From: an uncultured virus (IMG/VR IMGVR_UViG_2687453430_000003)
Lineage: Duplodnaviria; Heunggongvirae; Uroviricota; Caudoviricetes
Length of the DNA stretch: 25,761 bases
Direction: 5' to 3' (one strand)
Virus record (IMG/VR): IMGVR_UViG_2687453430_000003
Part shown: in pieces, positions 1 to 25,761 of the stretch
How positions within the stretch are numbered: the stretch's first letter is position 1
Layout: the number at the start of each line of letters is the position of its first letter
The notes under the pieces: generated by a model
What the model was told of the DNA's origin: nothing
Database searches by the model: none
The model's input: only the letters and a program-made list of their open reading frames with translations
Program-made: the position numbers and the translations under genes

Positions 1-2
1 GA

Positions 3-398
3 AACGCGGCTGGCAGCCTCAAGCGGTAGCGACTTCATGTACTGAACCTGACGGGCTACGATGTCGCGCGCTACAGCGCCAACAGGCGTATTTCCCACAA
101 CATCACGTAGCCCGACTGAGATTTGCTCAGACACAGAGCGCCACTGGTTCCACTCTTCCTGTTCAACCTGGGCGAACATCTTTTTACCGACCATTTCAGC
201 CCAGGTCGATATCAGGTCTGAGTAATCAACCAGCGTGGCAGCCGTCTTATCAGCGCTTGCCTGTGAACCATCGTAAGAAGCCGCCACTATTTCGCCGATC
301 TGGTTGGCTATCGCCAGTAGGCTCTTTCTGTACTGACGCTCCGATTTGCGGCGGAGGTTCGGTTTCAGATTCAGCCTCCTCCCACTGAGACTTGGCAT
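3..398 (-). CDS. Phage head morphogenesis / minor head protein (SPP1 gp7, Mu gpF-like), 5' part only; runs off the window
   Basis: Manually translated open frame MPSLSGRRLNLKPNLRRKSERQYRKSLLAIANQIGEIV...QYMKSLPLEAASRV. ATG at 398 is preceded by GAGGA. Position directly after the portal. Start codon uncertain. Confidence 0.75.
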   Translation of the reverse strand, partial: MPSLSGRRLNLKPNLRRKSERQYRKSLLAIANQIGEIVAASYDGSQASADKTAATLVDYSDLISTWAEMVGKKMFAQVEQEEWNQWRSVSEQISVGLRDVVGNTPVGAVARDIVARQVQYMKSLPLEAASRV

Positions 399-1701
399 TG
401 TTTATGTCCTCGTCTGAAATGCTGGCTCCAATGCCTGTCACGTCTGCCATTTCACGCAGGTCTGTCAGTGCGGCATGCTGTGGCATACCCAGATCGCGAA
501 CCGCCGTAGCCAGCGCGTTAGACGTGTTCACTGCGACCGTTGAGCGGTCAACGTCCGACATCTGCCAGAGCGGGTTAAATTCGAAGGTGAAATCGTCCGG
601 CAGCGGTTCGCCGAACTCAGAGCGATGCAGAACATCGAACAGCAGGCGAATATGCGGGCGCAGGTCTCGTTCCTGCTGCGTACCCACATCTCCGTAGTAG
701 TTAGCCAGGTCAGCGTCACCAGTAGAGAACCCTTTCGGTGATTGCCGGAACATGCGCACCAGCGGTATTCCAACAGCACCGGCAATGTCCTCTTTAAACT
801 CGCTCAGCAGGTCAGATAGCCCGGCAAACGAGTAGGAGTGGGTTTCGAATGTGTCTTCGGCGTCGAACAGCGACATGCCTTCGTTTGTCTGAAACTGGCG
901 CACCAAATCCATCTGTTTAATCAACGCTTCATAGGCTGGGCCGCCCATAGCGATAATTTCGCGCAGCTTTTTAATCTTCGCAGTGCGAAGGTGTGCTTTG
1001 TATGCCAGTTGCGCCGCACCCACACTGGTACTGTCATAGGAGGTCAGGCGATCAAAGACGCGCTCAACGACAGACATACCCCATTCGTTTTCCGTAATTT
1101 TCTGCTGGTACGGCAGCTTCACACCGTCCATGCGAATCAGGCGGGAATGGTGCAGTGTCCATGCGGGTAATCCCTGCGCAGTCGTCACGATGTCGTAGAG
1201 CTCAGGTTTTCCGAGGTTGGGCCCAAGCGTTTTAATGCGTCGCGTTAACTGCGGGTTGAGCATCCAGCGGTCGAGAACGGCAAGCCCTTTGAAACTACCT
1301 TTGCCAACTTTATCCAGGATAAGCGGTGTTAACGGTGCCTGTCCTTCGATGAGGATCAGTGCGCCAGCGCCACCATAAAGCCGCGACCATTTCAGCGTCT
1401 CGTTGAGTGCGTCCCATAGCTGAAGTTCTTCAAACTTCGACTCCAGAATTCCGCGACGCTTCGGATCAATCTCGCTGGTAATGCGCACGCCTTTTTTGGT
1501 CATGTCGTCGGCGATGGCATCCACGGCCACGCCAATGATCCACGACGAGCGATACGCCCATTCAATGAGCAGGCGATTGCGGCTGGTATAGTTTGCCCGG
1601 TATGTGGATGCCGCATGCTGGTTAGGCTGTTGCATCCCGACACGGGCGACAAAGTTATCGTAAGAGTCCGCCGTGGCGACTCTTCCTGTTTTCTTCGCCA
1701 A
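250..1701 (-). CDS. Portal protein (DUF1073-type)
   Basis: ORF directly downstream of terL. Motifs GIPLVRMFRQSPKGF..TGDADLANYY and FTFEFNPLWQMS are typical of this portal family. Probable TTG start at 1701 after GGAGGA (ORF track start 1743 overlaps terL). Confidence 0.85.
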   Translation of the reverse strand: MAKKTGRVATADSYDNFVARVGMQQPNQHAASTYRANYTSRNRLLIEWAYRSSWIIGVAVDAIADDMTKKGVRITSEIDPKRRGILESKFEELQLWDALNETLKWSRLYGGAGALILIEGQAPLTPLILDKVGKGSFKGLAVLDRWMLNPQLTRRIKTLGPNLGKPELYDIVTTAQGLPAWTLHHSRLIRMDGVKLPYQQKITENEWGMSVVERVFDRLTSYDSTSVGAAQLAYKAHLRTAKIKKLREIIAMGGPAYEALIKQMDLVRQFQTNEGMSLFDAEDTFETHSYSFAGLSDLLSEFKEDIAGAVGIPLVRMFRQSPKGFSTGDADLANYYGDVGTQQERDLRPHIRLLFDVLHRSEFGEPLPDDFTFEFNPLWQMSDVDRSTVAVNTSNALATAVRDLGMPQHAALTDLREMADVTGIGASISDEDINNAKSQWEEAESETEPPPQIGASVQKEPTGDSQPDRRNSGGFLRWFTGKR

Positions 1702-1705
1702 GGGG

Positions 1706-3319
1706 TTATCCTCCGAGTTTCTTCCAGATATCCAGCGCTGCATTCATTGGGGCATAGTTGATCATCACTGAGTCAGCGAGGTTTGGTGATTTCGTTCCAT
1801 CAGGTTGTTTGTCGACAAGGATTTTCCCAACGCCGTTTTTTGACCACGTTGGCTGCGACAACTCCATCAACAGCCGATCTTTGTTCTTCATCGTGCTGCT
1901 TATTGAAATGATTTCGTCGGGGTTGTAATCCATTCCGTTCAACGCCCGGTAGGTATTACGGAAGAGTTTCCGCAAATGCCACCAGCTCTGTGCTTTTGCA
2001 TTTGCAAAGAAATCTTTGTTGAGACGGGCTGGTTTCCCGTTATCACCAGGAACGGCTTCATCATCGGGATCGAACACAGCACCGCTGCCACGAAATGGAG
2101 TTGCCGTTATTTGCGAAAGTCTTTCTGCGTGGCGCTGTTCGTTAATTACCCGAGCGTCACCACGCGCACCGGCACCGAGACCATCCTCATCGAAGCGAAA
2201 TTCATCGATTCCAAAGTCATCGCAGAAGCCAAAGGCCTTTACAACAGAGGCAAAAATGTCGCTTCCTTCACCAGACCATTCTTCAACCTCCTGCAACAGG
2301 AAGCCGTAGCGTGCAGAGAAACCATTTTTATCCTTGCCCTCGTCGGCTATATCCATAGCACCGAGGCGCTGGCCGCTTGGCTGAATACCAAGTTTGATAT
2401 GAGCATCGACCGCAGCCTGCACCCATTCGGAAGGGATAAGGATGCCCTCTGCCGAAGCCTGATAGTTAAGATCAAGCTCCTGAGCAACGATGACCGGGTT
2501 ATCAATTTTTTCACACTCTTTGCGATACCACTCATCATCCTTGCGCGGGTCACTGCGCCAGTGGAATGTGAATACCGGAATTTTTCCGCTGTGGCGCTTC
2601 TGCGCGAACGGGTTATTCATGCCGTTTACTGATGAGAGATCGATACGGCAACGTGTGGTTTGTGAAAGAGCTGCGTCAATAAGTAACGGACGTTGCAGGA
2701 AAGCAGCCTCATCCACGAAATAAAGCGTGGTACGGTCACCACGTCCGATGTTGTCTCCGGCCTCACCTTTCAATACTGCTCCAGTCTCCGGGAACTCTAC
2801 GCGCATATAGGGAGCGTGTTTTTTCTCGTCCCACTTTCCGCGAAACTCTACCGGAAGCGTTTCAACGAATTTACGTGCTTTCCAGAAAAGGGCTTTTGGG
2901 TCACCAGTGCTGTCTACGTATTCCTCTTTTCGGGAACCGAAGCCAATCACCATTTCTTTATTGAACAGACAAAGGGAGCAAGCAAGACCGATAGAAGTCC
3001 AGCTCAGACCCATTTCACGGCTTTTCTCCGTTAACCCATGCTCAAGGTTAGAGCGACGCTCCATTATCCAGTTGATCCATTCCTCTTGCCGGGGGAACAG
3101 AAGAAACGGGATAGTGACTGGCAAACCATAATCGAGGTTTCGCGGGTCGGTCGTCATCCCCCAGTCAATAATGAACTGAGAAGGATTATCACGATAAAAC
3201 TGCCTGAGCACAGGAAGCATTTCAGGATGCTGACGAATGCGTTGCAACCGCTCCATTCGCCATTCAAAAACCGCGTTATAGTCCGGATTTTTGAAGTCAA
3301 AAGGGAATGGCAGTGGCAT
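1706..3319 (-). CDS. terL: Terminase large subunit
   Basis: 537 aa. Walker A-like [10 protein letters not shown], Walker B YFVDEAA, C-terminal nuclease motifs (GAMDIA...SPNLADS). Lies between terS and portal. Confidence 0.93.
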
Positions 3320-3321
3320 AG

Positions 3322-3795
3322 CTAACCCATCATTTTTTTGTAAGCCTCAGCGGCTTCCTGTGGTGTTAAATTGGTTGTTTCGGTTTTGATTGGACCGCCA
3401 TCTTTCCCGGTGCTTTCAACCTTCAATTTATTGGTGTAAGCGTCGCCGACTTCTTTTGCGGCCTGCTCAAGTAACTGGGCCGTCATGCCAAAGTTTTTCA
3501 TTCCTTCGGTAGTCATAGCCATGCGATTGAGCGTGCGCAGCCGATAAGCTTTATTGGCAATCGGGATATCAGAAATTTCGTTTTGAAAGCGCTTGCGAGT
3601 AGTGTTGAAAAGATCGACCCATTTCTTGGCAAGCCCTTTGCCGCTAACCTTCGTCGGGTCATGAGATTCGACTTGCTGGGGAGTGACTTTAATCCCAAAA
3701 TCTTTTTGGATAGCATCGACCACGATAGATAGGCTGTCATAGCACGCAAGCATTTGAACGATGGCGGCTTTTACTTCTGGTTTTAATGCAGCCAT
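3322..3795 (-). CDS. terS: Terminase small subunit (DUF2280-like)
   Basis: [18 protein letters not shown]..., [12 protein letters not shown]-terminal TGKDGGPI motif. Immediately upstream of terL. Start taken at the ATG at 3795. Confidence 0.85.
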
Positions 3796-3825
3796 AAATA
3801 ACCATCCTTCCAAAGCATTCCAGAT

Positions 3826-4458
3826 TTAAGCCAGCCTCAGCATGCAAGTCCCGCATGCTCTGGCAACATCAATATGTGCAACCTCCGCAGGTTGATTTGC
3901 TGCATCCACCAGTTCCTGTACGTCGCGGTTTGCGCCATAACGACGAACTACGCCTACAAACTCTTCGACGTCATGACCGCGCAGTTTAAGCACTGGCTGT
4001 CCTGTTTCTTTGTTGAACTTCGGCGCGCCGAACTCATCGGTAGCCTGGGCTATGTGGTAAAGCTCATGCTCCACCAGTGCACAAAATTCGAGATCATTGC
4101 ATTGTGAGCAGTAATCGGCTGCCAGCGTGATGATGAACTTCGGGATACGTCCGAACCATTCATACATTTGCTGTTCCATTCTGGCCTTCTGCCATCCACC
4201 GGCACGAAGCATCACTTCCTCAGCCTGGCCCAGGACTGTGCGTCCCTTTTTGGTGAATGCAGAAGCTGCCCACATAAACGCTATGTCGGCGTCTGCGAGG
4301 TGAAAGTGATCGGGGTTATGCAAGTGTCCGGAATCGGCGATGATTTGCTCCTGCACCCATTGCCATACACCATCTGCAGGAGCTAACCGAATGTACGGTG
4401 CGAACTCTTCAACGAATGCGGATGATGGCAGAGGGCGGCGGTCGTCTTCATTCGCCAT
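3826..4458 (-). CDS. Putative phage metallopeptidase
   Basis: HExxH motif (VEHELYHI) and downstream GHDVEEF..VVRRYG. Own RBS (AGGAAGAG). Confidence 0.8.
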   Translation of the reverse strand: MANEDDRRPLPSSAFVEEFAPYIRLAPADGVWQWVQEQIIADSGHLHNPDHFHLADADIAFMWAASAFTKKGRTVLGQAEEVMLRAGGWQKARMEQQMYEWFGRIPKFIITLAADYCSQCNDLEFCALVEHELYHIAQATDEFGAPKFNKETGQPVLKLRGHDVEEFVGVVRRYGANRDVQELVDAANQPAEVAHIDVARACGTCMLRLA

Positions 4459-4485
4459 GGTTCTCTTCCTGTGGTTAAAGCCATT

Positions 4486-4512
4486 AAAAAAGCCACCCTG
4501 TTAGAGGTGGCC
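4486..4512 (-). terminator. Intrinsic terminator
   Basis: GCCACC-loop-GGTGGC followed by T6 on the minus strand, downstream of the 67-aa gene. Confidence 0.75.
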
Positions 4513-4546
4513 TTTGTGATGGCAACAAAACTACCCATCCGCGATT

Positions 4547-4750
4547 TTATGAAGATTTATTGATAGCAGCCTGAATTGCGTCGGCAAGCGGTTCGATGTA
4601 CTTAACTGCGACCTCAAGATCGTAATCTGCATTTTTTGAATTAACTGGTGCTGAGATCGTTGCCTTAATAATCTCAAGGGCCGCTTCTACAGCAATGATG
4701 CGTTGCCTGCGCTCAATGCCAGAGCCGTTCTGGTGATAGCCATCTAACAT
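4547..4750 (-). CDS. Hypothetical protein (67 aa), moron-like
   Basis: ATG preceded by GGAGA. Lies between Rz and a terminator. No recognisable family. Confidence 0.7.
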   Translation of the reverse strand: MLDGYHQNGSGIERRQRIIAVEAALEIIKATISAPVNSKNADYDLEVAVKYIEPLADAIQAAINKSS

Positions 4751-4825
4751 ATCTTATCTCCGTTTTAACCACTCACTCTTGGTGGCTATTACGATATTTA
4801 GCTCAGCAATGTAATTTTCAAGTCC

Positions 4826-5296
4826 CTATTTTAGACATTGCTCACGAATGTAAGATTGCAGCCCAGCAATCATTTTCCAACTGGTTTCGATTCGCTCTCT
4901 GAGGGTGAAATAATCCCGTTCAGCGGCGTCAGTAAGTCTGGGGCTGGCTGCATCATCCAGGCCGGTGGTGCTGGCCGTTCCGTTCGCGGGACACTTGGCG
5001 TTGATGCGCAGCCCACACTTGCCAGAGCTAACGCAACGCTGCAGATCATCAAGCTGCTTTTTCGCATCAGCTAACTCCTTCGTGTATTTCTCATCGAGTG
5101 CGGCAACGTCACGCTGGCGCACCTGCATATCGCCGATAGTGGCGTTAGCCAGGCTGAGTTGTTCAGTGGCTTTATCGCGTTGGTCTTTGTAGGTAATGGC
5201 GTTGTCTCGGTAGTGATTCACCAGCAGGGTCAGGATGCCGATTAGCGCCACCACCAGCATCTGCAGCCAATACCGTTTAACAAGCGCGGCAATCAC
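4826..5296 (-). CDS. Rz: i-spanin Rz
   Basis: N-terminal TM segment, coiled coil ([15 protein letters not shown]), PRL...[21 protein letters not shown]. Follows the endolysin. Confidence 0.93.
4870..5067 (-). CDS. Rz1: o-spanin lipoprotein Rz1, embedded in Rz
   Basis: Alternative frame inside Rz. Signal peptide with lipobox (ALASVG-C) and Pro-rich mature part ([14 protein letters not shown]). Confidence 0.88.
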
Positions 5297-5733
5297 GACA
5301 GGAACAGAGCGCGCTCCGCCTCACGCCGACGGGTAAGCCCATTAAGGACTTTGCCACCAGCTTTATTCCAGCGCGGGAACTCGTCGGCAGCACCGGCATA
5401 ATCACCGGCATTCAGTTTCTTCAACAGCGTGGACGTCGATAGCGACCGTGCACCGAGGTTGTAGGCGAACGACACCAGCGCATCGAACTGGCCCTGCGTC
5501 AGTTTCACGCGCACCAGCTTCAGCACGTCATTCTCGTAACCCACCAGCCCTGTTTTCAGAAGACGCTCTGCCGTAGCCTGGTCGATAGTCATCCCGTTGC
5601 GCAGAGGCTTGCCGTCAACTGCATGGGTCCAGCCGTAACCGATGGTGAGAACGCCGACAGAATCTTTGTACGCAGTCAGGCTGCAGCCTTCGAACTCTTT
5701 GATGAGCGCGATCCCTTTAGGACTGATTTGCAT
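5293..5733 (-). CDS. R: Endolysin, GH24 phage lysozyme (P22 gp19-like)
   Basis: E-X8-D-X5-T catalytic pattern ([22 protein letters not shown]), [26 protein letters not shown]. Confidence 0.95.
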
Positions 5734-6040
5734 CGTCTACCCCGACTTTCTTCGATGTGAACTTTTTAATCAGGGAACCGATAGAAGCAGTCCCGAGATA
5801 GCCGATGAACACACTGCCGATATAAGCCAGATTTGTGCTCAGACCGATAAAGTCGAGGATGTCTCGAACGAACCAGGCGATCATGGCGCACATGATACCG
5901 TCGATTAACGTCTTCGACAGCGTGTCGCCGTTGTAGCGCCCCCGCAAATACGCCATGATGAAAGCCAGTATTGCGCCGATACCCTGCTCCTTAGCTGCCA
6001 GCAGAGCGGCGATGAAATCTTGTTTGTAGGGCATTCGCAT
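5717..6040 (-). CDS. S: Class I holin/antiholin, lambda S family, dual start (107/105 aa)
   Basis: [31 protein letters not shown]. Met-Arg-Met dual start (ATGs at 6040 and 6034) matches the lambda S107/S105 lengths. Three hydrophobic segments. Confidence 0.93.
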
Positions 6041-6050
6041 AAGCCTCACC

Positions 6051-6065
6051 TCCGTTAATGACGGA
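6051..6065 (-). promoter_or_regulatory. sdi-like hairpin over the holin ribosome-binding site
   Basis: TCCGT-CATTA-ACGGA stem overlaps GGAGG upstream of the dual start, as in lambda S structure-directed initiation. Confidence 0.55.
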
Positions 6066-6154
6066 TGGCGCTGTGTGTTTGAAAGGGTCAGGCCCGTCGG
6101 GCTGGATTTAACAACGAAGCGTGTCGATGATGATTCCTGCGGGACCTGATAATA

Positions 6155-6178
6155 AAAAAGCCATGCAAATGCATGGCC
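6155..6178 (-). terminator. Intrinsic terminator upstream of the lysis genes
   Basis: GCCATGC-ATTT-GCATGGC followed by T6 on the minus strand. Confidence 0.75.
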
Positions 6179-6197
6179 TTGTGATTTGAATCCGTTA

Positions 6198-6226
6198 TTT
6201 ACAAAATGTATTCGAGACAGTATCTT
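6198..6226 (+). promoter_or_regulatory. Putative sigma70 promoter for a small RNA
   Basis: TTTACA (6198-6203) - 17 bp - TATCTT (6221-6226), about 80 nt upstream of a plus-strand terminator. Confidence 0.6.
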
Positions 6227-6232
6227 TCGACT

Positions 6233-6312
6233 TCCGGACAAAAAAACATATACCGGGACAAAATCTAAATGTAACTGCCTTGCCTGCATGAAACCATGCT
6301 GGCTTTTTTTTT
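6233..6312 (+). ncRNA. Candidate ~80-nt sRNA convergent to the late operon
   Basis: Bounded by the promoter above and a terminator (GCCTGCATG-AAAC-CATGCTGGC-T9, 6282-6312). 5' hairpin TCCGG/CCGGG with loop ACAAAAAAACATATA. No ORF. Confidence 0.6.
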
Positions 6313-6319
6313 GCCCAAA

Positions 6320-6343
6320 GAAAAAGCCCACCGAAGTGGGCCT
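6320..6343 (-). terminator. Intrinsic terminator
   Basis: GCCCAC-TTCG-GTGGGC followed by TTTTT on the minus strand (UUCG tetraloop). Back-to-back with the plus-strand terminator at 6282-6312. Confidence 0.85.
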
Positions 6344-6482
6344 TACAGCTATCATCATTTTTTATTAGGTGTGGTGCCGGGTGCCTCCCGGTAAGTCGCC
6401 GCCAGTCCACAGACGACTCGCAATGCGCAAAAAAACATATCAGACTGGCAATGCCCCTCCGCATAGGGGGATTCACCACACC
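6320..6482 (-). ncRNA. Candidate ~160-nt structured RNA
   Basis: Closing stem GGTGTGGTG/CACCACACC (6368-6376 with 6474-6482). Internal stems CCCCT/AGGGG, GCCAGTC/GACTGGC and CCGGG/CCCGG. Own promoter and terminator. Confidence 0.65.
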
Positions 6483-6485
6483 AAA

Positions 6486-6514
6486 AATTTAACATCTGAT
6501 GAAACTCGTTTCAA
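6486..6514 (-). promoter_or_regulatory. Putative sigma70 promoter for the structured RNA
   Basis: TTGAAA (6514-6509) - 17 bp - TAAATT (6491-6486) with extended -10 TGn. Predicted start about 6479-6482, at the 5' end of the closing stem. Confidence 0.65.
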
Positions 6515-6530
6515 TGCTCTATGACGATGT

Positions 6531-6572
6531 GACAGGGGTACTGATGCAATGCATCTCGCGAATACCCCTGTC
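6531..6572. other. Stem-loop downstream of tR'
   Basis: Perfect 10-bp inverted repeat GACAGGGGTA/TACCCCTGTC. Function unknown. Confidence 0.6.
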
Positions 6573-6586
6573 GTGTCGCCGGAAAG

Positions 6587-6617
6587 CAAAAAGCCCAAGG
6601 CGTTAACCTCGGGCTTG
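6587..6617 (-). terminator. tR' terminator
   Basis: AAGCCCGAGG-loop-CCTTGGGCTT followed by a T tract, about 50 nt downstream of the pR' start. Confidence 0.85.
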
Positions 6618-6671
6618 AATTCTTTGTGTGTCGACAATCGAAGCTATGGCGACGATATCAGATTTACATGA

Positions 6672-6700
6672 AATATATGCCTTTCAGTTCGGTTTTGCAA
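6672..6700 (-). promoter_or_regulatory. Late promoter pR'
   Basis: TTGCAA - 17 bp - TATATT, overlapping the 3' end of Q as in phage 82-type modules. Confidence 0.8.
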
Positions 6701-7373
6701 GACTTACATCTAAATTTGTCGCCTTTTGTTGTGAACGTGATCGCGTTACCGATATGAGAGCGTCGCTATCAAGCTTCACAAAACTGCTGCGCAGCGCCAG
6801 CCAATGAGGGAGGTAGGTTTCTGTCCATGTGGACTTTGCTACACCAACCAGCTCCGCCAGCGACTGGTATTCATACGTCTCCCGCCCTGCCAGCTCGGCT
6901 TTGACATCCTGCGCGGCCAGCCAGATAAGTTGACGAAGGCGATCGACAGTCTTCTTCGCAATGCGTATGCCGGCCAGCTTCTCGCTGAATGGCTCCCAGG
7001 CCCACTGGGTGATCGCCACCTGGTACTCAAAGCTAACGTTCTCGCTGTAGTTCCACAGCAGCCAAGCTTTCTGGTGGTCATCCAGCGACAGGACCGCGCG
7101 GCGCCATGACGCGGTACCGAACTCTACCGGGCTGACCAGCGCGATGGATGAGCCTTTGGCGCGGGACTGGCTGCCGCTCATCGCCGGACCGTCCGGGTTC
7201 ACTTTCCGGCCGGTTACCGGGTCGGTGATTTTCTTTCGTCCCCGGCTGCGCGCCGTCGCGGTGAACTGCGCGTTTTCGGCGAAAGCTACCAGCTGCCCTT
7301 TAGTCGCCCCGCTAAGATCTGCAGTCGCCACAATGAGCTGCTGACGTACGTATTCCAGTTGCTGACTGTTCAT
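6684..7373 (-). CDS. Q: Late antiterminator Q (phage 82 type)
   Basis: 229 aa. YVRQQLIVATADLSGATKGQL...AKGSSIALVSPVEF..SWRRAVLSL recognised as the Q82 family. C-terminal HTH. Position between nin and pR'. Confidence 0.92.
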   Translation of the reverse strand: MNSQQLEYVRQQLIVATADLSGATKGQLVAFAENAQFTATARSRGRKKITDPVTGRKVNPDGPAMSGSQSRAKGSSIALVSPVEFGTASWRRAVLSLDDHQKAWLLWNYSENVSFEYQVAITQWAWEPFSEKLAGIRIAKKTVDRLRQLIWLAAQDVKAELAGRETYEYQSLAELVGVAKSTWTETYLPHWLALRSSFVKLDSDALISVTRSRSQQKATNLDVSLAKPN

Positions 7374-7486
7374 GCGGCTACCTTCTGTGGCTGGTTGGTT
7401 TTGGTCTGGCTGTGCTTTTCTACTGGCGGCATGCTGGCGCGCTTAACGCTATCAGCCTGGTACCGAAGGAAGTCGGTGTGGTTCAT
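7370..7486 (-). CDS. Small hypothetical protein (38 aa)
   Basis: MNHTDFLRYQADSVKRASMPPVEKHSQTKTNQPQKVAA. ATGA overlaps with both ninG and Q. GGAGG RBS. Confidence 0.65.
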   Translation of the reverse strand: MNHTDFLRYQADSVKRASMPPVEKHSQTKTNQPQKVAA

Positions 7487-8076
7487 GCTGCCTCCTGCTT
7501 TTTCAGTTCTTTAAGTTTGGCGCGGTACTCATCGCGGATCCGGATATAGTCGTCGCGTTTCCATTTCGGTAATTCGTGCGGCCCCATCAGAGCGTCAAAG
7601 CGAGCCTGTCCGATTTTGGTAATCAGCGCCGGGCGGTATGCAATAAGGTTTCCGGATAGATGGTTGTTACAGGGAGCGCACTGGCGATGACAGTTGTCTT
7701 CGTTGAATCGCAGTTCCGGGTTAGCGCCGGTCGTTCGGAAATGACCGGCATGATACTGGCCGTCGTGATGGCGACCGCAGCTGATGCACGGCAGGTTACG
7801 ATCCCGGTACCGGATGAATTCGTTAAACGCCTGCTGAGCCTGTCGGATGAAATAGCTCAGAGGCTTAACCGCCTGCCGGCGTTCGGCCTGGCGCTTACGC
7901 TCAACCTTCTCGACTTTCTTCTTTTCCCGCTGAGCTTCTGCCTTCGCAGTATCATTCGCTACTTTTCCGTAGCGGCAGGCGCACTCAAAGCTACAAACCA
8001 CCTGTCCATTGCGTACCGGGTGGAACCACTGGCGACACGCTTTATGGGCGCACTTTCGGCGAGGCAACTTAGCCAT
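7483..8076 (-). CDS. ninG: NinG/Rap recombination endonuclease
   Basis: AQQAFNEFIRYRD..PCISCG...AGHFRTTGA.PELRFNEDNCHRQC..CN..LSGN. Confidence 0.93.
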   Translation of the reverse strand: MAKLPRRKCAHKACRQWFHPVRNGQVVCSFECACRYGKVANDTAKAEAQREKKKVEKVERKRQAERRQAVKPLSYFIRQAQQAFNEFIRYRDRNLPCISCGRHHDGQYHAGHFRTTGANPELRFNEDNCHRQCAPCNNHLSGNLIAYRPALITKIGQARFDALMGPHELPKWKRDDYIRIRDEYRAKLKELKKQEAA

Positions 8077-8239
8077 GCTGCCTCCGTGCCGCGAGACGCA
8101 GCCATTTCTGATCCACCAGGCGGGCGGTGTAATATTTGAGAGTGGGTATTTCTGACGGGCTCAGTTCCTGCTTGCGCTTGCTGCGCGTCGGTACTTTGTA
8201 GATGCCGCCATTCATGACGCGGTTGATGAGGTTAGCCAT
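8069..8239 (-). CDS. ninE: NinE-family protein
   Basis: Manually translated 56 aa [23 protein letters not shown]...SEIPTLKYYTARLVDQKWLRLAARRQHG resembles lambda NinE. Overlaps both neighbours. Confidence 0.75.
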   Translation of the reverse strand: MANLINRVMNGGIYKVPTRSKRKQELSPSEIPTLKYYTARLVDQKWLRLAARRQHG

Positions 8240-8681
8240 GCTGCTCACCCCACTGTTTCGCCCATTCGATTTCGAGGCGGGATTTCTCGCTGAACTTCAC
8301 ACCCTGCTGCGTGCCGAACCAGTAGATAGCCTCGATGACTTCAACCATCTGTTGAACGGTCATCTTGCTTGTACGCTGACCGAACATCACAACTCCGCCG
8401 TCCAGACCAGGCGCCATTCTCTGCTCTTGTTTTTTAGCCTTGGCGACCATCGCGGTGATCAGGTCTTTCCAGTCGTCAGAGTCGTACTTATTGCCGAACC
8501 AGGTTACCTGGTCAGAGAGGTCTTTCAGTAGCGGCCACATCTTGCGGTTCTGATCCAGAGTGCGCGTCATCTCCTTGATATCGAGAATCAGCGGACGTTT
8601 CTGGTCTACCGGTAATGAGCGGATGAAGTTGATAGCGTTCTGCTTAACGCTTTCGTTAACGAGGTGGAATTGCTGTTTCAT
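8232..8681 (-). CDS. ninB: NinB/Orf recombination protein
   Basis: [23 protein letters not shown]...[20 protein letters not shown] at 8681 after GGAGG. Confidence 0.92.
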
Positions 8682-8776
8682 ACGCCACCTCCGAGAGGTA
8701 ACGCAGAATGCAAGAAATCGCAGGTGCATTTCTGCATCTGTGACTGGAGAAGTGACTTCAGATTTTGTGTGCGCAT
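8678..8776 (-). CDS. NinA-like small protein (32 aa)
   Basis: [43 protein letters not shown] recalled from NinA-type peptides. ATGA overlap with ninB. Confidence 0.55.
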
Positions 8777-8831
8777 AAACGTCCCCGTTTAGCGCAACCC
8801 CATCGCCGGGTGTTCAGGCCGACGATGGTTA

Positions 8832-8840
8832 ATTATAACA
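8832..8840 (-). promoter_or_regulatory. Extended -10 promoter element upstream of the nin genes
   Basis: Perfect TGnTATAAT (TGTTATAAT) in an AT-rich intergenic gap. Confidence 0.55.
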
Positions 8841-8867
8841 TCACTTTTGAAAAATGATTATCAAGAA

Positions 8868-9611
8868 TCACTCTAACTTCGGCGCCGCTGCAATCATTGC
8901 CGCCCAGCACAACTTAGCCCGGTGCGCAGCTTGCTGGCATCCACTCATGTCGTCGTATACTTCCCACTCCTTCTCATCACTGAAACTCTCATCAGGCTCT
9001 GATTCAAAGCCATTAACGATCATGTCTTCAGTCGGCTCAATCGGCACCATCACCCAACCTTCCGGAATCACCGGAGAGTTGCCCTTTTCGTTGGCATCAC
9101 CAAGATGGTTAACCATACCGAGCTTATCCTCGGGATGGTTCTTACCCTCATGTGTGAGGGAGTCATTGGCACCCCGAAGCATGGCGGCGCGGCAGGCGTT
9201 CCAGGCTTCGAACTGACCATCAATCCCATCATCGCAATAGCCGTCAGTTGTTCGTAGCGAATCCCAACTATCAAAAGGCGATCCGTTCTGTGATTCCCAC
9301 CATGTTTCAAACATTGATCGGTCTGGCACTACCGGTGCTGGATGGGTAGCGTACAGCGGAATAACCGCATCACCCATTGGTTCTGATAAACAGGTCAGGT
9401 GAAGTTCACCATGCTTAGCGTAAGCAAGCGTTTCCTCTGCCGCGTAAAGAGCAGGCTCCGCTTCGAGCGATGCCAGCGCGATACGCGCCAGCTCCAAATC
9501 AATTTCAAATGTGTGGCGGGCGAGAGGGACCAAATCATTGGCGAGTGCCTCTTCCGCCATTTCAATTCGCCCAACAGCTGCGGCGATCAACTGCTCTTTG
9601 GTGAATGTCAT
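8868..9611 (-). CDS. Eaa-like mosaic accessory protein
   Basis: LELARIALASLEAEP, WNACRAAML, GNSPVIPEGWVMVPIEPTEDM and WAAMIAAAPK modules are typical of P22 Eaa-type proteins. Confidence 0.75.
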   Translation of the reverse strand: MTFTKEQLIAAAVGRIEMAEEALANDLVPLARHTFEIDLELARIALASLEAEPALYAAEETLAYAKHGELHLTCLSEPMGDAVIPLYATHPAPVVPDRSMFETWWESQNGSPFDSWDSLRTTDGYCDDGIDGQFEAWNACRAAMLRGANDSLTHEGKNHPEDKLGMVNHLGDANEKGNSPVIPEGWVMVPIEPTEDMIVNGFESEPDESFSDEKEWEVYDDMSGCQQAAHRAKLCWAAMIAAAPKLE

Positions 9612-10030
9612 GGGTTAGTCCTCCCCTCGTACTGTTCGAACCAGAACACCACTGGCTTTTCTACTGTCTCGATGAGGCCGAATCGCTCTGCCGTGCGGAA
9701 ATTGATGCTGCTTTTGCGCCCGCGATCCACCTGGAGAGACACCTGCTTTCTGAACATTTCCAGCGAATAGGACGTTTTCAGCAGGTTGCAGGGCGCACAT
9801 GCCGGGAATAGGTTGTCCAGTCTTTCAGCCTCTGGTCTGTAATATTCACCCGTCGCCTTTAGTTTGAAGATGCCTTTCGCAGCAGCCTTCATACACTGCT
9901 CTGATTTGCGCAGCACCGCTTCCACATGGTCCGCATGCCAGCCCTTTTCAGGGAGTACACAGCCACAATACGCACAGCGACCGCCGAATTTTTCTCGCAG
10001 TTCTGCGCGCTGCTTTTTGGTAAGAGCCAT
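9608..10030 (-). CDS. HNH endonuclease
   Basis: GRCAYCG...WHADHV...NLFPACAPCNLLK. ATG at 10030 after GGAGG. Confidence 0.88.
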   Translation of the reverse strand: MALTKKQRAELREKFGGRCAYCGCVLPEKGWHADHVEAVLRKSEQCMKAAAKGIFKLKATGEYYRPEAERLDNLFPACAPCNLLKTSYSLEMFRKQVSLQVDRGRKSSINFRTAERFGLIETVEKPVVFWFEQYEGRTNP

Positions 10031-10031
10031 A

Positions 10032-10565
10032 TCAGACCTCCCCGTTGAAGCCAGAAGCGGACAGCGCTGACTTAGAAGCATCGATATTCCACTGCGCATC
10101 GCCGCAACACAGAATCCCGTTTGATGCTTCATGACCGAATGCCTCTGTATGCTCGATAAATTCGTGCGCGTTTTGCAGGTGGTGTGATAGCTCAGCAATC
10201 CGTTTGCGTGCCGCTGTGAGTTCTGCCATGTGCTCACGGAGGCTGTCAGTTGCTGATTCCAGCTTGTCCCAATCAGGATTGAAGTTTGCCAGCTGCGCGA
10301 GTTGGTTTTTCAGGAAGCTGATGCTCTTGTCTTTGGCTTCCAGTTCATCCAGCAGCGCCAGCACGGTGGCGGGGTTGGCAGACTGCACAAATTTTCGATT
10401 GGCTGTAGCATTTTCACCCTGGAACTCTGCAATGATAAAACCGGCGTTTCCCTGGTCATCATCGCAACAAATTGCCTCCCAGCCTTCACCAGATTCTCTA
10501 ACCCAACTACCACCCGTTGCTTCCAGCGCATCAGCACGCAGCGCCTGTTTGTCGATGTTGCTCAT
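10032..10565 (-). CDS. Ead/Ea22-like protein
   Basis: MSNIDKQALR...ANPATVLALLDELEAKDK...AARKRIAEL. Confidence 0.8.
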   Translation of the reverse strand: MSNIDKQALRADALEATGGSWVRESGEGWEAICCDDDQGNAGFIIAEFQGENATANRKFVQSANPATVLALLDELEAKDKSISFLKNQLAQLANFNPDWDKLESATDSLREHMAELTAARKRIAELSHHLQNAHEFIEHTEAFGHEASNGILCCGDAQWNIDASKSALSASGFNGEV

Positions 10566-10807
10566 CGGGCGGCCTCCTGCGTTAAAGCATCCGTCAGATA
10601 ATCAACGCCTCTTTGGTATGCAGCGAGAAGTTGTAAATCAGCGTCTGTGTATTCGCTCCATGACTGCATTTCTGCCAGCCTTCCTTTCCAGCATGGGAGT
10701 AGGTAATTTTCTAAATAAACCCTGCGCTCAAATAACAATTCAGGAGACGCATCGTTGATGTAAAAGTTAATCTGCTGAACTGCCGGGTAGCTTGATATTT
10801 CGCTCAT
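10562..10807 (-). CDS. Hypothetical protein (81 aa)
   Basis: ATGA overlaps on both sides within the operon. Confidence 0.7.
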   Translation of the reverse strand: MSEISSYPAVQQINFYINDASPELLFERRVYLENYLLPCWKGRLAEMQSWSEYTDADLQLLAAYQRGVDYLTDALTQEAAR

Positions 10808-11295
10808 GACTGCACACCTTTGCGAAGCTGTGCGGCGAACTCATCGGCATTACTCGCTTCATGAAGTAGCGCGCGGACACGGATAGTGTCGCCATGACAT
10901 TCTCGAATCTTTGATGCCGAGTGTCGGAAACTATCAGCGTATTCCTGCACGCCATCGGCTTTCGCCTGCACCCGCACTTCAGCAAGAAAAGTGTCCGTCG
11001 CTGGGGTTTTGATAGCGTCAAATTCTTCCATTGCCGCTTCAAGAGCTGCCTGCTGGCACGCCACCTCAGCACGTCCCTGAATACCTGTTCCTTCACCGTT
11101 TAAGTCGTTATGCATCTCATCAAGCTTGTCGCCAAACGACTTCAGCCCCGCATTCTCCGCAGCCAGCGCAGCGCATCTGGCTTCAAGTGCGGCGTAGTCG
11201 TCGTAATCGACCATATCGCCTTCAGCGCTCTCTACCACATCGCAATGACACGCATGTTCATCACAGGCCACCCATTCATAACGTTTCACGCTCAT
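10804..11295 (-). CDS. Hypothetical accessory protein (AALAAENAGLK / TPATDTFLAEVR modules)
   Basis: Start MSVKRYE at 11295 by ATGA overlap with ren. Modules common in lambdoid Ea-type genes. Confidence 0.75.
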   Translation of the reverse strand: MSVKRYEWVACDEHACHCDVVESAEGDMVDYDDYAALEARCAALAAENAGLKSFGDKLDEMHNDLNGEGTGIQGRAEVACQQAALEAAMEEFDAIKTPATDTFLAEVRVQAKADGVQEYADSFRHSASKIRECHGDTIRVRALLHEASNADEFAAQLRKGVQS

Positions 11296-11591
11296 ACCCC
11301 TACCCTCCCCCAAACCATCAATACCCTTCTCATCGCCGGACTGTTGCGGCACTCCTGAAATATTCCGTTGGTGCAGCTGCGCGCGGTTCCGTCCTGCTCT
11401 TCCGACGTCGCCAGGCGATAAGTCACCGTTCGCCAGACCTTGCTCACCCGGATAATTTTTCGAGACTTTTCCAGATCGATAGCGTTCTTCGTGATGCAGT
11501 TGATGGTCATGCCGCACTCTGTGGCCACATCCTTCGCGGTGAAGGTCCGGTGCGTTTCGAGATAACGCAGAATTGCCTGTTTGCCTTTCAT
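11292..11591 (-). CDS. ren: Ren-like protein
   Basis: MKGKQAILRYLETH.TF.A.DVA...KVWRTVTYRLAT...IFQECRNSPAMRRVL resembles lambda Ren. Same position after the replication genes. Confidence 0.82.
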   Translation of the reverse strand: MKGKQAILRYLETHRTFTAKDVATECGMTINCITKNAIDLEKSRKIIRVSKVWRTVTYRLATSEEQDGTARSCTNGIFQECRNSPAMRRVLMVWGRVGV

Positions 11592-13024
11592 CAGAATCCC
11601 CCTTTCTTTTTCGGCTGCTGCTCACGCCCGCGGCGTTCTGCGGCGGCGGCCTGCTGGTCCGTGTCGTAAATTGCCCCGTTAATCTGATTGCAATAAACCG
11701 TTCCGGTACTGCCGTGGCGGTTGAGTCGCAGGATTAACTCGGTTTCTCCCGGCGGCACGCTGTCATCGAAAGCACCTTCCCGGTGGATGCCAACCCAGTA
11801 GTCGCAGTCCTGCTCAATCTGTCCTGTGTCGCGGGAATCACTCGGCAACGGGCGTTTATTCACTCGCTTCTCCAGTTCACGGTTGAGCTGGGTCAGCAGC
11901 ACGACGACGCAGCCAAGCTCTTTGGCGAGGTTCTTCAGACCTTTGGTGATCATCCCGTAGGCCAGGTCATTACGGTCGGCCTTTTCGGCGGTCATCAGCG
12001 TCAGGTAGTCAACAAGAATCATGCCTACGCAGCCCTTCTCGCGTTTGATTCGGCGGCTTTCGGTAACGATATGCGCCAGTGACAAGCCAGGAGTGTCGTC
12101 GATGTACAGCATGTCGATTTCACTCAGTCTCCCGGCTGTGGCGATCGCCTTCTTAAAGTCGCCGTCGTAGTCGCCCTGGTACTGGTCATCGGCGTCATCC
12201 GTGGCGGGCATGTAAAAAATACTCGGGTTAATGCCGGACTTCTGACCAACAAGCTTTTCGAGGATCTGGTCGCTGGGCATTTCCAGGCTAAACATCAGCG
12301 CTGGCTTTTTCTCGCGAACCGCGCAGTTGATCGCCATCTGCCCGTACAGGGTTGTCTTGCCCATCTTTGGCCTTGCGCCAATCACGAACAGTGAGCCTTT
12401 AACCAGACCTTTCGGCGCCAGCAGTCGGTCGAGTGACGGGATGCCGGTACTCATGCCGCGCTGTTCGCCTGAAGGGTCAAAGCGTTTCTCCAGATCTGCT
12501 ACCCAGTCATCCATAACCTCGCCGAACGACCGCAACCCACGGCGACTACCGGTTTTTGAATGGTCTGCGAGCTGGGTGAAAATACCCTGAATGGCCTCGT
12601 ACTTCTGCGTGGCGCTCATGCCATTGCGGGAATACAGCAGCTCAGTAGCTTCGGTCAGGCGGCTGATACCGTAGCGCTCCATTGCGGCTTCCCGGACTGA
12701 CGCAGCGTATGCCACGATGTTTGCAGCGCTGGGAGTGTTCTTGGCGATCTCCGCCAGGTAAGCAAAGCCACCTACCTGCTCCGCGAGCCCTTTGCCTTCG
12801 AGCGCGTCGAACAATGTCAGACCATCGACTGGCTTGTTGTCGCGGAACATCTGGCGCATCTCGGCAAAGATCAGCTGGTGAGGTCGGCTGTAGAACGATT
12901 CAGGCTTGAGCATCGACAGAACCTTCTGGACTCGCTCGCTGTTGTCATCATCCAGCAGCAGGCCACCGATAACGCTCTGCTCTGCTTCGAGGTTTTGTGG
13001 TACAGCCATGAAATCAGCGGTCAT
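11591..13024 (-). CDS. dnaB: Phage replicative DnaB-like helicase
   Basis: EAEQSVIGGLLL, GARPKMGKT (Walker A), FSLEM, ILVDYLTLM, LTQLNR, SDSRDTGQIEQDCD. Confidence 0.95.
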   Translation of the reverse strand: MTADFMAVPQNLEAEQSVIGGLLLDDDNSERVQKVLSMLKPESFYSRPHQLIFAEMRQMFRDNKPVDGLTLFDALEGKGLAEQVGGFAYLAEIAKNTPSAANIVAYAASVREAAMERYGISRLTEATELLYSRNGMSATQKYEAIQGIFTQLADHSKTGSRRGLRSFGEVMDDWVADLEKRFDPSGEQRGMSTGIPSLDRLLAPKGLVKGSLFVIGARPKMGKTTLYGQMAINCAVREKKPALMFSLEMPSDQILEKLVGQKSGINPSIFYMPATDDADDQYQGDYDGDFKKAIATAGRLSEIDMLYIDDTPGLSLAHIVTESRRIKREKGCVGMILVDYLTLMTAEKADRNDLAYGMITKGLKNLAKELGCVVVLLTQLNRELEKRVNKRPLPSDSRDTGQIEQDCDYWVGIHREGAFDDSVPPGETELILRLNRHGSTGTVYCNQINGAIYDTDQQAAAAERRGREQQPKKKGGF

Positions 13025-13913
13025 CACGATCCCCCTCGCGCACTTCGATGTAGAGCTTTTCGGTCAGGAACTTATCGAATTTCATGCGGCGCCAGGTCTT
13101 CCCGGATTTCTGGTCTGGTCTGTCTTCAAGCATCCAGCGGCAGTTCTGAGCGATGTAACGCAGATAACTTCTGAAACCGTCCATGTCCATAGGCTTGCCG
13201 TCCAGGTTGCGGGCAATTTTGTTAGCCTTACCCCAGAATGTGCGGATCAGATTGCGTCGCTCATCAGTGAGGCATCTCCATCCCCGTGCTTCAGGCAGTT
13301 CGTCTTTCAGGCATTGCCATACTTCATCGCATGACAAACGTGACTTTTTCTCTTCAGCGGGTTTCTGGTCATTTGCGACATACTTACTACCGTTAGGTAG
13401 TAAGTTATTTAATATATTGTTATCTGTGGACACTGGCTGGACATCGGCTGGACACTCCACCTCCGCAGGCATTGGTACGACTGCGTTTGGGATGGACACT
13501 GGCTGGACATCTGCTGGACAAAAATTTGACTGATATTCGTCATATTTGACCACTTTTAGAACAGTAAAACGGTTGTTTGATTTGGTGGTGATCATGCCCA
13601 GATTCTGGAATTTACGGAGCAGTGATTTAACGCGATCAGCGGTCAAACCCGTTTCCATTGCCAGCGTGTTTCGCCCGGTAATGAACTCTCCGCGTTCGCA
13701 GATCACATCGCCGACATCAGTCGATACCAGTGTCTGTTCGTGATTAGCGCGCAGGAGCAGGTGAACCCATAAATGAGCCGCCTCAGCGTCCTTGTAGAAC
13801 GGCACATCCATAATTTTACGGTGCAGCAAGGCAAACCCCTTACCGTCATTCGTGCGCGGTTTCTGGAGCCTTCTGGCCTCTCTGGCTTCGGCTAAATTAG
13901 ATACGTTACCCAC
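13014..13913 (-). CDS. O: Replication initiator (O-like)
   Basis: GFALLHRKI...HLWVHLLLRANH...RGEFITGRNTLA winged-helix N-terminus. Contains iterons. GTG at 13913 is 7 nt after AAGGAG. Confidence 0.88.
   Translation of the reverse strand: MGNVSNLAEAREARRLQKPRTNDGKGFALLHRKIMDVPFYKDAEAAHLWVHLLLRANHEQTLVSTDVGDVICERGEFITGRNTLAMETGLTADRVKSLLRKFQNLGMITTKSNNRFTVLKVVKYDEYQSNFCPADVQPVSIPNAVVPMPAEVECPADVQPVSTDNNILNNLLPNGSKYVANDQKPAEEKKSRLSCDEVWQCLKDELPEARGWRCLTDERRNLIRTFWGKANKIARNLDGKPMDMDGFRSYLRYIAQNCRWMLEDRPDQKSGKTWRRMKFDKFLTEKLYIEVREGDRDDR
13382..13521. repeat. Replication origin: six TGGACA iterons, AT-rich tract and palindrome
   Basis: TGGACA at 13427, 13438, 13449, 13493, 13504 and 13515. AT-rich stretch 13404-13423. 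Inverted repeat ACTTACTACC/GGTAGTAAGT at 13382-13405. Confidence 0.85.
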
Positions 13914-14052
13914 GGCCACTCTCCTTACGTTTCAGCTCTTCCAGGATGGCGCGCATCTTCTCTGCCACAATCGGATTAACCGAGCGGATGAAGCGGTCGC
14001 GGGTTATGTTTTTATGTACAGCGGTATGGTAATAGCGTGGATTTTTTGCCAT
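13906..14052 (-). CDS. Small protein between cII and O (P22 orf48 / DUF2740-like)
   Basis: 48 aa MAKNPRYYHTAVHKNITRDRF. GGAGGA RBS. HKNI.RDRF motif. Confidence 0.7.
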   Translation of the reverse strand: MAKNPRYYHTAVHKNITRDRFIRSVNPIVAEKMRAILEELKRKESGRG

Positions 14053-14141
14053 TATTCCTCCTGCAATGAGTGCACACGATTTGCATCTGAAGGCCAGTTC
14101 TGTTGACGCAGACTGGCTTTCGCCATTTTTGATACTTCCCA

Positions 14142-14708
14142 TCACATAACTCCCGGCGCCATAGCGGCCAGACTTGTCACCACCGCAGCGATTGATTCAG
14201 TTGGCAGGAAGCGCAGCAGTGCTTCAGCAGCTTCTCTCACCTCTTTCTCAAGGCGTTGTATCGGCTGACCAAGTAACTTCGCCTGATGCGCTTCAGTGCA
14301 CTCTTTCATGGCCTCGGCTATCAGTTCGGCCTCAGTCTTTGCGACAAGACCGAACTCTCTCGCCACTTTCTCGTTATCCCGCGCCATCACGTCGATAATG
14401 ACGGGGATCAGTAGCATCAACCCCTTGTCGTTCTTCGGGCCCGGATCGTTAATCATCCGGAAGAAGTTCTGCTTCGTGTTGTGTTCAGAACCTGCCAGTA
14501 ACAACCCCTTCCCGCCGCGCTCCAGCCACTCTTTCGCAACCAGCTGAGAAATGTGAACCTGAGACTGGCCCGGCGTAGCTTTTTGCCAGGCCTTAACTGC
14601 CTCCCGTATTCGAGTTAGCTTACGGTTATTACGCGGAACACTTTGATAAATCGAAATCAACGGACGTTGTTCAAGTCCGGTACTCTGTTGATACGCAAGT
14701 GAATGCAT
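14142..14708 (-). CDS. CII-position regulator, YdaT-like
   Basis: Directly after cro. IREAVKAW..., EAMKECTEAHQAKLLG.P...LEKEVREA motif resembles the YdaT family. Confidence 0.7.
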   Translation of the reverse strand: MHSLAYQQSTGLEQRPLISIYQSVPRNNRKLTRIREAVKAWQKATPGQSQVHISQLVAKEWLERGGKGLLLAGSEHNTKQNFFRMINDPGPKNDKGLMLLIPVIIDVMARDNEKVAREFGLVAKTEAELIAEAMKECTEAHQAKLLGQPIQRLEKEVREAAEALLRFLPTESIAAVVTSLAAMAPGVM

Positions 14709-14737
14709 TGCTTTCCCTTTCGTGGTTAGGGCCGCCG

Positions 14738-14989
14738 TTAAGCGGCATGGTTGTCAGGGTGTGGAAAGATGGACGGCAGGTCCGGGCGGAATTCATGAGC
14801 CTGGATTTCACCACCAACCGCTTTCACCAGTTCAGGAACGTGAACCGGGGAGATGCGTTTCTTTCCGTTAAGCCAGTCGCAGATAGTGGACTGGGCTTTA
14901 CCGCAACGTTTTGCCAGCTCTTTCTGGCTGCCAGCGATGGCGATCGCTTTCTCTACTGCGGAGTTCTTCTCTACTGTTGGGGTCTTCAT
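14738..14989 (-). CDS. cro: Cro-like repressor (YdaS family)
   Basis: AVEKAIAIAGSQKELAKRCGKAQSTICDWL HTH and the HEFRPDL C-terminal motif. Divergent from cI. Confidence 0.9.
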   Translation of the reverse strand: MKTPTVEKNSAVEKAIAIAGSQKELAKRCGKAQSTICDWLNGKKRISPVHVPELVKAVGGEIQAHEFRPDLPSIFPHPDNHAA

Positions 14990-15004
14990 AATCACCTCAG
15001 CTAT

Positions 15005-15090
15005 CAGTTTAAAGCGATTATGGTTATCACTTTAGCGAATGTCAATCGCATAGGCGATTTTTTGCTAAATAATCGCTTGAGCGATAGAGT
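15005..15090. promoter_or_regulatory. OR operators with pR and pRM
   Basis: 14-bp palindromes ATCGC-N4-GCGAT at 15045-15058 and 15072-15085, degenerate at 15026-15039 and 15005-15018. pR (-) TTGACA-17-CATAAT (15045-15017). pRM (+) TTGCTA-17-TAGAGT (15062-15090). Confidence 0.88.
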
Positions 15091-15116
15091 TAAAGGAGTC
15101 ATTAACAGAGGTGAAT

Positions 15117-15809
15117 ATGGGATTCTCGGAGCGCCTGGCGCAGGCAATGAAACATGCTGGATATACACAGGGCCGATTAGCCAAGGATGTCGGCATGGCT
15201 CAGTCCAGCGTCAATAAGCTACTCAAGGAAGCTAACGGCTCTCGTAAGACTGTTGAGATCGCCTCTGTTCTGGGTGTGCGGCCGGAGTGGCTGTCTACTG
15301 GTGAAGGGGAAATGGCTTCAAGTAGCGCAAGAGAACCGTCTGCGCTATACCAGGTTAAGCCGTCACTGAATGGGATTTACCGCGTGGATGTACTCGACGT
15401 TAAAGCCAGCGCTGGACCGGGCAGCATTGTCACCAGCGATTTCATTGAAACTATCCGGGCCATCGAATACACGAATGAGCAGGCGCGCGCTTTGTTCGGC
15501 AACCGGCCAGCTACGCACGTTAAGGTCATTACCGTAAATGGCGACAGTATGGATGGGACGATTTCACCCGGCGATCAGATCTTCGTTGATACCGGCGTTA
15601 CGCATTTTGATGGTGACGGGGTATATGTCTTCGTCTTCGGCAAAACACTGCATGTTAAGCGACTTCAGATGCAGCGAGACAGGCTGGCAGTAATATCCGA
15701 TAACCCGATTTACGAAAAATGGTACGTCGAACCTGAAGATGAGGACGCGTTCTACGTCATGGCTAAAGTACTGCTGAGACAGTCAGTCGATTATAAAAGA
15801 TTCGCATAA
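15117..15809 (+). CDS. cI: CI repressor (HTH + S24 autopeptidase)
   Basis: N-terminal HTH, cleavage site ASAGPG, catalytic NGDSM and VKRL motifs. Confidence 0.95.
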   Translation: MGFSERLAQAMKHAGYTQGRLAKDVGMAQSSVNKLLKEANGSRKTVEIASVLGVRPEWLSTGEGEMASSSAREPSALYQVKPSLNGIYRVDVLDVKASAGPGSIVTSDFIETIRAIEYTNEQARALFGNRPATHVKVITVNGDSMDGTISPGDQIFVDTGVTHFDGDGVYVFVFGKTLHVKRLQMQRDRLAVISDNPIYEKWYVEPEDEDAFYVMAKVLLRQSVDYKRFA

Positions 15810-15844
15810 CAAAATTTACACAGTAATTACTCTGGGATGGGAAG

Positions 15845-16321
15845 ATGAAAAAATTAGCAGCTGTAGTTATCGCCTCTGCATTGCTCAGTGCTTGTGCGCA
15901 ACCACCTTATGCCCGTATTGCTTCTGATTACGATCAGAAGATGGCTGAGGCTAAAAAACATGATGCCGAGTTTGCCGAGAAGGTGAGAAATATCAATCTT
16001 GAAACAGCCGATGTCGGTGAAAAGCCAAAGAACTATAAAGAGCTGGTTCAGGCAACAATCAAGGATGCCTTAAAGGATCCTGATTCCGCGAAATTCAGCG
16101 ACTTCTCTCCACTCCGCAAAGAGGTTATGGTTGAGAACAGGAACTTTGTTTACGGTTACTCGACGTGTGTTTTCGTGAACGCAAAAAATTCTTATGGCGG
16201 ATACACAGGTAAGCAACTCTACTGGGCCTTTATCCGCAACGGACAGGTTCTTAGGTTTAAGAATACCAATGACGAGTACGGAGACTTGATCTTCGTAGGC
16301 AGGAAAGTTAACTGCAACTGA
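15845..16321 (+). CDS. Lipoprotein of unknown function in the rex position
   Basis: MKK + hydrophobic stretch + lipobox LLSA-C. LKDPDSAKF...CVFVNAKNSYGGYTG motif. Cotranscribed with cI. Confidence 0.85.
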   Translation: MKKLAAVVIASALLSACAQPPYARIASDYDQKMAEAKKHDAEFAEKVRNINLETADVGEKPKNYKELVQATIKDALKDPDSAKFSDFSPLRKEVMVENRNFVYGYSTCVFVNAKNSYGGYTGKQLYWAFIRNGQVLRFKNTNDEYGDLIFVGRKVNCN

Positions 16322-16327
16322 TTAACC

Positions 16328-16350
16328 AACCGGCGAAAGCCGGTTTTTTT
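16328..16350 (+). terminator. Terminator of the cI operon
   Basis: AACCGGC-GAAA-GCCGGTT followed by a T tract. Confidence 0.9.
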
Positions 16351-16431
16351 ATACCTCCATCTTCTACCTTCAATTCTCTCCCATCAAACCGCCTTCAACA
16401 TCACTTTTTCCTACTTCGTTTAAAAAAAAAT

Positions 16432-16517
16432 ATCGCTTTAACATTCAATGCATTATCGCTTTATCGATGATAAATATCGTTTTGGCGATTGACTGAAATA
16501 ATCGCTTTAGCTATTGT
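16432..16517 (+). promoter_or_regulatory. OL operators and pL
   Basis: ATCGC-N4-GCGAT-like sites at 16432, 16455, 16476 and 16501. pL TTGACT-17-TATTGT (16489-16517). Confidence 0.88.
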
Positions 16518-16581
16518 TAGCCCATCGAAACGAAACATCGACAGCTGAGCGAAGTTAGCCAGCGGCGGACAGCAAGTCGCC

Positions 16582-16594
16582 TGCTTTTTAACAA
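16582..16594 (+). promoter_or_regulatory. boxA-like antitermination element
   Basis: TGCTTTTTAACAA, one mismatch to TGCTCTTTAACAA, about 60 nt after the pL start. Confidence 0.7.
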
Positions 16595-16755
16595 CATGCA
16601 GATTTACAGCGTCAATGACCTGTTTAGACCCCTACACGTAAACGTGCTGTATCACCGAGTGCGATCCGGTCGGTGAGAGAGTATCCCCGCGCGAGAGCGA
16701 GAACGGCGTGAGAACGGGCAGCACTGGCAGGGAGTTGGCGCTGACCAATACAGGG

Positions 16756-16906
16756 AATGTTTTGGGATTGGATGAATGCGCAGACTGATGCGCAGTGGGA
16801 CGTGGCTGACTCACGAGGATGGCTCAAGCGAATAAGCAAGCTCGACGCCGCCGAATAAGCGCCTTATGCCGGAGATCAGTGCCGGTCATCCAATCACCAA
16901 AACATT
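16756..16906 (+). ncRNA. Structured RNA with kissing loops (possibly sRNA-Xcc1-like)
   Basis: About 20-bp closing stem. Hairpins carry complementary ACTGAT and ATCAGT. The family label is from recollection only. Confidence 0.6.
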
Positions 16907-16943
16907 TCTCCCGCATCTGCGGGTAACGACAGAGGGTGAAGGT

Positions 16944-17549
16944 ATGGGCACACGACATCTTACATGCGTTGTTAAAGACGGTGACTACAAGGTCGCTCAG
17001 TACGGTCAATGGGATGGTTATCCATCAGGACAGGGGGTGGATATTCTTTCGTTTCTACGAGAGAAACTTAATCGTGAAATATTCCTGGTAAATCTTGCGC
17101 AGACATTTGAGCCAACTGACGAGCAGATCAAAGAGTGGTGGCTTGAGGTTGGTCACGACATTGATAAAAGCGATGGCTGGGTAGGATGTGACATTTCAAG
17201 AAAGTACGGTGAAAAACATCCTTCGCTTCATCGGGATACTGGCGGTGATATTTTGGATCTTATCCAAAATGCTAGCAGCCCTGTTCCAATAAGTAAAAAC
17301 TTGGATTTCGCGGCCGATTCATTGTTTTGCGAATGGGCATATGTGATTGATTTCGATAAAAACACATTCGAAGTGTTCCAAGGTTTCAATCAGTTGCCAC
17401 TCGAACAATGTGAGCGTTTTCACTTCCTTTCGGAAAAATGCAGCAATAACTATCAACCCGTAAGGCATTCGAAAACATATCAGTTATGCGAATTACCTGA
17501 TGAAGAAAAATTCTTGGCTGATTTAGAGCCAGGAGAGGAAGAAGAATAG
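16944..17549 (+). CDS. Hypothetical protein (201 aa, MGTRH...QWDGYP motif)
   Basis: ATG after GAGGGTGAAGG. AT-richer than its neighbours. Followed directly by a terminator. Confidence 0.85.
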   Translation: MGTRHLTCVVKDGDYKVAQYGQWDGYPSGQGVDILSFLREKLNREIFLVNLAQTFEPTDEQIKEWWLEVGHDIDKSDGWVGCDISRKYGEKHPSLHRDTGGDILDLIQNASSPVPISKNLDFAADSLFCEWAYVIDFDKNTFEVFQGFNQLPLEQCERFHFLSEKCSNNYQPVRHSKTYQLCELPDEEKFLADLEPGEEEE

Positions 17550-17570
17550 ACCCGCTACGGCGGGTTTTTT
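17550..17570 (+). terminator. tL1-like terminator
   Basis: ACCCGC-TACG-GCGGGT followed by T5. Confidence 0.88.
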
Positions 17571-17694
17571 ATCGGCCATACATAGGCAGATTTTCGAGTC
17601 TGCCCATTTATGACAACCGGCGGCCATCCACCGCCAGATATTGCGCAACCCCATTATTAACGTTCCGTTCGCCGCGATAAGGCCAAGAGGATTT

Positions 17695-17943
17695 ATGAGC
17701 AACCCAATCACAGTAGGTTTTTCAGGCCTGACTAAGCGCATTTTTGCTGGTCTGTCTAAGCCAGGGAAATTGGTGCCCGGCGTTCGTCAGTTCATTGGCG
17801 AGAAGTTTGATGTGACAGACGAGGCTATTTTCGCTGTAGCACACCTGATGGTTGCTCGCGATGACATCATCGTTATACCTCTGCCGAATGGCGACGAGAT
17901 TCACCTCCGCGCCGATATCAAAGAAAAGCGGGTGGCATCATGA
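17695..17943 (+). CDS. Hypothetical protein (82 aa)
   Basis: MSNPITVGFSGLTKRIFAG. AGAGGA RBS. ATGA overlap with the next gene. Confidence 0.75.
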   Translation: MSNPITVGFSGLTKRIFAGLSKPGKLVPGVRQFIGEKFDVTDEAIFAVAHLMVARDDIIVIPLPNGDEIHLRADIKEKRVAS

Positions 17944-18098
17944 CCGTCACCCACAACGGCAAGCAGTACACCGCCAAAAAGCTTAACGATAACGAGTGGC
18001 AGCAGACGTCGGTATCTAACCCGCGTGAAAAGCTGACGCTGAACTGCTGGCAGATGCATATCGCTGGCCTCCTGGAACAGGTTGAGGTGAAGGCATGA
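17940..18098 (+). CDS. Hypothetical protein (52 aa)
   Basis: Manually translated MTVTHNGKQYTAKKLNDNEWQQTSVSNPREKLTLNCWQMHIAGLLEQVEVKA. ATGA overlaps at both ends. Confidence 0.7.
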   Translation: MTVTHNGKQYTAKKLNDNEWQQTSVSNPREKLTLNCWQMHIAGLLEQVEVKA

Positions 18099-18298
18099 TG
18101 CACCATTACGGAGTGTTTGAAGTTAACCGCGGCGCCGTTCAGCCTGGAATGCTGGTAAAGCACAAAGACGGAATGTGGACCGCATCAGCAAATGCCCGCG
18201 GCAAACTCTACCTTCACCGCGGCTGTGAGCGCACATATACCAAAGAGCTGCTTGTTGAGGTTTACCTCGACGGTCGCGGTCACGGACTTAGTCACTAA
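18095..18298 (+). CDS. KilR-like cell division inhibitor
   Basis: HHYG..R..V.PG..V.H...ASAN..KLY pattern resembles Rac KilR. Kil position upstream of gam. Confidence 0.65.
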   Translation: MMHHYGVFEVNRGAVQPGMLVKHKDGMWTASANARGKLYLHRGCERTYTKELLVEVYLDGRGHGLSH

Positions 18299-18368
18299 CC
18301 ACCCTATTCAACCGATCGGCCTGGCTCAATGCGGGCGGGATCTGCACATCCAAATTTCAGGAGAAACC

Positions 18369-19307
18369 ATGAGCGAAGTAACGGACTTAGTCGTCATTGA
18401 GAAACAGAACGCAATGGCGGTATTCACCACCAAAGAGCAGCTCGACCCGCTGATTGAGGCGATTGAGAAAGAAGCGCGCAGTCTGGTACCGGATGTGACC
18501 ACCAAAAAAGGCCGTGATGCCATCGCATCAATGGCGCATAAGGTGGCCCGGTCAAAAACCTACATCGACAACGCTGGCAAAGACCTCGTTGCTGAACTCA
18601 AGGCGCTGCCGAAGCAGATCGACGAAAGCCGCCGCATTGTTCGTGAGCGCCTCGACGCGCTGAAAGATGAGGTGCGCAAACCTCTGACAGACTGGGAAGC
18701 GGAACAGGAGCGCAAAAAGGCTGAAGAGGAAGCAAGGATCAAAGCCGAGGAAGACCGCAAACAGTTCGAAGCAGACCACGAAATGGCTCTGCTGATGAAT
18801 AAGGATTTTGACCGTGAGCGGGAAGAACAACGCCGCCTTGCTGAACAGGCTCAACGTGAACGTGACGAGCAGTTGAAACGTGAAGCGGCAGAACAAGCGC
18901 TCCGCGATGCCGAAGCGAAACACCGCGCAGAACTTGAAGCGTCAGCGCGCCGGGAAGCTGAAGAGAAAGCCCGCGCCGAAGCTGCTGAGCGGAAACGCAT
19001 TGAGGATGCGCAACGCGCACAGCGTGAAGCTGAAGCAGCACGACAGCGTGCAGAGCAAGAAAAGCAGGAAGCTATTGCAGCCGAGCGCCGCCGCCAGCAA
19101 GAAGCAGAAGATGCCCGCCTGGCTGAACAGAAACGTATCGCAGATGAAACAGCGAAACGCGAAGCCGACGTTAAGCATCGCAAAGCTGTCGGAACCGAAA
19201 TCGTTAACGCCCTTCTGGCGAACACTTCCCTTACCCGCGAACAGGCTATCGAAGTGCTGACGGCGCTGAAAGATGGTCTGGTGCCACGCTCAAAAATTCA
19301 CTACTGA
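18369..19307 (+). CDS. Long coiled-coil protein of unknown function (312 aa)
   Basis: CAGGAG RBS before MSEVTDL. VPDVTTKKGRDAIASMAHKVARSKT, then an E/A/R/K-rich helical region. Confidence 0.85.
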   Translation: MSEVTDLVVIEKQNAMAVFTTKEQLDPLIEAIEKEARSLVPDVTTKKGRDAIASMAHKVARSKTYIDNAGKDLVAELKALPKQIDESRRIVRERLDALKDEVRKPLTDWEAEQERKKAEEEARIKAEEDRKQFEADHEMALLMNKDFDREREEQRRLAEQAQRERDEQLKREAAEQALRDAEAKHRAELEASARREAEEKARAEAAERKRIEDAQRAQREAEAARQRAEQEKQEAIAAERRRQQEAEDARLAEQKRIADETAKREADVKHRKAVGTEIVNALLANTSLTREQAIEVLTALKDGLVPRSKIHY

Positions 19308-19314
19308 GGTTTCT

Positions 19315-19599
19315 ATGAATGCCTATCTGACTCAGGACCGTATCGAATCGCGCCGAGCATTCGACCATCAGGCAGAAATTGAACGTGAAAAATGGGTTGA
19401 TGACCGGGCGAAAGAGATTATCGCCCTCTTCCCGGAAAACCCAACGCAACTCGTCACATTCTCAATTCCTGCAGCAAATAAACCTTACGCCGGGTTAAGC
19501 CACGATAACGCAACCGAAGCCTACAACGACTTTGTAACCGCTGTTGCTTATGCCCAGGCGGATTACGAGTGGGAACACCGCACCGGCTGCCCGTTTTAA
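19315..19599 (+). CDS. gam: Gam-like host nuclease inhibitor
   Basis: N-terminus MNAYLTQDRIE resembles lambda Gam MNAYYIQDRLE. Position directly before bet. Confidence 0.6.
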   Translation: MNAYLTQDRIESRRAFDHQAEIEREKWVDDRAKEIIALFPENPTQLVTFSIPAANKPYAGLSHDNATEAYNDFVTAVAYAQADYEWEHRTGCPF

Positions 19600-19613
19600 T
19601 TTGGGGATTAAAA

Positions 19614-20459
19614 ATGTCTAACGAAGTGACCATTACAGCGGGCGCGCTGACAGATAGGGGTATCGACTTAGCCACCTGGAGCGCGCTTAAAAACAGTATT
19701 TACCCTGGCGCAAAAGATGAATCGGTGATGATGGCGCTTGATTACTGCCGAGCCCGCCAGCTCGATCCCCTTCTTAAACCTGTCCACCTCGTACCAATGA
19801 GCGTCAAAGACTCGCGGACAGGTAAAAGCGAATGGCGCGACGTAGTCATGCCGGGAATCGGTCTTTACCGCATTCAGGCTGACCGATCCGGTGATTATGC
19901 CGGTGCGCATGAGCCGGAATTCGGCCCTGACATTACTCAAACGCTATCAGGAGTTGAAGTAACTTTCCCTCAGTGGTGCAAATACACCGTATGCAAGCGC
20001 ATGCCCAGCGGGGAGATCGTCGAGTTCAGTGCCAAAGAATACTGGTTGGAAAACTATGCAACCGGCGGACGCGATACCACAGCGCCAAATGCAATGTGGA
20101 AAAAGCGCCCTTACGGCCAGTTAGCTAAATGCGCCGAGGCGCAGGCGCTCCGTAAGGCATGGCCTGAAATTGGTCAGCAGCCAACCGCTGAGGAGATGGA
20201 AGGTAAAACTCTGGAAGTTGATATGCGCGACGTAACGCCTCGCAACGCTATGGATGCGTTACCGCCAGGGGCCAGTGATCAAACTCTCCAGGCAATCACC
20301 GATCTTTTAAGTGAACTTGGGAAAGACTGGGAAAAAGACTTCCTTCCGTTATGCAGCGGCATCTTCAAGCGCGAGATTCTCGAAGCATCAGATCTCACCG
20401 AAGAAGAGGCGCAGAAAGGTTTTAGTTTCCTCCAGAAAAGAGCTAAGGCGGCAGCATGA
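19614..20459 (+). CDS. bet: Recombination protein Bet (ssDNA annealing)
   Basis: [18 protein letters not shown]...[24 protein letters not shown]. Lambda-like C-terminus ([14 protein letters not shown]). Confidence 0.9.
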
Positions 20460-21136
20460 CACCAGAAATCATCCTCGCCCGCACCGGTATTGACGTAACC
20501 GCCATCGAACAGGGTGATGAGGCGTGGCATAAGCTGCGCCTCGGCGTTATTACTGCCTCTGAAGTGCATAACGTCATTTCCAAACCGCGTTCAGGCACGA
20601 AATGGACGGACATGAAAATGTCCTATTTCCACACCCTGCTTGCCGAGGTATGTACCGGCGTAGCACCGGAAGTTAACGCCAAGCCGCTGGCATGGGGTAA
20701 GCAGTACGAAGAGGACGCGCGCACGCTCTTCGAATTCACTACTGGCGTTACCGTTACAGAGTCGACGATCCTCTTCCGCGATGAAACCATGCGTACAGCT
20801 TGCTCACCTGATGGCCTGTGCAGCAACGATTTCGGCCTTGAGCTGAAATGCCCGTTCACTTCCCGCGACTTCATGAAGTTCCGCCTGGGTGGCTTTGAGG
20901 CTATCAAACCAGCCTATATGGCGCAGGTTCAGTACAGCATGTGGGTTACCGGAAAAAACGCATGGTTCTTTGCCAACTACGACCCACGCATGAAGCGCGA
21001 AGGCATTCATCACGTTGTCGTCGAGCGTGATCCGAAATTCATGGCCGATTTCGACGAGATGGTACCGGAGTTCATCGAAAAGATGGATGAAGCGCTGTCG
21101 GAGATCGGCTTCACGTTCGGGGAGCAGTGGAAATGA
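20456..21136 (+). CDS. exo: Lambda exonuclease
   Basis: 226 aa. [27 protein letters not shown]...ACSPDGLC...LELKCPF. Very close to lambda Exo. Confidence 0.96.
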
Positions 21137-21564
21137 AGCGCATGCCCTTCTATCGCCGTCCCGGTAAACAGGGAAAGTTTGCCGGGCTTAAAGAGCGCGT
21201 CATCTGGATGATAAACAAGCGTGGCCGCCCGGTCACCGGCACGGAAATCGCTGAGGCGTTTGGCGTCACGCTTGCTGAATTTAACCTTGTCGCCAGAACC
21301 ATCACCCGCGGCTCTGGCCTTGTTGCAAAAATCGTCGCTTCCGAAAAATGGATTACCGAATCAGGCCATGTCGATCGCCACTTCGCGCTCGTTGAGCCTG
21401 CCAGGGTAGTCCTGCCAAAGAACAGCAAAACACGCCTTTTCACCCGTAAATCTGTTGCTTACTCCAGCAAACAGATGCGGCAGCAATGCATCGAAAAGGC
21501 CGCGCGTCGTAAGCGACTCATCGCAGCAGGTTTGTATATAGACGAATTTGAGGCGGTTCTATGA
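21133..21564 (+). CDS. Hypothetical HTH-containing protein
   Basis: ATGA overlap with exo. [17 protein letters not shown]-like segment. Confidence 0.75.
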
Positions 21565-21725
21565 ACTAATGGAGTACCGAAGAACTGGCGCTATTGTGGC
21601 GTCACAACAACGCCAAAGTAGCTGAGCTGACCGGGAGCAGCATTGAGGAAGTTGCAGCGCGCCGGTTGCAGGCCAACTACGAGCGCAACAACTGGCATGA
21701 ATTCGACCCGGAGCGTGACTCATGA
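21561..21725 (+). pseudogene. Small gene interrupted by a stop at codon 3
   Basis: ATG AAC TAA TGG..., then open to TGA at 21725 (WSTEELALLWRHNNAKVAELTGSSIEEVAARR...). ATGA overlaps at both ends and GAGG RBS. Confidence 0.7.
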
Positions 21726-22204
21726 GCGAAATTAGCATCCTTGATATGTGCTGTGGCAGCCGGATGTTCTGGTTCGATAAACAGGATGACCGTGCCGTGT
21801 TCAGCGACATCCGCGCCGAGCAGCACACACTATGTGACGGACGTAGCCTCATTATCAGCCCGGATGTGATCGCTGACTTCCGTGCGCTGCCGTTCGCTGA
21901 TTCATCTTTCCCTGTTGTTGTGTTCGATCCGCCACACCTTGAGCGAGTCGGTGATAACGCCTGGATGGGTAAAAAATACGGGCGCCTGAACAAAGACACC
22001 TGGCGAGATGATCTGCGCGCCGGTTTCAAAGAGGCTTTCCGCGTGCTGTGGCCACACGGCGTACTCGTTTTCAAATGGAACGAAACGCAAATCCCGGTGA
22101 GCCAGATTCTGGCACTGACCGACCAGAAGCCAGCCATCTGGCAGCGCACCGGCAAAGCCGACAAAACGCACTGGATAATCTTCGTTAAAGGCGGTGAAGA
22201 ATGA
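21722..22204 (+). CDS. Small class I SAM-dependent methyltransferase
   Basis: ILDMCCGSRMFW (motif I), VVVFDPPH (motif IV), EAFRVL.PHGVLVFKW. Confidence 0.88.
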   Translation: MSEISILDMCCGSRMFWFDKQDDRAVFSDIRAEQHTLCDGRSLIISPDVIADFRALPFADSSFPVVVFDPPHLERVGDNAWMGKKYGRLNKDTWRDDLRAGFKEAFRVLWPHGVLVFKWNETQIPVSQILALTDQKPAIWQRTGKADKTHWIIFVKGGEE

Positions 22205-22866
22205 CCGGAAAATACTCCCTCATCTACGCCGATCCGCCATGGAGCTATGGCAACAACGCCAGCAACGGAGCCGCGCGCGACCACTACGACACGATGAAGC
22301 TGATCGACCTTAAACGCCTTCCGGTGTGGGAATTAGCTGCCGAAAACGCGGTGCTGGCGATGTGGTACACCGGCACGCATAACCAGGAGGCTATCGAACT
22401 GGCCGAGGCGTGGGGATTTACCGTGCGCACCATGAAAGGCTTTACGTGGGTGAAGCTGAATCAACTGGCTGAGCAGCGCATAAGCAAAGCCCTGGCCGAA
22501 GGTGATATTGCCGACTTTTATGACTTTCTCGATCTGCTCAACGCCGAAACCCGAATGAATGGCGGCAACCATACCCGGGCCAATACCGAAGACGTTCTGA
22601 TCGCCACCTGCGGCACTGGGCTTGAGCGCCTGAATGCCGGAATAAAACAGGTGGTATACAGCCCGCTTGGTGAGCACAGCGAAAAGCCATGGGAGGTGCG
22701 CCATCGTCTTGAACTGCTTTACGGCAATGTACCTCGCATTGAGCTATTCAGCCGTAGCGCTGCGCCAGGCTGGCATCACTGGGGTAATCAAGCAGAGTCG
22801 CCGGATGTCGAGATATTTCCCGGCAATGTTCAGCCCATCTTCAAAGACGGATGGAGGGCAGCTTAA
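22201..22866 (+). CDS. MT-A70 family N6-adenine methyltransferase
   Basis: LIYADPPW, HYDTM, HSEKP, RIELFSR, GWHHWGNQ. Confidence 0.92.
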   Translation: MTGKYSLIYADPPWSYGNNASNGAARDHYDTMKLIDLKRLPVWELAAENAVLAMWYTGTHNQEAIELAEAWGFTVRTMKGFTWVKLNQLAEQRISKALAEGDIADFYDFLDLLNAETRMNGGNHTRANTEDVLIATCGTGLERLNAGIKQVVYSPLGEHSEKPWEVRHRLELLYGNVPRIELFSRSAAPGWHHWGNQAESPDVEIFPGNVQPIFKDGWRAA

Positions 22867-23090
22867 TGCGAACGACACCAGAAATCGAAAACGCCATCCG
22901 CGCGCAGGGCCGGAAATGCGTCGACGAAATCCGCCAGGCCATGAAAGCCAGGCCAAAGCCGAAATGGAATGAAGCGGTGCCGCCGATCCTCAAAAAGCAC
23001 CACAAAAAAATAGAGCCGATGGGCGTCAGCCTTGTGGCTTTCGTTAGCAGCATAGGGCGCATGAATGGGCGCTATGGAGTGGAATCGTGA
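22866..23090 (+). CDS. Hypothetical protein (74 aa)
   Basis: TAATG overlap with the previous gene. GGAGG RBS. Confidence 0.72.
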   Translation: MRTTPEIENAIRAQGRKCVDEIRQAMKARPKPKWNEAVPPILKKHHKKIEPMGVSLVAFVSSIGRMNGRYGVES

Positions 23091-23692
23091 AAGAACGCGG
23101 AATGATTTTTAACGCTGAGATGGTTCGCGCCATTCTCGACGGACGGAAGACGCAGACGCGGCGGATCGTAAAATCCGACTGTATGGATATTGGTGAAAAG
23201 GATGATGGTACGCTTTGGCCGTGGCGAGAACACGATAACGGCGGCGACTACTGGTATCCGTGCCCGTTCGGCGCAGTCGGCGATCGTATTTGGGTGCGCG
23301 AGACGTTTGCAACGCTTGAGCCTGGGAGTTACGAGCCTGTTAAGCCGCAGCATGGATATTGCCAAGATCTGCGCTACGCAGCTACTGACCGCCTTGCGAA
23401 ATCTGGCAGCGATATTCGCGGCTATAAATGGATTCCGTCGCTGCACATGCCGCGCTGGGCCAGCCGCATCACGCTGGAGATTACCGGCGTGCGGGTTGAG
23501 CGTATCGCCAGTATCAGCACTGAGTCAGCACGCGCAGAAGGTTACCCAGCCGAACGCGCAGCAGATGGCGGCGTTATCGATCCGTGGCTGTGGTTCCGCG
23601 ATTTGTGGGATGGAATTTACCCTGAACAATCATTCAAGGCCAACCCGTGGGTTTGGGTGATCGAATTCAAGCGCGTTGAAGGCGGTGCATGA
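23087..23692 (+). CDS. ASCH/PUA-like domain protein
   Basis: MIFNAEMVRAILDGRKTQTRR...CPFG.VGDRIWVRET...PSLHMPRWASRITLEIT.VRVER...ARAEG...NPWVWVIEF. Confidence 0.8.
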   Translation: MKERGMIFNAEMVRAILDGRKTQTRRIVKSDCMDIGEKDDGTLWPWREHDNGGDYWYPCPFGAVGDRIWVRETFATLEPGSYEPVKPQHGYCQDLRYAATDRLAKSGSDIRGYKWIPSLHMPRWASRITLEITGVRVERIASISTESARAEGYPAERAADGGVIDPWLWFRDLWDGIYPEQSFKANPWVWVIEFKRVEGGA

Positions 23693-23913
23693 TGCCATCA
23701 GAAATCATCGATCAGGCCAACGAACTGGCGCAGCAGCGTCTCGATCAAGCCATTCAGGCGCACCGTATCAACCGTAACGCGGTATCTGCTGAGTATTGCG
23801 AGGAGTGCGGCGATCCGATACCGGAAGCGCGCCGCATTGCCGTTCCCGGCTGCCAGACGTGCGCAGAGTGCCAGGGAATTATCGAACTGAAGCGTAAACA
23901 AAGGGGGATGTGA
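23689..23913 (+). CDS. TraR/DksA C4 zinc-finger protein
   Basis: EIIDQANE, CEECGDPIPEARR..PGCQTCAECQ. Confidence 0.92.
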   Translation: MMPSEIIDQANELAQQRLDQAIQAHRINRNAVSAEYCEECGDPIPEARRIAVPGCQTCAECQGIIELKRKQRGM

Positions 23914-23915
23914 AA

Positions 23916-24257
23916 ATGATAGGGAGACTCAAGCCCGTTCCCAAAGAACGCTGGCCCATTAATTTACATGACCCTAGACGTATCCGGGTATGGAGTAACG
24001 CTTATTTTCTGGTTCAGGAATTTCAGGAAGAGGACGGGGTAATTCGTCTATCGATTAATACCACCAGCACTGGATCACAGGGGCGCTGGAAAGACGGAAT
24101 TACATGGGATGCATTGCAGGACATAAAAAACGCCTGTGGCTATGCAGACCGAGACGCCGTTGAAATTTACCCGAGCGCTAACGATGTTGTAAACGTAGCG
24201 AATATGCGACACCTCTGGATAGTTAAAGACCCCATTCCTTTTGCCTGGCGCCGATAG
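23916..24257 (+). CDS. Hypothetical protein (113 aa)
   Basis: ITWDALQDIK..CGY.D.DAVEIYP...VVNVANMRHLW, a common phage domain of unknown function. Confidence 0.78.
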   Translation: MIGRLKPVPKERWPINLHDPRRIRVWSNAYFLVQEFQEEDGVIRLSINTTSTGSQGRWKDGITWDALQDIKNACGYADRDAVEIYPSANDVVNVANMRHLWIVKDPIPFAWRR

Positions 24258-24334
24258 CAGCTTACAGGCGATTCACTGAGTCGCCTGTTGGGTGCTGAGC
24301 ACTGATAAGACCTATCTATCATCCCTTGATGTTT

Positions 24335-24358
24335 GCCGCCTGCGGGCGGCTTCTTTTT
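24335..24358 (+). terminator. Terminator-like hairpin upstream of xis
   Basis: GCCGCC-TGCG-GGCGGC followed by TTCTTTTT. A second hairpin ACAGGCGATTC/GAGTCGCCTGT at 24264-24288. Confidence 0.65.
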
Positions 24359-24373
24359 GCCTGGAGTAAACCA

Positions 24374-24721
24374 ATGGAAGAAAAAATCTTCACCCGCGAT
24401 GAGGCGGCGGACTTCCTGCGGGTAAGTGAGGGAACCGTCGCTGAGTGGATTAAATCCGGAAGACTGGTCGCCACCCGCAAAAATCCCGAAAAAAAGAAAA
24501 GCCCTTATCTGATCTGCAAAAGTGACTGTATTGCAGCATTGAAAAACCCGATCCACAATCAGCCGGTGGATGCGGTTGATGTGCAGGAGGATAAAGCATG
24601 TCAATCAAACAGCGTGCCGGTACGTGGCACTGCGACTTCGTTACGCCTGGTGGAGTCCGAATTAGACGGTCTCTTGGCACAGCGGACAAAAGGCAAGCAC
24701 AGGAACTCCATGACAAGTTAA
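24374..24721 (+). CDS. xis: Excisionase (P22 Xis-like)
   Basis: [40 protein letters not shown]. Overlaps int by 124 nt as in P22-type modules. Confidence 0.85.
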
Positions 24722-25761
24722 AGGCTGAGGCCTGGCGCGTCGACAAAATGGGGGAATATAAGGCGCACACTTTCGACGAAGCGTGTGTGCGTTGGCTGAA
24801 CGAGAAACAGCACAAGAAAAGCCTGGATGATGACAAAAGCCGGATCGGATTCTGGCTTATGCATTTCCGGGGGATGGATTTGTCAGCTATCACAGAGGAT
24901 AGGATTTTATCAGCCGTTAGCTCAATGGTTAACCGCAAGCACAGGATGAACTGGGAAGCCAGGCGCGATAGTTGCATGAGGAAAGGAAAGCCGGTGCCGG
25001 AGTTCAGGGATAAACCCGCTGCGCAGGCCACAAAAACGACTCACCTCGCTTTCATCCGCGCATTGCTGCGTTGCGCGGCCAACGAATGGCGTTGGATAGC
25101 CAAAGCGCCGAACATCAAATGCCCGGTGCCAAAAAACAAGCGTATTCGCTGGCTGACCAAAGAAGAAGCAGCAAATCTGATTCGGGAATTGCCTGATCAC
25201 ATGAAGCCGGTCGTAATTTTTGCGCTGGCGACCGGTCTTCGCAGGTCAAACATTATCGATCTGGAGTGGGCGCAAATTGACATGCAAAGGAAAGTGGCGT
25301 GGGTTCATCCGGAGGATGCAAAAGCAGGAAGGGCGATTGGGGTCGCCCTTAACGATTCTGCGCGCAAAGTTCTGATGGATCAGATGGGGAAGCATAACCG
25401 GTGGGTCTTTGTTCACACAGAATCATCAGTTCGTCCTGATGGAACGAGAACAAAGGCAGTACGCAAAATGAGAGCTGATGCTAACACAGCATGGCGCGCA
25501 GCATTAAGGCGGGCGGGGATAGAAAATTTCCGTTTTCACGATCTGCGGCATACCTGGGCAAGCTGGCTTGTTCAGTCCGGTGTACCACTCAGCGCGCTAC
25601 AGGAAATGGGGGGATGGGAAAGCATAGAAATGGTGCAGCGTTATGCGCATCTGGCACCAAATCACCTGACGCAACACGCCATGCAAATTGATGCATTCCT
25701 GGCGGGGAATGGCACAAATATGGCACAAGGCGCTTTTGCTGAACTGGTGAATATCGCGTGA
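24598..25761 (+). CDS. int: Tyrosine integrase, P22/DLP12 type
   Basis: 387 aa. [27 protein letters not shown]. Strongly resembles P22 Int. Confidence 0.97.
25709..25728 (+). repeat. Tandem repeat, probable integrase arm-type sites
   Basis: ATGGCACAA twice at 11-bp spacing in the 3' end of int. Confidence 0.55.

Follow-up and report, generated by a model that had tools for sequence, protein, structure and literature searches.

A probable convergent small RNA pair of the EHEC moron-site kind in the Q-to-holin gap of a lambdoid Klebsiella phage

Lambda 6S RNA and StxS of Stx phages are short, terminated late-leader RNAs encoded downstream of the antiterminator gene Q. Pairs of small RNAs whose transcripts do not overlap are found in the type I toxin-antitoxin loci tisB/istR and timP/timR. 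To our knowledge, anti-sRNAs in the slot adjacent to STnc100 are known from E. coli only.

In the passages of Tree et al. 2014 that deal with the moron site downstream of the Q-antiterminated promoter PR', this site 'carried convergent sRNA genes' (PMC4104026). The example given there is EcOnc02 (AsxR) together with EcOnc27, located 3' of stx2B, and a like organisation was described in seven other Sakai prophages (PMC4104026). A convergent layout with back-to-back terminators downstream of Q is already in print. For STnc100, 11 annotated copies were listed in E. coli EDL933, one of them confirmed by Northern blot (PMC5331693), a copy was placed downstream of stx2 in Stx phages (PMC12370729), and the family was related to PasD in a 2026 preprint (Zhu, Shabalina and Storz; 10.64898/2026.05.13.724894). 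The parts of these three sources that concern STnc100 give no established function for it (PMC5331693, PMC12370729, 10.64898/2026.05.13.724894).

The DNA analysed here is a stretch of 25,761 nucleotides from an uncultured virus (IMG/VR record IMGVR_UViG_2687453430_000003), which is called the window throughout. The window is from a lambdoid phage or prophage of Klebsiella. Its positions 6040-6690 matched 45 phage records in megablast, 36 of which were Klebsiella phages, and the top match was Klebsiella phage ST11-VIM1phi8.2 (97.6% identity across 95% of the query). All of the early-right and late genes lie on the minus strand. The protein-coding genes used to place the locus were as follows:

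250-1743, minus strand: portal protein gene
4826-5296, minus strand: Rz gene
5293-5733, minus strand: lysozyme gene
5717-6040, minus strand: holin gene, first gene of the lysis cassette, starting Met-Arg-Met (Pfam PF05106, E 1e-28)
6684-7373, minus strand: antiterminator Q gene, phage 82 type (Pfam PF06323, E 9e-84)
7483-8076, minus strand: NinG gene
8232-8729, minus strand: NinB gene
11591-13027, minus strand: DnaB-type helicase gene (Pfam)
15111-15809, plus strand: cI-like repressor gene

The Q protein carries the name REGQ_BP82 in the record of a relative, and a search by sequence for a solved relative of the protein found none. The RNA pair sits in a 640-nt gap, bounded by Q and the holin gene, on the path of the late transcript. 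Terminator-like sites are numerous around it (10 in 5600-7500 vs 2.1 ± 1.5 in shuffles). The gap contains the following features:

6157-6180, minus strand: second minus-strand terminator (T3), separating the short unit from the holin gene, boundary of the slot (scan)
6198-6226, plus strand: promoter of the short RNA, TTTACA-17-TATCTT, 9/12 matches (scan)
6233-6312, plus strand: short convergent RNA of ~80 nt in the 'anti-sRNA slot', start predicted
6239-6251, plus strand: CAAAAAAACAUAU, located in the 5' hairpin's 15-nt loop and complementary to 6428-6440
6282-6312, plus strand: terminator of the short RNA, hairpin 6282-6303 (9-bp stem) and T9 at 6304-6312
6313-6508, minus strand: STnc100-family RNA, the long RNA of the pair, body ~6480 to 6318 (Rfam RF02076)
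6344-6323, minus strand: intrinsic terminator of STnc100, TTCG loop followed by T5 (scan)
6428-6440, minus strand: AUAUGUUUUUUUG in the loop of the STnc100 variable hairpin (sequence, fold, Rfam consensus)
6514-6486, minus strand: promoter-like site of STnc100, TTGAAA-17-TAAATT, with TG before the -10 hexamer (scan)
6590-6668, minus strand: isrJ-family small RNA unit (Rfam RF01393, 57.2 bits, cut-off 37)
6616-6591, minus strand: terminator of the isrJ unit (terminator scan)
6700-6672, minus strand: promoter-like site of the isrJ unit, TTGCAA-17-TATATT (promoter scan)

The isrJ unit begins 16 nt past the stop codon of Q. For the remainder of the gap, a sequence-only reading of the window had proposed two convergent, self-contained small transcription units in the slot between Q and the lysis genes, and the analysis supports this. 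The plus-strand unit was described as TTTACA-17-TATCTT followed by a hairpin and T9, and the minus-strand unit as TTGAAA-17-TAAATT followed by a UUCG hairpin and T5; both are present (6198-6226 with 6282-6312, and 6514-6486 with 6344-6323, respectively). As also proposed, the units do not overlap, and they abut at 6312|6313 with their terminators back to back. The further proposal that the pair is independent of Q held in part: the units have their own promoters and stand with a different Q in one related locus (L260), but both lie on the path of the Q-modified late transcript. In ST974-OXA48phi18.2, a tRNA and an ORF separate the cassette from a different Q gene, which precedes it by ~1.1 kb.

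The long minus-strand RNA is a full-length member of the STnc100 family. It scored 104.4 bits against a gathering cut-off of 47 and covered model positions 1-206 of 206 (Rfam RF02076). The context agrees with this assignment, as the Q and holin genes flank the RNA and it has its own terminator. A consensus of TTGA.. and TAAAT-like hexamers was present upstream of 174 distinct members of the family. Four sequencing runs were mapped, of which X21 alone was informative (X24 gave 1 read). From X21, a set of raw single-cell RNA-seq reads, ~2% of the run was read and 89 reads were mapped. The depth was 12-34 across 6350-6474, where first mates lay on the plus strand, and it dropped at ~6475. A contig break at 6482 was rejected as the 5' end, being a repeat branch common to other STnc100 copies; the Logan contigs of runs X1 and X12 indicate presence only.

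Across the family, the variable region of STnc100 spans 50-84 nt, in steps that are not multiples of three. The idea that the locus might be a type I toxin-antitoxin or addiction module found nothing to sustain it here, with no conserved frame, non-triplet steps in the variable region, and no Pfam match. A type I toxin ORF was rejected, as the lone frame (6195-6479) crosses the terminator and has no Pfam match.

The short plus-strand unit looks like a real gene. Its predicted fold consists of a 5' hairpin, an A-rich linker, a terminator hairpin, and U9 (-17.1 kcal/mol, z -2.2). The terminator scan placed the plus-strand hairpin at 6286-6299, with the T-run after it, and there is no upstream plus-strand gene that so strong a terminator (9-bp stem, U8-U10) could serve. 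Loci of the short unit were fished from IMG/VR and metagenomes with a 20-nt motif (6272-6291) and earlier loci were added, which yielded at least 188 loci and at least 73 distinct 195-nt segments; columns 6272-6291 are invariant by construction, being the fishing motif itself.

Among the matches listed, the 73 distinct copies varied in 0 of the 12 promoter hexamer columns and in 6 of the 17 spacer columns, where the variant sequences totalled 48. The hexamers were intact in 73/73 of these copies, whatever the neighbour. Within the same listed matches, the pair 6233·6257 is U·G in 73/73 distinct copies and the pair 6285·6300 in 65/73, each of which pairs in the plus sense only, and a C to U change at 6235 in one sequence results in an additional U·G. 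The pair 6288·6297 is A·C in 6/73, breaking the plus-sense stem, and the window's own pair 6285·6300 is U·U. In run X21, ~3 reads in the orientation opposite to STnc100 were confined to 6225-6299 (depth 0.4-3), as would suit a plus-strand RNA inside the predicted limits. There was no signal at 6000-6224, and 6225-6299 was the only part covered between 6000 and 6349. Plus-sense reads occurred in similar number at 6500-6599, where no unit is predicted.

The short unit was found in 4 of 50,697 phage records, all of them Klebsiella, and its copies are at least 94.7% identical, forming one narrow lineage. No homologue was found in 5,426 complete E. coli genomes, and no Rfam match was found at E up to 10 (901-nt and 141-nt searches). 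The Rfam search thus placed the long RNA in STnc100 and left the short RNA without a family. Membership in AgvB or AsxR (RF02702, RF02703) was rejected, since there was no model match at E up to 10; the identity to AgvB in an alignment was ~0.5, and the conserved 3' region of ~42 nt in the AgvB and AsxR models is unmatched by the short RNA. Its predicted fold has traits relevant to Hfq, namely a terminator with a long U-tail and an A-rich loop. Judged by its sequence, the short RNA would represent a novel family within an established slot. Neither of two 14-nt motifs taken from this RNA, and none of the names STnc100, isrJ, and AgvB, is present in the accessible text of a Klebsiella RIL-seq study or in its 5 supplementary files (PMC10907235).

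That the slot hosts AgvB or AsxR, as the sequence-only reading stated, was confirmed by related loci and by Tree et al. 2014. In L192, STnc100 (790-980, plus strand) is directly followed by an Rfam AgvB (981-1042, minus strand, 96.5 bits), and in L214, STnc100 (787-979, plus strand) by AgvB (980-1041, minus strand, 96.5 bits). These AgvB genes abut STnc100 in back-to-back geometry identical to that of the window pair. Opposite-strand terminators were located within 200 nt in 25 of 167 non-identical regions downstream of STnc100, mostly 64-71 nt past the conserved motif and with at least 5 unrelated hairpin sequences, and in many relatives tRNA genes or nothing occupy the slot. Given this variety, from AgvB to unrelated hairpins and tRNA genes, the slot is a site for cargo whose contents can be exchanged.

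Other targets of the short RNA were searched for. In the AgvB/AsxR class, the 5' region imitates the site to which the seed of a core sRNA binds (GcvB R1 or FnrS). The AgvB of L192, used as a control, regained its known 14-bp helix with the GcvB of G001, the genome carrying the same locus as the window. For the short RNA, the best Watson-Crick helix with this GcvB was 8 bp, and 43 of 300 shuffles did as well; GcvB is thus unsupported as its target, with 8 bp vs 14 bp for the control. Further loop targets in the window were limited to 2-mismatch sites at 14004 and 16421, and no linker targets were found in the window besides the linker itself. Near-matches of the loop in G001 (at most 1 mismatch) numbered 14 vs 10 for the reversed control pattern, which is no enrichment.

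The reading that we prefer, with a probability of roughly 0.6, is that the locus is a convergent prophage sRNA pair of the EHEC moron-site kind, in which the loop match between the partners is not kept as a co-evolving module. On the minus strand would be the STnc100-family RNA, served by a sigma-70-type promoter and a terminator of its own. Its plus-strand counterpart would be an RNA of ~80 nt, restricted to a Klebsiella lineage, which takes the AgvB/AsxR slot and is not a member of either family by sequence. Both RNAs would be made in the lysogen without Q, from their own promoters, as the few plus-sense reads weakly indicate for the short one. By analogy with the RNAs of the EHEC slot, the short RNA is most likely a base-pairing or sponge RNA. 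It would be antisense by construction to STnc100 read-through or to the Q-antiterminated late leader, and in this lineage it may also bind the STnc100 loop.

The alternative that survives best is the model of the sequence-only reading, confined to this lineage, which we regard as doubtful: the short RNA would be a dedicated anti-sRNA with an A-rich hairpin loop that kisses the U-rich variable loop of STnc100 across 13 bp, leading to blocking or decay. The two 13-mers on which it was built are present, and their loop-to-loop arrangement was borne out. The sequence CAAAAAAACATAT occurs at 6239-6251 and 6428-6440, forming a perfect 13-nt Watson-Crick match between the RNAs. It is located within the predicted 15-nt hairpin loop of the short RNA and mostly within a predicted loop of the long RNA, which is a hairpin loop in the Rfam consensus. 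The 13-nt match is real and not due to chance, because it is rare in local resamplings (any 13-mer direct repeat in just 10 of 5000 first-order Markov resamplings of 6150-6520) and because the exact 13-mer is present only twice in G001 (6.2 Mb), the two copies lying 188 nt apart in the same locus. When the whole window was resampled, at least one 13-mer repeat pair appeared in 13% of 200 resamplings; the real window has three distinct pairs. The model also gains from the slot being known for anti-sRNAs and from a helix length comparable with that of the validated AgvB-GcvB interaction (14 bp in the control). By duplex energy, the cognate pair of the window ranked ~5 against 147 non-cognate STnc100 bodies, only about 5 of which surpassed it. 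Against these points stands the weakness of the duplex (-10.7 kcal/mol), with A-U making up 11 of the 13 pairs, so that the low-complexity caveat attached to the 13-mer stands. RNAcofold of both RNAs was uninformative, as the dimer skips the 13-mer and loop-shuffled controls share the ddG of -2.6; the RNAcofold model cannot represent loop-loop kissing.

Conservation of the match was assessed by the longest stretch of the neighbouring 255 nt that is perfectly complementary to the short unit. Among the matches listed, this was at least 13 nt in 102 of 182 loci (53 of 104 distinct sequences), 11-12 nt in 52 loci (30 distinct sequences), and at most 8 nt in 28 loci (21 distinct sequences). The match was therefore kept at 11 nt or more in 154/182 of the loci listed, which speaks for the dedicated anti-sRNA, with the proviso that the 182 loci, including these 154, are largely one lineage and not independent. 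An incidental match does not explain this retention, nor that the only pair of copies in G001 is this one. In the 28 listed loci with at most 8 nt, however, the 13-mer of the short unit is essentially unchanged, and the unit stands intact beside a non-matching STnc100 or none. Overall, the short unit had at least 7 other STnc100 loop variants as neighbours, or had no 5' part of STnc100 next to it. That its promoter hexamers stayed intact in all 73 distinct copies listed, regardless of the neighbour, is a further point against a dedicated inhibitor.

Single changes in either 13-mer were uncompensated. Among the matches listed, those in the short unit were CATGTA (2 loci), TATATA (1 locus), CATTTA (1 locus), and CAATA (2 loci), and that in STnc100 was ATATTTTTTTTTG (1 locus). 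Run-length variants were mostly mismatched in the same set (A6/T7 in 31 loci, A7/T8 in 11, A7/T6 in 4, and A8/T7 in 3), with matched A8/T8 in 2 loci. Of the 8 loci fished with the STnc100 motif that have the matching T7-loop variant of STnc100, 7 carry the short unit and one, L179, is without it. The two 13-mers do not co-vary, and no change is compensated. Co-variation of the seeds across homologous loci, on which the sequence-only reading had staked its co-evolving effector/inhibitor module, is absent in both directions, and the 28 of 182 listed loci with at most 8 nt of complement, together with L179, weigh against such a module.

Other convergent lineages do not show the complementarity either. 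Among 169 non-identical STnc100 units, only those of this lineage have a variable region that matches the 300 nt downstream over at least 11 nt, the exceptions being tandem STnc100 copies. Cognate partners in other lineages ranked 30-128 against the 147 non-cognate bodies, and in L186, where the same short unit stands beside a different STnc100, the rank was 77 of 147. Complementarity as a general property of convergent partners was accordingly rejected. The STnc100 and short-unit genes reassort freely with non-matching partners. Because both genes recombine in this way, the 13-mer match is not maintained as a module. It follows that the pair is neither an addiction system nor a toxin-antitoxin system. 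The sequence comparisons leave a dedicated RNA/anti-RNA module as a possibility for this lineage alone. Mutual targeting is the sole novel element of the proposal, and it fails the co-variation test.

A bolder version, which we consider unlikely, is that the slot RNA now targets its own convergent neighbour where it formerly targeted a host sRNA, with its loop titrating the variable loop of STnc100. If this is true, the seed of the STnc100/PasD family, whose function is unexplained, would lie in the hypervariable loop. The pair would then be a self-buffered regulator, with the ratio between the two promoters determining its output, and the regulator would be rewired at each recombination swap of partners.

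Improbable to a further degree is a role mainly in cis, in which the convergent promoter and the antisense RNA would dampen minus-strand transcription leaking through the STnc100 terminator in the direction of the holin gene. Colliding polymerases, or RNase III cutting the 80-bp duplex, would be the means, and the 13-mer would be irrelevant. In this way, the lysogen would be guarded against premature lysis, or the timing of lysis would be set. The layout suits such a role, as minus-strand terminators (6344-6323 and 6180-6157) bracket the unit just upstream of the holin gene, and the short RNA is complementary over its whole length to the late leader, a minus-strand transcript running across it (ddG ~-99.5 kcal/mol relative to the monomers, vs -10.7 kcal/mol for the 13-mer). 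A hairpin resembling T3 is similarly placed beside the AgvB-type (L192) and L152-type cassettes, in an alignment of low identity (0.41-0.59 pairwise), and AsxR is antisense to the stx2 transcript according to the passages of Tree et al. on that RNA (PMC4104026). On the other hand, tRNA genes or nothing in the slot of many relatives make a guard appear dispensable, and the 13-mer is left unexplained. A third minus-strand sRNA ending at T3 is unsupported, because the promoter scan found no minus-strand promoter within 6312-6200.

That there is no short gene at all, the plus-strand promoter and terminator being incidental and the 13-mer a relic of local duplication or recombination, is highly improbable: the promoter match of just 9/12, the ~3 reads equalled by unexplained plus-sense reads at 6500-6599, the single narrow lineage (copies at least 94.7% identical), and the lack of an Rfam family fit it, but hexamers that are invariant in the 73 distinct copies listed while the spacer varies, strand-specific U·G pairs, a strong 9-bp stem with U8-U10 and no other plus-strand gene to terminate, and a position and orientation the same as those of the validated AgvB do not.

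Under the preferred reading of a convergent pair of the EHEC kind, the locus would extend the convergent-pair design to Klebsiella phages and contribute what appears to be a novel family of short RNAs. STnc100/PasD RNAs rank among the commonest prophage RNAs of enterobacteria, and the 13-mer offers a concrete candidate interaction that points at the STnc100 variable loop as a pairing surface. The negative result is useful in itself: the pair is neither a toxin-antitoxin nor an addiction module, and the two halves reassort freely.

Compared with known systems, the locus shares with tisB/istR and timP/timR two small transcripts, divergent or convergent, and a short complementarity in trans; unlike in those loci, the long RNA here has no toxin reading frame. 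Like lambda 6S RNA and StxS, it has a short terminated RNA in the late leader past Q, but it differs from them in that the first unit after Q is an isrJ homologue and not STnc100, and in that the STnc100 cassette of L260 is ~1.1 kb from a different Q gene. The long RNA resembles STnc100 and PasD1/PasD2 in being full-length and prophage-borne, its 5' and 3' hairpins being conserved and its middle hypervariable; no difference is essential, the host here being Klebsiella and not Salmonella or E. coli. With AgvB-GcvB, the locus has in common a short prophage RNA in the same slot and a 13-14 nt pairing with the seed of another sRNA, which is a candidate pairing here. The target of AgvB is a core-genome sRNA and the interaction is experimentally validated, whereas here the pairing is predicted and unconserved, and its candidate target is the neighbouring phage RNA.

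The closest likeness is to the EHEC convergent pairs (EcOnc27/STnc100-type with AsxR/AgvB). The short partner here differs from theirs in having no AgvB or AsxR model match, in a predicted length of ~80 nt vs 51-60 nt for AgvB/AsxR, in having no E. coli homologue among the 5,426 complete genomes, in having no GcvB complementarity, and in matching its own neighbour over 13 nt, a feature unreported for the EHEC pairs. What the window shares with the EHEC pairs is the position downstream of Q/PR' and upstream of the lysis genes, the facing sRNA genes with back-to-back terminators and one STnc100-type partner, and apparently expression in lysogens, which is weakly shown here and presumed for the short RNA.

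The late genes of the window lie on the minus strand, and two features were placed along the path of their transcript from Q, the phage 82-type antiterminator gene, to the lysis cassette:

6590-6700, minus strand, isrJ-family RNA unit (Rfam RF01393, 57.2 bits)
6157-6180, minus strand, third minus-strand terminator, between the short unit (the plus-strand RNA convergent with the small RNA STnc100) and the holin gene

The isrJ-family RNA starts 16 nt downstream of the Q stop codon, and its own promoter-like site and terminator were found in the scan. In two related loci (L002 and L007), isrJ is placed behind Q in the same way. In phages with a phage 82-type Q, the isrJ-family RNA may represent the late transcript that terminates close to its promoter. 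Terminators were located at 6616-6591, 6344-6323, and 6180-6157, and the late transcript therefore has to cross three of them before reaching the lysis genes.

A few plus-sense reads of the single-cell RNA-seq run X21 (depth 1–2) were placed at 6500-6599, in the spacer from isrJ to the STnc100 promoter; the plus strand has no predicted promoter at 6500-6599.

STnc100 was found in tandem, in two or three copies, in many genomes and viral contigs (L035, L039, L040, L051, L080, L140, L152, and other loci). The conserved STnc100 motifs in these loci were spaced by ~220–270 nt or ~480 nt, and the variable regions of the copies were unlike one another. A Klebsiella-type short unit (97.7% identity) was also found in a very short contig of low coverage deposited under Halomonas elongata (L046; 377 nt, cov 0.73 in the contig name), where it is likely a contamination of the assembly.

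Further repeats were recorded in the window, among them:

13427-13531, iteron-like array, within an ORF of 301 aa that lies upstream of the gene for the DnaB helicase

The array consists of four overlapping 28-nt copies based on GCTGGACA with 11-nt spacing. The 301-aa ORF containing it had no match in Pfam. Apart from the array, TTAGCCATGCTGC is a second 13-mer direct repeat (8069-8081 and 8232-8244, 163 nt apart), whose copies are close to the NinG and NinB gene starts and probably reflect alike gene-start or overlap contexts.

The array at 13427-13531 is what would be expected of a lambdoid origin inside an O-like gene. The holin gene starts with Met-Arg-Met (6032-6040, minus strand), a beginning that resembles the motif by which lambda S has a dual start (holin/antiholin). 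AgvB-type cassettes, named after the anti-sRNA family of E. coli phages, have a flanking hairpin in a position similar to that of the 6157-6180 terminator. In Gifsy-1, unlike in the window, the gene followed by isrJ is STM2616, and Q is followed by isrK.

Follow-up and report, generated by a model that had tools for sequence, protein, structure and literature searches.

The question raised by this locus is what kind of RNA is encoded by the minus strand at positions 6368 to 6482, between the Q and holin genes, of the window (the whole 25,761-nt stretch of DNA analyzed here), and what it may do. An earlier note, made from the letters alone, described a compact multi-stem RNA with two potential pseudoknots and an abutting antisense target, and considered it unassignable to a named family. 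A named family does exist for this RNA, since Rfam RF02076 (STnc100) matches at 6508-6313 with 104.4 bits, above the gathering score of 47, and over the whole model (1-206). By the standard that the note itself had set, a match of this kind removes the novelty. The window RNA is real and is a member of STnc100, a family that is itself already known. STnc100-type RNAs are among the bacterial sRNAs most often annotated (PMC9029176; papers are cited here and below for their accessible portions), and in the portions of the literature consulted no function is given for them.

The window is a lambdoid prophage in which integrase, repressor, NinG, Q, holin, endolysin, and spanin are present, and its nearest phage records are Klebsiella prophages. 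The STnc100-type RNA takes a late-region position on the minus strand, with the Q gene on one side and holin on the other (Table 1), and isrJ and STnc100 are the only two Rfam matches in the whole window. The holin frame starts with Met-Arg-Met (6040-6031, minus strand), which presumably resembles the dual-start holin/antiholin motif. The stretch that separates the terminator of isrJ from the STnc100 RNA promoter contains a long hairpin (6572-6531, minus strand), and the segment 6590-6510 folds at -37.1 kcal/mol. This hairpin has no Rfam match, and part of it is also found upstream of loci L109 and L114. A second terminator-like hairpin, two-way, precedes the holin leader at 6180-6157, and two ORFs of unassigned function beside the repressor (16866-17549 and 15845-16321, plus strand) are possible accessory genes. 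A coding role of the STnc100 region was rejected on the grounds that the 94-aa frame across it has no PHROG match. Among the homologs, 74 of 115 picked flanking ORFs were scanned and include 10 Q-like and 16 lysis proteins; no constant partner gene was found among these 74.

Table 1. Positions of the STnc100-type RNA, its parts, and its neighbors in the window
Feature	Position	Strand	Remarks
Q-like antiterminator	6684..7373	-	upstream context; phrog_304, E 7e-97
Late promoter-like site	6700-6672	-	upstream of isrJ RNA
isrJ RNA with terminator	6668-6590	-	Rfam match
Sigma-70-like promoter	6486..6514	-	TTGAAA, 17 nt, TG-extended TAAATT; predicted start ~6479
Structured core, STnc100 type I	6368..6482	-	Rfam and covariation
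P1 closing stem	6482-6474 / 6376-6368	-	covariation
P2 hairpin	6471-6466 / 6460-6459 + 6457-6454 (6454..6471)	-	A6458 bulged; loop UAUGC with invariant U, G, C
P3 pseudoknot helix	6449-6441 / 6409-6401 (6401..6449)	-	encloses variable loop 6440-6422
Conserved GC, then P5 stem	6421-6420, then 6419-6412 / 6400-6393 (6393..6421)	-	P5 loop is the P3 3′ strand
P4 hairpin	6377..6391	-	AGGCA loop; P1 3′ strand directly after
Unpaired A/U-rich tail	6348..6367	-	MicF 5′-end complement; mean unpaired probability 0.94
Intrinsic terminator of STnc100 RNA	6316..6344	-	predicted; terminator span 6344-6323
Putative convergent small RNA	6198..6312	+	promoter-like 6198-6226, transcript ~6233-6312, terminator-like 6286-6299
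Holin	5717..6040	-	downstream context; phrog_126, E 3.5e-37

Several lines of evidence bear on the transcription of the RNA. Across 98 clusters of homologs, the distance from the end of the best -10 box to GGTG is most commonly 8 nt (27/98) and is 8-11 nt in 53/98; 97% have a purine at position -2, and a terminator follows within 150 nt in 49/98 compared to 0-3 in shuffles. By this pattern, transcription would start at about 6479 and yield an RNA of roughly 164 nt. Raw reads of one public single-cell RNA run (about 2% of it read) put 96 reads on 6333-6496, whose ends are undefined and some of which may stem from paralogs. The depth in this run is 30-35 over 6374-6455 and 0 over 5800-6209 and 6825-7000, with zero depth across the greater part of Q and throughout the holin stretch examined; assuming a library of the usual type, the reads are oriented as expected for a minus-strand RNA. 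Runs X1, X3, and X11 show flat contig depths and were excluded as expression evidence. Further data come from STnc100 relatives that occupy the same site between late promoter and lysis genes, EcOnc06 and EcOnc27 (sRNA103) of EHEC and PasD1 and PasD2 of EPEC. The northern probe for EcOnc06 maps inside the core, and the northern sizes of EcOnc06 (~177 nt) and EcOnc27 (~235/247 nt) are larger than the predicted ~157 and ~169 nt. The mapped PasD1 transcript begins at the first base of P1 and extends to the U-tract. A riboswitch over the lysis genes was considered and rejected: only E. coli terminators resemble P2 (by eye), so there is no general expression platform.

For the fold, homologs were collected with a 5′ motif (at least 130 viral loci) and a 3′ motif (at least 128 genome loci, including chance matches outside enteric bacteria without the 5′ half). 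Among the matches listed, 202 distinct cores were parsed into 101 clusters, of which 91 are type I, the type of the window, and 10 are type II, which differs by another P2 stem. Of the type I clusters, 11 were redundant or badly parsed and were left out; the other 80 were aligned with the window, and the resulting 81 cores were used to build a covariance model. In EHEC Sakai this model finds 17 copies, and in EPEC E2348/69 it finds 6. Outside the center genome, with only 24 candidates scored per genome, it finds copies in 0/150 genomes sampled from the class and 2/150 from the order. One E2348/69 copy (L422 1500-1530) has its 5′ end replaced by other sequence, apparently through an insertion.

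The 115-nt core folds at -51.1 kcal/mol (z -2.76), and 2/200 shuffles are equally good. All strands that the earlier note named are present at their positions, and its compact multi-stem RNA is supported as a selected fold that contains a single true pseudoknot. The closing stem, both hairpins, and the P3/P5 pseudoknot are conserved over ~100 divergent homologs and all covary except the 3′ hairpin. In P1, P2, P5, P4, and a 2-bp GC pairing, 97.9% of the cells pair in the 81 cores, compared to 42-48% in slid registers as control, and double changes occur at 14/25 pairs (206 cells vs 49.9 in shuffles). The proposed closing stem is borne out by double changes at 6 of its inner 7 pairs, with the inner 6 bp of the 9-bp stem kept family-wide. 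The 3′ hairpin CCGGG-AGGCA-CCCGG (P4) likewise stands, with 99.8% of its cells paired; it lacks double changes because it is almost invariant, and AGGCA is present in P4 of 26/28 loci retrieved by the 5′ motif.

The stem GCCAGUC/GACUGGC (P3) reaches a score of at least 12 in 84/101 clusters, compared to 30% of 3000 swapped pairs, which agrees with the helix proposed before. The strands that had been put forward as a second pseudoknot form P5, in which 5/5 core pairs show double changes. P5 starts immediately after the conserved GC in 80/91 clusters, and when anchored on this GC alone it forms 7.6 of 9 pairs vs 5.3 with the 3′ strands swapped (n = 84). P3 and P5 together are an H-type pseudoknot. 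The spacing from the P3 3′ strand to ACC is 8-10 nt in 61/72 clusters past the filter, which would fit a P5 loop whose bases are all paired and which stacks on P5; covariation would also result from a switch between P3 and P5 as alternative folds. Two details of the first description had to be given up after the 81-core covariation and pairing counts. The hairpin CCCCU-AUGCGG-AGGGG is conserved as a hairpin, but not in that register: the U-A pair is found in 43/81 only, and covariation favors a shift by one with A6458 bulged. The first pseudoknot, AUGCG with CGCAU (6427-6423), has five Watson-Crick pairs in 1/81 cores, the window itself, vs 1.5% of swapped pairs, and its CGCAU strand sits in the variable loop.

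The Rfam STnc100 consensus is drawn without P3, and therefore without the pseudoknot, and in a P2 register other than the one favored by covariation. The word "pseudoknot" does not occur in the accessible text of the Pas preprint (bioRxiv 10.64898/2026.05.13.724894), whose supplements carry a PasD/STnc100 alignment and seeds of possible relevance to the fold and the seeds proposed here. In the open-access literature, as far as its accessible portions go, neither the STnc100 pseudoknot nor a MicF/RybB decoy role was found in print. For the invariant GC of the P2 loop there are two candidate partners, the GC ahead of P5 and the GC in the P4 loop, and the alignment does not decide between them because these bases are invariant. 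Weak hints favor the P4 loop as partner: type II has no G before P5, PasD1 (L384 1261-1433) kept the pseudoknot but is missing both the P2 loop and the P4 hairpin, and a further group of RNAs termed type III has a longer kiss at the same loops (33/45 with at least 5 Watson-Crick pairs).

The second half of the question concerns the tail behind the core. MicF acts through its 5′ end, and MicF, RybB, MicA, MicC, and OmrA/B all use 5′ seeds and repress porins. The tail of the window RNA is complementary to K. pneumoniae MicF (an Rfam hit), pairing perfectly with nt 1-12 at 6359-6348 and additionally with nt 16-21 (18 pairs, -18.5 kcal/mol). The match was spotted first and verified afterwards, and is thereby post hoc; a 12-nt complement to any of 17 sRNAs is reached by 8/3000 tail shuffles. 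The tail thus offers the accessible complement to a core-sRNA seed that is expected of an Hfq-dependent anti-sRNA. What is new here, as read from the sequence, is this candidate MicF-pairing tail on an STnc100 variant.

At least 120 viral contigs contain the window's tail, most of them in near-identical form, and it stands behind at least 4 core types. In six loci the flanks differ and the 12 nt are kept, of which the search pattern itself demanded 11. An unrelated tail, L005, pairs 13/14 with the same MicF end. A query with a 7-nt RybB complement gave 10 matches, 8 of them family-type tails and 7 of those with ~17 pairs, and the RybB-complement tails occupy the same slot as the MicF complement before a similar terminator. 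Tails and cores are exchanged frequently, with at least 2 tail types in 16/32 recurring cores and at least 2 cores in 17/38 recurring tails. Over the family, sRNA complements of at least 9 nt occur in 27/123 tails vs 15.4 expected. Against six 5′ seeds, a set picked after the hits were known, z ≤ -3 is reached by 12/123 tails, compared to 7/123, 7/123, 5/123, and 3/119 in four real-sequence controls, which were used alone since shuffle expectations in this test are biased low. The family-wide enrichment of sRNA complements is modest, and for most tails tested, the ten Sakai copies included, a convincing sRNA partner is absent. Weaker complements to the OmrB/MicC 5′ ends are seen in tails L011, L023, L046, L001, and L108, among them an EcOnc27-type tail.

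The best reading of the window RNA, which we hold to be slightly more likely than not, is a stable scaffold that presents an anti-sRNA (sponge) seed. The prophage sRNA of ~164 nt (6479-6316) would be transcribed separately in the lysogen. Its 5′ 110 nt form the closed four-helix core with the H-type pseudoknot, a fold supported by covariation, and would act as the stabilizing scaffold. The 3′ module of unpaired tail and terminator would load on Hfq, as is seen in the EHEC/EPEC homologs: the EcOnc27 Hfq peak in EHEC covers P4, tail, and terminator after a ~142-nt shift between genome versions, an offset inferred by calibration on AsxR. By mimicking the MicF target, the tail would pair with MicF nt 1-12 and 16-21. 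MicF, which represses ompF (PMC9988348), would be sequestered and repression of OmpF/OmpK35-type porins lifted, so that the RNA would serve as a phage anti-sRNA. Recombination at the conserved core ends would swap tails and provide other copies with other seeds, such as the RybB complement or mRNA-directed seeds as in PasD. The earlier note's idea of a decoy may be right, but what is seen favors a decoy for RNA (a host sRNA sponge) in the tail, outside the coordinates considered then, over the protein-binding decoy that it named.

Two published interaction tables were compared with this reading, and neither lends it support. The RIL-seq data of EPEC hold no rows for the intact STnc100 copy, a weak test in which MicC is not expressed. 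In K. pneumoniae MGH 78578, a strain that may not carry the window variant, no family-type partner was found among 32/37 MicF rows, and none in the RybB rows, again a weak test. The top MicF partner there, KpnR_124, is a plasmid RNA (L572, pKPN3 50982-51224) that accounts for 29,516 of 38,652 MicF interaction reads and also pairs with RybB; it was rejected as an STnc100 member, being unrelated, and is a possible plasmid-borne MicF sponge. Further literature compared comprises the accessible portions of PMC12370729, PMC10794520, PMC12197685, PMC13502914, and PMC10907235. A PasD target motif is given in the figure supplement of PMC8550237.

PasD1 points toward another explanation, an ordinary Hfq-dependent sRNA that pairs with host mRNAs via tail or variable loop, the MicF match being chance or secondary. 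Its 21 RIL-seq partners are mostly mRNAs, in 11/21 targets the five 7-mers that occur twice all map to the tail (a weak signal), and overexpression of EcOnc27 alters fimZ and espA (PMC12711010, PMC7873438). However, the duplex energies of PasD1 with its targets (11/21) are no better than background, and a perfect match from MicF nt 1 together with RybB complements in the same slot is unlikely by chance. This explanation is rather unlikely for the window RNA.

A point against the sponge reading is that PasD1 binds mRNAs despite the loss of P4 and the P2 loop, so that the invariant core must serve something beyond sponging alone. In another explanation the core itself is the active part, with host RNA polymerase, a nuclease, a defense protein, or a small ligand as its binding partner and the tails as passengers or second function. 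Invariant unpaired residues at junctions and loops, the retention of the core in type II RNAs of early operons without a terminator tail, and up to 17 copies per genome are in line with this, but no constant neighboring protein and no Rfam aptamer match were found. We regard a core-active RNA as improbable on balance, and it does not exclude a sponge role.

The compact pseudoknot could also suggest a self-cleaving or processing ribozyme, or a tRNA-like RNA that RNase P processes, similar to C4/CI. There is direct stacking of P4 on P1, as of the T arm on the acceptor stem, and tRNAs adjoin some copies. Like tRNA, C4/CI antisense RNAs, and T4 rnaC/rnaD, the core has a closed layout of several stems in which a 3′ hairpin of 5 bp stacks on the closing stem, and T4 rnaC even ends in the same CCGGG/CCCGG stem. 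To our knowledge, the helix order of the core fits no ribozyme class. The ribozyme reading of the earlier note finds no match to Rfam ribozyme families even at E ≤ 10 and no pile of read starts or ends in the 96 reads (a weak criterion), and PasD1 and the promoter spacing fit a primary 5′ end. The tRNA mimic is tRNA-like in overall layout only: ARAGORN finds nothing, there is no T-loop consensus, and the 3′ CCA is not conserved. No Rfam match of the window RNA to C4 antisense RNA was found, and homology to T4 rnaC/rnaD was rejected as the covariance model of the 81 cores gives no hit on them at E ≤ 1. Processing of either kind is very improbable.

The earlier note had also proposed that a convergent small RNA binds the variable loop and switches the fold. 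Such convergent pairs are known at the same prophage site (PMC4104026). The 5′ hairpin loop of the putative ~80-nt RNA (6239-6251), which has no Rfam match, is complementary to the variable loop at 6440-6428 over 13 nt. This match is real; 2/1500 flank shuffles reach 13 nt, and a few opposite-strand reads are found at 6210-6291 in the single-cell run. The convergent hairpin occurs in 110/117 loci with the window's tail and enough flank, a co-occurrence explained by linkage. The partner is missing from 2/7 loci with the window's core and full flanks. As a family feature it was rejected, since a match of at least 12 nt is present in 1/83 clusters and the T-run lengths of the two RNAs do not co-vary across 120 loci. 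With an A/U-rich loop duplex of -13.1 kcal/mol and an unconserved first pseudoknot beside it, the switch is the least probable explanation.

The sponge reading has precedents in known systems. AgvB/AsxR (PMC4104026) are alike in that they derive from lambdoid prophages, sit at the same moron site in convergent pairs, and mimic targets of core-genome sRNAs via a variable seed. They differ in being 51-60 nt long with a 5′ seed, on the strand opposite the late transcript. In the window RNA the candidate seed is 3′, behind the 110-nt pseudoknotted core, and the RNA is the other member of the pair; it does not show the AgvB/AsxR length and conserved 3′ 42 nt, and neither strand has a Rfam match to them at E ≤ 10. 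OppX of Salmonella pairs with MicF as well and is reported to derepress ompF, whereas it originates from the chromosomal oppA 5′ UTR (PMC9988348). Within STnc100, PasD1 resembles the window RNA in keeping P1, P3, and P5. The window variant is unlike known STnc100 members in its MicF-complementary tail, and its P3 pseudoknot and P2 register are absent from the Rfam model.

A wider group of RNAs surrounds the family. The covariance model gives 53-65 bits for type II (11/11 loci), 31.7 for PasD1, and 16-31 for type III (9/9 loci), the last being biased because these loci were picked by their shared-end pattern. Among the loci scanned, L148 is the only type II locus above the Rfam threshold, and no Rfam family matches type III. 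The names IS009 and sRNA-Xcc1, considered for type II and type III, respectively, were rejected. Type II relatives are found in early prophage operons (L133 998-1117, L147, L148, L156, L171, L176, L183, L205). The L133 region has a match in 2774/5426 E. coli genomes and precedes a pseudogene at the yfdQ position and yfdR. The type III RNAs L265, L277, L279, L281, L295, L304, and L339 have the same ends as type I and a loop-loop kiss, with compensatory changes in L339 and L279; two type III RNAs lie directly ahead of tRNA genes.

Tentatively, and with less confidence than for the window RNA itself, STnc100 as a whole may be a programmable sponge chassis. Prophages of enteric bacteria would carry arrays of the stable pseudoknotted core, with exchangeable tails that mimic targets of porin-repressing host sRNAs (MicF, RybB, and perhaps also MicC and OmrA/B) and thereby adjust the amounts of porins and phage receptors in the lysogen. 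The core would be part of the wider phage RNA group, together with type II in early operons and type III with kissing loops. The corrected fold offers defined mutations for probing and the basis of an improved Rfam model. If true, a MicF/RybB decoy would give a directly testable role to the STnc100 family, whose members are present in 17 copies in EHEC Sakai and adjoin stx2. Lysogeny would then be linked to porin control and, through it, to phage receptors and the entry of nutrients and drugs.
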